Shown: positions 1-64,000 of the stretch, piece after piece | Layout: the number at the start of each line of letters is the position of its first letter | Position numbering within the stretch: the stretch's first letter is position 1 | From: Prochlorococcus sp. scB241_528N17 | Lineage (GTDB): Bacteria; Cyanobacteriota; Cyanobacteriia; PCC-6307; Cyanobiaceae | Assembly: GCA_000634735.1 (NCBI GenBank) | Contig: JFLG01000084.1 | Location: 4,946-68,945 of the forward strand | Direction of reading: 5' to 3' | Length of the DNA: 64,000 nucleotides | Notes under the pieces: model-generated | Told to the model about the DNA's origin: nothing | Database searches by the model: none | Seen by the model: the letters and a program-made list of their open reading frames with translations, nothing else | Made by a program: the position numbers and the translations under genes

Positions 1-5
1 TCCCA

Positions 6-833
6 ATGAAACATATTTCTTTTTATATAATCCACAACAATTCTAAGGGTAGATCTCATCTCAGAAATCGCTTACAAAATCTTGCTAATAAATTAAATAT
101 AGATTTGATTGAAATCTATAAACAAAGAAAAAATTTAAAAATTAAATTTTCTTTGAATTATAAATTAATGATCTTGAGAATTTATTTTTTGCGAAACTTT
201 TATGATTTAAGACATAAAAAAGATTTCTCCTTTAAATTTGTTTTTTTAACTTTAAATTATTTTTTTAAGTTAACTAAATACACAATTAATATGGCTTTTA
301 AAAGTAGAAATGAGGTTATAAAAGCTTGGAAACATATGAGAATAGAATCATTAGTTACGCGGAAACATATTAGAGCATGGAGTCATTTTATAAAAAGTGA
401 AAAAGAAATATTAATCGTATTTGAAGATGATGCCATTTGTAAAAAAGATACAGAGGAAAGATTAAAAAATTTGTTAGATAAAATAAAGAATTTTAATTTA
501 GATAATATTTTCGTTGATTTAGCTGGAGGTTATAAAATAAAGGAGATAATCCCTTCTAGAAAAATAAAAAAAATAGAAGATAAATTTTTTATGGTAGAAG
601 GTATCTATACAAATACAGCTTGCAGTTATTTAATTAATCGCAACTTAATTTTAAAACTTTTTGAAGAGTATCAGAAATCAAAATTAAATAATTCTTTGCC
701 TATAGATCACCTTATAAATAAATTAGGACTAAGAATTAATAGGAGCATTAATACTTCAAGCATCCATTATTCTAAACCTTTATTTACTCATGGATCCTTT
801 GAAGGTAATATAAAGTCGTGGCAAATTAATTAA
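6..833 (+). CDS. Putative LPS glycosyltransferase, GT25-like
   Basis: 275 aa ORF. The ILIVFEDDA acidic motif and overall layout resemble family 25 LPS glycosyltransferases. It is first in a co-directional run of GT genes. Confidence 0.45.
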   Translation: MKHISFYIIHNNSKGRSHLRNRLQNLANKLNIDLIEIYKQRKNLKIKFSLNYKLMILRIYFLRNFYDLRHKKDFSFKFVFLTLNYFFKLTKYTINMAFKSRNEVIKAWKHMRIESLVTRKHIRAWSHFIKSEKEILIVFEDDAICKKDTEERLKNLLDKIKNFNLDNIFVDLAGGYKIKEIIPSRKIKKIEDKFFMVEGIYTNTACSYLINRNLILKLFEEYQKSKLNNSLPIDHLINKLGLRINRSINTSSIHYSKPLFTHGSFEGNIKSWQIN

Positions 834-852
834 TTTTTCAATTAAATGATGA

Positions 853-1836
853 ATGAATAAAAAAAATAAGTTCAAAACGCCAATTTTAATAATAGCTTGG
901 AAAAGACCAAAGCAAACTCAAGAATTAATTAATAAAGTTAAACTTATCAATCCTGAAAATTTATATATTGCTTGCGATGGCCCTAGAAAAGATAATGAGG
1001 AAGATAATACTAAAGTTAGAGATACTAGAGAGATTATTTTAAAAAGTTTTAAAAAAGTAACTTCAAAAAAATATCTATTTAGTAATAATAATCAGGGTTG
1101 TAAAATTGGAGTAACTAATGCAATAAATTGGTTTTTTGAAAATGAAAGTGAAGGAATAATTTTGGAAGATGATTGTATACCTCATTTAGATTTTTTTAGT
1201 TTTTGTCAAGAGATGCTTGAAAAATATAGAAATGATGAAAGGATCTGGTCTATTACCGGTCATAATCAACAGAATAATCTTCAAAGAGGAAGTGGAACTT
1301 ATTACTTTAGTAAATATCCAAGAAGTTGGGGTTGGGCTACATGGAAAAGATGCTGGGTAAAATATGATAGAGATATAAATGATTGGCCTAATATAAAATC
1401 AAAAGGTGTATTAAAGAATAAACTTGTATCTAGAAGAGAATTAAGATTCTGGGAAAAAATATTAGATAAAATATACTATTATAATTCCCCAAATACTTGG
1501 GACTATCAATGGTCATTAAGTGCTTTTTTGAATTCTGGATTAACAATTGTTCCAAATAGGAATCTTATACAAAATGTTGGCTTTGATGAAGATGCAACTC
1601 ATACTTTATTGGGGGAAGCAGATACATTGATTGAAATAGACATAGAGAATTGCAATAGCATTTTTCCAACTAAACATCCAGATTATTTTGTAATTAATAA
1701 GAAAGCTGATGATTTAGTTGATATTTTAGAATATTCAGGTGGAAATAAATTTTCCAAAATATATATCTTTAAAAAGATTAAAAATTTCAAATTAAGATTT
1801 TTTAAATTACTTGAAAATTTTGTAAATCTAAAATGA
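853..1836 (+). CDS. GT-A fold nucleotide-diphospho-sugar transferase (HlpA-like/GNT-I-like)
   Basis: 327 aa. Motifs PILIIAWKRP, ACDGPR and ILEDDCIP (DxD-like) are typical of this GT-A group. Confidence 0.55.
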   Translation: MNKKNKFKTPILIIAWKRPKQTQELINKVKLINPENLYIACDGPRKDNEEDNTKVRDTREIILKSFKKVTSKKYLFSNNNQGCKIGVTNAINWFFENESEGIILEDDCIPHLDFFSFCQEMLEKYRNDERIWSITGHNQQNNLQRGSGTYYFSKYPRSWGWATWKRCWVKYDRDINDWPNIKSKGVLKNKLVSRRELRFWEKILDKIYYYNSPNTWDYQWSLSAFLNSGLTIVPNRNLIQNVGFDEDATHTLLGEADTLIEIDIENCNSIFPTKHPDYFVINKKADDLVDILEYSGGNKFSKIYIFKKIKNFKLRFFKLLENFVNLK

Positions 1837-3095
1837 TTAGGATCTTACATCTCTCTTATTGTAATGGAATTACAGGTGCAGGGATTGCTGCGGGAAGAAT
1901 ACATAACTGTATTTCTGAATACGATAAATCAAGTATTAACAGCTTCTTTAGCTCAAATAACGATCGGATTCAAAATATAAAAACATTAAGAAAAAAAAAG
2001 TTATTGCCAAAATTGTATATTTTTTTTAAAAAATATTTTGAGAGAATTATTATTAAAATAATTAAATATGAAGATAATATTTTTCATTCTGTTTCAGTCT
2101 TTCCATCTCTAAAGCATCATGAAATAAATAAACTAGATATTGATATTGTTCATATTCATTGGGTACAACATGAAACAATCTCTATTGAAGAAATAGGGAA
2201 AATAAAGTTTCCCATAGTTTGGACACTTCATGATTGTTGGCCTTTCAGTAGTACTGAGCATTATCAAAAAGATAAATTTGATGAAAGATATATGAATGGA
2301 TATAAAATAAAAAATAGATTTAATTTTTCTGAATATATCGATAAAATATGTTTTCTTAGAAAAAAATTTAGTTGGAAAAATAATATTTATTTAATAGCTC
2401 CTAGTAAATGGATCGCCAATTGTGCTTTAAGATCATCCTTAATGAAGAGTAAAAAAATAGAAATCATTCCAAACCCCATAGATACTGAAATATTTAAACC
2501 AATAAACAAAAATAATGCCAGAAAATCTTTAAAAATTAATAAAAACAAAAAAGTTATTTTGTTTGGGAGTATTGATGGAGGGATAGATCCAAGAAAAGGA
2601 GCAGATCTTCTTAAAAATGTTTTAGATATTTTAAAAATTACAAAAACAGATTTTCAACTAGTTATTTTTGGAAAAAAAAGTAAAAATCAAAATATATTTA
2701 ATAATAATTTTTTTGAAATTATACAAATGGGAAAAATAAACTCAAATTATAAAATGGCTACACTATACTCTGCAGCAGATATATTTGTTATTCCATCTAG
2801 AATCGAATCATTTGGCCAAACCGCCTCGGAAGCCCAAAGTTGTGGGACACCAGTGATTGGATTTGATATTGGTGGATTGAAAGACATTGTTGTTAATAAA
2901 GAAAGTGGTTTATTAATTGAGCCATACAATTGCGAGAAAATGGCTAAAGGCATAGAAAATATTTTAAGTGATGGAAATAAAATTTCTAAATTTTCTGAAG
3001 CATCTAGAGCTAATGCTTTGAAGAATTTTAATTATAAAAAAGTAGCAAAGTCACATATAGATTTTTATAAAGATATCCTAAATTATGGCAAATAA
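1833..3095 (+). CDS. Glycosyltransferase family 4 (GT-B)
   Basis: 420 aa. C-terminal IPSRIESFGQTASEAQSCGTPVIGFDIGGLKD is an EX7E signature. Its start overlaps the upstream stop by 4 nt, suggesting an operon. Confidence 0.8.
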   Translation: MIRILHLSYCNGITGAGIAAGRIHNCISEYDKSSINSFFSSNNDRIQNIKTLRKKKLLPKLYIFFKKYFERIIIKIIKYEDNIFHSVSVFPSLKHHEINKLDIDIVHIHWVQHETISIEEIGKIKFPIVWTLHDCWPFSSTEHYQKDKFDERYMNGYKIKNRFNFSEYIDKICFLRKKFSWKNNIYLIAPSKWIANCALRSSLMKSKKIEIIPNPIDTEIFKPINKNNARKSLKINKNKKVILFGSIDGGIDPRKGADLLKNVLDILKITKTDFQLVIFGKKSKNQNIFNNNFFEIIQMGKINSNYKMATLYSAADIFVIPSRIESFGQTASEAQSCGTPVIGFDIGGLKDIVVNKESGLLIEPYNCEKMAKGIENILSDGNKISKFSEASRANALKNFNYKKVAKSHIDFYKDILNYGK

Positions 3096-3816
3096 TAAAT
3101 TAATTTCTTATCTAACTATAATAACTCCTTTTAAAGATATAAGTATTGAAAAGTTATATCAAACAATTAACTACTTATATAAACAAAATTTAAAAATAAT
3201 AATTAGACACTTAATTTTATATGATATTTCTTGTCCTGATTTATCTGAAATAAAAGATTTTTTTATTAATAAAAATAAGTATTTTATTGAATTCATTCGA
3301 ACTGACAAAAAAGGTATATATAACTCAATCAATGAAGGTCTAAAATATTTAAAAGATAATGATTACTACATTGTATTAGGTGCGGGAGATCTTATTTTTT
3401 TAGAAAATATAAACAAATTAAAAATTAAAAAATTATTATTTTGTAAATACAAATTATCAAATAAGCAAAAACAATTTACGGAATGCAGAAATCTATATTC
3501 TGGAATGCCATATTGTCATAATGCAATCATATTTAAAAATAACAAACTTCTTTACAGTAATGATTACTCTATCTCTAGTGATTATGATTATTTTATTAAG
3601 TTTATTAGAATGGAGGACGTAAATATTTTTGATAGAACAAATTATAATGAAAAAATAAATATAGTATTTGAATCAGAAGAAGGTATAAGTTCAAAATCCT
3701 TCATAAAAAAAAATTTACAAAATTTGTCAATTTTAAATAAGAACTTTGGTATCAAATATATATTTATTTATATAATTATAAATATTAGAAAGTTAATAAA
3801 AATAATATATGAATAG
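3085..3816 (+). CDS. Putative glycosyltransferase family 2-like
   Basis: 243 aa. N-terminal LTIITPFKD and later GAGD resemble a small GT-A protein. The start overlaps the upstream gene. Motifs are weak. Confidence 0.35.
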   Translation: MANNKLISYLTIITPFKDISIEKLYQTINYLYKQNLKIIIRHLILYDISCPDLSEIKDFFINKNKYFIEFIRTDKKGIYNSINEGLKYLKDNDYYIVLGAGDLIFLENINKLKIKKLLFCKYKLSNKQKQFTECRNLYSGMPYCHNAIIFKNNKLLYSNDYSISSDYDYFIKFIRMEDVNIFDRTNYNEKINIVFESEEGISSKSFIKKNLQNLSILNKNFGIKYIFIYIIINIRKLIKIIYE

Positions 3817-4621
3817 TAATAGTACTGATATTGTTATCCCCTTATGGGAAGGCACATCAGAAGAAGAAATTAATATTTCAATTTCTTCATTGAAGAAAGA
3901 AATAGAATTAATAAATAATGTGATAATAGTATGTGATGGAGAAAATTCATTTTTCAAGAAACTAAAAGAAAATAAAAAGATAAACCATAAAATTTTAATC
4001 ATTTATATTAAGAAAAATATGGGCCCTGGTATCGCAAGAAATATTGGTGCAATTTTTTCACAAGCTGATAACTTATTGTTTTTAGATGCTGGAGATATTT
4101 GTATGAATAACAGAATAGACTCTCAAATAAATGCTTTAAAAAATAATTATGTTTCTATAGGAGCCATAAATGAAAGAAATTCAATTGGAATAAATCGACT
4201 AAAGTTTTCTTGCAAAAACTTTAATAGAGCAAAAGGTTTTTTGCCTTATAAAAATCCTTTTAATAATGTTACTATAGGTATTAAAAGAAATTTTTTTAAT
4301 TCAATTGGTGGTTATGGAGAAACAAGAGTTGGTGAAGATTGGATATTAAGTGGAAAAATTTTGAAAGAAACTAATAAAATTGATTTTAAAAATGAAGTTT
4401 TAGTTTTGGTAAATATAAAAGAAGACTTTTTTTCGAGAAGAGAGGGAAAATTAGTTTACAGAGAAATCAAAAAAAGCCTTGAGAAACTATATGATTTAGA
4501 AATAATAAATTTTTATCAACTTATAATATCTAAAGCCATTCAGAAAGTTTCAAGAGTTTATTTGTCTTGGGTATTTTTGAAATTTATTTATAAGTTCAAT
4601 AGAAAGCAATTCAAGCTTTGA
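3809..4621 (+). CDS. Glycosyltransferase family 2
   Basis: 270 aa. Motifs DIVIPLWEG, VIIVCDGENS, GPGIARNIGA and LLFLDAGD (DxD) are typical of GT2. Confidence 0.65.
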   Translation: MNSNSTDIVIPLWEGTSEEEINISISSLKKEIELINNVIIVCDGENSFFKKLKENKKINHKILIIYIKKNMGPGIARNIGAIFSQADNLLFLDAGDICMNNRIDSQINALKNNYVSIGAINERNSIGINRLKFSCKNFNRAKGFLPYKNPFNNVTIGIKRNFFNSIGGYGETRVGEDWILSGKILKETNKIDFKNEVLVLVNIKEDFFSRREGKLVYREIKKSLEKLYDLEIINFYQLIISKAIQKVSRVYLSWVFLKFIYKFNRKQFKL

Positions 4622-5534
4622 AAGGCATTGCATATTTTTTTTCTAAATAAATTCCAAAAATGAATAATAAAATTACTAAAGTAGACATAATAATTAAATT
4701 ATTGAAATGAGATAAAAGCAATAAAAGAAAAGTAGAAAAAGTATAAATTAATGTAACTTTAGAATGTTTCATCCCATTTCTTTGAAGTCTTTGATATAAA
4801 TGCTTATTATGAGCGGAGAAAATATTTTCACGATTTAAAAGTCTTCTAAGAATACATGTAATACTATCCATTAATAATGGAGAAGCAGTTAAAAAAATAC
4901 TTAAAGAAGAATTTAAATTTTTATTTATAAAAATCATAAAAAATAAAATTATTCCTAAAAATGTACTTCCAGAATCACCCATAAATAGTTTTGCAGGACA
5001 CCAATTATAAAATAGGAAAACAAATAAACAGATTGTTATTCCTAAAAAATCCCTATTATTAACAAAAGCATAATTCAAAAATATAAGAGACATATTACTA
5101 GCTACCAATCCATCAATACCATCCATAAAGTTTATACAATTGACCAACAACAAGCCTAGAAATAAGCTTATTAAAAAGGTAATACTGCTAGATAAATGAA
5201 TTAAATTAAAAATAGAAAAATTGAAGTAAGAGAAATAAATAATAGATATATTCAAAGATTGAAAAATTAATCTATAAAGCTGATTTATATTAATTACATC
5301 ATCAAAAAAACCTAATATTCCAATAGGTAATAAAATTAATAATTTATAATTTCCAGTAAGTAATATATTTATAAAGTGAATTAATAAGAATACTAATCCT
5401 CCACTAGTAGGAGTAACCTTATTATGAGAACTTCGGAAACTAGGCTTATCAAGAACAAGTATTGAAAAATATTTCTGAAAAATTTTAAAAATAATCGTCG
5501 ATAAAAAAATGTATAAAAAAATTTCTTTTACCAC
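4611..5534 (-). CDS. Polyprenyl-phosphate HexNAc-1-phosphate transferase (WecA/MraY family)
   Basis: 307 aa polytopic membrane protein. Motifs GFFDDVINI, NFMDGIDGL and MGDSGSTFLG are characteristic of the MraY/WecA family. Confidence 0.8.
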   Translation of the reverse strand: MVKEIFLYIFLSTIIFKIFQKYFSILVLDKPSFRSSHNKVTPTSGGLVFLLIHFINILLTGNYKLLILLPIGILGFFDDVININQLYRLIFQSLNISIIYFSYFNFSIFNLIHLSSSITFLISLFLGLLLVNCINFMDGIDGLVASNMSLIFLNYAFVNNRDFLGITICLFVFLFYNWCPAKLFMGDSGSTFLGIILFFMIFINKNLNSSLSIFLTASPLLMDSITCILRRLLNRENIFSAHNKHLYQRLQRNGMKHSKVTLIYTFSTFLLLLLSHFNNLIIMSTLVILLFIFGIYLEKKYAMPFKA

Positions 5535-5699
5535 TAGAAATTAGTATATTTAATAAACTCCATTATAGTAAATCCTAAAATTAAATTTTAAAAGCTAATT
5601 TTGAAAATGATTATCTAAATAAATTACATTTAATTAAAACTCGCTTTAAAAACTAAATAGATTAGTTAATTTTAAATTGATTTGATAAGTTAATAAATC

Positions 5700-6593
5700 G
5701 TGTATAAAGATGCATGGTATTTTGTTTACCATCATAATTCAGAATATGAATGGAGCTTGCCAAGAGGATTTGCTGAAGAGCTTGAGAATCAAGAAATAAA
5801 AGTCATAAGAAATGAATGTAGTGATCCCAATTTATTTAGATTACCATCAGCAAAAGAAATTGAGAATGAAAATATTAAGGTTGTCCTTATTTTCTATGCA
5901 GGTTACAATTTTCAACTAAACAATAATTTGATTAGGTTTAAAAAGGAATTTCCTCAAGTTATTCTTATAAATGAGCTAGGGGATGAGCCTCAAACTAGAA
6001 AGCTAAATTATATTAGAGCAGCTATCTCAGATATTTCTCTTACTCCTGATTATGAATGTTATAAATATTGGAAGGGAAAAGATTTTAATTGTTATTGGTT
6101 TACCCACTGGGCTGATAGCAAAATTTTCTATTTAAAGAATAAAGGGAAGCGCAAAATTTTTATGGGTACATCTATGGGCAATAGAAGTTATTCAATAATT
6201 TTAAAATTATTACTTGGTAAATTTTTTATAAATAAGAACCTTAAAGATTATGAGAATACCTTTTTTTATAATGAAACGCAGATTTGTTTTCAATATGCAA
6301 GGTGGTCAGAAATAACTAGAAGAATATTTGAGGCGGGTGCATGTGGATGTTGCATATTAACAAATAAGATTCCAGAAGAAAAAATGTTGGGCCAAATATT
6401 TACTCACAATGAAAGCATTATTTTTTATACAAATATTTTCTCATTAATAAAACAATTATTTTTAATAATAAAAGATAAAAAAAAGATTAAAAGAATCTCG
6501 CAACATTCTTATCACATTATTAAAAAAAGCCATACAGTGGAGAAAAGAGTTGAAAGATTAATTTATTTAGTTGATAATTACCAATCAAAATGA
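5700..6593 (+). CDS. Putative CgeB-like glycosyltransferase domain protein
   Basis: 297 aa with a GTG start in the ORF track. C-terminal RIFEAGACGCCILTNK resembles CgeB/DUF3880-type GT-B C-terminal domains. Evidence is weak. Confidence 0.35.
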   Translation: MYKDAWYFVYHHNSEYEWSLPRGFAEELENQEIKVIRNECSDPNLFRLPSAKEIENENIKVVLIFYAGYNFQLNNNLIRFKKEFPQVILINELGDEPQTRKLNYIRAAISDISLTPDYECYKYWKGKDFNCYWFTHWADSKIFYLKNKGKRKIFMGTSMGNRSYSIILKLLLGKFFINKNLKDYENTFFYNETQICFQYARWSEITRRIFEAGACGCCILTNKIPEEKMLGQIFTHNESIIFYTNIFSLIKQLFLIIKDKKKIKRISQHSYHIIKKSHTVEKRVERLIYLVDNYQSK

Positions 6594-6619
6594 TGTGAAA
6601 GAAATCTTATAATTTAAAA

Positions 6620-7861
6620 ATGAGAATACTGATTTATCTTGAACAGTCAAAAATTCTTGGAGAAATGGTAAACCAATTTCAAGTTAATCCAGGAGTAGGC
6701 GGCACAACTTTCACTTCTGCACGACTAGCTATCGAAATACAAAAAGAATCTGATAAAAATAATCTTAATTTGCAGATTACTTTATTCACAAAAAATCCCA
6801 TAAAAGATAATTTTTTTAATCTCAAAGTTATAAGCGAGAAAGAAGCATTTAAAGAAACTTGGGATATTGCATTACTAACAGGAAATATAATTGAGAAAAT
6901 ATATAAAAAAAAAATAATAATAAATTCCAAAAGGACCTTGATTTGGACTAGGCATCCATTTGATAAAAATATTGTAAAGGTTGCCAAAGATTTAAAGTTT
7001 GAACTTGTATCAGTAGGAAAAAATCAATACTTATCTAATTATTTATTAATTGGACCTCATAATCACATTGATAATTTATTTTGTGCACAAAGGATTAGAA
7101 AAGCGGCATTCAATAATGAAAATGAATTATCTATTCAAACTAAAAGAGATAAAAATAAACTTCGTATTGGATATATGGGAGCACTAGTACCAAGTAAGGG
7201 ATTCCATTTAATTGCAGAGAATTGGCATTTTATTTCATCATCTTTGCAAAAAATAGGCCTAACAGCCATTTTGGAAGTTATTGGGGGATCTGATTTATAT
7301 GATTTTGAGAAAGGTCACAAATATATCCCTTGTGATCAAGAATATGGCAATAAAATATATCCTCATATCAGAAATGAAATAAATAAAACAATCTTCTTTC
7401 ACGGCACACTAAACTCAGAGAGATATCAAATCATGAAAGGATGTGACATTGCTTTATTTAATCCAAGAGGTCATGGTGAAGCCTTTCCAGCTTCAATTCT
7501 TGAATGGATGTCTCTTTCAATTCCAGTTATAAGTTGTCTGGAATATGGTTGTGCAGATGTAATGACTTATAATAAATTGCTAACAATTAATAATGAAAAA
7601 GAAATAGCTAATAAATTACTCGAATTTTCAATTCTCAAGGAAAAAGAAAAAATGGAATTAAAAAAATTAAGTTTTACAATATCAAATTATTTCTCATCAA
7701 AACAATCCCATATCATATATCAATGGATTTTATTGTTTACTCAGAAAAATAAAATAATTAATGAATATCTGGGAAAAGAGATAGTTCAAAAAACAATTCT
7801 TAATAGATTTAAGATTTTATTCAAGAGTAACATTTATAAATTGATTTCACTTTTTAAATAA
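6620..7861 (+). CDS. Glycosyltransferase family 4 (GT-B)
   Basis: 413 aa. GHGEAFPASILEWMSLSIPVIS is an EX7E-type motif. The upstream RIGYMGALVPSKG is typical of where the GT4 C-terminal domain begins. Confidence 0.65.
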   Translation: MRILIYLEQSKILGEMVNQFQVNPGVGGTTFTSARLAIEIQKESDKNNLNLQITLFTKNPIKDNFFNLKVISEKEAFKETWDIALLTGNIIEKIYKKKIIINSKRTLIWTRHPFDKNIVKVAKDLKFELVSVGKNQYLSNYLLIGPHNHIDNLFCAQRIRKAAFNNENELSIQTKRDKNKLRIGYMGALVPSKGFHLIAENWHFISSSLQKIGLTAILEVIGGSDLYDFEKGHKYIPCDQEYGNKIYPHIRNEINKTIFFHGTLNSERYQIMKGCDIALFNPRGHGEAFPASILEWMSLSIPVISCLEYGCADVMTYNKLLTINNEKEIANKLLEFSILKEKEKMELKKLSFTISNYFSSKQSHIIYQWILLFTQKNKIINEYLGKEIVQKTILNRFKILFKSNIYKLISLFK

Positions 7862-7862
7862 G

Positions 7863-9302
7863 ATGTGCGGTTTTATAACGACAATATCAAAAAAAGAAAT
7901 CTCTAGATCGGAGATTTTAAAAGCAAATGAATACATTTCTAGTAGAGGGCCTGATCAAACAAATAGATTAAGTTTTGAAAAAGATGGATATTTTTATGAT
8001 TCAATACATAATCTTTTAGATATTTCAAACTCTTTTATATCTCAGCCTATTTTTTCAGATTTAAAGAATTTGTTATTATTTAATGGTGAAATATATTATC
8101 CAAAAAACAACAAACCTGATACTTTAAATTTATATGATGAGCAAATAAATAACAACTTATCAAATTATTTAAGAAATGCTAGAGGTGAATACGCCATTTG
8201 TACCATTAATATAGAAAAAAAATTAATTACAATTTACACAGATTTAATAGGGACCAAACCCGTTTACTTTGGTATTAGGAATGACTCAATTTGCATATCA
8301 TCCTATAAGTCTGCAATATCTCATTTGCTTTATGATGAAATTAAAGAAGTTCCTCCTAATAAAAAAATTGAAATTAAATATATTAATTTAGAAAATCCAG
8401 AAATTAGTTATGAAGATTTTTTTAATCTCAATCTTAAGCAATTCAAATCAACATATGATTCATGGATTGAAGCCTTTAAAATAAGCGTAAAGGAAAGATC
8501 TGTTCATTTTAAATCTAAAATTTGCGTCCCCTTATCATCCGGTTACGATTCAGGAGCAATATGTTGCGTACTAAATAAATTACGAATTCCATACTCAACT
8601 GTTACTGTTGGTAATTCTGAAAGCAAGGCTATTTTAAAAAAAAGAATATCGATTAATAAAAAATTTTCTTGTATTAAACATTATCAAATCCCCCCACTTA
8701 CAAAAAAAGAATCAGCAAAAGTTTCATTATTTTTAAAAGAAAAGTTAGGTAAAATAAAATATGATCATAAAGATAAAGAACAAAAAGAATCAATAATGTT
8801 GCATGAAGACGGCGGAGCTTTAGGTTTAGCAGTTCTATGTAAAAAGATGTCAAGGGAAGGATTAAATGTCATAATCTCAGGTGGAGGAGCAGATGAAATA
8901 ATTTCTGATTATGGATTTAATGGTAAAAAGATTTATTCACATTCTGAATTTGGCGGTAAATTTCCAAAAAATCTAGAAACAATTTTTCCTTGGAAGAAAT
9001 TCTATGGTGATACTCAAAGGAGTTATTTAAAAAAGGACGAGATGGTTGCTGGTTTATATGGAATAGAAGGAAGATATCCTTTTTTAGATTTAAATGTTAT
9101 TCAGGAGTTTCTTAATTTAAAATCTGAATTAAAAAATGAAAAATATAAATCCTGCATTTCAGAGTTTTTAGAACGAGAAAACTACCCCTTTGAAAGAAAT
9201 TCCAAAGAAGGATTTAACCCAATGAAGTCTAATCTAAGTATTTTGAGAAAATTATACATTAAGTCAAAAAAATTATTAGAGAGCATGTCGCTTATAAATT
9301 GA
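7863..9302 (+). CDS. Asparagine synthase (glutamine-hydrolysing)-like amidotransferase
   Basis: 479 aa. It starts MCGF, the Ntn catalytic Cys2 of class II amidotransferases. Central PLSSGYDSGAI is a PP-loop-like ATP pyrophosphatase motif. Confidence 0.7.
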   Translation: MCGFITTISKKEISRSEILKANEYISSRGPDQTNRLSFEKDGYFYDSIHNLLDISNSFISQPIFSDLKNLLLFNGEIYYPKNNKPDTLNLYDEQINNNLSNYLRNARGEYAICTINIEKKLITIYTDLIGTKPVYFGIRNDSICISSYKSAISHLLYDEIKEVPPNKKIEIKYINLENPEISYEDFFNLNLKQFKSTYDSWIEAFKISVKERSVHFKSKICVPLSSGYDSGAICCVLNKLRIPYSTVTVGNSESKAILKKRISINKKFSCIKHYQIPPLTKKESAKVSLFLKEKLGKIKYDHKDKEQKESIMLHEDGGALGLAVLCKKMSREGLNVIISGGGADEIISDYGFNGKKIYSHSEFGGKFPKNLETIFPWKKFYGDTQRSYLKKDEMVAGLYGIEGRYPFLDLNVIQEFLNLKSELKNEKYKSCISEFLERENYPFERNSKEGFNPMKSNLSILRKLYIKSKKLLESMSLIN

Positions 9303-11200
9303 TGTATATAAATAAACTTAAGAAGTTACTACATGGCAAGAGAATAGGCAAACAAGGAAGAGTTTTTTTGCTTATGACAATGGATGCAGGCCTTATTTTT
9401 CTCTCTGTATCAATTGTTTTTTTCATTTTAAGGAATGAGTCTCTCTATCCAGTTATTCCAGTAAGTAAATGGTTGATACCGACTATTATTTTAATTGGCT
9501 TACCATTTTATATTTTCAGCAATCAATATAAAAGCCTAACAAGATATGTTGGTGCAAAATCATTCTTATTATTAACATGCAGAAATGGGATTTTACTTTT
9601 ATTAATATCATACTTTTCCAATTTTTTTGGATTACCTAGACCTTCAATTAGTAGTTGGATTCTTATTTGGTTTACGCTATCTACCCTAACCAGTGCCACT
9701 AGATTGCTTTTAAGAAATATATTAGTAAATTTCGATAAATCAAAATTAAAAGTCAAAAGAATTGCTATTTATGGATCTGGGACTGAAGCTATTCAATTAG
9801 CTGCTGCTTTAAAAATATCTCAAACTTATGAAATTATATGCTTCATAGATGATCTAAAAGCTTTACACAATAGAACCATCTGGGATCTGCCAATCAAATC
9901 AATAGAATATATAGATAAGGTTAATACTATTGAGGAGATTTTTCTTGCCAAGCCAAGTCTTAACAAAGAAACAATTAGAAAAGTTTATTTAAAGGCAAAA
10001 AAGAAAAATATAGGAATTTCTGAAATTCCTTCTATTGAAGAAATTACAACAGGCAAAACAAAAATTGATTCTTTAAAACCTATCTCAATAGAGAGCTTAC
10101 TTGGGAGAGATGAAATATATGTAAATTTAGAATTCGTTAAATCTATTATAGAAAACAAGTCAATTTGTGTTACGGGCGCAGGAGGTTCAATAGGCTCTGA
10201 ATTATGTGAGCAGATTATTAGATTAAAACCCAATAAAATCATTTTGTTTGAACAAAGTGAGATTAATTTGTATAAATTACTAGAAAAATTTCAAGAAAGT
10301 AATCATAAAGAATCACAATTAATTCCAATACTAGGTTCTGCGAATAATCGCTGTTTACTAGAAAAAGTTTTAAAAAATGAAAATGTTGAAGTTATTTTTC
10401 ATACAGCTGCTTATAAACATGTTCCTTTAGTTGAAAGTAATCCTATTTCAGGAATTGAGAATAATGTTTTAACTACTGCTGCTGTATGTAAGGCAGCTTT
10501 AAAGACAAAGGCTAAACAAGTGATACTTGTTTCTACAGATAAGGCGGTAAGACCTAGTAATGTTATGGGGGCATCTAAAAGACTCGCAGAAATAATTTTC
10601 CAAGCATTTGCATCTGAAGAAACAAATTTAAGCAAAGAAGATAAGGATTATATTCCAACTCTATTCTCAATTGTAAGGTTTGGTAACGTCTTAGCTTCAT
10701 CAGGATCAGTTGTGCCCCTTTTTAAAAAACAAATTAATAATGGTGGCCCAATTACATTAACGCATAAAGATATTGTTAGATATTTCATGACAATCCAAGA
10801 AGCAGTAAGGCTAATTTTGATAACAACAACAATGACTAAGGGCGGTGATGTATTTTTGCTAGATATGGGAGAGCCAGTAAAAATACTTTCTTTAGCAGAG
10901 CAAATGATTAAATTAAGTGGTTTAACAATTAAAAATAAAGAAAATCCTGAAGGTGATATTGAAATTGTGGAAACAGGTTTAAGACCTGGAGAAAAGCTTT
11001 TTGAAGAGTTACTAATTAATGCAGAAGCCATAGAAACTGAAAATCCATTGATATTTAGAGCTAACGAAAATTATATTAAGTATGATGAGTTAATAAAAAA
11101 ATTAAACTTATTAGAGAAAGCAATCAATCAAAATAATTTGAAAGAAGTATTAAAAAATCTTTCGATTTTAGTTCCTGAATGGAAGGCGAATTATAGATAA
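9299..11200 (+). CDS. Membrane-anchored nucleotide-sugar 4,6-dehydratase (CapD/WbpM/PglF family)
   Basis: 633 aa. It has N-terminal TM helices, a first Rossmann motif IYGSGTEA and a second VTGAGGSIGSEL, plus TDKAV and RFGNVLASSGSV typical of the CapD family. Confidence 0.85.
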   Translation: MMYINKLKKLLHGKRIGKQGRVFLLMTMDAGLIFLSVSIVFFILRNESLYPVIPVSKWLIPTIILIGLPFYIFSNQYKSLTRYVGAKSFLLLTCRNGILLLLISYFSNFFGLPRPSISSWILIWFTLSTLTSATRLLLRNILVNFDKSKLKVKRIAIYGSGTEAIQLAAALKISQTYEIICFIDDLKALHNRTIWDLPIKSIEYIDKVNTIEEIFLAKPSLNKETIRKVYLKAKKKNIGISEIPSIEEITTGKTKIDSLKPISIESLLGRDEIYVNLEFVKSIIENKSICVTGAGGSIGSELCEQIIRLKPNKIILFEQSEINLYKLLEKFQESNHKESQLIPILGSANNRCLLEKVLKNENVEVIFHTAAYKHVPLVESNPISGIENNVLTTAAVCKAALKTKAKQVILVSTDKAVRPSNVMGASKRLAEIIFQAFASEETNLSKEDKDYIPTLFSIVRFGNVLASSGSVVPLFKKQINNGGPITLTHKDIVRYFMTIQEAVRLILITTTMTKGGDVFLLDMGEPVKILSLAEQMIKLSGLTIKNKENPEGDIEIVETGLRPGEKLFEELLINAEAIETENPLIFRANENYIKYDELIKKLNLLEKAINQNNLKEVLKNLSILVPEWKANYR

Positions 11201-11214
11201 TTAATTTAAAAAAG

Positions 11215-12228
11215 TTATTCTACAAATTTTCTAAAAAAGACAATTTTTACATTCTTTTTTTTAGAATAATCATATAAAACAAACAAACTAAAAAGTGAAA
11301 TTGATATTACTAAATTTGCAGAGAAAATACTCGCATTTCCAGCGGTTACAAGAATTTCAGAATTTATTTTAGGCAATATATGTATAAATAAAAAATATAG
11401 ACTTGTTAGAAAACTAATCATTGAAGATAAAAGAAAGAAAGATCCTAAACTTAATTTATAAATATATTTATAAAGAATATCTTTTAAGAAATTGATACCC
11501 CAAAATTTCAAAAGTGGGTAAATCATACTTGAAGATTTCATTGAACTTCTCCATTCTTTGCCATATATTGTATGCATCGGAAACTGATGCAAATTAGCTC
11601 CTAGATTGCTACATCTTTTTATAATACTGCATTCGAAAAGATATCTTGACTCGATATTAGTTTTAAACTTTTTAGATATTAAATACTTTAGAGTGATTTG
11701 ATTCATGGAAAAAAATCCATTAGAAATGTCAGTTAAACCTTTATAAACTAAACACATTCTGGAAAGTGGCTCTAGCAGGAAAGAACCTAATCTTCTGTCA
11801 AAAGGTATATATTTATTATTAATAGGGAAATGGAATCTAGTCCCCTTAACAAGAGTTAATTCATTTAATGGCAGATTTAATAAATAAGGTACCAATTCAA
11901 GAAGGTATTCTGGTGGATGTTGCCCATCTGAATCCATCTTTATAAAAAATTGGTTTTCTGAATTTAATGCCTCTTTAAAACCTATTAAAGAAGAAGCTCC
12001 AACACCCAGGTTATTTTTATTATGAATTACATTAAATATCTCTGACTTTGGTATTTCCTTATATGAGTAATCTGGGCAAAAGTCATCAACAATATATACT
12101 GAAATTGAACAAATATTAGATAATTCAGAAGCAATTTTCATTAATTGTTTACACAAAGTACCTACTTTATTTTTTGCCCTATAACAGGGAATAATGACAG
12201 CTACTTTTGATTTCAATTTATGTTGCAT
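11215..12228 (-). CDS. GT2 polyprenyl-phosphate glycosyltransferase (GtrB/ArnC/DPM1-like)
   Basis: 337 aa. N-terminal GT-A domain (VAVIIPCYRA, YIVDDFCPD, KMDSDGQH) is followed by two C-terminal TM helices, the GtrB/ArnC architecture. Confidence 0.65.
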   Translation of the reverse strand: MQHKLKSKVAVIIPCYRAKNKVGTLCKQLMKIASELSNICSISVYIVDDFCPDYSYKEIPKSEIFNVIHNKNNLGVGASSLIGFKEALNSENQFFIKMDSDGQHPPEYLLELVPYLLNLPLNELTLVKGTRFHFPINNKYIPFDRRLGSFLLEPLSRMCLVYKGLTDISNGFFSMNQITLKYLISKKFKTNIESRYLFECSIIKRCSNLGANLHQFPMHTIYGKEWRSSMKSSSMIYPLLKFWGINFLKDILYKYIYKLSLGSFFLLSSMISFLTSLYFLFIHILPKINSEILVTAGNASIFSANLVISISLFSLFVLYDYSKKKNVKIVFFRKFVE

Positions 12229-12305
12229 TTTAAATTATAGAAATTGGAAAATACACACAAATCAATATACTATTATATCAGAAATGAATTGCAGTAATAA
12301 TATAA

Positions 12306-13979
12306 ATGATAGATAGTTATCAAAAAATATCTTTAATCAAAATAATAATCAAAATATTTAAGAATTTATCTTCTAGAAGAAAAAGACAATTGGGAGCGTT
12401 AAGTTTTCTATTCCTAATTAGTAGTTTTAGCGAAGTGTTAACACTATCTTCAATTCAGCCATTCTTACAAGCTATGGGTGAAACAAATAATCAGGAAAGC
12501 TTAATATCTCTTCTATTTATTTTTATAATTCTTTTAATTATTTCAGCTTCTTTAAGGTTATTAACTATTTACTTGAATAATTATTTTGCAGCTAGCCTTG
12601 GGAATGAACTTGGTAGCTCTGCATATTCGAATTCTTTATCACAACCTTATTCATATCACTTAAAAACTAATACGAGCAATATAATTTCTACCATAGTAAC
12701 TAAGACGAGTTCCTTAACGGATACTATTAGATATCTAATGTTATTTATAAGCTCTTTATTTATATTTTTATCTATTTTTTTTAGTCTTTTAAAGATTAAT
12801 TTCTCAATTACTTTTATAATTTCAATTTCTTTTATTATTTTTTACGGAGTCTTAATCTTATTTATAAATAAGCGTATAAATAAAATTTCAAGAGTCAAAT
12901 CGGAGCTTGTAATTCAACAAACCAAATCATTACAGGAGGGATTGGGATTCATTAGAGACATAATATTAGATAAATGCCAAAAAACATTTGAGAATGAATT
13001 TAAATGGAAAGATAGAAAACTAAGATTAATTGATGCTAAAAGTAATTTCTTAGAGGCATCTCCAAAATACCTTTTAGAAGTAATAGGAATTACAGTCTTA
13101 ATAATATCTTCTTTGGTTTATTCAAGAAATAATCCAATAGAAGTTATCCCTATATTAGGAACATTTGCCTTTGGAATACAACGTCTTCTACCTCCGCTAC
13201 AACAAATTTATGGATCCTACGTTTTCATAGAGACTCATAAATACTCTTCCTTGAGCGTACTTAATATGCTTGAAAATGAAAGAGAGAGAGAGCTAAACAA
13301 GAGAAAACAATTTAAAGAAGATTTCAACAATGAAATTAATTTTAAAAGCGTTTATTTTCGATATGATAAAAATTCTAATTATGTCTTGAAAGATTTTGAC
13401 TTAAATATAAAAAAGGGTGAAAAGGTAGGATTAATTGGTAAATCAGGTGCAGGTAAAAGCACTATTTTGGATTTAATAATGGGACTAACAAAGCCTGAAA
13501 AAGGTGAGATTTTAGTTGATGGTAAAAAAATGCATGAAAAAAGTTTCAAAATTGAAGGTTGGTACTCCCAAATATCTCATGTTCCTCAGAATGTCTTTCT
13601 CTCAGATCAATCTTTAGCAGAGAATATTGCATTTGGAATTGATAAGAAGAATATAGATATGAAAAAATTAAAAGAAGCCGTAAAGATATCTCAATTAACT
13701 AAGCTTGTAGAAAACTCTGAAAAAGGCTTTTTTGCAAAAGTAGGAGAAAGAGGCATACAAATAAGCGGAGGTCAAAGACAAAGAATTGGGATTGCAAGAG
13801 CAATATATAAAGGTGGGAAAATTTTAATTCTAGATGAGGCAACTAGTGCACTAGATACTGATACTGAAGATTCTATAATGGAATTTATTAATAAATTAAA
13901 CAAAGAATATACCCTCATTATTGTTTCTCACAGAAGTAATACTTTGAAGTTTTGCGATAGAAACATATTTCTTAAATAA
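12306..13979 (+). CDS. Fused TMD-NBD ABC exporter (MsbA/PglK-like)
   Basis: 557 aa. N-terminal six-helix-type TMD, Walker A GKSGAGKST, signature ISGGQRQRIGIARA and Walker B ILILDEATSALD. Confidence 0.85.
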   Translation: MIDSYQKISLIKIIIKIFKNLSSRRKRQLGALSFLFLISSFSEVLTLSSIQPFLQAMGETNNQESLISLLFIFIILLIISASLRLLTIYLNNYFAASLGNELGSSAYSNSLSQPYSYHLKTNTSNIISTIVTKTSSLTDTIRYLMLFISSLFIFLSIFFSLLKINFSITFIISISFIIFYGVLILFINKRINKISRVKSELVIQQTKSLQEGLGFIRDIILDKCQKTFENEFKWKDRKLRLIDAKSNFLEASPKYLLEVIGITVLIISSLVYSRNNPIEVIPILGTFAFGIQRLLPPLQQIYGSYVFIETHKYSSLSVLNMLENERERELNKRKQFKEDFNNEINFKSVYFRYDKNSNYVLKDFDLNIKKGEKVGLIGKSGAGKSTILDLIMGLTKPEKGEILVDGKKMHEKSFKIEGWYSQISHVPQNVFLSDQSLAENIAFGIDKKNIDMKKLKEAVKISQLTKLVENSEKGFFAKVGERGIQISGGQRQRIGIARAIYKGGKILILDEATSALDTDTEDSIMEFINKLNKEYTLIIVSHRSNTLKFCDRNIFLK

Positions 13980-14054
13980 TCAATAAATATTTATTATTGT
14001 CTTTAATAATTTTTAGAACAGGATTAAAATAATTAAGATATTTTTTAATAAGCT

Positions 14055-15590
14055 TTAAAAATAAAAACGTAAAAAATAATAGCCAAATATATTTGTTAAA
14101 TAAACAATTTGATTAATAAAAGCTATGAAAATTATCTGTTTAATAAGACCTTCTTCTTTAAAAAAAACATAAAAATTTTTTTTCAAGAGCTTGTGGTTGT
14201 GATTCTTATCTCTTCTATAAATCAATAAATCTGAGCTTAAGTTAAAAAAAAGTGGGGAGAGAATTATTAATGGTAAAAAATATCTACCTTGAATATCACT
14301 CAAAATCAAATCTCTGCCCCAATAAATATAAAAAGCATAGAATATTCCGATATAAGTTATTAGAAAACATCCACTCAAAAAAAGAAACATAAAATTCTTA
14401 AATTTAAATTTGTAGAAATTTAATTTTGAAAATCTTTTTATTGCAAACAATATTTGGAATAGATAGTTTCTTTTTAAGTAAATACCAATAATAATTAAAA
14501 ATAATATATATAAATAGAAAAAAATATAAAATTTATGAGGTATTAATAGCCTCGCAATAGGGCCATTTCCAAAAACTCCATAAATCTCTCTTAACCAACT
14601 ATCAAATTTATTTAAATGGGTCAAAAATAATGATTTGATGAATAAATAAAATTCATCAAAGTTCTTCAAATGCTTCGTACTTTCCAATCCTCTTCTATTG
14701 ATATACATTTCTTTTACTTTTAGAGAAGAAAAATTAAGCCAATTAATTGTATTTATCAATCCAGAAATATAAAATCCTACAAAGACTATTTTTGAAAATT
14801 TATTTTTTAGTTTGTTGAAAAAAAACAATCCTAATGCAATCGTAATAGGAATATAAACGGATTTAGATGTAATTATCGAAAGACATATTCCCGCTATAGA
14901 GGCTAATAAAATATTTTTTTGGTAATTATGATTTTTAAATTTTAAAAAACAAAGAGAAAAGAGAGCTGAGCAAGCAAATATTAATGAATCACCCGAAAGA
15001 GAACTTGAGATAAAAGTAACAGTAGGTAATGAATATATTAAAAGAATTAAAGAGTAGGTAAGTTTATCAAAATATTTATTTTTAAGATTAATTATTTCTC
15101 TTAATAAGAAAAAGTTTATTATCAACCAAATTATTGCATTTGAAAATCTTAGTGCATAGTAATTAAATAACAAATTTTGATTTATTTTACTAAAAAATTT
15201 TAATAGATTTGATTGTAAAAAATAGTTATTCCCAGAATAGGCAGTAATTAGTTGGGCACCTTTTAAATTTTCTGAATAGTTATCAAAGAAATAATCTTTA
15301 AGTTTTAATTTACCGATATCAAAGTCCCATGGATTTTTTTGACATTTTAAATTTGCAATACAATCATTTGCTAATCTATGATCTGAAAACCCTATCCCTA
15401 AATTTATAGTATTCTCAGGGATATAAAGCTCTTTTTTAGATATAGATTCGTCATAAATCCTTTGAAAATGATACATCTCATCTGGGGCATCAAAAATAGT
15501 AATAAGAATTGAGCCAAGTAGAGTTGAAATGCAAATTATTATTATGAAATATTTTTCTACATAATAAAAAAAATTTTTTATTGTTTTCAT
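14055..15590 (-). CDS. Polytopic membrane protein, GT-C-like (DUF2142-like)
   Basis: 511 aa with many predicted TM helices. The first loop carries FDAPDEMYHF, resembling the acidic first-loop motif of GT-C/DUF2142 proteins. Confidence 0.45.
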   Translation of the reverse strand: MKTIKNFFYYVEKYFIIIICISTLLGSILITIFDAPDEMYHFQRIYDESISKKELYIPENTINLGIGFSDHRLANDCIANLKCQKNPWDFDIGKLKLKDYFFDNYSENLKGAQLITAYSGNNYFLQSNLLKFFSKINQNLLFNYYALRFSNAIIWLIINFFLLREIINLKNKYFDKLTYSLILLIYSLPTVTFISSSLSGDSLIFACSALFSLCFLKFKNHNYQKNILLASIAGICLSIITSKSVYIPITIALGLFFFNKLKNKFSKIVFVGFYISGLINTINWLNFSSLKVKEMYINRRGLESTKHLKNFDEFYLFIKSLFLTHLNKFDSWLREIYGVFGNGPIARLLIPHKFYIFFYLYILFLIIIGIYLKRNYLFQILFAIKRFSKLNFYKFKFKNFMFLFLSGCFLITYIGIFYAFYIYWGRDLILSDIQGRYFLPLIILSPLFFNLSSDLLIYRRDKNHNHKLLKKNFYVFFKEEGLIKQIIFIAFINQIVYLTNIFGYYFLRFYF

Positions 15591-15602
15591 AAAGCAAATG
15601 AT

Positions 15603-16289
15603 TTAATCACATTGAAAACTAAAAAAAAGTTTTTGATTATAGTCAAATCTAATATTATTAGAGACGACTTTCAGCATATCACTATCTTTAAATGAATCGG
15701 TAATGGCAAAAATAAACTTATAACCTTTGTTAAATTCGTTTTTAATTCTGAATGATTTAGAATTAAATTTATAAATATGCGAATCATATTTATCTATATC
15801 TATAGCTATTAAAGAAAAACTATATTTATTTATAATACTGCTAAGAAATCGTTTATAGTTATTAGATACTACGATTATATTAAATCCCATATTTTGTAAT
15901 TTTTTTAATTTATAAATTAAACTATGGTTCAAATTACTATTATTATTTAAAATCATAAATTTATTAATTAGATCCATCCCAGATATTGATAAGATTACAT
16001 TTGATACACAATATTTTAAATAATTCTTTGGGGAAGATATTAAGAATGTTTTTATTATTCTTAAGTTAATATTCTTAAGAAAAAAATATAGTAATTTATA
16101 TATAAATTTAACTTTATTATTTTTTATTATATAAATTACTAAATTTAAAAAGCTATCATTTTTAATCAAAGTTTTATCATAATCAACAAAAACACACCCT
16201 TTTTTACTAGTCATTTCATTTGATTCATTAATCAAATAATCAAATATTATATTTATATCCCCTGGTGTATAACTTTTATTAAACATCAA
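15603..16289 (-). CDS. HAD-superfamily phosphatase
   Basis: 228 aa. Motif I is VFVDYDKTL (DxDxT), motif II IIVVSNN, and motif IV-like ITDSFKDSDM. Confidence 0.6.
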   Translation of the reverse strand: MMFNKSYTPGDINIIFDYLINESNEMTSKKGCVFVDYDKTLIKNDSFLNLVIYIIKNNKVKFIYKLLYFFLKNINLRIIKTFLISSPKNYLKYCVSNVILSISGMDLINKFMILNNNSNLNHSLIYKLKKLQNMGFNIIVVSNNYKRFLSSIINKYSFSLIAIDIDKYDSHIYKFNSKSFRIKNEFNKGYKFIFAITDSFKDSDMLKVVSNNIRFDYNQKLFFSFQCD

Positions 16290-16339
16290 AGATATATATC
16301 CTTATTTTTATTATAATTCACAGTAATTATTATACAATT

Positions 16340-17224
16340 TTGACCTCTAATAATTCATTTATAAATTGTTGGATTTGTGGTTGTAATAAAATATATAAGA
16401 TAAAAAATACAGATATAAATTTTGATTCTCTAGATACCGAAGACTTTCAAATTACAAATTCACAATATGGTAAAACTCTTGATTTATATAAATGTAAAAA
16501 TTGTAATTTTATACAAGCCGCTAAAGCAAGTAACCTCACAAAATATTATGAAAAGATGGTTGATGAAGAATATGAAGAGACAAGAAAAGAAAGATTTTTA
16601 CAGGAAGATTATATTATTAAAAAATTTATCTACTACAATAAATCTGGTAAAAAACTTTTAGATGTTGGATGTGGTTCAGGTATTCTTCTAGAAGCAAGTA
16701 AAAAATATAAATTCCAATCAATTGGGGTTGAACCTTCAAAATGGCTATACAAAAAAGCTATTAAACGAGGCTTGGATGTAAGGTGTGGAGTTTTAGAAGA
16801 TATTCCAAATTCACAAAAATTTGATGTTATCACTTTGGCAGACGTTATTGAGCATGTTACAAATCCTATGGATATATTAGAGCAGATTAAATCAAGATTA
16901 AAACCAGAAGGCATAGGAGTAATAGTTACACCAAATGTTGATTCTTTGTTAGCAAAAATACTTAGATGGAAATGGTGGCATTATCGAGTAGCACATGTAG
17001 GTTACTTTTCAAAAAAAACAATTAAACTTGCACTTGAAGAGTCTGGTTTTCAGCTATTAAGTATAAAAAATACAAGATGGTTCTTTAGTTTAGATTATCT
17101 TGTAAAAAGAATATCAACCTACCTACCCAAATTCCTAAGGATTAGCAAGGCACCATTTATTGGTAAGAAATTAATAAAATTAAATTTGGGAGACTCGATA
17201 ATAGTAATATTTAAAAAAAGTTGA
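16340..17224 (+). CDS. Class I SAM-dependent methyltransferase with N-terminal zinc-ribbon
   Basis: 294 aa with a non-ATG (TTG) start in the ORF track. It has CWICGC...CKNCNF cysteine pairs and the SAM motif I LLDVGCGSGILLE. Confidence 0.75.
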   Translation: MTSNNSFINCWICGCNKIYKIKNTDINFDSLDTEDFQITNSQYGKTLDLYKCKNCNFIQAAKASNLTKYYEKMVDEEYEETRKERFLQEDYIIKKFIYYNKSGKKLLDVGCGSGILLEASKKYKFQSIGVEPSKWLYKKAIKRGLDVRCGVLEDIPNSQKFDVITLADVIEHVTNPMDILEQIKSRLKPEGIGVIVTPNVDSLLAKILRWKWWHYRVAHVGYFSKKTIKLALEESGFQLLSIKNTRWFFSLDYLVKRISTYLPKFLRISKAPFIGKKLIKLNLGDSIIVIFKKS

Positions 17225-17225
17225 A

Positions 17226-18203
17226 TTAAACAGGTAAAAATCCTTTTGAAAAAAATTCTCTCAATATTGGAATTTCAATTTTAAATAGAATAGGACTAAA
17301 GATAATAAAAGCACCAATTGATAATGAGATTAACTTATCGGAAAATACGAAATTAGGGTTGTTTATGATTTTATCCTTATTCGAAAAAGATATTCTTAAA
17401 TATTGTGCCATTGCCAAAATAATAAATGGAATTAAAAGACAAAATTCTATTTTATAAATTGAAAAAAATATAGTAATAGAAGAAATAGCTCCTAAACAAA
17501 GAATAAATGAAAGAAGAATTAATTTATTTTCTGTATAGCTAATCAAGGATGGACGATATTTCTTCATTTCTTTTTTTGTACCCTGCCATGTAAGTATTTC
17601 GTTTATTCGCTTACAATTCATTAAAAAATATCCACTTAACCAAACACCCAAAATCAAGGTTAATGGAGGGTATGCATAAGAGACGGCTAACCAACCTGCC
17701 ATAAATCTAAGAGGATTATTAATAGATTCAGAAAACACATCCAAAAATACCTTATCTTTAAACCTGAAAGGTAATTGATTATATAAAATGCCATTTATCA
17801 ATATACAAAATATAATAATTTTCAGTATGAGAGTTAGCTCATAAAGAAATAAAATGCAAATTACTATTGTTAATAAACAAAAATATGTCGAAAAAACATC
17901 AACAAAGTTCAGTTTACCTGATGGAATAGGCCTTTTCTTTTTTATAGGATGAAAGGAATCAGATCTACGATCGCACCATTCATTTAAAACATAATTTGCT
18001 GAACTGGCGAAAACTATACTAAAGATAACTAATACAAAATTTATATAATTTATTTCATTATTAGGAGCAAAACAAAAACCTAAAAAGGTTCCAAAGAAGA
18101 AAAAAATTTGTTTTATTAAATAATCAGGCCTGCAAATTTTATATATATAGATAAGCTTTTTTTTATTATTATTCATACTTGGTAATAATTTTGATAATAT
18201 CAT
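17226..18203 (-). CDS. UbiA-family prenyl(-phosphate) transferase, decaprenyl-phosphate phosphoribosyltransferase-like
   Basis: 325 aa polytopic protein. NEWCDRRSD fits N-D/E-x-x-D-x-x-x-D and is followed by KKKRPIPSG, as in UbiA-superfamily active sites. Confidence 0.65.
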   Translation of the reverse strand: MILSKLLPSMNNNKKKLIYIYKICRPDYLIKQIFFFFGTFLGFCFAPNNEINYINFVLVIFSIVFASSANYVLNEWCDRRSDSFHPIKKKRPIPSGKLNFVDVFSTYFCLLTIVICILFLYELTLILKIIIFCILINGILYNQLPFRFKDKVFLDVFSESINNPLRFMAGWLAVSYAYPPLTLILGVWLSGYFLMNCKRINEILTWQGTKKEMKKYRPSLISYTENKLILLSFILCLGAISSITIFFSIYKIEFCLLIPFIILAMAQYLRISFSNKDKIINNPNFVFSDKLISLSIGAFIIFSPILFKIEIPILREFFSKGFLPV

Positions 18204-18260
18204 AAATTTATAAATATGATGAATTACTATAATTTTTAAAATTAATTTTATAGTAGTTTT

Positions 18261-19352
18261 TTATATTTTTTTTAAAATTTGAAAATTTTTGGGTAAAAAT
18301 TGAACGAATATTAAAAAAGGTAATAAAGGATATAGATACCGCATATGGGCTGTCCCATAAAGAGTTGGCAAAAGTATTGAAAAAGGAAATAATAAAGCAA
18401 GTTTTCTTATATCGAATTCTTTAAAAATATAAATTAAAAGTCTTATTAAAAGAAAAGAATGGAAAATTAAAAAAGAAAATGTAGTTAACAAATTAATTAA
18501 ATTATTCGCCGCATATTCAGAAGGTAAGTTCAAGCAATATATTGATATTGCTTCTCTAGCTCCTAAATTTAGAATCATATGTACAATTGGTGTAAAGATT
18601 AAACTTAAAATCTTACTTATATTTGGACTCAAAATTTTCTGAAGAAATTTATCTATATTTTCGAGAGAGTAGCAACCAAAATTTTGAGATATATATTCAA
18701 AACCATAAAAAATTTGAGAAGAGGTAATAAATATTGTTATTAGAAATAAAGATAATATTCCTAGCAACTTAAATCTTGTGAAATCTCTTTTAAATACAAA
18801 AATCAAGAAAAATTGAATCCATAATAATGGGATAAGTGCATTCCTAAAAATAGTAGAAAATACATTTAATATAATTGAAAAATTAAAAGTACTTTTATTG
18901 GAATAGAAAATCCATAGGGCATAATAAGAAACTCCTAAAGTAGCAAAAATATTTGAATCCAATTTTAATGAATATAAAGCTAAATAAGGATGTAAAGATA
19001 ATATGAAAATAAAAAGAATTGAATTTTTCTTAGAAAGAATTTTGATACATAAAAATATAAAAGGCGTAATTATTAAGAAGGAAATTATGAAAGAAATAAT
19101 AATGAAATTTAAAGATAATAAATTTTCAGAATTATATCCAATACTCCTTATGAATAAAGTGTAAAAAAAATTTGGTGAAAAAATATTTATATTATTTTCA
19201 TTATAAAATTTCAAATCAGTAAAAGAAAAAATTCTATTATCGTAAATTGAAAGAAATTTATAAACAACAAAAGTGCTTAATGACCTAAGAAACAGAAAAA
19301 GACCTGATAATAAAAAAAATTCTCTTAAGTTTTTTTTAGTCCGAATTAACAT
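18261..19352 (-). CDS. Polytopic membrane protein, possible GT-C glycosyltransferase
   Basis: 363 aa, almost entirely hydrophobic helices. No soluble-domain motif is visible. It lies between the UbiA-like and GtrA-like genes. Confidence 0.35.
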   Translation of the reverse strand: MLIRTKKNLREFFLLSGLFLFLRSLSTFVVYKFLSIYDNRIFSFTDLKFYNENNINIFSPNFFYTLFIRSIGYNSENLLSLNFIIISFIISFLIITPFIFLCIKILSKKNSILFIFILSLHPYLALYSLKLDSNIFATLGVSYYALWIFYSNKSTFNFSIILNVFSTIFRNALIPLLWIQFFLIFVFKRDFTRFKLLGILSLFLITIFITSSQIFYGFEYISQNFGCYSLENIDKFLQKILSPNISKILSLIFTPIVHMILNLGAREAISIYCLNLPSEYAANNLINLLTTFSFLIFHSFLLIRLLIYIFKEFDIRKLALLFPFSILLPTLYGTAHMRYLYPLLPFLIFVQFLPKNFQILKKI

Positions 19353-19392
19353 AAAGTAATTAAACCTTTTTTATAATAATGCTAAGAGTAAA

Positions 19393-19779
19393 TTATTTTT
19401 TAAAAACGAAATATTTTTGAGCTAAAAATGAATAAATTACCAAAATTGGGATAACTATAATCGCGGCAAAATTTTCAGAATAACCTATCATTATTGATAA
19501 AATATATATTAAAGTTGTATTAAGTATCCATGAAAATATTGCAATTAATAAATATTTAAAAAAATTTTTTAAACTTTTTGTATTTTTTTTAAAAACAAAT
19601 TTTCCATAAAGATAGAATCCGATAAGAAGATTAATAATTTGACTCAAAAGGGTGCATAACCATATTGGCAAATATAATAAACTTATCTGCAGATTCAAAT
19701 TTGTAAAAAAAAGATTTATTAAACCAAAAAATAAAAAATTTAAGAAAGATTTTGATTTTAAGATTCTTGAATTATTCAT
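19393..19779 (-). CDS. GtrA-family small membrane protein
   Basis: 128 aa with four TM helices. N-terminal FLFFGLINLFF and C-terminal QKYFVFKK match the GtrA family pattern. Confidence 0.7.
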   Translation of the reverse strand: MNNSRILKSKSFLNFLFFGLINLFFTNLNLQISLLYLPIWLCTLLSQIINLLIGFYLYGKFVFKKNTKSLKNFFKYLLIAIFSWILNTTLIYILSIMIGYSENFAAIIVIPILVIYSFLAQKYFVFKK

Positions 19780-20039
19780 GCTTATTTTTAGAAATTCATA
19801 TTAGATCTGAAATCCCTTTTCTAGAAAATATCTAAATCTGCCATATTAATTTTCCATTATTCTTCAACAAATATTTGGGATAAGTGCTTCTTATGTGTAA
19901 CTATAAATAGCTCTAGTAGTATAGGTAATAGCAAGTTTGGAATTTTAGGGAATAAAAAAAAAGATGCAGAATATTTTTTTAGTATTTGGTTATTAATTAA
20001 TTCTTTAAAAACAAAAAATACTGAATCTTTCATAATATT

Positions 20040-20693
20040 CTAATATTTGCAAATGATAGGTTTTAATATATCAGAATTATTATTACTATAAGCTACAGAA
20101 ATATACCAATCCTCATAATTGATAAAAAAAGATTTGAGATTATAACCATCTTTCTTATTCTCTAATATATTAGTATCAAAGTTAAAATTCCATTTTGAAA
20201 GATCATTAAAAATACTACCTTTTTGCCACTTGATCGCAGCTTCTTTTCTTACCCAAAGTTTTAAAACCTCAGAATTAACTTTATTGTAATTTAGATCTTT
20301 AAATGATTTTTTTTCATTATTCGAATAAAATTCATCTAGTATTTTTTTTGCTTCAAAAATCCTATCCGATCTTCCTATATCTACCCCTATATTCTGTAAT
20401 GACCAACCTATTAGTAAAACATCTCTGCAATGACTAAAACTGACATTACCCATCTCAGCAGGTAATTCTGGAGGCGATCCAGGAGGAGATTTTAATGGGA
20501 TTTTTAAAGCAGGTATTTCTAAAATATGAGATAAAGCTTCACGTACGTATCCTCTTGAGTGTTCATATTGTATAGCTCTATTAGAAGAGAGTTCTTTTTT
20601 CCATTTAATTTCCTCAGAACTTATAGGCTTTAGGCAAGCATTAAATGGAACAACCCAAACTGCAATTATTTTTTTATTAAGATATAAATTCAA
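20040..20693 (-). CDS. 4'-phosphopantetheinyl transferase (Sfp/HetI type)
   Basis: 217 aa. Motifs VSFSHCRDVLLIGWS, IGVDIG and WVRKEAAIKWQKG correspond to PPTase motifs (SxSHs, GxDxE-like, WxxKEAxxK). Confidence 0.7.
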   Translation of the reverse strand: MNLYLNKKIIAVWVVPFNACLKPISSEEIKWKKELSSNRAIQYEHSRGYVREALSHILEIPALKIPLKSPPGSPPELPAEMGNVSFSHCRDVLLIGWSLQNIGVDIGRSDRIFEAKKILDEFYSNNEKKSFKDLNYNKVNSEVLKLWVRKEAAIKWQKGSIFNDLSKWNFNFDTNILENKKDGYNLKSFFINYEDWYISVAYSNNNSDILKPIICKY

Positions 20694-20803
20694 ATTAATT
20701 GGAATGGGAAACTAATATTTATAATATACTTTACGGAAAATATAAATATAAAATCATTATTTATCACCCAACAAAGTAAAGTATAAAGGGAATAATAATT
20801 AAA

Positions 20804-21388
20804 GTGAAAGCGAGCAAGTTAAGAACTAATAATGGTAAATTACTCGATGGTGTTTTATTAATAAAACCGGAGATATTTACTGACTACAGGGGTTTCTTTT
20901 ATGAAAGTTGGAATTCGATTTCTTTTAATGAAACAATTTCCGTTGAAAAATTTTGTCAAGATAATCATTCACATTCTAAAAAAGGTGTATTAAGGGGTAT
21001 ACATTACCAATCAAATCCAAAAGCTCAGGGAAAGTTAATTAGATGTACACGTGGGAACATATATGATGTTGCTGTGGATTTAAGAAAAAAATCTAAAACA
21101 TACAAAGAATGGGTTGGGATTGAATTAAATGCATTAAATAAATATCTATTATGGATTCCAGAGGGATTTGGACACGGTTTCTTAACTCTTACAAATTTCG
21201 CAGATGTCCAATATAAGGTAACTAGGCAATGGGACAAAAATTGTGAGAAATCAATATTATGGAACGATCCTGATTTAAAAATTGATTGGCCATTAAACAA
21301 ATTAGATGAATTTGAACCTATTCTCTCTATAAAGGACTCAATCGCGATAACTATTAAACAAGCCGAAAAACTAAATCTTGTTTTTTAA
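20804..21388 (+). CDS. rfbC: dTDP-4-dehydrorhamnose 3,5-epimerase
   Basis: 194 aa with a GTG start. Motifs DYRGFFYESWN, LRGIHYQ, GKLIRCTRGNIYDVAVDLR and IPEGFGHGF are classic RmlC motifs. Confidence 0.9.
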   Translation: MKASKLRTNNGKLLDGVLLIKPEIFTDYRGFFYESWNSISFNETISVEKFCQDNHSHSKKGVLRGIHYQSNPKAQGKLIRCTRGNIYDVAVDLRKKSKTYKEWVGIELNALNKYLLWIPEGFGHGFLTLTNFADVQYKVTRQWDKNCEKSILWNDPDLKIDWPLNKLDEFEPILSIKDSIAITIKQAEKLNLVF

Positions 21389-22329
21389 TGAAAATTTTAT
21401 TAACTGGTTCAAAAGGACAACTTGGAAAGGCTTTAATAAAATTAAAGCCACCTTATACAAAAATATATGCGATGGATAGGTCTAACTTTGATATGTTAGA
21501 TATTCCTTCATGCTTGAAATCAATAAAAACCATAAATCCTGATTGGATAATTAATTGTGGAGCATATACTAATGTTGACTTAGCTGAGTCTGAGGAGGAA
21601 ATCGCTATGAAGGTAAACTTTCATGCCCCTAAAGCATTTGCGGAAGAAATCAAAACTTTAGGGGGGAGATTCCTGCAAATAAGCACTGATTATGTTTTTG
21701 ATGGAGAAAAAAAAATTCATACCCCATATCTAACGTCCGAGAAAAGATCTCCATTAGGTATATATGGGATCTCAAAGGCAAGTGCAGAGGAAGCTTTAGA
21801 AGATATTTTTCAAAATAGTTTTCAAGGAATTATTTTGAGAACTAGTTGGTTAATAGGTCCAGTTGGAAAAAATTTCTTACTTACAATCTTAAATCTTCAT
21901 TTAAAAAATAAAGAAATAAAAGTTGTAAATGATCAAATTGGTTCTCCAACAAGTACTTTTAGTCTCGCGAAAGTTTGTTGGATGATAATTTTTCTGAAAG
22001 AATTTAAATTAATTTTCAGTCAAAATAAAAACAGAATATTGCACTGGCAAGATAATGGAGAGACAAATTGGTATGAAATAGCCTTAAAAATTAGCGCTTT
22101 AGGCAGGGAAATTGGACTTATAAAGAATAATCCAAAAATAATTCCTATAAAAACATCTCAGTTTCCTTCATTAGCAAGAAGACCTTCTTATTCTGTACTG
22201 GACTGTAAACTAACAAAGAGTCTCCTAAATTATGAAGGCATGGATTGGGAAGCAACATTAAAAGAAATTCTTAAAAAAATGGAAATTGATGATAAAAACT
22301 CATATTCCAGTAAATCAAAATTTAAATAA
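21388..22329 (+). CDS. rfbD: dTDP-4-dehydrorhamnose reductase
   Basis: 313 aa. Motifs MKILLTGSKGQLG, NCGAYTNVD, STDYVFDG and YGISKASAE (YxxxK). The start overlaps the rfbC stop. Confidence 0.85.
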   Translation: MKILLTGSKGQLGKALIKLKPPYTKIYAMDRSNFDMLDIPSCLKSIKTINPDWIINCGAYTNVDLAESEEEIAMKVNFHAPKAFAEEIKTLGGRFLQISTDYVFDGEKKIHTPYLTSEKRSPLGIYGISKASAEEALEDIFQNSFQGIILRTSWLIGPVGKNFLLTILNLHLKNKEIKVVNDQIGSPTSTFSLAKVCWMIIFLKEFKLIFSQNKNRILHWQDNGETNWYEIALKISALGREIGLIKNNPKIIPIKTSQFPSLARRPSYSVLDCKLTKSLLNYEGMDWEATLKEILKKMEIDDKNSYSSKSKFK

Positions 22330-22339
22330 AATAGAACTT

Positions 22340-23377
22340 ATGGGTAAATATAAAAATATACTAATAACGGGCGGTGCTGGTTTTATCGGGGGAGCATTAA
22401 TTCGTAAACTTCTAAGGGAGAGTAAATGCCTTATTAATAACTTAGATAATTTAACTTACTCAAGTGACTTATCTTCAATAAACTCGCTTATAAAATCATT
22501 AGGTTCTAATACATCAGAAAGATATAAATTTTTCAAAGGTGACATATCTAATAAAGCAACAGTTGATAATATTATTCAAAATACAAAACCAGAAATAATA
22601 ATACATCTAGCTGCAGAGACACATGTTGATAAATCAATAAAATCTCCAGAGAAATTTATTACGAGTAATGTAGTTGGAACATTTCAATTACTACAAACAT
22701 CTCTGGCATACTTTGAAAATGCAAGCATAGAAATTAAGAATAAATTTAAATTTATACACGTCAGTACTGACGAAGTTTTTGGCACTTTAAAAAATGAGGG
22801 TTATTTTAATGAGAATTCAAAATATAATCCAAGAAGTCCATATTCCGCATCAAAAGCCAGTAGTGATCATTTAGTAAAGGCTTGGTTTCATACTTATGGT
22901 TTGCCATGCATTATTACTAATTGTTCAAACAACTATGGGCCATGGCAACACCCCGAGAAATTAATTCCAAATACCCTTTTAAAGGCATTGGTAAATGAAA
23001 ATATCCCAATATATGGGAATGGAGAAAATATTAGAGATTGGCTATATGTTGATGATCATATTGATGCTATTTTATTGGCTGCTGAAAAGGGTATACCAGG
23101 CAAAAACTATTGCATTGGAGGGAATAATGAAAAAACAAATCTTGATGTTGTAATTAGAATATGTCAATACTTAGATACTCATATTCCAAAGAGTCATTCT
23201 TATACTTCTTTAATAAAATTTGTCAAAGATAGACCAGGTCATGATTTTAGATATGCCATTGACTCCTCATTAATAAAAAAAGATTTAAATTGGATTCCAA
23301 AACATAGTTTTGAAAATGGTCTAGAAAAAACTATAAATTGGTATATAAAAAACACAGATTGGTTGAAAAATTTTTAA
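22340..23377 (+). CDS. rfbB: dTDP-glucose 4,6-dehydratase
   Basis: The ORF track opens at 22286. The ATG at 22340 gives MGKYKNILITGGAGFIGG, the normal RmlB N-terminus, and sits just after the rfbD stop. It also has VSTDEVFG and YSASKASSDH. Confidence 0.9.
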   Translation: MGKYKNILITGGAGFIGGALIRKLLRESKCLINNLDNLTYSSDLSSINSLIKSLGSNTSERYKFFKGDISNKATVDNIIQNTKPEIIIHLAAETHVDKSIKSPEKFITSNVVGTFQLLQTSLAYFENASIEIKNKFKFIHVSTDEVFGTLKNEGYFNENSKYNPRSPYSASKASSDHLVKAWFHTYGLPCIITNCSNNYGPWQHPEKLIPNTLLKALVNENIPIYGNGENIRDWLYVDDHIDAILLAAEKGIPGKNYCIGGNNEKTNLDVVIRICQYLDTHIPKSHSYTSLIKFVKDRPGHDFRYAIDSSLIKKDLNWIPKHSFENGLEKTINWYIKNTDWLKNF

Positions 23378-23417
23378 ACAAATTACCTTAATTGACTTTA
23401 AATCTTTACGGTTAATG

Positions 23418-24470
23418 TTAAGAAGGTTTTCTATAATAATTAGACTTAAAGTAATCTTTATACCAATTTGCGAAAAGATGTATTCCCTTATCAAAAGAAG
23501 TACTGGGACGATAATTTATCCATTTACTCAGTTTAGTTATATCTGCGAAGGTTGATTTAACATCGCCAGGCTGCATTGGTTTCATTTTTTTTATTGCACT
23601 AATACCTAATTCATCCTCTAATTTTTCAATAAAGCTAATGAGATTAATTGGATTATTACTTCCTACATTAAAAATTCTATGCGGAGCGAAAGAAGTTGAT
23701 GGTTCAGGTCTATTCTCAAAAAAGTTTTTATTTGACATTGGTTTTTTTAAACAACATTTATGAACAGCATCCACGATATCAGATATAAATGTAAAGTCTC
23801 TTGACATATCGCCATTATTAAAAACATTTATGGGTTTTCTATTTAAAATTGCATCAGCGAAGATCATTGGAGCCATATCTGGCCTGCCAAAAGGGCCGTA
23901 AACTGTAAAAAATCTTAAACCTGTTGATGGAATTTTAAAAAGATGACTATAAGAATGTGCCAACATTTCATTAGATTTTTTTGTTGCTGCATATAAGCTC
24001 AAAGGATGATCTACATTATGATCTTCACTGAAAGGCATTATTTTATTTCCACCATAAACAGAACTACTAGAAGCATAAATTAAATGTTCAACATTAAAAT
24101 TTCTACAACCTTCCAATACATTCAAGAAACCTAAAAGGTTACTTTCTAAATAAGTATCAGGATTTTCTAAGGAATACCTTACTCCCGCTTGTGCTGCTAA
24201 ATTTACTACGATATCAGGTTTATAATCCTCAAAAATTTGATTTAAATTATTTTTATCTTTTAAATTAATATTAAGAATTTTGCATAATTTCTTTTTATCT
24301 TTTCGTTCAATATTTTCAACCCTTTTTTGTTTTAGAAGTGGATTGTAGTAATCATTAAAATTATCAATACCGATAATTTTTACTTGATCTTCCAAAAATC
24401 TTTCTACCAAAGCAGCTCCAATAAATCCAGCAGCACCTGTAACAAGAATTTTTTTATTTATTAATTTCAT
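23418..24470 (-). CDS. NAD-dependent nucleotide-sugar epimerase (UDP-glucuronate 4-epimerase-like)
   Basis: 350 aa. Motifs ILVTGAAGFIGAAL, SSSSVYG, YAATKKSNE and FRFFTVYGPFGRPDMA are typical of the CapI/LpsL-type extended SDR. Confidence 0.75.
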   Translation of the reverse strand: MKLINKKILVTGAAGFIGAALVERFLEDQVKIIGIDNFNDYYNPLLKQKRVENIERKDKKKLCKILNINLKDKNNLNQIFEDYKPDIVVNLAAQAGVRYSLENPDTYLESNLLGFLNVLEGCRNFNVEHLIYASSSSVYGGNKIMPFSEDHNVDHPLSLYAATKKSNEMLAHSYSHLFKIPSTGLRFFTVYGPFGRPDMAPMIFADAILNRKPINVFNNGDMSRDFTFISDIVDAVHKCCLKKPMSNKNFFENRPEPSTSFAPHRIFNVGSNNPINLISFIEKLEDELGISAIKKMKPMQPGDVKSTFADITKLSKWINYRPSTSFDKGIHLFANWYKDYFKSNYYRKPS

Positions 24471-24729
24471 ATTAAGTACAGCAAAAATTTATAAAATTAT
24501 AGAGCATACTAAAATATAAAATTTTTAAAATTATTTTTTATCAAAAATTTAAAATCTTTTATGTTACAAAAATGATAAAATCCAAGGTATTTTTATAATA
24601 AAAATTTTATTAACTATAAATACAAGATCTTAAATGGGATCGTTATTTTAGTAATTTATATTGATTTATTTACTGTAATATACTAAGTCATTAATTTTTA
24701 ATATTATGTTATAAATATGAAATTAGAAA

Positions 24730-26163
24730 ATGATTAAGAATGATATATTCCCAGTAATTTTATGCGGTGGAAGAGGAACTAGACTCTGGCCACTTTCAAG
24801 AAGGAGCTTTCCTAAACAATATTTACCATTAGTTTCAGATAATAATAAATCACTACTCCAAAAAACCCAGGAAAGATTACTAAAACTTGAAAAAATAAAT
24901 AATTCAATATTTATTTGTAATGAGGAGCATAGATTCATTGTGGCAGAACAGATTAGGGCATTGAATGTAATTCCTGAAAGTATTATTCTTGAACCTTTTG
25001 GGAGGAATACTGCTCCTGCTATAGCTTTGGCTGCATTAGTAGCGCTAAAAAAAGATAATAATCCAATTTTATTTATTTTATCTTCTGACCATTTAATAAA
25101 AGATGAAAGTGAATTTAAAAAAGTTTTTGAAGTAGGTAAGGCATTCGCGGAGCAAGGTAAAATTGTAACCTTTGGGATTGTACCTGATTCTCCTGAAACT
25201 GGTTATGGGTATATCAAAGCTAAGCAAAATCTCAATAATTCTGATCCAAAAGGATCGAAAATAGATATGTTTATAGAAAAACCTAATATTGAGACGGCCG
25301 AAAAGTTTATAAAAGATAAAAGATTTACTTGGAACAGTGGTATGTTTTTATTTAAAGCTAAGGTTATAGTTGATGAAATTGAAAGAAACTATCCAGAAAT
25401 AATTTCTTCATGCAAAAAATCTTTGGAGAAAAGTAAAACTGATTTAGATTTTGAAAGAATAAACTCAAAAGCTTTTAAAGATTGCCCTAATATATCAATT
25501 GACGTAGCTGTAATGGAAAAAACTGATAAAGGTATAGTCATTCCATTAAATGCTGGATGGTCCGATATTGGTAGTTGGAAATCAGTTTGGGAAAACTCAA
25601 GGAAAGACCAACAAAATAATTTTATAAAAGGTAACGTCATTACTAAAAATTCAAAAAATTGTTATATCAGGAGCGAAGATAGATTAGTTGTAAGTTTGGG
25701 ATTAGAAAACCTAATAGTTGTTGAAACTAGTGATGCAATATTGATAGCAAACAAAGATGAAGATCAGATAGTGAAAGATATAGTAGGAGAATTAAAAGAA
25801 AAAAATATCCCTGAAGGGCAACATCACCAGACAGTATATCGACCTTGGGGATCTTTTACATCTGTTGTTGAAGATTCCCTTTGGAAAGTTAAGCAAATAA
25901 ATGTTAAGCCTGGAGAGTCATTATCATTACAGAAACATAGGCATAGAGCTGAGCATTGGGTTGTTGTCACAGGAACAGCGAATGTAGAGGTGAATGATCA
26001 AAATTTGCAAATATGTGAAAATCAAAGTATTTATATACCCTTAGGGGCAAAGCATCGATTAAGTAATTCAGGAAAAAAGATTTTAGTAATTATTGAAATC
26101 CAAACCGGAACTTACTTAGGAGAGGATGATATTATTAGGTTTGAAGATAAATATGGAAGGTAA
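24730..26163 (+). CDS. manC: Mannose-1-phosphate guanylyltransferase / mannose-6-phosphate isomerase (type II PMI)
   Basis: 477 aa. N-terminal VILCGGRGTRLWPLSR and FIEKP, with a C-terminal cupin (VYRPWGSF, LSLQKHRHRAEHWVV). Confidence 0.9.
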   Translation: MIKNDIFPVILCGGRGTRLWPLSRRSFPKQYLPLVSDNNKSLLQKTQERLLKLEKINNSIFICNEEHRFIVAEQIRALNVIPESIILEPFGRNTAPAIALAALVALKKDNNPILFILSSDHLIKDESEFKKVFEVGKAFAEQGKIVTFGIVPDSPETGYGYIKAKQNLNNSDPKGSKIDMFIEKPNIETAEKFIKDKRFTWNSGMFLFKAKVIVDEIERNYPEIISSCKKSLEKSKTDLDFERINSKAFKDCPNISIDVAVMEKTDKGIVIPLNAGWSDIGSWKSVWENSRKDQQNNFIKGNVITKNSKNCYIRSEDRLVVSLGLENLIVVETSDAILIANKDEDQIVKDIVGELKEKNIPEGQHHQTVYRPWGSFTSVVEDSLWKVKQINVKPGESLSLQKHRHRAEHWVVVTGTANVEVNDQNLQICENQSIYIPLGAKHRLSNSGKKILVIIEIQTGTYLGEDDIIRFEDKYGR

Positions 26164-26221
26164 CCAATATTAGCTTGAGAAAAAATTCAAATATATAAAA
26201 TAATGAGTAATTTACCTTCTT

Positions 26222-26252
26222 AGACTCCATGAAAATGTTACGGAGACTTTTT
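26222..26252 (+). terminator. Candidate rho-independent terminator after manC
   Basis: Imperfect hairpin, AGACTCC (26222-26228) pairing with GGAGACT (26242-26248) with one mismatch, followed by a T run. It lies in the convergent gap between manC and galE. The stem is weak. Confidence 0.25.
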
Positions 26253-26285
26253 AAATTGGTTGAAAAAATTAATTGATTAAGAAAA

Positions 26286-27341
26286 CTATTTAATTTTACT
26301 TAATTTATTAAGCAAAAACCTGTAACTATCAACACAACAGTCTTCAATATTTTTTTGAGGTTTCCAATTTAGTAACTCCAAAGCCAGTGTATTGTCTGCT
26401 ACAACACTTGAAGCATCTCCACTTCTTCTATCACTAAATTTGTATGGTATATCGACATTATTTAATTTCGAGTATTTTTCCACAATTTCCAGTACTGTAT
26501 AACCTTTTCCAGTCCCAATATTTATTGATTTAAATTGTGTAGGATTATTTTTTAAAAATTGCAATGCTGAAAAATGAGCTTCAGCTAAATCCATCACATG
26601 TATATAGTCTCTTACACAGGTTCCATCTTTTGTTGGCCAATCTTTTCCAAAGATAGATAAATTTTCCATTTCACCTGAAATTACTTTGCCCAATATTGGG
26701 AAAAGATTAGAAGGCTTTCCTACAGTTTCTTCTCCTATCTTTCCTGATTCATGTGCTCCCACCGGATTAAAATATCTTAAATTTATTATTTTCCATTTTT
26801 TCTTATCACTTATATATAAATCTTTTAAGAAGGTCTCAATTGTATTTTTTGTATTTCCGTAGGGATTAATAGGTTCCTTTAAAGAATTTTCAGTTATTCT
26901 TCCTTCATAAACTGGTTTGTAAATTGTTGCGCTACTACTAAAGACAATAGAATTACAATTAAACTTTTCCATTGAAGATAATAAACTTAAAGTTGAGTTA
27001 ATATTCGCATCCCAATATTTTATAGGGTTTAAGACAGATTCTTCCACTGACTTTAAACCTGCAAAATGTATAACAGAATCTATTGGATTATCAATTGAAA
27101 TTTGTTTTTTGAAGATCTCGTCTAACCATTTATTATTTCTTAAATCTCCCTTTAGGAAAAATACCTTACCCACCTGAGGTTTATAGTTATTTTTAACTAA
27201 ATTTTTTATATTTAGAAAATTCTCCTTTGAACTATTTACCAAAGAATCTATTATTAAAACATCTAGCCCTTTAGTTAATAAACTTAAGCAGGTGTGGCTA
27301 CCTATAAAACCAAGTCCTCCTGTAATTAAAACTAAAGACAA
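26286..27341 (-). CDS. galE: UDP-glucose 4-epimerase
   Basis: 351 aa. Motifs VLITGGLGFIGSH, SSSATIY, YGNTKNTIE, RYFNPVGAH and RDYIHVMDLA are GalE hallmarks. Confidence 0.85.
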   Translation of the reverse strand: MSLVLITGGLGFIGSHTCLSLLTKGLDVLIIDSLVNSSKENFLNIKNLVKNNYKPQVGKVFFLKGDLRNNKWLDEIFKKQISIDNPIDSVIHFAGLKSVEESVLNPIKYWDANINSTLSLLSSMEKFNCNSIVFSSSATIYKPVYEGRITENSLKEPINPYGNTKNTIETFLKDLYISDKKKWKIINLRYFNPVGAHESGKIGEETVGKPSNLFPILGKVISGEMENLSIFGKDWPTKDGTCVRDYIHVMDLAEAHFSALQFLKNNPTQFKSINIGTGKGYTVLEIVEKYSKLNNVDIPYKFSDRRSGDASSVVADNTLALELLNWKPQKNIEDCCVDSYRFLLNKLSKIK

Positions 27342-27510
27342 AAAATTTAAAAATAGTTCGTCGTATTATAATGCACTATCAAAGCCTAAAAGCAAAGTAA
27401 AACTTATTAAGTGATAAGAGATGTGATAATTTTTTTGATAACCCTTATATTTAAATGATTTAGAAGATTTTTTTCACATTAATATATAATTTATAGATAT
27501 TGAGTTAGAT

Positions 27511-28638
27511 ATGATGATCCCAGATAAATTTGAAAAAACTAAAAAAGTTGCTCTGATTACTGGAATAACTGGACAAGATGGTAGTTATTTAGCAGAATTT
27601 CTTCTTTCAAAATCATATGAAGTTCACGGTATAAAAAGGAGAGCAAGCAGTTTCAATACTTCTAGACTTGATCATCTATATCAAGATCCACATACCAATA
27701 TGCCAAGTTTAATATTACATTACGGAGACTTAACTGATAGCCTAAATCTCACTCAAATAATTCAGAAAGTTCAACCAGATGAGATATATAACTTGGGTGC
27801 TCAAAGTCATGTAGCAGTGAGCTTTGAAACACCAGAATATACAGCCAACAGTGATGCGATTGGAACATTAAGGATATTAGAAGCAGTTAGAAATCTAGGA
27901 CTTACAAATAAGACTCGTATTTACCAAGCAAGTACAAGCGAACTATACGGTAAAGTTATGGAAGTCCCACAAAATGAAGATACTCCTTTTTATCCTAGAA
28001 GTCCTTATGGGGCAGCAAAACTATATGCCTATTGGATTACAGTTAACTATAGAGAAGCATATGATATCTACGCATGTAATGGTATTTTATTCAATCATGA
28101 AAGTCCAAGACGAGGAGAAACTTTTGTTACCAGAAAAATTACAAGAGGTTTATCAAGAATTGATGCTGGGCTCGAGAATTGCATTTATATGGGCAACTTA
28201 GATGCGAAAAGGGATTGGGGTCATGCCAGAGACTACGTAGAGATGCAATGGTTAATGCTTCAACAAGAGCATCCAGAGGATTTTGTAATTGCTACTGGCA
28301 GGATGGAAACAGTTCGAAAATTTATTGAAATAACTGCGACTTGTTTAGGATGGGATAAAAATAATAAAGGGAATGGAATAATATGGAAAAATCAAGGTGT
28401 AGATGAGATCGGAATAAGGCAAGATACTGGAGATGTAGTAATCAAAATAGATTCAAGATACTTTCGTCCTACCGAAGTTAATGAATTACTTGGTGATGCT
28501 ACCAAGGCGAGAGAAAAACTTGGCTGGGTTTCCAAAACATCTCTTGAGGAATTAATTAGTGAAATGGTTGAATTTGATTTAAATGAAGCAAAAAAAGAAA
28601 CTTTATTAAAGAGCAAAGGTTTTAAAACTAGGCCTTAG
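27511..28638 (+). CDS. gmd: GDP-mannose 4,6-dehydratase
   Basis: 375 aa. Motifs [57 protein letters not shown] and [12 protein letters not shown] are highly diagnostic of Gmd. Confidence 0.93.
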
Positions 28639-28689
28639 TCAATCTAAAATCATGTAAATGCTTTATAGTTTATTGGAATTTAATTTATA

Positions 28690-29682
28690 ATGTATCCCAA
28701 AATATCCTTTCAAGAAAAAATATTTGTAGCAGGCTCTAAGGGTATGGTAGGCAGTGCAATTTGTAGAGCTTTACAAAAGAAAGGGTATGGTCAAGAGTCA
28801 AAGGGAGGTTCAATTTTAACCCCTGACAGAGAAGAACTTGATTTAACTAATTCTAATTCAGTTAGAGATTGGTTTGACAAAAATAAACCTACAATTACTA
28901 TCCTAGCAGCTGCAAAAGTTGGAGGGATTCACGCAAACCAGACTTACCCTACAGATTTTCTTTTGAATAATCTTAAGATACAAAATAATGTAATTGAATC
29001 TTCATGGCTATCAGGAGTTAGAAGGTTACTTTTTTTAGGAAGCAGTTGTATTTATCCTAAATTTGCAAATCAACCAATCAAAGAAGAATATCTTCTAAAT
29101 AGTAGTCTAGAGGCAACTAACGAATGGTATGCCATTGCAAAAATAGCTGGAATAAAATTATGTCAAGCATTAAGAAAACAATATCAATTTGATGCTATTT
29201 CCCTTATGCCAACTAATTTATATGGACCAGGAGATAATTATCATCCAACTGAGAGTCACGTAATGGCTGCACTAATCTCAAAATTTTGTTTAGCAAAAAA
29301 ACAATCAAAACAATATGTTAATTGCTGGGGTACAGGCACCCCTTTAAGAGAATTTTTACATGTAGATGATTTAGCAAGTGCAGTATTATTTTGTCTAGAG
29401 AAGTGGGATCCAAATGACATTGACTCTCCAAAGGATTTAAATGGAGAGGGATTAACATATTTAAATGTTGGCACTGGTAAAGATATTTCAATTAAAGATT
29501 TAGCTGACAAAATTTCTCAAATTGTAGGTTTTCAAGGAGAAATAATTTGGGACAACTCAAAGCCTGATGGCACTCCAAAAAAACAATTAGATATAGAAAG
29601 GATAAGCAAGTTAGGTTGGTTACCAAAAATAAGTTTAGATAAGGGTATTAAGGAAACTGTATCTCTTTACATGAATAAATAA
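28690..29682 (+). CDS. fcl: GDP-L-fucose synthase (GDP-4-keto-6-deoxymannose 3,5-epimerase/4-reductase)
   Basis: 330 aa. Motifs IFVAGSKGMVGSAI, AAAKVGGI, FLGSSCIYPK, YAIAKIAG and PTNLYGPGDN. It directly follows gmd. Confidence 0.9.
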   Translation: MYPKISFQEKIFVAGSKGMVGSAICRALQKKGYGQESKGGSILTPDREELDLTNSNSVRDWFDKNKPTITILAAAKVGGIHANQTYPTDFLLNNLKIQNNVIESSWLSGVRRLLFLGSSCIYPKFANQPIKEEYLLNSSLEATNEWYAIAKIAGIKLCQALRKQYQFDAISLMPTNLYGPGDNYHPTESHVMAALISKFCLAKKQSKQYVNCWGTGTPLREFLHVDDLASAVLFCLEKWDPNDIDSPKDLNGEGLTYLNVGTGKDISIKDLADKISQIVGFQGEIIWDNSKPDGTPKKQLDIERISKLGWLPKISLDKGIKETVSLYMNK

Positions 29683-29688
29683 AAAATC

Positions 29689-30840
29689 TTAAAAGTTAAA
29701 CATCAAATTCGCCTCATGTACTTTTTCAACTATTAGATCTTGGTCAATTTCTTTTAAATAAGGCGAAAAAGGTAGGCTTAAGACTTCTTTTGATGCCTCT
29801 TTTGCAAATATTAGATTTTCAGAGTTTTTTTTAATTTTTTCTGTATTTGAATCTGACAATATTTCTTGTTCATTTAATAAACATGGGTAATGAATTGCAG
29901 TAGGTATTCCTTTTGATTTTAAAAACTCCTGAACCTTGAATCTGTTTTTTACTCTTATCGTATATTGGGCAAAAACGCTTTTATTAAAATTCTCAATAAA
30001 CGGATAAAACGAATTGGAATATCCAAGTTTATCGAATTTATTTTCATATCTTTTTGCAATTTCATTTCTTAAAAATATTTCTTTTTCGAATAATTTTAAT
30101 TTTGGAGTTAAGATTGCAGCTTGAATAGTATCTAATCTACCATTTATTCCAATTTCAGAATGAATATATCTTTTTGTTTGTCCATGCTTAGATATCCTTC
30201 TGACTCTATCTGCAAGAGAATCATTATTTGTAAAAATTGCTCCACCATCTCCATAACATCCTAATGGTTTTGACGGGAAGAAACTTGTTGTAGCGATAGT
30301 AGTTTGGGAACAGCTAAATTTATTATGGTGCATTGCTCCAAAACTTTGAGCGGCATCTTCAATTACAGGAATCTTGTACTTTTCTGCAATTAAATTAATA
30401 GCTTTTAAATCTGCAGTCTGTCCATAAAGACTAACCGGAATTATTGCCTTAGTATTTTCATTTATTTTTTCTTCTATCTTTTTTGGATCTATATTGAATG
30501 TTTTTGGATCAATATCCACAAAAACAGGTTTTGCTTTTAAGAGCAGTAAAACTTCAACTGTAGATATAAAACTAAAAGGAGTTGTAATAACTTCATCTCC
30601 TTGGTTAATATCCAAAGCCATAAGGGATATCAGAAGAGCATCAGTTCCACTGGAAACAGCAACGCAGTTTTTTACGTCAATAAAGTGAGCTAAATCATTT
30701 TCCAATTGGTTGACTTCAGGCCCACAAATAAACTTTGTATGATTTAAAACTCTAGAAATATTAAGATCAATTATGTTTCTTAAAGTCTTATCTCCTTCTA
30801 ATTTAATATTTAATTGTGCTTCTAAATCAATAAAATTCAT
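29689..30840 (-). CDS. DegT/DnrJ/EryC1-family PLP-dependent sugar aminotransferase (WbpE-like)
   Basis: 383 aa. Motifs FICGPEV, VSSGTDAL, DAAQSFGA and SFFPSKPLGCYGDGGA (PLP lysine context). Confidence 0.85.
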   Translation of the reverse strand: MNFIDLEAQLNIKLEGDKTLRNIIDLNISRVLNHTKFICGPEVNQLENDLAHFIDVKNCVAVSSGTDALLISLMALDINQGDEVITTPFSFISTVEVLLLLKAKPVFVDIDPKTFNIDPKKIEEKINENTKAIIPVSLYGQTADLKAINLIAEKYKIPVIEDAAQSFGAMHHNKFSCSQTTIATTSFFPSKPLGCYGDGGAIFTNNDSLADRVRRISKHGQTKRYIHSEIGINGRLDTIQAAILTPKLKLFEKEIFLRNEIAKRYENKFDKLGYSNSFYPFIENFNKSVFAQYTIRVKNRFKVQEFLKSKGIPTAIHYPCLLNEQEILSDSNTEKIKKNSENLIFAKEASKEVLSLPFSPYLKEIDQDLIVEKVHEANLMFNF

Positions 30841-30969
30841 AATTAAATTCTAAATACCCAAGAGTTTACATTAGCTAAATAAAAATTTTCTTGAAAAATT
30901 ACAATATTTATTCTTTATAAGAAATAAATTATAATTGTTTAACTAGTGAAATTTCTTAAATGAAGAAAT

Positions 30970-32079
30970 ATGGATATTTTATTAAATGTTGATCAGCTTA
31001 CTAACTACAGAAAGACGCAAATAAAAACATTCATAAAATGTGCAAAGAATCACAAAATGGTTCTTAAAATTTTAGCTAATACAAAAAAAACTAAAAACTT
31101 ACCTGTTTTAAAACAATATATCCATAAAGATAATTTAATTAAATCAGAACCAATATATTTTTTAAATTATTGCATTTGGCAGCCTGGATTAATATTCAAT
31201 ATATTTAATAAAAAGCCAAAACTTGCAATAATTTGGGGCGAAGTAACAAGACTAAATAGTTGGGTAATTTTAATTTTAAAGAGATTAAATTTAATAAACA
31301 CTGAAATTATTTTGTGGACACACGGAATATATGGTAGAGAAAACTATTTTTTAAAGAATTTGAGATTATTGTATCTACACCTCTCAGATTTTTTGTTAGT
31401 TTATAGTTCATATTCAAAGAATCTATTAATAAGAAATGGAATAAACAGGGAGAAAATATTTGTTATTGGCAATTCCATAGAAAGAGAAAGTGAATATTCA
31501 TTAAAAACAAATCTACAAAAAAATAGTAAAAATTTAAATTTATTATTTGTAGGAAGAAAAAGTAAACGAAAAAAATTATTTTTAATTGAGGAGATTATTA
31601 GGGACTGGGATGAGGAATTTTTTCTTACTTTTACTTGTATTGGTCCTGATATTAAATTCTTCAAAGAATACAACTTTAAAAAATCAAAACTTATTCTAGT
31701 ACCTGCTATTTATGATCCAAAAGTTCTTCAAAATTATATTAATTCCTCTGATTATGGGGTTTGCCCAGATCATATAGGTTTATTTTGTATAACATGTATA
31801 AATTCTGGATTACCTATTATTTCTCATAATAATTACTCGCTGCATGGACCTGAAGGACATACTTTAATTCCTGAAAAAAATTTAATAAATATAAAGTTCC
31901 CGATAAATTTATACAATCTCAAAAAAAGCATTATCAAAGCTTATTCCCAAAAAGAATTATTTAGTCAGAGACCATTAGAAATAAGTCAAACTTTGAATGA
32001 TGAGTTCAAAACAAAATATGTAAATAAATCCATTAAGAATTTTATGGATACTAGGTTTGCTGCGAATAAAAAACTATAA
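30970..32079 (+). CDS. Putative glycosyltransferase (GT-B-like)
   Basis: 369 aa. The LLFVGRKSKRKK segment resembles where a GT4 C-terminal domain begins. No clear EX7E motif, and the call rests on context. Confidence 0.35.
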   Translation: MDILLNVDQLTNYRKTQIKTFIKCAKNHKMVLKILANTKKTKNLPVLKQYIHKDNLIKSEPIYFLNYCIWQPGLIFNIFNKKPKLAIIWGEVTRLNSWVILILKRLNLINTEIILWTHGIYGRENYFLKNLRLLYLHLSDFLLVYSSYSKNLLIRNGINREKIFVIGNSIERESEYSLKTNLQKNSKNLNLLFVGRKSKRKKLFLIEEIIRDWDEEFFLTFTCIGPDIKFFKEYNFKKSKLILVPAIYDPKVLQNYINSSDYGVCPDHIGLFCITCINSGLPIISHNNYSLHGPEGHTLIPEKNLINIKFPINLYNLKKSIIKAYSQKELFSQRPLEISQTLNDEFKTKYVNKSIKNFMDTRFAANKKL

Positions 32080-32109
32080 TGAATATTAACTTAATAAGAA
32101 TTTTATAAA

Positions 32110-33291
32110 TTGTACAAAAGGTATATTGTCCTAAGTGAATTTTTTTTTAAAGGAGCAACGGGACAATTAATATATGACCTTTCATTAGAACTTTCAAAAA
32201 TAAAGGAAACAATTGTTTTTACTAATAATAAAAACTTTAATCAATTACAAATAGCTAATAATAAAAATTTAAAAGTAGTTGCTAGAGGATTAAGAACAAA
32301 GAAAAACTTACAAAAAATATCTCATAAATCAATTAAAGGTTTAATTTTTTTAATTCAATTCCTTAGATGGGTAATTTTTAATCGCAAAAATGGAGACCTT
32401 TATCTTATAGTTTCAAATCCACCTTTTATAGGAATTGCTGGTTTATTTTTAAAATTATTAGGTGGTAAATACATATTTTTAATACAGGATTTATTTCCGC
32501 TTACAGCAAATATCGCAGGTTTAATCAATGAAAAAAGTGTAATAAGTTCATTTTTTAAATATATTATTCATAAAATAATAAAAGAAAGTCACAAAACTAT
32601 TGTCCTTAGTGAAGACTTAAAAAAAGAAATATTAAATAACTACTGTTTTAAAAAGAAAATAGAGGTGATTCATAATTGGGCGATAGAAGAAATTCCTTAT
32701 ATAAATAAAAGAGATAATCCATTTATCAAAAAATTAAATATTGAAAATAAATTCATTATTCAATATTCAGGTAACTTTGGTTTATTACATGATCTCAGAA
32801 CAATTTTAGAGACTGCAAGATATATAAGTGACGATGATATATTATTTCTTTTTATTGGTGATGGGGCTAGAAAAAAAGAAATACTCAAATACAAAGAAAC
32901 ATACAAAATCAACTCGATAATTACTGAGAATTATCAACCTAGAGAAAAAATTAAATTCTCGCTCAACGCCTCAGATATTTCAATTATTTCCTTACAACCT
33001 AATGGTCACAAAGCAGTAATGCCATCGAAATTTTATGGTATTTTACAAGCTAGAAAACCAATTATCTTTATTGGTAATAATGAAAGTTTTATTTCAGAAT
33101 TCATCAGGAAGCATAATTGTGGCATTACTTTTAAAAATGGAGATTCTAAAAAATTGATCAAAGAAATAATTAGACTAAAAAATGATCCTAAAAAGATTAA
33201 AGAAATGGGAGACAATTCATATAAAATTTACTTTGAGAAATTTGGAAAAAAAGAAAGCATTAGTAAATATTCTAAATGTCTACTGGATTAA
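32110..33291 (+). CDS. Glycosyltransferase family 4 (WcaI/WbuB-like)
   Basis: 393 aa with a TTG start in the ORF track. Motifs YSGNFGLLHDL, LFIGDGARK and MPSKFYGILQARKPIIFIG fit the WcaI-type pattern. Confidence 0.65.
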   Translation: MYKRYIVLSEFFFKGATGQLIYDLSLELSKIKETIVFTNNKNFNQLQIANNKNLKVVARGLRTKKNLQKISHKSIKGLIFLIQFLRWVIFNRKNGDLYLIVSNPPFIGIAGLFLKLLGGKYIFLIQDLFPLTANIAGLINEKSVISSFFKYIIHKIIKESHKTIVLSEDLKKEILNNYCFKKKIEVIHNWAIEEIPYINKRDNPFIKKLNIENKFIIQYSGNFGLLHDLRTILETARYISDDDILFLFIGDGARKKEILKYKETYKINSIITENYQPREKIKFSLNASDISIISLQPNGHKAVMPSKFYGILQARKPIIFIGNNESFISEFIRKHNCGITFKNGDSKKLIKEIIRLKNDPKKIKEMGDNSYKIYFEKFGKKESISKYSKCLLD

Positions 33292-33295
33292 GAAT

Positions 33296-34534
33296 ATGGA
33301 TTTAATTAAGCATAATTTTTTAAATATTAAAAATTTTTCTATATCTTTCATTGCTATACATTTTTCAAGTTTGATACCAATTAAAACAATTGGAGGTAGT
33401 CTTTTTGATATTTTAATATTACCTTTTTTATTTCTTTATTTTTTAATTGGTAAGAAAAATAATTTTGGTTTTATATTATTAATAACTTACAGCTTTTTAT
33501 TTTTAATAGTATTATTAAATCCATCAAATGTACAAATAGGTATTAAATTAATTTGGTTAATTAGATTATCAATTCCCTTTTTATTTTTAAAAATATTTAA
33601 AGATAATAAAATCGCCACAACCAAGTTTGATAATAATGAAAAAAATATAATATTATTTACCCTTCATTGTTATCTATTATTTTTGTGCATATACTCGTTC
33701 TTATCATATATAAATATACTATCTCCAAAATATTACGATTTTGGTTTTCCATTCTATTCACTTGGTCTTGATACTCATGTTTTTGGACCAGTATTAGCCT
33801 ATTCTACATTAATTATTTTCCATAGATTAATAAATCAACCTTCAAATTTCTTTTTAAAAAATAGATTTTCAGTAAATATTACTATTTTCTTAACTTTTAT
33901 TTTCTCTTTATTAACCGGTTCAAGATCAACATTTCTTCTTTATGGCTTATATGCAATTTACTATTCATTTTTAGCCATCATTGAAAAATTACCATTATTA
34001 AAAAATAAACTAAGTATTAGAAAATTAAAACTTAAAATTTTTATTTCATCATTACTAATAATAATTGGCTTAATAACAATTTTATTTTTATTACTTTTAA
34101 TTTATTTTGAAATAAATTTCAATGATATATATTCATTCAGAAGATCTTTCAATATAAATTTAAATCTCTCTGAAGATATATCTAGAGCCTCTGCTTTTAA
34201 TACAATGATGATGATAATAAAAAATTGGGAAATGTATTTACTCCCACAACCATATTTTATAAAAAGTGTCGACTCAGGTTTTATTTTATTCGCAAATAAT
34301 TTTGGTATATTGGCATTTTTATTATTACAAATAATTTGGATTTCTTCCTTAATAAAAATAAAGGTTAAAAATTACAATAATTACATTAAAAAATCATACT
34401 CAATTCTTTTGTCTTATAAATTTTCATCATTTATAGTTTTTTCGTCCTTTCTATACTTAATGGTAAATTCTCCACATATCATGATTCCAAGATTCTCTGT
34501 TGTCCTTCTCCTTCCAATTTTTTTAGATGTATAG
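33296..34534 (+). CDS. O-antigen polymerase/ligase-like membrane protein (Wzy family)
   Basis: The ORF track opens at 33182, inside the previous gene. The ATG at 33296 (MDLIKHNF) follows that gene's stop. The protein is polytopic, and [15 protein letters not shown] resembles the Wzy_C/O-antigen ligase motif. Confidence 0.55.
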
Positions 34535-34542
34535 TAATTAAA

Positions 34543-35115
34543 ATGAAAATCCACCATACAGCAATTATTGATGAAGGAGCTTCTATTGGTAAGAATACAA
34601 AAGTTTGGCATTGGACTCATATTTGCAAAAACGCCAAAATAGGAGCAAATTGCTCCATTGGGCAAAATGTATTTATTGGTAATAATGTTAAAATTGGAAA
34701 TAATGTAAAAATACAAAACAATATTTCAGTTTACGATAATGTCACTTTAGAAGACGACGTATTTTGCGGTCCTAGTATTGTCTTTACAAATGTTATGAAC
34801 CCAAGGTCACATATTTCGAGAAAAAATGAATACCAAAATACTTTAGTAAAGAGAGGTGCTTCTATTGGAGCCAATGCCACAATTATCTGCGGCAATATTA
34901 TTGGTGAATACGCTTTTATTGGAGCGGGTTGTGTAGTTAATAGAGATATAAAACCTTATGAAAAAGTTGTTGGAGTTCCTGCAATGCAAATAGGCTGGAT
35001 TAGTGCATTTGGAGAAAATATAAATTTACCATTAAAAGGTAATGGAACTTGGGTATGTCCTCATACTGGTGATATTTATGAATTAGAGGTTGATAAAATA
35101 ATTAAAGTCTCATAA
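34543..35115 (+). CDS. Left-handed beta-helix N-acetyltransferase (WbpD/WlbB-like)
   Basis: 190 aa of hexapeptide repeats (IGKNTKV, IGANCSI, IGNNVKI, IGNNVKI). The N-terminus [14 protein letters not shown] resembles WbpD-type 3-N-acetyltransferases. Confidence 0.8.
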
Positions 35116-35179
35116 AAACCTTGATAAAAAAGTAATTTTTGTGTAAAGTTCACTCTGTTGAAGAGAAAAATTTATTTAT

Positions 35180-36481
35180 ATGAATGATTTAATAAACAAA
35201 TTAGAAAATAAAAAAGCAAAAATTTGCGTCATCGGCTTAGGTTATGTAGGCTTACCATTATCTATACTTTTATCACAAAAAGGTTATGAGGTACTAGGAA
35301 TAGATATTGATGAAAAAAAAATTAATTGCATAAATTCTGGTAAAAGTTATATTCAACATTTTGATAGCAAGGTTGTACAAGAATGTCTTAAATCTGGAAG
35401 GATTTCCGCTTCTTACGATTTTAAAAGGGTTAGAGAATGTAATTCCATTATTATTTGCTTACCTACTCCGTTAAATGCATATAGAGAACCAGATCTAAGT
35501 TATATAATTAAAACACTTGATGATATTTGTCCACATCTTGTTGAGAACCAACTCTTATCATTAGAAAGTACAACTTACCCAGGCACTACTGAAGAAATAT
35601 TAAGACCAAAGATAGAGAAACAAGGTTTTGAAATTGGTAAAAATTTTTATCTATCATATTCTCCTGAAAGAGAAGATCCTGGGAATAATCAATACAATAC
35701 TTCTACTATCCCAAAAGTGGTTGGAGGTTCAACAAAAAACTGTCTAAAAGTAGCAATAAGTTTATATAAAAATATCATTAATGAAGTAATACCAGTAAGC
35801 TCAACAAGGGCTGCTGAGATGACAAAATTACTTGAAAATATTCATAGAGCAGTAAATATAGGATTAATGAATGAAATCAAGCCATTAGCAGATAGATTGG
35901 GAATAGACTTATATGAGGTAATTAATGCTGCTGCAACAAAACCTTTTGGTTTTGTTCCATATTATCCAGGGCCAGGATTAGGGGGACATTGTATACCAAT
36001 TGATCCTTTTTATTTAACTTGGAAAGCTAGAGAGTTTGGAATGCATACTCGTTTCATAGAACTTGCTGGTGAAATCAATGCCTCAATGCCAGCTTATGTA
36101 GTAAATAAGGTAATTGAAGGTTTAAACAACATTTCTAAGGCACTTAAAGGTAGTAAATTGCTTGTTTTAGGTATTTCTTATAAAAAAAATGTTGATGACA
36201 TGAGGGAATCACCATCAGTAGAGATTATGCAATTATTAAAAGATAAAGGAGCTGCAGTCGATTATAGCGACAAATATTTTCCTGAATTCCCTTCAATGAG
36301 AAAGTTTAGCTTTTATTTGAAAAGTATTCGAATTACTGCAGAAGAATTAAATAACTACGATTTGATAATTTTGGCAACTGATCATGATTATTTTGACTAC
36401 GAACTTATACAAAATAATAGCAAAATGATCATAGACACAAGGGGAAGGTTCAAGCCTTCAGAAAATATTATAAGAGCATAA
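35180..36481 (+). CDS. UDP-N-acetyl-D-hexosamine 6-dehydrogenase (WbpA/WecC family)
   Basis: 433 aa. Motifs ICVIGLGYVGLPLS, YSPEREDPGN and GPGLGGHCIPIDP (catalytic Cys) place it in the UDP-glucose/GDP-mannose dehydrogenase family. Confidence 0.85.
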   Translation: MNDLINKLENKKAKICVIGLGYVGLPLSILLSQKGYEVLGIDIDEKKINCINSGKSYIQHFDSKVVQECLKSGRISASYDFKRVRECNSIIICLPTPLNAYREPDLSYIIKTLDDICPHLVENQLLSLESTTYPGTTEEILRPKIEKQGFEIGKNFYLSYSPEREDPGNNQYNTSTIPKVVGGSTKNCLKVAISLYKNIINEVIPVSSTRAAEMTKLLENIHRAVNIGLMNEIKPLADRLGIDLYEVINAAATKPFGFVPYYPGPGLGGHCIPIDPFYLTWKAREFGMHTRFIELAGEINASMPAYVVNKVIEGLNNISKALKGSKLLVLGISYKKNVDDMRESPSVEIMQLLKDKGAAVDYSDKYFPEFPSMRKFSFYLKSIRITAEELNNYDLIILATDHDYFDYELIQNNSKMIIDTRGRFKPSENIIRA

Positions 36482-36482
36482 T

Positions 36483-37583
36483 ATGGATCTTTTCACTATC
36501 GTTGGAGCAAGGCCACAATTTGTAAAAGCTTCAGCAATAAGTAAAGAAATTATTGACTTAAATCGAACAAAGGAATTTTTTATTAATGAAAATATTATTC
36601 ACACTGGACAACATTATGATCACAAAATGTCTGATTCTTTCTTTCATGAATTACAAATCCCCAAACCAAAATTCAACCTTGGAATTGGAGGTGGAAGTCA
36701 TGGCCAAAATACTGGGAGAATGATTGAGTCCATTGAAAAATTATTATTAGAACATAAACCCAATGCGGTTCTTCTTTATGGAGATACAGATTCCACTCTT
36801 GCCGGCGCAATATCAGCTAGCAAACTAAATATACCTATTTTGCATATTGAAGCTGGACTAAGATCTTATAATAAATCCCAACCTGAAGAAATTAATAGAG
36901 TAATAACAGACTATTTGTCTTTAAAATGTTACGCCCCTACAGATAAGGCTGTTCAAAACTTACTAAAAGAAAATATTCATAAAGATAAGATCTATCGCTG
37001 CGGCGATGTTATGGCTGATGCTATAAGAATCTTTAGTAAAAGAATTATTAATAATGATAAATTCTTATCCAACTTAAATTTGGATAAAAAAGAATATGCT
37101 CTAGCTACTATTCACAGAGCAGAAAATACAAATAATAAAAACATCCTAAGTGAGATATTTAAAGCTTTTAGTAAATCACCAATCCCAATTGTTTTGCCTT
37201 TACACCCAAGGACTAGAAAACTGCTAGAAAAATACAAACTAAATGATTTTTTGAAGGGAATGATCATTCTCGACCCATTAAGTTTTTTTGATATGATGAA
37301 TCTTCAAATTAATTCTCAATTAATAATTACCGATTCTGGAGGTATACAGAAAGAAGCATATATTCAATCAAAGCCTTGCATAACAATTAGAACCGAAACA
37401 GAATGGATAGAAACATTAAGAACTGGTTGGAATATACTGGCTAATCCCTCAAACTATCAATCGATCCTCGATGCTATTGAAACTCAAATGAATCTTAAAA
37501 AAGATTTATCTCACCCAGATTTATACGGAAATGGTTTTGCAGCAAGGGAAATTATAAACAACATAATCTCATTAAAACTTTAA
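36483..37583 (+). CDS. UDP-N-acetylglucosamine 2-epimerase (non-hydrolysing type, WecB/WbpI-like)
   Basis: 366 aa. Motifs IVGARPQFVK, HTGQHYD, YGDTDSTLAGA, HIEAGLRS, HRAENT and TDSGGIQKEA. Confidence 0.88.
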   Translation: MDLFTIVGARPQFVKASAISKEIIDLNRTKEFFINENIIHTGQHYDHKMSDSFFHELQIPKPKFNLGIGGGSHGQNTGRMIESIEKLLLEHKPNAVLLYGDTDSTLAGAISASKLNIPILHIEAGLRSYNKSQPEEINRVITDYLSLKCYAPTDKAVQNLLKENIHKDKIYRCGDVMADAIRIFSKRIINNDKFLSNLNLDKKEYALATIHRAENTNNKNILSEIFKAFSKSPIPIVLPLHPRTRKLLEKYKLNDFLKGMIILDPLSFFDMMNLQINSQLIITDSGGIQKEAYIQSKPCITIRTETEWIETLRTGWNILANPSNYQSILDAIETQMNLKKDLSHPDLYGNGFAAREIINNIISLKL

Positions 37584-37592
37584 GAAAAGTTC

Positions 37593-38690
37593 ATGCCTAA
37601 ATTAAAAATTATACGCAATAGAAAAATTAGAGTTGGCATTGTAGGTTGCGGAAGAATTAGTAAAAATCATATTAAAGCTATTGAAATGCATCCCAAACAG
37701 GCAGAGATAGTTGCTTTATGCGACAAAAATATAGAGGCTCTTAATAAAGCGAGAGACGAAGTTAACAAGTTTTGTGTAAAAGATAATGAACTAAAACTAT
37801 TTAGCAATTATGAAAAAATGATTGATGCAGTAAAGAAAAAACAAATTGGAATAGATTTACTAATATTAGCCACTCCTAGTGGCATGCATCCAATGCAAGT
37901 AATCAAAGCTGCAAATGCCAATATACATGTTTGTACTGAAAAGCCAATGGCAACGAAATGGAAAGATGGCATAGAAATGGTAAAAGCATGTGAGAAGGCA
38001 TTAGTTCATTTATTTGTAGTAAAGCAAAACAGATTTAATTCAACTCTCCAATTAGTTAAAAAACAATTAGAAAAACAACGTTTTGGCAAGTTGGCATTGA
38101 TTACAGTGAATGTTTTTTGGCATAGGCCACAAGAATATTATGATCAAGCCTCATGGAGAGGTACGTGGGATTATGATGGAGGTGCATTAATGAATCAAGC
38201 CAGTCATTATGTAGACTTACTCGATTGGCTTATAGGTCCTGTTGAATTTCTTAGTGCTTCGATAGCTACCATCTCTCGCAAAATTGAAGTTGAAGATACT
38301 GCTTCTTTGCAACTAAAGTGGAAAAACGGAGCCCTTGGCACCATGGCCGTAACCATGGTTACCTATCCAAAAAATCTTGAAGGCTCAATTACAATTTTAG
38401 GGGAGAAAGGAACTGTTAAAATAGGTGGAAACGCAGTTAACAAGATTGAACATTGGGACTTTGAAGACCATTGTGAAGATGATTTGTTAATTGAAAAAGC
38501 TAGTTACGACACTACAAGCGTTTATGGTTTCGGTCATAAAGCATACTACTCAAATCTTTTTGACGTTTTAAATGGTCTTACTCAACCAATGTGTGATGGT
38601 TCAGAGGGCTTAAAAAGTCTTGAATTACTCATTGCAGCATACAAATCAGCCAGAGAGAAACAAGTTGTTAAATTACCTTTAGAACATTAA
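37593..38690 (+). CDS. Gfo/Idh/MocA-family NAD-dependent oxidoreductase (WbpB-like)
   Basis: 365 aa. Motifs RVGIVGCGRISKNH and CTEKPMA (EKP motif). It lies within the WbpA/I/D-like block. Confidence 0.8.
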   Translation: MPKLKIIRNRKIRVGIVGCGRISKNHIKAIEMHPKQAEIVALCDKNIEALNKARDEVNKFCVKDNELKLFSNYEKMIDAVKKKQIGIDLLILATPSGMHPMQVIKAANANIHVCTEKPMATKWKDGIEMVKACEKALVHLFVVKQNRFNSTLQLVKKQLEKQRFGKLALITVNVFWHRPQEYYDQASWRGTWDYDGGALMNQASHYVDLLDWLIGPVEFLSASIATISRKIEVEDTASLQLKWKNGALGTMAVTMVTYPKNLEGSITILGEKGTVKIGGNAVNKIEHWDFEDHCEDDLLIEKASYDTTSVYGFGHKAYYSNLFDVLNGLTQPMCDGSEGLKSLELLIAAYKSAREKQVVKLPLEH

Positions 38691-38699
38691 GGAAAATAA

Positions 38700-40439
38700 A
38701 TGCAGAAAAATTTAGCTAAAAGGAACAATAGAACATTTAAATTACTGTTCAAAGTCTGGAGAAATATTAGCCCAAAATTAAGAAAAGAAACCTATTTTGC
38801 ATTATTCATAATGATTATAAGTGCCTTCTCTGAATCAATATCTTTAGCTGCTTTTTTACCTTTCTTAACTTTAATATCTGATCCATCAAGAATTAATCAA
38901 ATACAATTTTCTAAATTTTTTTTAAATTTATTAAACATTAACAGACCTACTGAAGGCATAATTTTTTTTGCTTTTCTTTTCTCGATTTCTCTTATAATTT
39001 CTGCCATTTTGAGAATATTTAACATTTGGTTTACTTCAAGATTAGCAGGGAGAATTGGTAGTTCAATAAGTAGTAACGCTTTTAAAAGGACTTTATATCA
39101 AGACTATTCAGTACATATATCAAGAAATAGCAGTGAAGTTTTAAATCCAATTATTGCTCAAACAACGCAAACAATTGTGGCCATTAATTTATTTCTTCAG
39201 TTATGTACATCATTATTAATTTCTGTAAGCATAATCTTTGGTCTTCTGATTATTGAAACAAAAATAGCCATAATTACCTTTTTATTTTTTGGCATAATTT
39301 ATATCTTAATAGCATTTAATGTAAAAGATAGACTTCAAAGAAATAGCCGAATTTTTTTAGAAGAATCAAATATGCAAGTTAAAATACTACAGGAATCGAT
39401 AGGATCCATAAGAGATATAATTCTAAATTCAATTCAGTTGACTTACTTTGAAAATTTTCAAAAAGTTGATCAAAGTATGAGAACTAGACAGGCTAATAAT
39501 ATCTTTATAGCTTCTTTTCCTAAGTATGTTATTGAAAGCCTCGGAATAATCACAATAGCTTGGCTAGCAATTTTAATTGATAAAGAGGAAAATACTAACA
39601 GTGTTGTGGCCTCCATTGGGGTTTTAGCATTAGGATCTCAAAGACTCCTTCCATCACTTCAAAGTATTTATTCTTCTTGGGGAACTATTAAAGGAAGAAC
39701 TTCATCAATTCAAAGTATTCTTAAATTATTAGAGCAACCAATGCCTAATTTTGAATATAAAAACTCATTAAAACCATATAAATTTAAAAACTCAATTAAA
39801 TTAGAGAATATAGAATTTTCATATAATGAAGAGAAAAAGATCTTAAACAAGATCAATATTGAAATAAAAAAAGGTGATTCTCTTGGCATTAAAGGTGCAT
39901 CGGGAGTAGGGAAAACAACTCTTATAGATATAATAATGGGCCTTATTGAACCAACTGGAGGGAAGATCTCTGTTGATGGTAAAAATCTTACAAATTTAAA
40001 ATATTTAATCTCTTGGAGAAAATCTATTTCACACGTTCCTCAGAATATTTTTTTACTTGATGCCTCTTTTTATGAAAATATTGCTTTTGGGGAAGATAAG
40101 GAAAAAATAGATTATGTAAGAGCAGAAAAAGCAGCAAAATGTGTATTGCTAGATGATTTTATTAATTCTAGAAAATATAAATACAATACAAAAATTGGTG
40201 AAAGAGGGATACAAATAAGCGGAGGTCAAAGACAAAGAATTGCTATAGCAAGAGCTATATATAAAAAATCAGAAATTTTAATTTTAGATGAAGCCACAAG
40301 CGCATTGGACTATAAAACTGAAAACCAATTAATGAAAAATATTAATAATATTGGCGATAATATTACGATGATTATTGTTGCACATAGACTCTCCACGCTC
40401 GAGAAATGTAATAGAATAATAGATCTTAATAAAGAATAA
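38700..40439 (+). CDS. Fused TMD-NBD ABC exporter (MsbA/PglK-like), second copy
   Basis: 579 aa. Walker A GASGVGKTT, signature ISGGQRQRIAIARA and Walker B ILILDEATSALD, with an N-terminal TMD. Confidence 0.85.
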   Translation: MQKNLAKRNNRTFKLLFKVWRNISPKLRKETYFALFIMIISAFSESISLAAFLPFLTLISDPSRINQIQFSKFFLNLLNINRPTEGIIFFAFLFSISLIISAILRIFNIWFTSRLAGRIGSSISSNAFKRTLYQDYSVHISRNSSEVLNPIIAQTTQTIVAINLFLQLCTSLLISVSIIFGLLIIETKIAIITFLFFGIIYILIAFNVKDRLQRNSRIFLEESNMQVKILQESIGSIRDIILNSIQLTYFENFQKVDQSMRTRQANNIFIASFPKYVIESLGIITIAWLAILIDKEENTNSVVASIGVLALGSQRLLPSLQSIYSSWGTIKGRTSSIQSILKLLEQPMPNFEYKNSLKPYKFKNSIKLENIEFSYNEEKKILNKINIEIKKGDSLGIKGASGVGKTTLIDIIMGLIEPTGGKISVDGKNLTNLKYLISWRKSISHVPQNIFLLDASFYENIAFGEDKEKIDYVRAEKAAKCVLLDDFINSRKYKYNTKIGERGIQISGGQRQRIAIARAIYKKSEILILDEATSALDYKTENQLMKNINNIGDNITMIIVAHRLSTLEKCNRIIDLNKE

Positions 40440-40518
40440 TTTCTTAGAAAAAATCAATTTTAATGATTACTATGTGTTGAAGATTGTATAGTATATTGAA
40501 TAATATTTTTATTAAATA

Positions 40519-41532
40519 GTGGAGTCCTTAAAGAATAATTCGGTCAAATCAAAAGTGATAGGAATTACTGGCATTGCGGGGATGCTAGGTTCCCATCTTT
40601 CAGAGCAACTAATAAAAGCAAATTATACCGTTAAGGGTATTGATAATCTTAGTGTTGGCAAGTTAGAAAATCTTGAGAAAATTATAAATAACGAAAAATT
40701 TTCTTTAGAAATTAATGATGGTAGAAACATAGATGCATTGAGAAAAATATTTAAGGATTGCAATACAATAATTCACCTTGCGGCTGTTAAAAAAGTTGTT
40801 GAGAATCAAAGTTCATTTGAAACATTAGATGTAAATGTAAAGATTACACAAAATGTTTTAGAAATTGCAAAAGAAAAAAATATTAATGTCATTATGGCTT
40901 CGACATCAGATGTATATGGAGTATCAGAAGAAATCCCCTTTAAGGAAAATCAGAATTTAAAGATAGGAGACTCTACAGCAAAAAGATGGGCATATGCTGT
41001 AAGCAAATTATATTGCGAACATTTATGCATAAGTTACTGCAAAGACTTTGATGTTAAAGTTTGTATTCTGAGATACTTTGGTGGTTTTAGTGACAAGTCC
41101 TCATTTACTTGGTCGGGAGGACATGTACCTATTTTTATAAACCAAATACTAAATGGGGATCCAATAACAATTCATGGGGATGGCAAGCAAACCAGATCAA
41201 TGGGGCATGCAGATGATTTAGCATATGGAACTTTTTTAGCAATGATAAATATTGATAAAGTCAATGGAGAGATAATAAACATAGGTAATACTGAAGAATT
41301 CTCTGTTATTGATACTGCTTATCTATTGGCTGATATTTTAAAAAAGGGAAAAAATGATATAAAAATAGAATTTATACCGGAAGAAAAAGTATATGGAACT
41401 TATAAAGACCTCAGAAGAAGAGTTCCAGACATATCAAAAGCAAGGCGGTTATTAGGATATGAACCAAAAATTAGTTTCAAACAAGCTCTTGAACTAGTCG
41501 CAGCTAGCATCAAGGAGAAGAAAAATAAATGA
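40519..41532 (+). CDS. NAD-dependent sugar epimerase/dehydratase (extended SDR, UDP-glucuronate decarboxylase-like)
   Basis: 337 aa with a GTG start in the ORF track. Motifs ITGIAGMLGSHL, STSDVYG and YAVSKLYCEH (YxxxK). Confidence 0.7.
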   Translation: MESLKNNSVKSKVIGITGIAGMLGSHLSEQLIKANYTVKGIDNLSVGKLENLEKIINNEKFSLEINDGRNIDALRKIFKDCNTIIHLAAVKKVVENQSSFETLDVNVKITQNVLEIAKEKNINVIMASTSDVYGVSEEIPFKENQNLKIGDSTAKRWAYAVSKLYCEHLCISYCKDFDVKVCILRYFGGFSDKSSFTWSGGHVPIFINQILNGDPITIHGDGKQTRSMGHADDLAYGTFLAMINIDKVNGEIINIGNTEEFSVIDTAYLLADILKKGKNDIKIEFIPEEKVYGTYKDLRRRVPDISKARRLLGYEPKISFKQALELVAASIKEKKNK

Positions 41533-42575
41533 CCCTTGGCGTATTCTATTCTTCATATAATAACTATGATTTACTCAAAAATGAAGGTTTGCAAAAGATT
41601 AATTTTGAAGATGTAAGTTTGATAAATATTGATGATCATTCATTACCTGAAGAGCAAATAAAAGGAAGAGAAATTTGTAATCAAAAGAATATTCCTTTCA
41701 TTGTTAATGAAGGAAAGGGTTTGCAATATGCTTGCCAAACGGCAATAAACTATTTTAAAAAAAATGATTCTATTAAATGGGTCATTTGCCTACAGCAAGA
41801 TACTTTCCCTTTAGAAGATAATTTTTTTAAAGAGTTGAATGATTATATTGAAGAATATTCAACTGAAGAATTAGGAGCATTTGGCTTTAATAATATTTTT
41901 GATAAAAAATATACAAAAGGAGCGTTAAATGAATATAAACAAGGCAAAAAGCCTAAAGGTTTTCTTGGGATCTTTGTCTTTTCTGATAAAAGAAACCTTT
42001 TTCAAAAATCTTTTTTTACAGATTTGATAAAACAATTTCTTAAATACATTTTAAAACACAAGAAAATCGACTATATCCACTGCTACAGAAGATGGTTTGC
42101 AAAAACATCATTTAAAAATTTTGATAAGATTTCTAAGAAATATAATGGTTTATTTGCAATTGATATCCCACCATGGTCAGTAGTAGCCATAAATATTAAA
42201 AATTGGGACAAATATATAAAACCCGACAAGGAATTTGTTTTTCACCTATGGTTTAATGATATTTCTATGCAATTTTTAAGCAATAATATTTACGTTGGAT
42301 GTACTTCTGATTTTTATATTTATAATAATCAAAAAATTAAAAAGAAATATGGCATAGAAGAAATTTCTGTTAATCAAGATCAAAAGAATATGCCCATAAC
42401 TACCGAAGAAACTCTTAATTACTTCAGAAAAAAATGGGGATTCTCATATATAAATCCTAGAGCTGATTATCAGAAAGTATTTAAAAAATATAGAAATACT
42501 TTTATAGGCAAATTACTAGTTCACGATTGCACAAAAGGTCCAATACATATATTCAAAAAAAATAAAAAAGTTTAA
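41529..42575 (+). CDS. Hypothetical protein (possible GT-A-like)
   Basis: 348 aa. LINIDDHS and ICLQQDTFP weakly resemble GT2 motifs. The start overlaps the upstream stop by 4 nt. I recognise no confident family. Confidence 0.3.
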   Translation: MTLGVFYSSYNNYDLLKNEGLQKINFEDVSLINIDDHSLPEEQIKGREICNQKNIPFIVNEGKGLQYACQTAINYFKKNDSIKWVICLQQDTFPLEDNFFKELNDYIEEYSTEELGAFGFNNIFDKKYTKGALNEYKQGKKPKGFLGIFVFSDKRNLFQKSFFTDLIKQFLKYILKHKKIDYIHCYRRWFAKTSFKNFDKISKKYNGLFAIDIPPWSVVAINIKNWDKYIKPDKEFVFHLWFNDISMQFLSNNIYVGCTSDFYIYNNQKIKKKYGIEEISVNQDQKNMPITTEETLNYFRKKWGFSYINPRADYQKVFKKYRNTFIGKLLVHDCTKGPIHIFKKNKKV

Positions 42576-42696
42576 TTCTTAGAGTTATATAAATATAAAT
42601 AAGAACTTTAATTTTTATTTAAATTTTAATCTTGCAACTATAATTAAGATTCATAATATCCTTAATATTTTAAGAAAGTGCTTTTATAAAAAATTT

Positions 42697-44070
42697 ATGA
42701 ATAAAGGAATAATAAATCAAATAGAAAAACAATATCCTTTTTTGTATCAGAGAGAAATTTCAATATTATTAGTAGTTGTAGATTATTTATTATTTAGATT
42801 ATTTTTTATAAATTCACTTGTTTTTCAAAATTCAATAATTAATAATTTTATATTTCCACTGATTTGGATTGTTTTAAACTATATTTTCTCTCAATACATT
42901 ATTTTTAAAAAATATAATGTGAAGAATATTATAAAAAAGATTTTTTTTTCACAAATAGCAAATGTCATTACATGCTTCATTATCATCTTAAATATTACAT
43001 TAATAATATCTTTTAAAAATTTTAGTTTTCACGATGGAGTCAACTTTTTTGGCTACTCTATTTTAATTTCTTTAATATCTTGTTTTTGCAGACTACTAAT
43101 AATTTATGTCACAAAAAAAAGAAACAAAAAAAACTTAGTATTTGGTTTTTGGGGTACTAATGAAAAATTTGAAATTATTAAAAGTCTTTATCTTAGATAT
43201 ATAAATTTTGAAGTTGAATTTGAATTAATTAATAATGAAAATCTTAATTCAATGTTCGATAAAGTTGATAAAATTTTAGTTCCAATTGATTTTAAATTTG
43301 AAAAAGAATTAGCAAAAATCAACTATCCCAAAAAAGAGGAAATTAATAATAAATTCATTGATTTGACCAATTGGTCATCATTTATATTACAAAGGTATCC
43401 TTATATAATTTTAGAAAAAGATAATAAAATTTTATACGGCTTTAATCTAATACATAAAAAACTAAGCTATAGATTAAAAATATTTATTGAATTTATAATA
43501 TCTTTATTCTTAATTATTTTATTTTCACCATTAATTTTATTTTTTGGAATTATCATCAAGTTAGAGGATGGAGGTCCAATATTCTATACACAAAAAAGAA
43601 CTGGGTTAAACGGAAAAGTCTTCGACATATACAAATTAAGATCTATGAAAATCGATTCTGAAAAAGGTAAAGCAATGTGGACCTTCATAGGAGATAATAG
43701 AGTAACAAAAATTGGAAAGTTTTTAAGAAAATCAAGATTTGATGAAATACCACAACTTCTTTGTGTATTAAAAGGTGATATGTCATTAATAGGCCCAAGG
43801 CCTGAAAGACCTGAATTTGATAAAATGCTTTCTAAAGAAATAAAACATTATAATTCTAGGAATTCTTTAAAGCCAGGAATAAGTGGCTGGAGTCAGGTTT
43901 CATATCCATACGGAGCTTCTGTAAGAGACGCTGAGATTAAATTAAGTTTTGATATTTATTACATAAAAAATTTTTCATTAATTTTTGACCTTTTAATATT
44001 TTTTAAAACCATAAGATTAGTTTTAAGACTTGAGAATAGTCAGCCAAGAAAAAAAAATAAAGATATCTAA
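42697..44070 (+). CDS. Polyprenyl-phosphate hexose-1-phosphate transferase (WbaP/PglC bacterial sugar transferase family)
   Basis: 457 aa. N-terminal TM helices, with C-terminal GGPIFYTQKRTGLNGKVFDIYKLRSM, DEIPQLLCVLKGDMSLIGPRPERP and PGISGWSQV, which are diagnostic. Confidence 0.88.
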   Translation: MNKGIINQIEKQYPFLYQREISILLVVVDYLLFRLFFINSLVFQNSIINNFIFPLIWIVLNYIFSQYIIFKKYNVKNIIKKIFFSQIANVITCFIIILNITLIISFKNFSFHDGVNFFGYSILISLISCFCRLLIIYVTKKRNKKNLVFGFWGTNEKFEIIKSLYLRYINFEVEFELINNENLNSMFDKVDKILVPIDFKFEKELAKINYPKKEEINNKFIDLTNWSSFILQRYPYIILEKDNKILYGFNLIHKKLSYRLKIFIEFIISLFLIILFSPLILFFGIIIKLEDGGPIFYTQKRTGLNGKVFDIYKLRSMKIDSEKGKAMWTFIGDNRVTKIGKFLRKSRFDEIPQLLCVLKGDMSLIGPRPERPEFDKMLSKEIKHYNSRNSLKPGISGWSQVSYPYGASVRDAEIKLSFDIYYIKNFSLIFDLLIFFKTIRLVLRLENSQPRKKNKDI

Positions 44071-44127
44071 AATAAAACATTCTATGTGTTATATTTAGGA
44101 GCAATTTTGAATATAAATTAAATATCA

Positions 44128-44937
44128 ATGACAACAAAAGTAATTGCTGAAATTGGTTGGAATCATATGGGCGATATGAATTTAGCAGCAGAAATGATAA
44201 AAGAAGCATCAAGAGCAGGTGCAAGTTTTGCTAAATTTCAAACGTGGAAAGTCTCAAGATTAAAATCTGGTGCTTGGGATAATGATGGAAGACGAGAAAT
44301 TTATGAGAATGCAGAATTAAGTGAAAAGGATCATGAATATCTAATAGAGACTTGCAAAAAAAATAATATTGAATTCCTTAGTTCAGCATTCGCTCTTGAA
44401 GATGCTAAGCTTTTAAAAGATATGGGTTGTAATAAAGTAAAAATACCAAGTTTTGAATGTACAAACAAAGAGCTTATTAGTTATTGTCAAAATAATTTCT
44501 CTGAAGTTATAATTTCCACTGGAACTGCAACTAAGAAAGAGATTGATAATTTAAAAGAATTGATTAATTTTGAAAAAACTGTTGTGATGCATTGTGTTTC
44601 ATCATACCCCTGTACATCTTCAATAGCCAATTTACCAAGGTTAAAATATTTAAAGGAAAATTTTTTAAGAGTAGGGTATAGCGACCATACACAAGGTATA
44701 AATGTTGCTTGCATCAGTCTTAATTACAACATCGAATATATAGAGAAACATTTCACAATTAATAACGATCTTCCTGGAAGAGATAATAAATTTGCGATCT
44801 TACCTGTTGAAATGAAAGATTTAAATCAATTTATTGATGTATTTGCCAAATCTAATAAGTTCCTTGGCGTAGATTTCCAACCAGAAGAAAATGATTCAAG
44901 AGAAAACTATAGAAGTAGATTTGATATGAAAAAATGA
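44128..44937 (+). CDS. NeuB-family (N-acylneuraminate/ulosonic acid synthase) TIM-barrel protein, no SAF domain
   Basis: 269 aa. Motifs VIAEIGWNHMGD, AKFQTW, KIPSFE and YSDHTQG match the NeuB catalytic domain. The length leaves no room for the usual C-terminal SAF/AFP-like domain. Confidence 0.72.
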   Translation: MTTKVIAEIGWNHMGDMNLAAEMIKEASRAGASFAKFQTWKVSRLKSGAWDNDGRREIYENAELSEKDHEYLIETCKKNNIEFLSSAFALEDAKLLKDMGCNKVKIPSFECTNKELISYCQNNFSEVIISTGTATKKEIDNLKELINFEKTVVMHCVSSYPCTSSIANLPRLKYLKENFLRVGYSDHTQGINVACISLNYNIEYIEKHFTINNDLPGRDNKFAILPVEMKDLNQFIDVFAKSNKFLGVDFQPEENDSRENYRSRFDMKK

Positions 44938-46088
44938 AATTAAAGAGAGTTAATCTTTTATTTATTACATCAACAAACTATAACAAAGAATTATTTGACC
45001 AATTAATCAAAAAACATCTAGAAAATAAATTATTTTCAACCATATCAAAAAATATACTAATAATTAATAGGAATTTATTACCTAATGAAATACCTTTAGA
45101 AAATATTTCCATTTATAAAGAGTATCAATATTTATCTGGAAGTATTAAAAATCTTTTAAATGAAAAAAATATTAATTTAATAAAAAAATTAAAAAAACAA
45201 ATAAACAATGATTTCGAGTGGACAGTAGTTACTGATAATGAGACAAGGAATATTGAATTAATAATTTATAAGCTTTTAAATCTCTCAAAAAATTTTCCAT
45301 TGATAGTTATTGATCATGGCTGTATAAATTCACAAGATCTCCGCTTATCTCAATATTTAAATTTTGGAAGATTTATTAGAAATCTTTTCCTTTTCTACTC
45401 TCTTTGCTCTGAAAAATATAGTTTAAAAAAATTCTTTTTTATAAAAATAAGAAGAATTTATATGCATTCTGTAAAACCTAAAATACCACTTAACAAATAC
45501 ATAGTAATCGGTTATCAAGAACTTACTAGAGAAGTGAAATCTTTAGGAGGTCCATCTCTAAATAGACACTTAAATTTCGAATCAGCGAAAGAAAAGGTGG
45601 GTCTTTTATTAACTTCAGGTTCGCACAGGTATGACTCATTTTCTTTCAGAACTTCTAGTGTTGTTGAATATATAAACATAATAAGATTTCTCAATAAAAA
45701 TAATTCTATAAAAAAAATAATTATAAAAACAAAACCAAGAGAAGATGTTGGATTATTAAAAGAGCAAATATCTCAAAAAGCTGAAATATCTAAATGTATA
45801 TTTTTAAACTCAAGTAAGTCAATTAACAAAGTAATTAATGAATTTGACGTTTCTTATATTTTTACCAATTTACATTCAATAACTTTGGGTGCTTTTTCTA
45901 TTTTGAGGATGAATGTATACGGTTATCAGACAAACTATCCTAATCAATTTAAAAAAGCTTCTTGGTATTTTGAACTTTATAAACCTTATAAATTTATTAA
46001 TAATATCTTTTTTGATAACCAAAAATATGTAGGTATTGACTCTGATAAGATATGTAGATGGTTCTTTAATAAGGATTGGTCTAATTGA
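44934..46088 (+). CDS. Hypothetical protein (candidate glycosyl/ulosonic-acid transferase)
   Basis: 384 aa with no family motif I recognise. It is translationally coupled to the NeuB-like gene (4-nt overlap) and precedes the NeuA-like gene. Confidence 0.3.
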   Translation: MKLKRVNLLFITSTNYNKELFDQLIKKHLENKLFSTISKNILIINRNLLPNEIPLENISIYKEYQYLSGSIKNLLNEKNINLIKKLKKQINNDFEWTVVTDNETRNIELIIYKLLNLSKNFPLIVIDHGCINSQDLRLSQYLNFGRFIRNLFLFYSLCSEKYSLKKFFFIKIRRIYMHSVKPKIPLNKYIVIGYQELTREVKSLGGPSLNRHLNFESAKEKVGLLLTSGSHRYDSFSFRTSSVVEYINIIRFLNKNNSIKKIIIKTKPREDVGLLKEQISQKAEISKCIFLNSSKSINKVINEFDVSYIFTNLHSITLGAFSILRMNVYGYQTNYPNQFKKASWYFELYKPYKFINNIFFDNQKYVGIDSDKICRWFFNKDWSN

Positions 46089-46121
46089 TTCTAAAAAACA
46101 CTTCAATTTTTACATTTTAAA

Positions 46122-46835
46122 ATGAGGATAATTGCCATAACTCTTGCCAGAGGAGGTTCAAAAGGTATTCCAAAAAAAAACATGGCCTATTTATCTGGCA
46201 AAAGATTAATAGATTATACCGTTGATGAGGCAAAGAAATCTAATTTTATAGACAGATACATTGTATCTACTGATGACGAAGAAATAGCAGAATATGTATC
46301 TTCTCTGGGCGTTGATGTACCATTTATTAGGCCATCTTATCTAGCAAGTGATACTGCCACCTCAACAGATGCTCTAAAACACGCAGTTGAATTTTGCGAA
46401 TTGGAGGAAAAAATCAAATATGACTTGGTTGTAGAATTAATGTGTACAAATCCTTTTAAGACATCTTTAGATATCGATAATTGTATAAATCTTTACAAGC
46501 AAAATAGCGTGGATTCAGTCATTGGAGTTTCAAAACTTGAGGACCATCATCCTGCAAGAATTAAAAAAGTTGTAAATGGCTACATAAGAGATTTTGTAAT
46601 ACCTGAGATATCCTCAAGAAGACAAGATTTAAAACCTGATGCTTATATTAGGAACGGTTCAATTTATGCAATCTCTAGAAATAAACTTATGAATGATAAT
46701 TATAGATTTGGTGGCAAAAATAGTATGGCCTATATCATGGATGAACCTGCACATATTAATATAGATACAAAGTGGGATTTACTCTTGGCTGACTTAATCC
46801 TCAGAAATAAGAATAAAGATGAAAATGAAAAATAA
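46122..46835 (+). CDS. Acylneuraminate cytidylyltransferase family (CMP-ulosonic acid synthetase, NeuA-like)
   Basis: 237 aa. Motifs IAITLARGGSKGIPKKN, STDDEEI and IRNGSIYA are typical of the CTP_transf_3 family. Confidence 0.8.
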   Translation: MRIIAITLARGGSKGIPKKNMAYLSGKRLIDYTVDEAKKSNFIDRYIVSTDDEEIAEYVSSLGVDVPFIRPSYLASDTATSTDALKHAVEFCELEEKIKYDLVVELMCTNPFKTSLDIDNCINLYKQNSVDSVIGVSKLEDHHPARIKKVVNGYIRDFVIPEISSRRQDLKPDAYIRNGSIYAISRNKLMNDNYRFGGKNSMAYIMDEPAHINIDTKWDLLLADLILRNKNKDENEK

Positions 46836-47793
46836 AATATTAGTAATAACTCCAATTTCCCATATAAAAAATGTAGAAGAAAAACTAAATAGCATTGAGA
46901 ACAGTTTTTTAGTTCTAAAGCCAGAATGTAATAAAGAAGAATTACAAATGCATTGTGATAGTTATGCTATTTTCACTAATCCAAACAAATCTAATATCTA
47001 TTTAGGAGAATCTAATCTTAAGAATTTTCATAAATTAAAATTTATTTGCACTGCATCAACAGGAACGGTTCATATTGACAAAGAATATTGTCTTAAAAAA
47101 TCCATAAAAATATTATCTCTTACTGAAGAGAGAAGTATAATTAGTAAGATTTCTAGTACTGCAGAACATGCTTTCGCATTAATGATGGCTGGATTAAGAA
47201 ATATTCCTCAATCTAACAACAATGTTTATAAGGAAGAATGGGATTATGAACCATATATTGGAAGACAAATTAATTGTCTTACTATTGGGGTTATAGGTTA
47301 TGGAAGATTAGGGACATTTTTCGCAAATTATTGTGATGCCTTTGGTGCCAATGTATTAGTTTATGATCCCTATAAAACTGTAAATCACCCTAAGATAATT
47401 CAAGTTGATAACTTGGAAATTATTGCTTCAAAATCTGATGTTATTTCATTACATGTCCATGTAACTGAAGAAACATTGAAAATGGTAAATAATAAATTCC
47501 TCTCAAATTGTAAGTCTAGTATTAATATAATCAACACATCCAGAGGTGAAATTATTGATGAGATTGCTCTTATAAATTTCTTATCGAAAAATATTCATTC
47601 TAAGTACTGCACTGATGTATTATCCTCAGAGATAAATGGAATTTTAAATAATCCTATTTTCAAATATGCTAAAGATAATGATTCCCAATTCGTTATTACT
47701 CCACATATTGGAGGAATGACAAAAGAGGCTCAAGAAATGGCTTTTAACCATGCTGCTTATCTTTTAAAAAGAGCAATTCTTATTCAAAAATAA
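46819..47793 (+). CDS. D-isomer-specific 2-hydroxyacid dehydrogenase family
   Basis: 324 aa. Motifs GVIGYGRLG (NAD binding), INTSRGEIID and ITPHIGGMT (catalytic His context). Confidence 0.8.
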   Translation: MKMKNKILVITPISHIKNVEEKLNSIENSFLVLKPECNKEELQMHCDSYAIFTNPNKSNIYLGESNLKNFHKLKFICTASTGTVHIDKEYCLKKSIKILSLTEERSIISKISSTAEHAFALMMAGLRNIPQSNNNVYKEEWDYEPYIGRQINCLTIGVIGYGRLGTFFANYCDAFGANVLVYDPYKTVNHPKIIQVDNLEIIASKSDVISLHVHVTEETLKMVNNKFLSNCKSSINIINTSRGEIIDEIALINFLSKNIHSKYCTDVLSSEINGILNNPIFKYAKDNDSQFVITPHIGGMTKEAQEMAFNHAAYLLKRAILIQK

Positions 47794-47796
47794 AAA

Positions 47797-48468
47797 ATGT
47801 TTTCAGTCATAATTAGAGTCAAAAACGAGGAGGCCTTTATTGGACAAGCTATCCAATCATGTATCGATTATCTTGAACAACCTGAAATTGTTATTGTAAA
47901 TGACCACTCAAATGATAAATCTTTATACATCTGCAGGTTATTTGTAGCAAATGATGATTTAAATAAAGGCAATCCAAAATCAGATTTTTGTAATTTAAAA
48001 ATAATAAATATTGATGACTATACCCCAGGCAAAGCCTTGAATTTAGGAGTTAAAAATTGCTCTAATAATAATATTATTATTCTTTCAAGCCATTGCAGTA
48101 TAAAAAAATTCAATCATAAAATTATCATTAGAGATTTAGAAAAATATGGAGTTTTATTTGGGAACCAAAACCCTTTATATCATGGAAAGAGAATAAAGAA
48201 AAATTATATTTGGAGTAATTTTACAGATAAAGAAGTTATCAATATGTGGTCAGAAGCTGAAAATCGTTATTTTTTTCATAATGCAGCCTCAATATTTAAA
48301 AAAGATATCTTGGTTGAGAATCCATTTGATGAAAAGTTAGCTGGCAAAGAAGATAGGTATTGGGCAAGAGATTGGATTAATAAAAAAAACAAGATTATTT
48401 ATCAACCAGAATTTGAGGTTGATCATTTTTACTCTTTACATGGTCATACATGGAAAGGGATAGGTTAA
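47797..48468 (+). CDS. Small GT-A/GT2-like protein
   Basis: 223 aa. Motifs FSVIIRVKNEE and VIVNDHSNDKS fit a GT2 N-terminal pattern. Confidence 0.5.
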   Translation: MFSVIIRVKNEEAFIGQAIQSCIDYLEQPEIVIVNDHSNDKSLYICRLFVANDDLNKGNPKSDFCNLKIINIDDYTPGKALNLGVKNCSNNNIIILSSHCSIKKFNHKIIIRDLEKYGVLFGNQNPLYHGKRIKKNYIWSNFTDKEVINMWSEAENRYFFHNAASIFKKDILVENPFDEKLAGKEDRYWARDWINKKNKIIYQPEFEVDHFYSLHGHTWKGIG

Positions 48469-48554
48469 CTTTTTATAAAACATTATTCTTTTTAAATCTA
48501 TCTTAAAATTTATTTTATTTTATGTTAAATTTGATTTATTTAAGTATTTAATTC

Positions 48555-49358
48555 TTGGACGATTCATTTTTTAATGAAATAAATGACGCATTAAATATTT
48601 GTGAAAAGGATTTCATTTATAACACTTTAGAAATTGCTAATAGTAGCAAAAATAGTAACTCAGCTTATAGATTTTGGTTTAATGATTTCAGAAATAATTT
48701 TTTAAATAGGGAAGGTGATATCTATGAATTTGGAGTTTACAGAGGGGCCTCATTATTATCAATTGCATTATTAGCTAAAAGATTAGGATCTAAAAAACAT
48801 TTTTGGGGATTTGATACATTTAGTGGGTTTCCACAGTTTTCTGAGGAAGACAAATTAACAAACTTTACAAAAGCTAATGGATTTTCAGAGGAGATTATTG
48901 CGAATGCAAATCTTTTATCAAGAATAAAATTATCTAAAAACAAAAATAATGATGAAAGGTTGAGCGAAACCTTATCAAAAATTGGTAAATCTGGTTTATT
49001 TCAAGATACTTCTTATGAAGATCTTTTAAATAAAATCGACAAACTTTCACTTTCCAACATCACACTAATTAAGGGAGACTTTGCTGAAACAGTAAATTCT
49101 CATTTCTTAGAGAAAAGAAGAAAAGTCTATAGTGCCAATATAGATTGTGATTTATATAAAGGTTATGAAATTTGTTTACCTATTATTTTTGAGAATTTAG
49201 TACCGAATGGTTATATTAATTTGGATGAATATTATTCTCTCAAATATCCTGGAGCAAAAATTGCAACTGATAAATTCCTTTTAAAATATAAAGACGCAAA
49301 ACTAGTTAAAAATCAAACCCCCTCTAACGAATTCAGCAGATATTACATTACAAAGTAA
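48555..49358 (+). CDS. TylF/macrocin O-methyltransferase-family SAM methyltransferase
   Basis: 267 aa with a TTG start in the ORF track. Motifs GDIYEFGVYRGASL and IDCDLY are typical of the TylF/MycF class. Confidence 0.65.
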   Translation: MDDSFFNEINDALNICEKDFIYNTLEIANSSKNSNSAYRFWFNDFRNNFLNREGDIYEFGVYRGASLLSIALLAKRLGSKKHFWGFDTFSGFPQFSEEDKLTNFTKANGFSEEIIANANLLSRIKLSKNKNNDERLSETLSKIGKSGLFQDTSYEDLLNKIDKLSLSNITLIKGDFAETVNSHFLEKRRKVYSANIDCDLYKGYEICLPIIFENLVPNGYINLDEYYSLKYPGAKIATDKFLLKYKDAKLVKNQTPSNEFSRYYITK

Positions 49359-49694
49359 ATTATTTCTTTTTTAGATGAAATATTCAACTAATAACCTTTC
49401 CTAATTAGTAAAGTTTCTTTTGTTTTTCTCGTCAATAGACTTAGCAGATGTTTTGATAATAGTTTAAGTTATCCAGACTCTCATACAGAGTTCGATTCAT
49501 ATAATCTTGATTGACTTAATGAAGTAATTAAAGAAATAGATTCTCATCGCAAAATTTCATAGGAAATGATAGCCATGAAAATATTATCTACATAGGAAAA
49601 AAATTAAATTAAATTTAGATATTTAAATATTTTATAAACTCAATCTAAAATAAATTATTAAATTCAAAGTAACCATATCATTAGAAAAGCAATA

Positions 49695-49744
49695 TGTAGA
49701 CAAGCGGACTCCAACCGCTTACCCCCTGCATGCCATACAGTAGC
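49695..49744 (-). pseudogene. Degenerate copy of the 3' half of tRNA-Ala (att-like remnant)
   Basis: My hand alignment to 51230-51279 covers the acceptor 3' strand, a T-arm-like GCGG/CCGC stem and the anticodon arm region. It includes an exact 16-nt match, ACCCCCTGCATGCCAT, at 49721-49736 and 51256-51271, in the same orientation. Confidence 0.6.
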
Positions 49745-49875
49745 CAAAAGCCTTTGCAAATACTGGCAATTAAGGGATTATGATAGAATTTTTACATAGC
49801 TGAGTGCAGGAATAAGTGCAGTTTTGCCAAAGGGTTAATATAAATTAAAAAATTTTATTATTAAATGTATTTCAT

Positions 49876-50868
49876 TTAATAAATATATTCCTTATCAAAT
49901 GCACAATTCCAATTAGAAATTTCTGCTGAGGAAAAATCAACAAGATTGAGTGTACTTTTGGCAATATCTTTAATTTCAGTTTTTACAAAAACTAAATCCA
50001 TAACTTTTAATCTTGGAATTTCAATATCAACATCGATATCTTTATTTCTCAAAGGATAATAGTCAAATTTTTCAAATATTTGAAGTAGATCATTGAACTT
50101 CGTATTTGACAAATTTAAGGCTCTACAATTTAATTCGATTTCAATTGGACATATGGAATTTTTTAATAATTCTTCCATGCCTCGCAAAACTTTTAGCTCA
50201 AAACCCTCAACGTCAATTTTTATCCATGATATGTCCCTGAATTCAATGCGCATAAATTTACAAAATTCATCTAATTTAAAAAATCTTATTCCCTCTTTTG
50301 TTTCATTACCAATAGCAGACATCAATCCTGTATTGAATTTAGATTCACCTAATCTTTTCTTTGCATAATTTGGAATAGAAACATTGAATCTTCCAAAATC
50401 TTCTCCTAATCCCATTTGAAAAAGACTGATATCATTTCTATCTCTTAAATTCATTGAGCAATAAGCTAAGTTTTTTAAATCAGGTTCAATTCCTATAATT
50501 TGCAGACCTTTTGTATATTTAGAACATGCTCTTGAGTAGTATCCTATATTCGCTCCCACATCAATAATCAATTTCGATCTATTAATTTTTGCAATTTTAC
50601 TTATACCGTTAAAATATTGATTACGTAATAATAGATCTCTTCTCATTGCTTCTAATTGTCCATAAGTAGGAGAGTATAAAGGTATTTTATTAAAAGGATC
50701 CTTCATCTTATATATTCTTTGATCTACTTTATTTAAAACCTGAAAAAAATTATGTAAATTATAAATTGGAGAACTAATTCTACTTTGGATTCTCAATAGT
50801 AATCTAAATAATTTCTTCTTATCTTTTAATTTTAATAAATGACGTTTAAGTGATTTGATCATTTTCAT
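49876..50868 (-). CDS. FkbM-family methyltransferase
   Basis: 330 aa. DVGANIGYYS and IKIDVEGFELKVLRG match the Methyltransf_21 (FkbM) pattern. Confidence 0.75.
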   Translation of the reverse strand: MKMIKSLKRHLLKLKDKKKLFRLLLRIQSRISSPIYNLHNFFQVLNKVDQRIYKMKDPFNKIPLYSPTYGQLEAMRRDLLLRNQYFNGISKIAKINRSKLIIDVGANIGYYSRACSKYTKGLQIIGIEPDLKNLAYCSMNLRDRNDISLFQMGLGEDFGRFNVSIPNYAKKRLGESKFNTGLMSAIGNETKEGIRFFKLDEFCKFMRIEFRDISWIKIDVEGFELKVLRGMEELLKNSICPIEIELNCRALNLSNTKFNDLLQIFEKFDYYPLRNKDIDVDIEIPRLKVMDLVFVKTEIKDIAKSTLNLVDFSSAEISNWNCAFDKEYIY

Positions 50869-51229
50869 TTATACTAAATGGATATCTAATTTAATAAAAC
50901 AAAGTAAACCTGGAAATTTATTCTAAAAAAAATTTTTAAGCCTAAGTTAAATATTTACACAGATTTCCTCTCTATTTTACTATTGATCTAAGAATTTTTA
51001 TACAAAGATTAATATAGAAGATATCTATAAAAACATAAATTTATGAAACTATGTCATTTTTTCAAAAGTTTTTGAAAAGGTTATATTTTTTAGTTCTGCA
51101 AAAAAAAGATTCTTAATAAGTGTATTTTAGGGTGCATAATTGCTTTAAAAAGCTTGGAAAAGTACTTACAAAAGTTATGTTATTACTAAACACCGTCTGA
51201 AAACTATTGGTATGACTGAAAAAATTAAG

Positions 51230-51302
51230 TGGAGCCATGCGGATTTGAACCGCAGACCCCCTGCATGCCATGCAGGTGCTCTACCAACTGAGCTATGGCC
51301 CC
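51230..51302 (-). tRNA. tRNA-Ala (anticodon GGC)
   Basis: The reverse complement GGGGCCATAGCTCAGTTGGTAGAGCACCTGCATGGCATGCAGGGGGTCTGCGGTTCAAATCCGCATGGCTCCA folds as a cloverleaf. It has the G3:U70 alanine identity pair, anticodon loop AT-GGC-AT and T-loop TTCAAAT. CCA is not encoded. Confidence 0.93.
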
Positions 51303-51374
51303 ATTAATTTAATATTATAATCAAAAAAAGCTTTCCAAATATAATTTTTTTTCACTTTAATTTAACTTAATTTC

Positions 51375-53009
51375 TTAAAAACTATCCGCAAAAATTATAC
51401 CTACAACTTCGACATTCATAAGTTTAAATTTTTCAGCAAAATATCTGATTTGTTTTTCCTTAACACCCTCCAATGAAGACAAAATTAATAATTTATCTAC
51501 ATCTAAAATTTTTGAAAGTTTCTTCTCAACAGATATATTATTTTTATTCGAATCAAAATATTTAATTAGATCTGATAATGATGAATTTTCCTCTCCTACA
51601 ATAAAAAACTTAACAGATTCATTTTTAAATGAATCTAAAACATTTTTCAAAAATAAATTTAAAACTTCTATAGATTCATTATTTTTTAAATTAACTTTTT
51701 CAATTATTCTACAATTAAAAACTTCCTCTAAAACTTCTCCATCGAAAACTATTCCACTAATTTTTTCTTTTAAAATCGATGCTATTAAACCTAAAATAGC
51801 TCCAGCAAAAAATCCAAATAAAATAAAAATGTTTTTATTTGTAATCACATCACTATCAACATATGGTTCTGTTATCAGTTCCCATGGATCCTCAAGTTTT
51901 GCAGCTTCTAAATTTGTTATTTGTAGTTGATCTTCTAATTTAGCTAAAAGCTTTTCTTGCCTTTCGGCATCTCTCAATATTTGCTTAAAAGTTAAAATAA
52001 CCTCTTTAGGTCTAGATATAGATTCTAATTTTGTTTGCAAAATAAATTTCTCAGTTTCGAGATATCCAATAGTTTTTTCTTTTAGCAAGTTCGTTGTTAA
52101 TTCTTTTTCCTTTTTCTTTAGAGCAATACTTATATCGCTAGGTTTATAATTAGATTGGAGAATATATAATTCCTGTTCTATTGAGGTTAATTTCTGCATT
52201 AATGATTTATGTTCTTTAGAAGGGGTTAAAAATCCCACATACTGCAGATCATTATAACTTTCTCCTATATTGGTTAATTTTTCAATTTGTAAGTCAATAT
52301 TCTTAATTTGATCTTTAATAGATTTTCTTGACTTTTCAAACCTAGAACTAGTTATGAGTTCATTTGAAAGATTATTATCAATTGCATATTCTTGAACCCT
52401 CTGCAAGGATTTATTACTTTTTAATCTAAATTCTGATATTTGAGAATTTAAATATGCTTTTGTCAACTCGAGATTTCTTTTTTTTGTTCTTCCTGAATAA
52501 AGTTGATAAGCTTCACTCATTTGATCAAGTACAGGCTTAATTAGTTTCTTGTTATGGTCCTTATAATTTATTTGCAGAATAGATGTCTGTTGTTTTAGCT
52601 CTATTTTAAGATAATTATCTTTCCAGGTAATGAAATTAATCTCATTAAATTCAGGATTTATTTTTCTTTTTTCGGACATCACATATTGATAAACTGGTCT
52701 AAGAACTAAGGGACTTTCGAGTATGCCCACCTCCGTAGCGAGAGAACTAGCATTAGATCCTAAGTTTAAATTTCTTAATAATGAATTTTGTTGATTAGAA
52801 TCAGCTTTATTCTTGATATCTACAACTATTTCGAATTGTCCCTGATAAAATGGTTTTTTAGTCAAAGAATAAGTCAAACCTAAAATTGAGAATACTAAAA
52901 TAAAAGTGCCAAATAAATACTTATTCCTAAAAATAATTCTTTTAAACAAAGAAAGTTCTATTGTAAAATAATCTTTTGTAAATTCATTTTCATAAGTTAA
53001 GTTTTTCAT
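51375..53009 (-). CDS. Polysaccharide co-polymerase (Wzz/chain-length determinant family) with C-terminal cytoplasmic extension
   Basis: 544 aa. N-terminal TM helix followed by KKPFYQGQFEIVV (Wzz-type start), a long coiled-coil-rich middle, a second TM helix (IFILFGFFAGAILGLIASIL), then a soluble tail of about 140 aa. Confidence 0.65.
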   Translation of the reverse strand: MKNLTYENEFTKDYFTIELSLFKRIIFRNKYLFGTFILVFSILGLTYSLTKKPFYQGQFEIVVDIKNKADSNQQNSLLRNLNLGSNASSLATEVGILESPLVLRPVYQYVMSEKRKINPEFNEINFITWKDNYLKIELKQQTSILQINYKDHNKKLIKPVLDQMSEAYQLYSGRTKKRNLELTKAYLNSQISEFRLKSNKSLQRVQEYAIDNNLSNELITSSRFEKSRKSIKDQIKNIDLQIEKLTNIGESYNDLQYVGFLTPSKEHKSLMQKLTSIEQELYILQSNYKPSDISIALKKKEKELTTNLLKEKTIGYLETEKFILQTKLESISRPKEVILTFKQILRDAERQEKLLAKLEDQLQITNLEAAKLEDPWELITEPYVDSDVITNKNIFILFGFFAGAILGLIASILKEKISGIVFDGEVLEEVFNCRIIEKVNLKNNESIEVLNLFLKNVLDSFKNESVKFFIVGEENSSLSDLIKYFDSNKNNISVEKKLSKILDVDKLLILSSLEGVKEKQIRYFAEKFKLMNVEVVGIIFADSF

Positions 53010-53537
53010 TTGTTTAATATTTATGAATAAATTATTAAGAGCAATACTTAAAAATACTCACAGTCAAATTTAGTTATTTCTAAAAAAATTTAATTATCAT
53101 ATTTAATATTACCTAAAAATAGGAGGTAAACATAAGAATAAGATATAAATATATAAAAGTATCCGCCCAATCTTTATTCATAAATTATCGATTTACTGCA
53201 ATTAGAGAAATAATTTTTAAATATTATAAATTTTTTTTTACAATCAAAAATTTTTAACTCATACGAAATATCGATTTAATAATAAAGTAAATTATTTTTT
53301 ACATACAAGATTTGGAGGAAATTAGAGTTAACTTAGTCGAAAAAAACATTAATAACCTTAGAATTAAAATTAGGTCAAAATCTATAAAAAAATTTAAAAC
53401 ACTAAGATTGATATTAGTAAAGAATATTTTAAAAAAATTTAATTACAAAATTAATATAATTTAGAATATTTAAAGCATAGTTGAATGAACATAAAAGATA
53501 TCAAAATAATTTTGTATTTTAGGGTAGTTTAAGCAAT

Positions 53538-54155
53538 TTAAATTTTTCTCCAAACAGCTAGTAATTTTCCTTGAAAAATTACATTGTTTTGATCTATTTC
53601 AATTGGTTCATAATCTGGATTTGCAGCTTCAAGAAATATTTTTCCTTCTTTCTTAACAAAATACTTTAAAGTTGTTCCTACACCAGGAACCATTGCACTA
53701 ACAATAGTTCCGTTTCTAATAGAGAATGAATCTGTTATTGGCTCCATCAAAACCATATCTCCATCTGCAATGCATGCATCTATCATAGAATCCCCATTAA
53801 CTGTAAGAGCGAAAACATTTTTCTTTTTCAAAACATCGGAAATATCTAAATTCTCTTGTACATCTGAATAAGTTTCAATTAAACCTCCAGCTGCAACTGA
53901 ACCCATAATTGGTACACCTTCAATAATTTCATCAACTATTTGCATTGTTCTTGCTTTACCTTCTTGCCATGAGATGTATCCCTTTTCTTGTAAATGTTTT
54001 AAGCGACTTTGAATTGGAGCAGGAGATTTTAATCCCATAGCTTGCATCATTTGTCTAATAGATGGGCTATGTTGAAAGTCTTTCATATAATTTTTTATCC
54101 ATGCATAAAGCTCATTTTGAGCTTGGGTGAGATCATCCCCTGAAGAAGTATCCAT
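53538..54155 (-). CDS. lexA: LexA repressor
   Basis: The ORF track opens at 54227. The ATG at 54155 gives MDTSSGDDLTQAQNELYAWI, a normal LexA N-terminus. It has a winged HTH (PSIRQMMQAMGLKSPAPIQSRLKHLQEKGYI), an AAGG cleavage site and the S24 peptidase motifs GDSM and K. Confidence 0.85.
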   Translation of the reverse strand: MDTSSGDDLTQAQNELYAWIKNYMKDFQHSPSIRQMMQAMGLKSPAPIQSRLKHLQEKGYISWQEGKARTMQIVDEIIEGVPIMGSVAAGGLIETYSDVQENLDISDVLKKKNVFALTVNGDSMIDACIADGDMVLMEPITDSFSIRNGTIVSAMVPGVGTTLKYFVKKEGKIFLEAANPDYEPIEIDQNNVIFQGKLLAVWRKI

Positions 54156-54157
54156 AA

Positions 54158-54186
54158 AACAAATGTACTCTAATACATTTGTACCT
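54158..54186 (-). promoter_or_regulatory. Candidate LexA operator(s) upstream of lexA
   Basis: On the minus strand, GGTACAAATGTATTAGAGTACATTTGTTTT lies immediately 5' of the ATG at 54155. It holds two GTAC-N4-GT(A/T)T elements, each one mismatch from the cyanobacterial box RGTACNNNDGTWCB as I recall that consensus. Confidence 0.35.
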
Positions 54187-54211
54187 CTTAATAATTTTTT
54201 TGCAAGAGATG

Positions 54212-55138
54212 TTATAAAAGTAGGCAAGATAAAAGTGCTTGCTGAGCGTACATCCTATTTTCAGCTTGATGAAAAATCCTACTATTCTTACTTTCAATTA
54301 TCTCATCAGTTATCTCTTTCGATCTATAAGCAGGAAGACAATGAAGGATAATTGCATCTTTATCTGCCTTATTTACTAAATTACTATTAATAGTAAATCC
54401 ATAAAAATCTTTATCCTTCTCTTCCTTTTTACTTTCTTCGCCCATCGATGACCAAACATCTGTATAGAGAACATTTGCCCCCAAAACAGCATTGTTTGGA
54501 TCATTAGTGATCTTTAATAAATTCTTATTTTTATATATTTCATTTGCTTTTTGAATCACCAAGGGATTTGGTTCATATCCTTTAGGGCATGCAATTCTTA
54601 TTTCTACTCCCAATAATGCTCCACACAAAATTAGAGAATTTGCGACGTTATTACCATCTCCTATAAATGTCAACACAACTTTTTTAAAATCAAAAAATTC
54701 CTCCTTAATTGTCAAAAAATCTGCTAAAGCTTGACATGGATGTTCTAAATCTGTAAGAGCATTAATAACTGGTTTGGTAGACCATTTGGCGTATTCTTCC
54801 AAATCTGAATGATTAAAAGTTCTAATTGCAATTACATCGCAATATCTACTCAAAACCCTTGCAGTATCTTTAATTGGTTCTCCTCTACCTATTTGTGAAG
54901 TTGTTGGATTGAGATCGATAGTACTACCTCCAAGTCTTGACATTGCAACTTGAAAACTAACTCTTGTACGGGTTGATGACTTATCGAATATTAAGCCTAA
55001 TACTTTATCATTTAGTTCAATTTTTAAATCTTTATTTTTAAAATTTGCAGCAAGGTCAAGGATATGGATCACTTCTTCGGTTGATACATCCAAGCTTGAT
55101 AAAAAATTGTTTTTAGCTAGCTTGATTGGATTTAGCAT
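54212..55138 (-). CDS. argF: Ornithine carbamoyltransferase
   Basis: 308 aa. Motifs FDKSSTRTRVSF, HPCQALAD, DVWSSMGE and HCLPAYR are diagnostic. Confidence 0.92.
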   Translation of the reverse strand: MLNPIKLAKNNFLSSLDVSTEEVIHILDLAANFKNKDLKIELNDKVLGLIFDKSSTRTRVSFQVAMSRLGGSTIDLNPTTSQIGRGEPIKDTARVLSRYCDVIAIRTFNHSDLEEYAKWSTKPVINALTDLEHPCQALADFLTIKEEFFDFKKVVLTFIGDGNNVANSLILCGALLGVEIRIACPKGYEPNPLVIQKANEIYKNKNLLKITNDPNNAVLGANVLYTDVWSSMGEESKKEEKDKDFYGFTINSNLVNKADKDAIILHCLPAYRSKEITDEIIESKNSRIFHQAENRMYAQQALLSCLLL

Positions 55139-55165
55139 CTAATTTTCTTTAAAGAATTTATTTTA

Positions 55166-57040
55166 CTATGCAGGCATTTTACTTTCTTCTAGGAGTGTTT
55201 TAAGATCTTCTCCTTCTATTACTTCTTCTTTGAGAATTTTCTGTGAAATAGATTCAAGAAGAGATAAATTATTCCTTAAAATTTTGAGTGCAGTTTCATG
55301 TGCATCATCAACTAAATCTCTAACCTCTTTATCTATTGCTTGAGCAGTAGCATCACTAACTGATCTTCTAGGGTTATTCCCATTCCCTAAAAACTGACCT
55401 CCTCCTTGCTTGTCATAAGCAAGAGGTCCGAGAATATCGCTCATTCCGAATGTGCCAACCATCTGTTCTGCAATATCTGTTGCTCTTTGTAAATCATTTG
55501 AAGCTCCCGTAGTAATTTTTCCAAATACAACCTCTTCAGCAGACCTTCCTCCGAGAAGTGTAGCTATTTGCCCTTTTAATTCTTCTTTTGAATTTAAGAA
55601 TCTTTCTTCAGTTGGCAATTGAAGAGTATAACCAAGTGCACTCATTCCTCTTGGAACAATTGAAATCTTTGCGACTTTAGAACCTCCAGGCATAAGATGG
55701 CCAACTATAGCATGACCAACCTCGTGATAAGCGACAACTTTCTTTTCATCATCTTGCAAAACACGACTCTTCTTTTCAAGACCAGCAACAACTCTCTCTA
55801 TCGCTTCGCTTAGGTCTTGTTGTTCTACACTTTTCCTCTTTGCTCTGGCTGCAAGTAAAGCCGCTTCATTTACCATATTAGCTAGATCAGCTCCTGCGAA
55901 TCCACTTGTAGCTTGGGCGATAGAATCTAAGTCTATTGAATCTGCAAGTTTAACTTTTTTTGTATAGATCTCTAATATAGTTTTTCTACCAGATAAATCT
56001 GGTCTATCAACTAAGACTTGCCTGTCAAATCTTCCTGGCCTTAAAAGTGCCGCATCAAGCACTTCTGGCTGGTTTGTAGCAGCTAACACTATGACTGGTT
56101 TATCTGCTGAAGCAAAGCCATCCATTTCTGTGAGGAGCTGATTTAAAGTTTGTTCTCTCTCATCATTACCACCAACTACTCCCATTGATCCTGAACGACT
56201 TTTGCCTATAGCATCCAATTCATCAATAAAGATAATACATGGAGCTTTTTTCTTTGCTTGTTCAAATAGATCTCTCACTCTTGCAGCACCTGCACCAACA
56301 AAAAGCTCAACGAATTCAGAACCTGAAATTATAAAAAAAGGAACTTCTGCTTCACCCGCAACAGCTTTTGAAAGAAGAGTTTTTCCAGTTCCTGGAGGTC
56401 CCACAAGAAGCACGCCTTTTGGTATTCGCGCACCGATATCTGTGTACCTCTCAGGTTTTTTCAGAAAATCAACTATTTCCGTCAATTCGTCCTTGGCTTC
56501 ATCAACTCCAGCCACGTCAGCAAATGTTACTTTTGATTCATCATCAGGGACATAAACCTTTGCTTTACTTTTAGTGAAACTTAAAGCTCCTTGAGCACCT
56601 CCGCCTCCCATACTTCTTCTAGCGAAAAATTGCAACACAAGGATAAAAATTAAAGGAGGAACAACCCAACTCAATATGGTTGAGAAGAAATTAGGTTTCT
56701 TTGGAGGAGCAGCAGCGAATTCAACCCCTTTACTTTCTAATCTTTGTGGCAGGTCCATATCAAAAATTGGAGTTGTTGCTAAAACAGAAGGTGCTCCTTC
56801 TTCAGCTCCATTTAACTCGTATCTGATTTGTTCTTGGGTAATATATGCTCTCTTAACCTCTCCATCATTAACTTGATCAATAAATAAGGAGTAAGGAACC
56901 CTAGGGATTTGCATATTTTGATTAGGGAAAAGGCTACTAAATAAAAGTAGTGCTCCAACTCCTATCAAAATGATATTTACAATTCCAAATCTTCTATTAG
57001 GTTGATTATCGTCTTGTCTTATTGGCATAATTGTGGGCAA
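55166..57040 (-). CDS. ftsH: ATP-dependent zinc metalloprotease FtsH
   Basis: 624 aa. Two N-terminal TM helices, Walker [11 protein letters not shown], Walker [33 protein letters not shown] and the zinc motif HEVGHA. Confidence 0.95.
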
Positions 57041-57141
57041 ATTTGAACTTATTATAAACTAAACCAACAGTTTCCGTATCTGTATTGTTTTTTTTGGGTA
57101 AGAACCGTACGGTACTTTAACTCAAATAAATATCTTAAAAA

Positions 57142-58242
57142 TTAATTTTTGAATAAACTCCTAACGCATATATCGTCACCAATCAAACTAAGCTGAGATT
57201 CGCTTAATTTAATAATTTCATGCATTTCTCCAAACTCAAAATCCCCAAGAGGATTCATACTATTTTCTCCGCCTAAAATTTTTGGAGCAATAAAAGTTAT
57301 AATTTCCTGAATACAATTAGATTTAATAGCGGAAGTAGCCAATCGAGGGCCACATTCCCACAAAACACTATTACATCCCCTTTTAGCAAGTATTTTTGAA
57401 ATCAACGCTGGATTATCTGATGATACCTTTCTAACCTCCACACATTTCGGAATCCTTGAGAGGTGGCTTTCATTTGCTGTAGAAGAATCATAAATAACTA
57501 ATGTTTTTGCCTTATTACAATCCCAAAGATTAGATTTTGTTGGCAGGTCTAAACTTTTTGTAAACACAACCCGCAAAGGCTCAGGATTTTTTAAACCTCT
57601 AGTAGTTAAAAAGGGATTATCTCTTCTTAATGTGTTACCACCAATAATTATTGCATCAAATTCTGCTCTAAAAGAATGTACTAATGCCCTTGATTTTTCA
57701 TTAGTAATCCATTTACTTTTTCCATTTTTTAAAGCTATTCTTCCATCAATACTCATTGCCCATTTAAAAACACCAAATGCCTTTTTAGTAATATTCCTAT
57801 GAATGAAAGCCTTATTTAAATCTAAGGATTCCTTTTTACATAATCCTAAGTAAACTTGTATTCCAGCTTCTTCTAGCATCTTAATACCTTTACCAGCGAC
57901 TCTTACATCAGGGTCTTCAATAGATATGAAAGCCCTTTTTATCCCAGAGGATATAACCTTATCTACACATGGAGGTGTTCTACCCTGGTGGCAACAAGGT
58001 TCAAGATTTACATAAATTGACCCACCTTTAGCATCTTTTTTTAAATTATTAAAAGCCATTGCCTCTGCATGAGGCATCCCTGCCTTGAAATGAAACCCTT
58101 CTGAAATAAGCTTTCCATTCTTATCAAGTATCACTGCTCCCACCCTTGGGTTTGGACTCGTTGTATTTTTGCCTAAAGAAGCCAAAAAAATTGCTCTTTT
58201 CATCCATTTTGTATGGCTTACATTTTTTTCATTCATCTCCAA
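57142..58242 (-). CDS. ribD: Bifunctional riboflavin biosynthesis deaminase/reductase
   Basis: 366 aa. Motifs HAEAMA and LEPCCHQGRTPPC (CMP/dCMP deaminase zinc site), with a C-terminal RibD reductase domain. The exact start among the N-terminal Met codons is uncertain. Confidence 0.92.
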   Translation of the reverse strand: MEMNEKNVSHTKWMKRAIFLASLGKNTTSPNPRVGAVILDKNGKLISEGFHFKAGMPHAEAMAFNNLKKDAKGGSIYVNLEPCCHQGRTPPCVDKVISSGIKRAFISIEDPDVRVAGKGIKMLEEAGIQVYLGLCKKESLDLNKAFIHRNITKKAFGVFKWAMSIDGRIALKNGKSKWITNEKSRALVHSFRAEFDAIIIGGNTLRRDNPFLTTRGLKNPEPLRVVFTKSLDLPTKSNLWDCNKAKTLVIYDSSTANESHLSRIPKCVEVRKVSSDNPALISKILAKRGCNSVLWECGPRLATSAIKSNCIQEIITFIAPKILGGENSMNPLGDFEFGEMHEIIKLSESQLSLIGDDICVRSLFKN

Positions 58243-58251
58243 AAATTAAAT

Positions 58252-58752
58252 TCAGTTTAGTGATCTCCACTCTTTAACGACAAAAGGAGGAACAGGTAAC
58301 TCAGAAAAAACTCCTGACAAAGATAATCTTAATGGTCTATTTTTATCTAAATTTTTAATCAATTCATCAAGATCGAATTCTGCTGCAGCTTGTCTTCCAT
58401 CATTTGCTAATTCAATATTAAGTAATGTTTTATCATCTAAAATCCACTGTTTTCTCCCTGATTCGACCCTCAAGTCAGTTGGATGATCAATCCTAAGATT
58501 TCCTGGATATCCTATTACTCTTAAGATCAATTTATCTTCAAAAAGAGGTGATTTATAGGCTACTAATTGCCAAGTTTCAAAGTCCAAATCTCTTAAAAAC
58601 TCACTGCTGGCACTCATAAATTCCCCATTTATTTCTGTTTCTGCAACTTCTGCGGATACTTTAAATGGGTTAAGAATAAAGGATAGTAGTAAAAGTAAAG
58701 GTAATATTTTTTTTAAAAAAATATTTTTATTTGATTTTGTAATTTTCTTCAT
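58252..58752 (-). CDS. Conserved hypothetical protein with signal-peptide-like N-terminus
   Basis: 166 aa. A hydrophobic N-terminal segment (LLLLLSFILNPFKVSA) is followed by a soluble domain. I am not confident of any family. Confidence 0.5.
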   Translation of the reverse strand: MKKITKSNKNIFLKKILPLLLLLSFILNPFKVSAEVAETEINGEFMSASSEFLRDLDFETWQLVAYKSPLFEDKLILRVIGYPGNLRIDHPTDLRVESGRKQWILDDKTLLNIELANDGRQAAAEFDLDELIKNLDKNRPLRLSLSGVFSELPVPPFVVKEWRSLN

Positions 58753-59032
58753 TTTCAGAATCCATCAGGGCATCAAGAGTAACAGCTGTTCTTACAATAG
58801 CTTGATATCTTTTGATTATTTTACGATTTTTTTCTATAACTCGAGATAAATTCAAAGTGTCTTTTTCGGAATAGCTAGATGTTAAATCGTTAGAATCTTC
58901 TTCAATAAACTCAAATTCACTATCTTTATTTATTAGAGTTAATAATAAATCATGTAATCTCTTTCTTCTTTCAGACAATTGATTTATTATGAAAGCTCGA
59001 ACAATCATAAGATAATTTAATAAAACATTCAA
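58727..59032 (-). CDS. Hypothetical small acidic protein
   Basis: 101 aa ORF. It overlaps the downstream gene by 26 nt in another frame and is co-directional with ribD. No motif recognised. Confidence 0.35.
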   Translation of the reverse strand: MNVLLNYLMIVRAFIINQLSERRKRLHDLLLTLINKDSEFEFIEEDSNDLTSSYSEKDTLNLSRVIEKNRKIIKRYQAIVRTAVTLDALMDSENEENYKIK

Positions 59033-59061
59033 ATAGATAAGTTTCTTTTAATTAAATATTC

Positions 59062-60333
59062 ATGACTGAAAAAAAAAGAAAAATTCATGTAGTAGGAATT
59101 AATTCTTATAAATTTGAGGATCTATCTTTCAAATTACAAAATCTATTTCAAGAGACAGTTTCTATTGCAGTTCCAAATTCATATTTTGAAGAAATAAAAT
59201 CATGGAGCGAAAATGGTTTAGAAAAAAAGAAATTATTTTTTTCGAGCAACAGTAATAAGGAACTTGTAAACTGGCTTAGATCACAAAAAACTGATGTTAT
59301 TTTAATTTCGAGAGGTGATCCACTTTGGTTTGGCATTGGGAGAATACTACTAGAAAATTTTTCAAAAGATGAATTAAGTTTCTACCCTTCAAATACTTGC
59401 ATTCAATTAGCATTTAGTAAGTTAAAGATCCCATGGCAAGATACTGTTAATTTAAGTATTCACGGCAGAGATTCGACTAAGTTAATTGAGGCTCTTAAAG
59501 CAAGACCTTCAAATTTAGCTGTCATTACAGATTCAAATAAAAGTCTAGAAATAATCAAAAAAAACTTATCAGAATTTGATCTGATTGACATCTATGATTG
59601 TTGGCTCTGTGAAGAAATAGGCTTCGAAAATGAAAAAATCAGGAAATTAAATCTTAAAGAGTCATTGCCCTCAGATATATCAAATTTGAATATTGCTATT
59701 CTTTCAAAAAAAAAGGAAAATTATTCGAACAACAATCTTCCTCTATTTGGAATCAATGACAATGTTTTTAAGACTTTTGATGATAGACCAAATTTATTAA
59801 CCAAGAGGGAAGTTCGCATTCAAATATTAGCTGCTTTAGAGCTCCCAAGGAGCGGTGTCATTTGGGATATAGGAGCAGGTTGTGGGTCAATTGGTTTAGA
59901 GGCACTAAAGTTAAGGCCTAATTTGGATTTGTTTTGTTTCGATAAAAGGTTTGGCTCAAAAGAATTAATAATAGAAAACTCAAAAAGGCTTGACGTCAAA
60001 CCAAAATTTATTTTTGAGGAAGACATAAACTATACCTTGAATACGAGAAATTTAAGTTCTTTTGAAAACCCTAATAGATTAATAATTGGAGGATGTGATA
60101 AAAAAACTAAACTCCAGATTATTAATAAACTTGCGCAAGATATGGATATTGGAGACATTATCGTTATCCCAATAATTAATATTCAAACTATTAAAGAATT
60201 GCAAGAGAAATTAGAAGATAAAAATTTCAAAACAAATTTAAATTTAATTCAGACCTATAAAAGCTTAAGTATTACTGAGGGAATTAGACTAGAACCAAAT
60301 AATCCTGTTTTTCTATTAAAAGGGAAAAAATAA
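59062..60333 (+). CDS. cobL: Precorrin-6Y C5,15-methyltransferase (decarboxylating), fused CbiE/CbiT
   Basis: 423 aa. N-terminal tetrapyrrole methylase-like half (VVGINS, SRGDPLWFGIG) and C-terminal LTKREVRIQILAALELPRSGVIWDIGAGCGSIGLEA, the CbiT SAM motif. Confidence 0.85.
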   Translation: MTEKKRKIHVVGINSYKFEDLSFKLQNLFQETVSIAVPNSYFEEIKSWSENGLEKKKLFFSSNSNKELVNWLRSQKTDVILISRGDPLWFGIGRILLENFSKDELSFYPSNTCIQLAFSKLKIPWQDTVNLSIHGRDSTKLIEALKARPSNLAVITDSNKSLEIIKKNLSEFDLIDIYDCWLCEEIGFENEKIRKLNLKESLPSDISNLNIAILSKKKENYSNNNLPLFGINDNVFKTFDDRPNLLTKREVRIQILAALELPRSGVIWDIGAGCGSIGLEALKLRPNLDLFCFDKRFGSKELIIENSKRLDVKPKFIFEEDINYTLNTRNLSSFENPNRLIIGGCDKKTKLQIINKLAQDMDIGDIIVIPIINIQTIKELQEKLEDKNFKTNLNLIQTYKSLSITEGIRLEPNNPVFLLKGKK

Positions 60334-60346
60334 ATTCAAATAATTG

Positions 60347-61255
60347 TTATTTATCAGGTTTAGCAACATGGGGTAAACCCCAACCAAGTTTATTTCTTAA
60401 AACTTGGAAAAATTCGTGATCTTCAAGTCTAATAAATTTTACTGAGTGTTTACTTTTTCTTATTAAAACCCTATCTTCAGGCCAAACATAACAACCAGCA
60501 TTTCCATCAACAACCATTACTAATCTTTCAGGAGTTGCAGGAAAAACAGTTACTGGCTCTGAATCATTAAAAACCAATGCCCTAGATGCCAATGAATGTG
60601 GAGCAATTGGAGTTAATTGCACGACTGGACAATCAGGTGTGATAACTGGTCCTCCAGCACTTAGAGAATAGGCGGTAGAACCAGTTGGTGTAGATAAAAT
60701 TACTCCATCAGCTGAAATATCCACAGGAGCATGTCGGCCTATAGAAATTTCAAAGTGACACATACTTGTTAGAGGTTCTCTATGAAGAGCCATCTCATTA
60801 AGGCAAAGAGACTCCCATCTCCTCTGATCATTCCTCATTACGCTAATGATGAAGCAAGTTCTTTCTTCAATATCCCAATTTCCAGCAATTATTTTATCTA
60901 TTGCCTCATCTAGGTTAGATAAGTAAGCTTCCGCAAGAAATCCTAAATGACCAGTATTTATTGTAAGAATTGGAATTTTAGCAGGTGCCGTTTGCCTTGC
61001 AGCAGAAAGTACAGTCCCATCTCCGCCAAGAACAATTGCAAATTCCATTGATGAATCAAACCCCTCAGGGACACAATTCGTATATCCCAAAGGACGTACA
61101 TGTTGATCAGGATTTGCGAAACCAACCATTCCTCCAGAGCTACTAACTCTTACAACTTCAAAATTAGATTTTTCCAATTTTTTTTGAACAGAAGTTGCAG
61201 TTTGAACAGCTAGTTCCTTTCCATCATTAACGATTAGTCCTGCTTTACGTACCAA
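60347..61255 (-). CDS. nadK: NAD kinase
   Basis: 302 aa. Motifs [24 protein letters not shown] and [16 protein letters not shown] are NadK/PpnK hallmarks. Confidence 0.9.
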
Positions 61256-61325
61256 TCAAAAAATTAAAACTAGGACTATCTTAAACTAATTTGTTGGACA
61301 ATCCTAATTTAAAAATTAAATACTA

Positions 61326-62333
61326 TTAGAACTGTTCTAAGAATCTAATATCATTTGTATAAAATTTTCTGATGTCGTCGATTTGATGTCTCACCATACA
61401 AAATCTCTCAACTCCTAATCCTGCTGCAAAACCAGTCCATTTCTCAGAATCAATTCCTAATTTTTCTAAGACCTTTGGATCAACCATTCCGCAACCCATT
61501 ACTTCTAACCATTTACCTTTCCACTGGACGTCTACTTCTGCTGAAGGTTCAGTAAATGGGAAATAACTAGCTCTAAATCTTACAGGAATATCTCCAAAAA
61601 AGGCCTTTAAAAATGTAAGAACTGTTCCTCTTAAATGACTAAAATTAATATCTTGATCAATACATAAAACCTCAACCTGATTAAATACAGGGGAATGAGT
61701 AGCATCTACTGCATCTCTCCTATATACTCTCCCGGGAGCAATAATTCTTACTGGAGGAGGATTCTTCTCTAAGTACCTTATCTGAACAGGAGAAGTATGG
61801 GTCCTTAAAAGTCGATTTTCATCTAAGTAAAAAGTATCCTGCATATCTCTTGCAGGATGATTTTTGGGTATGTTGAGAGACTCAAAATTATAGAAATCAG
61901 TTTCTATTTCAGGGCCACTTTCAACCGAGTATCCTAAACCACAAAATATATCTATTATTTCGTCTTGAGTTGAAATCAAAGGATGTTTATTCCCAGGGGG
62001 TGTTCCAATTGAAGGGATAGTGACATCAATTTTTTCTTTTTTAATCTTTTTATCTAAGGCTTCGCTGTTTAGTTTATTTTTTCTTTCAGTTATTAGTTCT
62101 TGCAAATTTATCTTTATTAAATTTGCCTTCTGGCCAATAATTGGTCTATCTGTAGCAGATAATTGACCCATTGTTTTCAAAATAATTGATAAATCACCTT
62201 TTTTCCCTAGCAAGGAAACTCTCAGTTGGTCCAGTTCTTCATGAGTATTAGAATTATATATATTATTTTTTGCTGTTAGAGAAAGATTATTTAGTTTTTC
62301 CTCAATTTGACTTAATGGTTTAATTTGACTCAC
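61326..62333 (-). CDS. pheS: Phenylalanine--tRNA ligase alpha subunit
   Basis: 335 aa. Motifs [41 protein letters not shown] and [10 protein letters not shown] are class II motifs 1-3. Confidence 0.95.
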
Positions 62334-62401
62334 TGATATAGTAAAAATAAGTATTGCTTTATCTTACTTAAATATCGTCCATAAATAAAATGTCTTGATT
62401 A

Positions 62402-63211
62402 ATGAAACCGTTAAATATCTTAATAAGCAATGATGATGGTGTTTTCGCGGCAGGGATAAGAGCTTTAGCAAAATCAGCCCAAAAAAGAGGACATAAGGTA
62501 AAAGTAGTATGTCCTGACCAAGAAAGATCAGCTACTGGTCATGGTCTTACTTTGCAATCCCCATTAAGAGTGGAAAAAGCTGACGAATTATTTGGAGAGG
62601 GTATAGAAGCTTGGGGATGTTCCGGCACACCTGCTGATTGTGTCAAATTAGCACTATCTGAACTCTTGGATCATAAACCTGATCTGGTACTATCCGGAAT
62701 AAATCACGGACCCAATTTAGGGACAGATATTTTTTGTTCAGGCACAGTGGCTGCAGCTATGGAAGGCACTTTAGAAAATGTTCCTTCCATGGCAATAAGT
62801 GTTGCTAGTTTTAAATGGAAAAATTTTGAATTTGCTGGAGAAATTGCAATGAATATTGCCGAACAAGCAATTAACGATAGTTGGCCAGCTTCACTTTTAT
62901 TAAATTTGAACATACCCCCTTGCGAAAAAAACAAGATAAAAGAATTATCCTGGACAAGATTATCGATAAGAAAATATAAAAATCAATTTTCCAAAAGGGA
63001 AGACCCGAGGGGTGATGATTATTATTGGTTAGCAGGAGAAGTTGTTTTAGATCTTAAATCAAAAGGTTACGGTCCTAAGAATTGGCCTAGCGATGTATCT
63101 CAAATACAAGAAAATAAAATATCTCTTACGCCTGTAGAACCAGATTTATTTTGGAGAGGTAATTTAGATGACTTACCTAAAATTAATAATTCATTTGTAA
63201 ATCCTTCTTAA
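62402..63211 (+). CDS. surE: 5'/3'-nucleotidase SurE
   Basis: 269 aa. Motifs [23 protein letters not shown] and [10 protein letters not shown]. Confidence 0.92.
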
Positions 63212-63724
63212 AAGCCATAAAGAAAAGCAAAGTCCAAAAAAATGAGCAGCGATAACTTGCGTGTTACTGAGAACTGATAATATTTCAAGACCAGTAATTG
63301 GGATATCAGATGTCGCTGTTATCAATTGTCCAGTTGTTTGAGAGGATGCTTGTATGAATAAGGCTCCCATAAGAGCTTGATATCCAATTAATCCAAACAA
63401 AATTCCAAATAAATCAACTATTAGTCCTCGTTTTATCAATTTACCGGTTTGCCCTCTTGAGGGTCTTGCGTTGCTTGCAATAGCTCTTCCTGTTCTAACT
63501 ATTAACCAACCTTGCCAAAGACTAAAAAGTAGTAAAATCAGAGATATTGTTGTAAGTGATAGACCTGGCGCCAAGCCAAGCTGTCCTTCGCTGTTATTTA
63601 CAACATTTGAAAAAAGCAAAACAGCTGAAACAACAACACCTAAAATGGATTGAACCCAAAAGCGTATCCATCCAATGCGTCGCATTCCAAATGAAAGGGA
63701 CTGAAAATCCATTTTGTCAGACAT
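63191..63724 (-). CDS. Conserved hypothetical membrane protein (cyanobacterial type)
   Basis: 177 aa with four predicted TM helices. Its 3' end overlaps the surE 3' end convergently by 21 nt. Family assignment is uncertain. Confidence 0.5.
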
Positions 63725-63792
63725 TCATTTGATTGAATAAACTGTAAGTAATCCAAATTTGCCACTAAAATCATAAAATTGCACGTAATCTT

Positions 63793-64000
63793 TTGATCTC
63801 TTTAATATCACCATCTGAAGTTAAGAATCCCACCTCAATAGCTATTGGAAGTTTTGATGGCCTTCATGCTGGCCACAGACAATTAATAAAAAGTGTAGTT
63901 GAAGAAAATCAATATACACCAACAATTGCAAGCTTCTGGCCTCATCCCCGAGAAGTTCTTTACAAAGAGATGCGTCTTAGACTTGATCTCCCTTATGAAA
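63793..64000 (+). CDS. ribF: Riboflavin kinase/FAD synthetase, N-terminal part (runs off window)
   Basis: Not in the ORF track because it is open-ended. The frame from 63793 (TTG) reads LISLISPSEVKNPTSIAIGSFDGLHAGHRQLIKSVV...ASFWPHPREVL. GSFDGLHAGH is the RibF nucleotidyltransferase motif. The start codon is uncertain. Confidence 0.7.
   Translation, partial: MISLISPSEVKNPTSIAIGSFDGLHAGHRQLIKSVVEENQYTPTIASFWPHPREVLYKEMRLRLDLPYE

Follow-up and report, generated by a model that had tools for sequence, protein, structure and literature searches.

Prochlorococcus sp. scB241_528N17 carries a locus which, with a probability of about 0.65, encodes two periplasmic side-chain glycosylation systems in a surface polysaccharide island. 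The locus lies in a stretch of 64,000 nucleotides (contig JFLG01000084.1, positions 4,946 to 68,945), here called the window. One of the two, System 2, is a rare cassette which itself probably sits in this cell-surface island and probably uses PRPP to make a lipid-linked pentose, most likely ribose, for extracellular attachment to surface polysaccharide. An enzyme of the UbiA superfamily would move ribose-5-phosphate from PRPP to polyprenyl phosphate, and a HAD phosphatase would take off the 5-phosphate to give polyprenyl-P-ribofuranose. A cytoplasmic Zn-ribbon methyltransferase may then modify the lipid-linked sugar, GtrA would flip it across the membrane and a DUF2142 GT-C enzyme would pass the pentofuranose to the surface glycan. 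In System 1, a GT2 enzyme would form polyprenyl-P-hexose or -HexNAc, which GtrA would flip and ORF5, a small GT-C-like protein, would transfer. Here we infer every chemical step, the identity of sugar and acceptor and the sharing of GtrA.

All six ORFs proposed by the first-pass annotation, which was made without database searches, are present at the positions given in Table 1, and the motifs it quoted (NEWCDRRSD, KKKRPIPSG, VFVDYDKTL, DSFKDSD and DAPDEMYHF) were all found in the translations. The methyltransferase gene had been described as nested; it overlaps neither HAD nor UbiA, the two genes that flank it. On the strand opposite to both, it lies 50 nt away from the start of HAD, and its stop is one base from that of UbiA. 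The DUF2142 gene begins 12 nt past the HAD stop. The HAD gene itself probably starts at the ATG at 16286, because a 97%-identical relative (P0182) comprises 227 aa. The G+C content of the stretch is 21-25%; since the ORFs are long for such a composition and all have conserved homologues, they represent real genes. Family assignments, conserved residues and linkage of the genes across genomes, on which the following rests, are direct observations.

Table 1. Genes of the two proposed glycosylation systems in the window.
Feature	Position	Strand	Length	Family match
GT2, hydrophobic C-terminal tail	11215-12228	-	337 aa	PF00535, E 2.4e-11; outside the range of the first-pass annotation
DUF2142 protein	14055-15590	-	511 aa	PF09913, E 6.6e-23
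HAD-IB-like phosphatase	15603-16289	-	227-228 aa	weak PF12710, E 0.008; TIGR01488, E 3e-4
Zn-ribbon + class I SAM methyltransferase	16340-17224	+	294 aa	Methyltransf_23, E 1.6e-28
UbiA-superfamily membrane enzyme	17226-18203	-	325 aa	PF01040, E 2.7e-22
ORF5, polytopic	18261-19352	-	363 aa	no Pfam or NCBIfam match
GtrA-family small membrane protein	19393-19779	-	128 aa	PF04138, E 2.8e-10

Both large polytopic proteins had been proposed as possible GT-C enzymes that use the same lipid donor. Structure prediction points weakly to such a fold, GT-C enzymes being the best Foldseek matches of both the DUF2142 protein (E 0.05-0.8) and ORF5 (E 0.2-5, TM 0.34-0.44), with all E-values above 0.01. The AF2 model of ORF5 (pLDDT 91.9, pTM 0.91) matches ALG12 (probability 0.95), ALG9 (0.94), PglB, STT3, ALG3 and PIG-M, and D46, located after TM1, is invariant. 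We thus predict ORF5 to be a small GT-C-like transferase of a GtrA/GtrB-type system. As to the donor, the earlier proposal remains the favoured reading for the DUF2142 protein and probably fails for ORF5, which probably does not use the UbiA-made lipid, since its homologues sit in gtrA-GT2-ORF5 triads devoid of UbiA and the GT2 of the window matches the GT2 of these triads. The ORF5 family was found without UbiA in loci L087, L088, L089 and L090 and in the P0139 contig; a GT2 accompanies it in every case and GtrA in most. L087 retains GT2 together with GtrA-ORF5. With the GT2 that immediately precedes the ORF5 homologues in L089 and L090, on their upstream side, the window GT2 shares 41% identity across 325 aligned residues. 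Its top NCBIfam match is PpgS (E 1.1e-8), ArnC and DPMS being matched as well, and its single PDB match is the Dol-P-Man synthase 5mlz (E 1.4e-8), which suggests a polyprenyl-phosphate glycosyl synthase (GtrB/DPMS/PpgS-like) acting as the partner of ORF5. Together, GT2, GtrA and ORF5 would correspond to the three components of a GtrA/GtrB/Gtr(type) system, the GT-C fold of ORF5 being weakly supported by its model.

The relatives of ORF5 in UbiA-free triads and the GT2 partner in the window therefore argue for two side-chain systems rather than one. A single pathway, in which GtrA, ORF5, UbiA, HAD and DUF2142 serve one pentose donor and both GT-C-like proteins address two positions or acceptors, would agree with the co-directional, tightly spaced arrangement of these five genes, with the same gene order in the close relative L001 and with the systems of several GT-Cs that Kelly et al. 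report in Xanthomonas and Bacillus. Besides the triads and the matching GT2, it is contradicted by the cassette of locus L002, from which ORF5 is missing, and we regard it as unlikely.

In System 2, the UbiA protein had been compared with Rv3806c, and it is indeed closest to phosphoribosyltransferases of this type and not to quinone, chlorophyll or tocopherol prenyltransferases by NCBIfam, PDB and profile comparison. Its top NCBIfam match is the DPPRS model NF008977 (81.7 bits, cut-off 234), and its top PDB match is 8j8j, Rv3806c. Against Rv3806c, the profile of the family reaches 102.8 bits (E 1.6e-28); with AfUbiA, DGGGPS, ChlG and UbiA it gives 48, 36, 32 and 18 bits, respectively. All 60 family members analysed match the DPPRS and HAD-UbiA fusion models, with their best E-values there. 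Of the 12 PRPP contacts of Rv3806c, nine are retained (R22, K28, Y70, N73, D77, K87, R90, Y138 and K143; PMC10994848 section 10; PMC11127046 section 7), which in the window protein are R25, K31, Y71, N74, D78, K88, R91, Y141 and K149 (PMC10994848). Seven of them are invariant in the 60-sequence alignment; R22 and K28 occur in 58 of the 60 sequences, the other two being gapped at those positions. As in Rv3806c, KRxxE takes the place of the second Asp-rich motif (PMC10994848 section 10; PMC11127046 section 7); in the window protein it reads KRINE (K198, R199, E202), and no Asp occurs where DGGGPS has its Asp-rich motif in the alignment. In prenyltransferases, the second Asp-rich motif binds the prenyl diphosphate together with the second Mg2+. 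With this motif absent and profile scores of 18-48 as against 103 bits for DPPRS, a canonical aromatic or isoprenoid prenyltransferase (UbiA, MenA, ChlG, HPT, DGGGPS) was rejected. The status of an Rv3806c equivalog was rejected too, 81.7 bits being below the cut-offs of NF008976-8 (234).

We therefore predict a polyprenyl-phosphate 5-phosphoribosyltransferase (PPPRS/DPPRS-like) in a large uncharacterised clade, which a long branch separates from Rv3806c. A new point is the invariant NE motif of this clade: of the residues of loop II (N-D-x-x-D-x-x-x-D) and loop IV (R-x-x-E), N74, D78, D82, R199 and E202 are present, and the second position is E75, not D, where characterised enzymes carry the second Asp of NDxxD. 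Moreover, the ribose contact Q135 is replaced by G, the 5-phosphate contact Y157 by N, and K208 by P. Because of these differences, the donor could differ. The clade, of which we know of no characterised member, could then consist of phosphoglycosyl- or other group transferases whose donor is not PRPP or whose acceptor is not polyprenyl phosphate and which yield a different lipid-linked or membrane-bound product; the invariant E in place of D74, the three replacements and the long branch speak for this. Against it, the family conserves the pyrophosphate contacts and, of the three contacts to the 5-phosphate, two; the frequent phosphatase partner suits a donor with an extra phosphate, of which PRPP is the obvious one, and the frequent GT-C neighbours suit a polyprenyl-P-sugar product, so that we consider it very unlikely.

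The HAD protein had been proposed as a non-homologous substitute for the PAP2 phosphatase, and its motifs are intact: the family shows no variation at D36, D38 and T40 (DxDxT) or at the Asp of motif IV, D202, with Pfam (PF12710) and NCBIfam (TIGR01488) matches below threshold. By hhalign, the family matches HAD-IB genes beside related UbiA genes, some of which occur together with GtrA, with 99% probability (E 2.3e-18), and seven of eight such genes match the HAD portion of the HAD-UbiA fusions in family NF006088, which links the window HAD to the fused domain indirectly. The HAD gene is one gene away from UbiA in the window and adjoins it or sits one gene off in L002 and L003. A function as polyprenyl-P-ribose-5-phosphate 5-phosphatase is thus plausible, with a precedent in the fused HAD of C. 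youngae ORF15.

A further new point is that the cassette has a conserved fourth component, the Zn-ribbon methyltransferase. Orthologues of this enzyme (219-337 bits) adjoin related UbiA genes across six phyla (L002, L005, L007, L009, L019, L038, L048, L053, L059 and L060), by which an incidental insert was ruled out. In the PDB it comes closest to 3cc8 and to TcaB9, a sugar C-methyltransferase, and its substrate is possibly the lipid-linked sugar. That UbiA and the methyltransferase form a small-molecule pathway that has nothing to do with glycans and only happens to lie in the island, for instance for a quinone-like or aromatic compound carrying prenyl and methyl groups, is highly improbable: the top NCBIfam match of the methyltransferase is UbiG (62 bits, under the cut-off of 103) and some databases name relatives 4-hydroxybenzoate polyprenyltransferase, but the second Asp-rich motif for prenyl-diphosphate binding is missing, the profile scores to the UbiA, ChlG and DGGGPS structures lie far under DPPRS, HAD, GT-C-type and GtrA genes make up the conserved neighbourhood, and TcaB9 is among the structural relatives of the methyltransferase.

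The DUF2142 protein is predicted to be the GT-C glycosyltransferase that uses the lipid-linked pentofuranose. Pfam places DUF2142 in the GT-C clan. The loop that follows TM1 carries three invariant residues, D37, E38 and H41; the AF2 model is of low confidence (pLDDT 52), its Foldseek matches being Pmt1/2 (probability 0.99), STT3, ALG9 and ArnT, and a sequence search of the PDB gave no match. The HAD-DUF2142 gene pair is seen again in L002. GtrA (PF04138, 40.9 bits, cut-off 26.1) is the predicted flippase candidate for polyprenyl-P-sugars and probably common to both systems; its homologues occur with the UbiA cassette in L002, with ORF5 in L087 and L088, and in the gtrA-GT2-ORF5 triads.

Neither a FAD_binding_4-type protein (DprE1) nor a DprE2-like gene was found between 4.6 and 30.8 kb, in a scan which covered 20 long ORFs (at least 217 aa) and, among ORFs below 150 aa, GtrA (128 aa). 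This agrees with what the first-pass annotation had noted for the module, and the L002 cassette is likewise devoid of such genes. An unepimerised ribofuranose donor, as it had proposed, is therefore the default reading. No PAP2 match was found among the ORFs scanned in the same interval. The core logic of the Corynebacterineae route thus holds for the locus, without DprE1/DprE2, PAP2 and a Rv3806c equivalog.

The first-pass annotation knew of no such system in marine picocyanobacteria. The type of pathway is, however, on record: three-component pentofuranose side-chain systems were defined by Kelly et al. (PNAS 2024), who demonstrated their logic biochemically in Citrobacter youngae (PMC11127046). 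In the searchable literature, we came across no description of it for Prochlorococcus or any other cyanobacterium. C. youngae O1/O2 encodes ORF15 (HAD-PPPRS, in which the UbiA-type synthase carries a fused HAD phosphatase domain), ORF14 (MATE), ORF12 (GT-C, GT136) and, in some cases, the ORF13 epimerase (PMC11127046); the active-site set of CAZy GT136 is D31/E34/Y35/H106/R349. Common to this system and the pathway predicted for the window are a UbiA-type PRPP:polyprenyl-P phosphoribosyltransferase, a HAD 5-phosphatase, a flippase, a GT-C enzyme (putative in the window), the surface-polysaccharide locus and, without epimerase, ribofuranose as the sugar. In the window, the synthase would be the UbiA protein (by homology and motifs), the phosphatase the HAD protein (by linkage, motifs and hhalign) and the flippase GtrA (by its family match and the GtrA gene of L002). 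Unlike in C. youngae, HAD is a separate gene, GtrA rather than MATE is the flippase candidate, and a DUF2142 protein is the putative GT-C. UbiA falls in a clade of its own, in which NExxD replaces NDxxD; there is an additional, conserved methyltransferase, and the host is a cyanobacterium. The cassette with stand-alone HAD, GtrA and DUF2142 is new.

The mycobacterial decaprenyl-P-arabinose route (Rv3806c, Rv3807c, DprE1/DprE2, Rv3789, Emb/Aft GT-Cs) supplies, in Rv3806c, the closest relative of the UbiA protein that has been characterised and has a solved structure. The locus further shares with it a GtrA-family protein (Rv3789; the mycobacterial flippase is of GtrA/SMR type) and, as predicted, extracytoplasmic GT-C enzymes using the donor. 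It lacks DprE1, DprE2, the PAP2 phosphatase (Rv3807c) and arabinan polymerases, its UbiA score is far under the DPPRS equivalog cut-off, and side-chain ribose, not arabinan, would be the product. Pilin arabinosylation in Pseudomonas aeruginosa PA7 (PsPA7_6246 onward, TfpW) is likewise Gram-negative, combines a DPPRS homologue with a GT-C and adds pentofuranose extracytoplasmically; it has DprE1/E2 homologues and targets pilin (PMC11127046), whereas the locus described here is without epimerase in a polysaccharide-gene context. System 1 resembles O-antigen glucosylation by GtrA/GtrB/Gtr(type) in Shigella and Salmonella and mycobacterial PpgS/Rv3632/Rv3779 in its membrane-tailed GT2 polyprenyl-P-sugar synthase, GtrA and polytopic GT-C-like transferase; it differs in that ORF5 is small and without Pfam family and that about 6 kb separate gtrA-ORF5 from the GT2 gene. 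DUF2142 proteins of Lactococcus and Streptococcus (WpsI/WpsJ-like) belong to the same Pfam family, are polytopic and predicted to act extracytoplasmically on lipid-linked glycans, but are proposed oligosaccharide-unit polymerases or transferases, unlinked to a UbiA/HAD donor pathway (PMC12599335, PMC9746298).

The genes of System 2 also co-occur elsewhere, as the earlier proposal had demanded. The cassette of UbiA, methyltransferase, HAD, DUF2142 and GtrA recurs in Prochlorococcus AH-736-A21, with a 54% identical UbiA and different flanking genes. A survey of 70 loci from other phyla, in which ORFs and TM segments were assigned crudely, found polytopic proteins of 380 aa or more no farther than two genes from UbiA in 46 loci (54 proteins, among them 13 PMT_2, 4 GT87 and 1 DUF2142) and a HAD gene within the same distance in 31; GtrA matches among the small UbiA neighbours number only 6. 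The 90%-identity cluster of the window UbiA protein includes Prochlorococcus sp. MIT 1314 and the P. marinus CUG1439 MAG.

The six open reading frames of the UbiA region described in the first-pass annotation are all present where it placed them, four of its family calls were borne out by Pfam and NCBIfam, and every peptide motif it quoted was found in the translations. The methyltransferase gene, there called nested, does not lie within another gene; it occupies the opposite strand in the gap that separates HAD from UbiA. The HAD stop and the DUF2142 start are separated by 12 nt. Methyltransferase and UbiA genes converge, their stops lying one base from each other. No terminator-like hairpin was detected between the two converging genes. 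Their transcripts may overlap or interfere. The stop codons are 1 nt apart in the window (17224/17226) and 5 nt apart (8426/8432) in L002, a comparison locus of Prochlorococcus sp. AH-736-A21. A promoter and terminator scan, uninformative in such AT-rich DNA, returned fewer promoter-like sites than shuffled sequence and no terminators.

Genes of the UbiA region with position, strand and family match
Gene product	Position	Strand	Family match
DUF2142 protein	14055-15590	-	Pfam/NCBIfam, E 6.6e-23
HAD protein	15603-16289	-	sub-threshold: PF12710, E 0.008; TIGR01488, E 3e-4
Methyltransf_23 protein	16340-17224	+	Pfam/NCBIfam, E 1.6e-28
UbiA protein	17226-18203	-	Pfam/NCBIfam, E 2.7e-22
ORF5, 363 aa	18261-19352	-	no match to any family
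GtrA protein	19393-19779	-	Pfam/NCBIfam, E 2.8e-10

Concerning the UbiA protein, the top NCBIfam matches are three models of decaprenyl-phosphate phosphoribosyltransferase (DPPRS) and NF006088, a family of HAD-UbiA fusions, all with scores well under the cut-offs (best 81.7 bits versus 234). The best match in the PDB is the DPPRS Rv3806c (8j8j). A profile built from 60 UbiA homologues and scored against solved structures gave 102.8 bits (E 1.6e-28) for Rv3806c, as compared to 48 for AfUbiA, 36 for DGGGP synthase, 32 for chlorophyll synthase and 18 for 4-hydroxybenzoate octaprenyltransferase. Moreover, each of the 60 homologues has its best E-values with the DPPRS and fusion models. At the site of the second Asp-rich motif of prenyltransferases stands K198-R199-x-x-E202, the equivalent of KRYAE in Rv3806c and of R366/E369 in ORF15 of C. 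youngae. In both profile scores and motifs the protein stays apart from quinone, tocopherol and chlorophyll prenyltransferases, and a reading as an enzyme of that kind was rejected on these grounds. Instead it is a member of a distinct clade, in which an invariant Glu replaces the Asp following the Asn of the NDxxD motif ('NE'-type) and of which we know no characterised member. In a neighbour-joining tree, drawn without support values, the Prochlorococcus sequences group together, away from the rest of this clade. A scan of viral contigs with the UbiA profile found no relatives. The PRPP contacts of Rv3806c are listed in its structure paper (PMC10994848); R22, K28, Y70, N73, D77, K87, R90, Y138 and K143 correspond to R25, K31, Y71, N74, D78, K88, R91, Y141 and K149 of the window protein, and Q135, Y157 and K208 are changed to G, N and P. 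Of the nine kept contacts, seven are shared by all 60 aligned sequences; R25 and K31 occur in 58 of them, the other two having a gap at these positions.

The HAD protein belongs to a small family which keeps the DxDxT nucleophile motif (D36, D38, T40) and the Asp of motif IV (D202). Profile-profile comparison relates it (99% probability, E 2.3e-18) to a mostly proteobacterial HAD-IB cluster whose members adjoin related UbiA genes and, in several loci, GtrA as well. Seven of eight members of this cluster match the N-terminal HAD domain of the fusion family NF006088. Used as query in an exhaustive HMMER search, the HAD protein itself yielded only 9 matches and no fusion proteins, so that the link to the HAD-UbiA fusions is made indirectly. 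By the logic of gene fusion, these matches indirectly suggest that the HAD protein acts on the UbiA product, and the PRP domain fused in ORF15 of C. youngae agrees with this (PMC11127046).

A homologue search with the DUF2142 protein recovered six sequences only, and owing to these few homologues its AlphaFold (AF2) model is poor. D37, E38 and H41 are invariant and lie in the loop after TM1, the usual catalytic position of GT-C enzymes. The top Foldseek matches of the model are GT-C proteins, namely Pmt1/2 (probability 0.99), STT3, ALG9, ALG12 and ArnT, at E 0.05-0.8 for a model with a pLDDT of 52, which is suggestive of a GT-C fold. In published work, DUF2142 proteins are treated as polytopic extracytoplasmic transferases or polymerases (PMC12599335, PMC9746298). 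Sequence searches of the PDB with DUF2142, as single sequence and as profile, and with ORF5 gave no meaningful match, and hhalign detected no relation between DUF2142 and the ORF5 family.

To assess the linkage of these genes, relatives of the UbiA protein were sought in one genome per species. At least 590 species encode them, including Lachnospiraceae, Proteobacteria, Verrucomicrobia, Acidobacteria, Melainabacteria and others, with an identity to the window protein of at most 39% among the matches listed. For the neighbourhoods of 70 among the best 80 loci, ORFs were called and TM segments counted by crude methods. In 46 of the 70, UbiA has within two genes a protein of at least 380 aa with at least five TM segments. 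These large membrane proteins, 54 in total, include 13 PMT_2, four GT87 and one each of PMT, DUF2142 and Glyco_transf_22, many being without a family. A member of either of two HAD clusters occurs within two genes of UbiA in 31 of the 70, consistent with the Pfam counts, and six small neighbours match GtrA. In a 3.8-Mb metagenomic genome, Bac_transf, UbiA, HAD and a PMT_2/GT87 protein are encoded consecutively. Given this recurrence, co-occurrence holds for UbiA, HAD and a GT-C-type protein. In five Lachnospiraceae loci the genes for an 'NE'-type UbiA and its HAD directly follow the housekeeping genes rsgA and rpe (ribulose-phosphate 3-epimerase), and none of the genes up to two away encodes a large membrane protein; the enzyme pair has here a conserved setting of another kind. 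In L002 (UbiA 54% identical) the order is UbiA, methyltransferase on the opposite strand, HAD, DUF2142 and GtrA; the flanking genes are unrelated to those of the window and ORF5 is absent. In L003, another comparison locus, a 545-aa unknown protein precedes HAD and UbiA. L001, a 29.7-kb ENA metagenome contig, keeps the gene order of the window, its proteins being 86-87% identical. Fragmentation affects many genes there (GtrA, ORF5, HAD, DUF2142 and rml genes), which looks like frameshifts of long-read assembly rather than pseudogenes. In Prochlorococcus the cassette is rare: 15 protein clusters reach 39% identity or more, and the best 80 loci of species representatives contain no close relative.

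Orthologues of the methyltransferase, scoring 219-337 bits, adjoin related UbiA genes in Legionella, Pseudomaricurvus, Melainabacteria, Verrucomicrobiaceae, Acidobacteria, Bacteroidales, Hoeflea and Mesorhizobium, in several loci between or directly beside the genes for UbiA, HAD and the large membrane protein. The methyltransferase, with its CxxC...CxxC segment at the N-terminus, is a predicted Zn-ribbon enzyme and, judged from these neighbourhoods, a conserved fourth component of the cassette. Those beside an 'NE'-type UbiA were seen in nine loci from six phyla (219-304 bits). Among solved structures, 3cc8 and the sugar C-methyltransferase TcaB9 come closest to the enzyme. That the enzyme acts on a sugar we only infer; as it has no membrane segment, any such action must precede flipping. 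If a sugar is the substrate, the enzyme would modify the lipid-linked form before that step, and known epimerases also act before flipping. A literature search on O-methyl pentofuranoses returned RNA papers only.

The first-pass annotation had tentatively assigned ORF5 to the same polyprenyl-phospho-pentose pathway as UbiA, HAD, GtrA and DUF2142. The AF2 model of ORF5 is confident (pLDDT 91.9, pTM 0.91), and its best PDB matches are likewise GT-C proteins, ALG12 (probability 0.95), ALG9 (0.94), PglB, STT3, ALG3, PIG-M and AftB, although weak (E 0.2-5, TM 0.34-0.44); D46 is invariant after TM1. For the protein 100% identical to ORF5, no contig was on record. What decides is the gene context of ORF5, which argues against the assignment. 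Distant homologues (34-35% identity) are found in gtrA-GT2-ORF5 or GT2-ORF5 arrays lacking UbiA. The comparison locus L088 combines ORF5 and GtrA with a GT2/DUF2304 pair, and at the same island position L087, also from Prochlorococcus, has a 4'-phosphopantetheinyl transferase, GtrA, ORF5, an ABC transporter, GT2 and Polysacc_synt_2, without UbiA, HAD or DUF2142. Over 325 aligned residues the window GT2 (11215-12228) shares 41% identity with its counterpart in the arrays that lack UbiA; a dolichol-P-mannose synthase is its only PDB match and PpgS its best NCBIfam match. From this gene context and the 41%-identical GT2, GT2, GtrA and ORF5 are read as a putative GtrA/GtrB-type system, beside which UbiA, HAD, DUF2142 and the methyltransferase were apparently inserted as a separate cassette; GtrA is probably common to both. 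In L088 (5827-7623), L089 (9319-11305) and the P0139 contig, ORF5-type triads are joined by PIG-L deacetylase, EpsG-like and GT2+DUF2304 genes. This combination resembles the mycobacterial PpgS/Rv3632 polyprenyl-P-GalNAc route, and by this likeness the ORF5 family may transfer an amino sugar.

The logic of the pathway originally proposed is largely right, but one of the five genes was mis-assigned and the kind of system is already described. In C. youngae, the HAD-PPPRS fusion ORF15 was shown biochemically to form polyprenyl-P-ribofuranose from PRPP. The SDR epimerase ORF13 turns this sugar into xylofuranose; where ORF13 is missing, the side chain remains ribose. Flipping is predicted to depend on a MATE protein, and in the periplasm the O antigen receives the sugar from the GT-C enzyme ORF12, founder of GT136 (Kelly et al., PNAS 2024, PMC11127046). 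The strategy is called widespread there, cyanobacteria not being mentioned, and our literature search found nothing on such a pathway in Prochlorococcus. The gene content of the window cassette fits a system of this kind. It differs in that its UbiA falls in the separate 'NE' clade, its HAD-IB protein stands alone instead of being fused, GtrA takes the place of MATE and the DUF2142 protein that of a known GT136 member, and a methyltransferase is added. The cassette lies outside the mycobacterial arabinose pathway: neither DprE1/E2 nor a PAP2 phosphatase was found among the 20 ORFs scanned between 4.6 and 30.8 kb, and its DPPRS score falls short of the equivalog cut-off.

Surface-glycan islands of Prochlorococcus are hypervariable and thought to govern phage adsorption and grazing; to our knowledge, almost nothing of their chemistry is known. 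For a rare cassette a testable chemistry can now be proposed, namely a PRPP-derived pentofuranose side chain, possibly methylated, and a second side chain of the GtrAB type. In the boldest reading, to which we give about one chance in five, the 'NE' UbiA clade and the Zn-ribbon SAM methyltransferase would define a four-component pathway to a methylated or otherwise non-standard pentofuranosyl-phosphopolyprenol, an undescribed donor, serving in Prochlorococcus as a rare island-borne surface modification that possibly alters phage susceptibility. The 90%-identity cluster of the window UbiA includes proteins of strain MIT 1314 and the CUG1439 MAG, in keeping with Prochlorococcus as host; both are annotated merely as 'UbiA family prenyltransferase'. 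MIT 1314 is therefore a candidate test organism. Beyond Prochlorococcus, genes for HAD phosphatases and GT-C-type proteins regularly accompany those of a large, uncharacterised sister clade of DPPRS in many phyla, which gives the three-component pentofuranose model of 2024 a wider reach, and the survey also flags a conserved methyltransferase partner.

G+C falls to its lowest values in the window, 0.21-0.25, at the cassette, which is part of a large polysaccharide-gene island with a WecA-like GT4, GT1s, a PglF-like dehydratase, rml genes and GDP-mannose pathway genes. G+C is 0.21-0.30 over most of 1-54 kb, with the minimum at 14-20 kb, and 0.34-0.36 past 54 kb; a tRNA-Ala lies at 51229-51302, close to the transition. 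This profile agrees with a hypervariable surface-glycan island that has a boundary near 51-54 kb. Between GT2 and the UbiA cassette, 12306-13979 (+) encodes a fused ABC transporter (permease and ATPase) closest to PglK (265 bits, below cut-off), MsbA and HepA. Its position is kept in L087 and L001, and a possible role is the flipping or export of the main lipid-linked glycan. On the other side, GtrA is flanked by a 4'-phosphopantetheinyl transferase gene (20040-20693, minus strand), which in the syntenic L087 (464-2873) is preceded by a KAS III-like gene and an SDR gene. From this arrangement, the island may also contain an acyl-carrier-dependent modification module.
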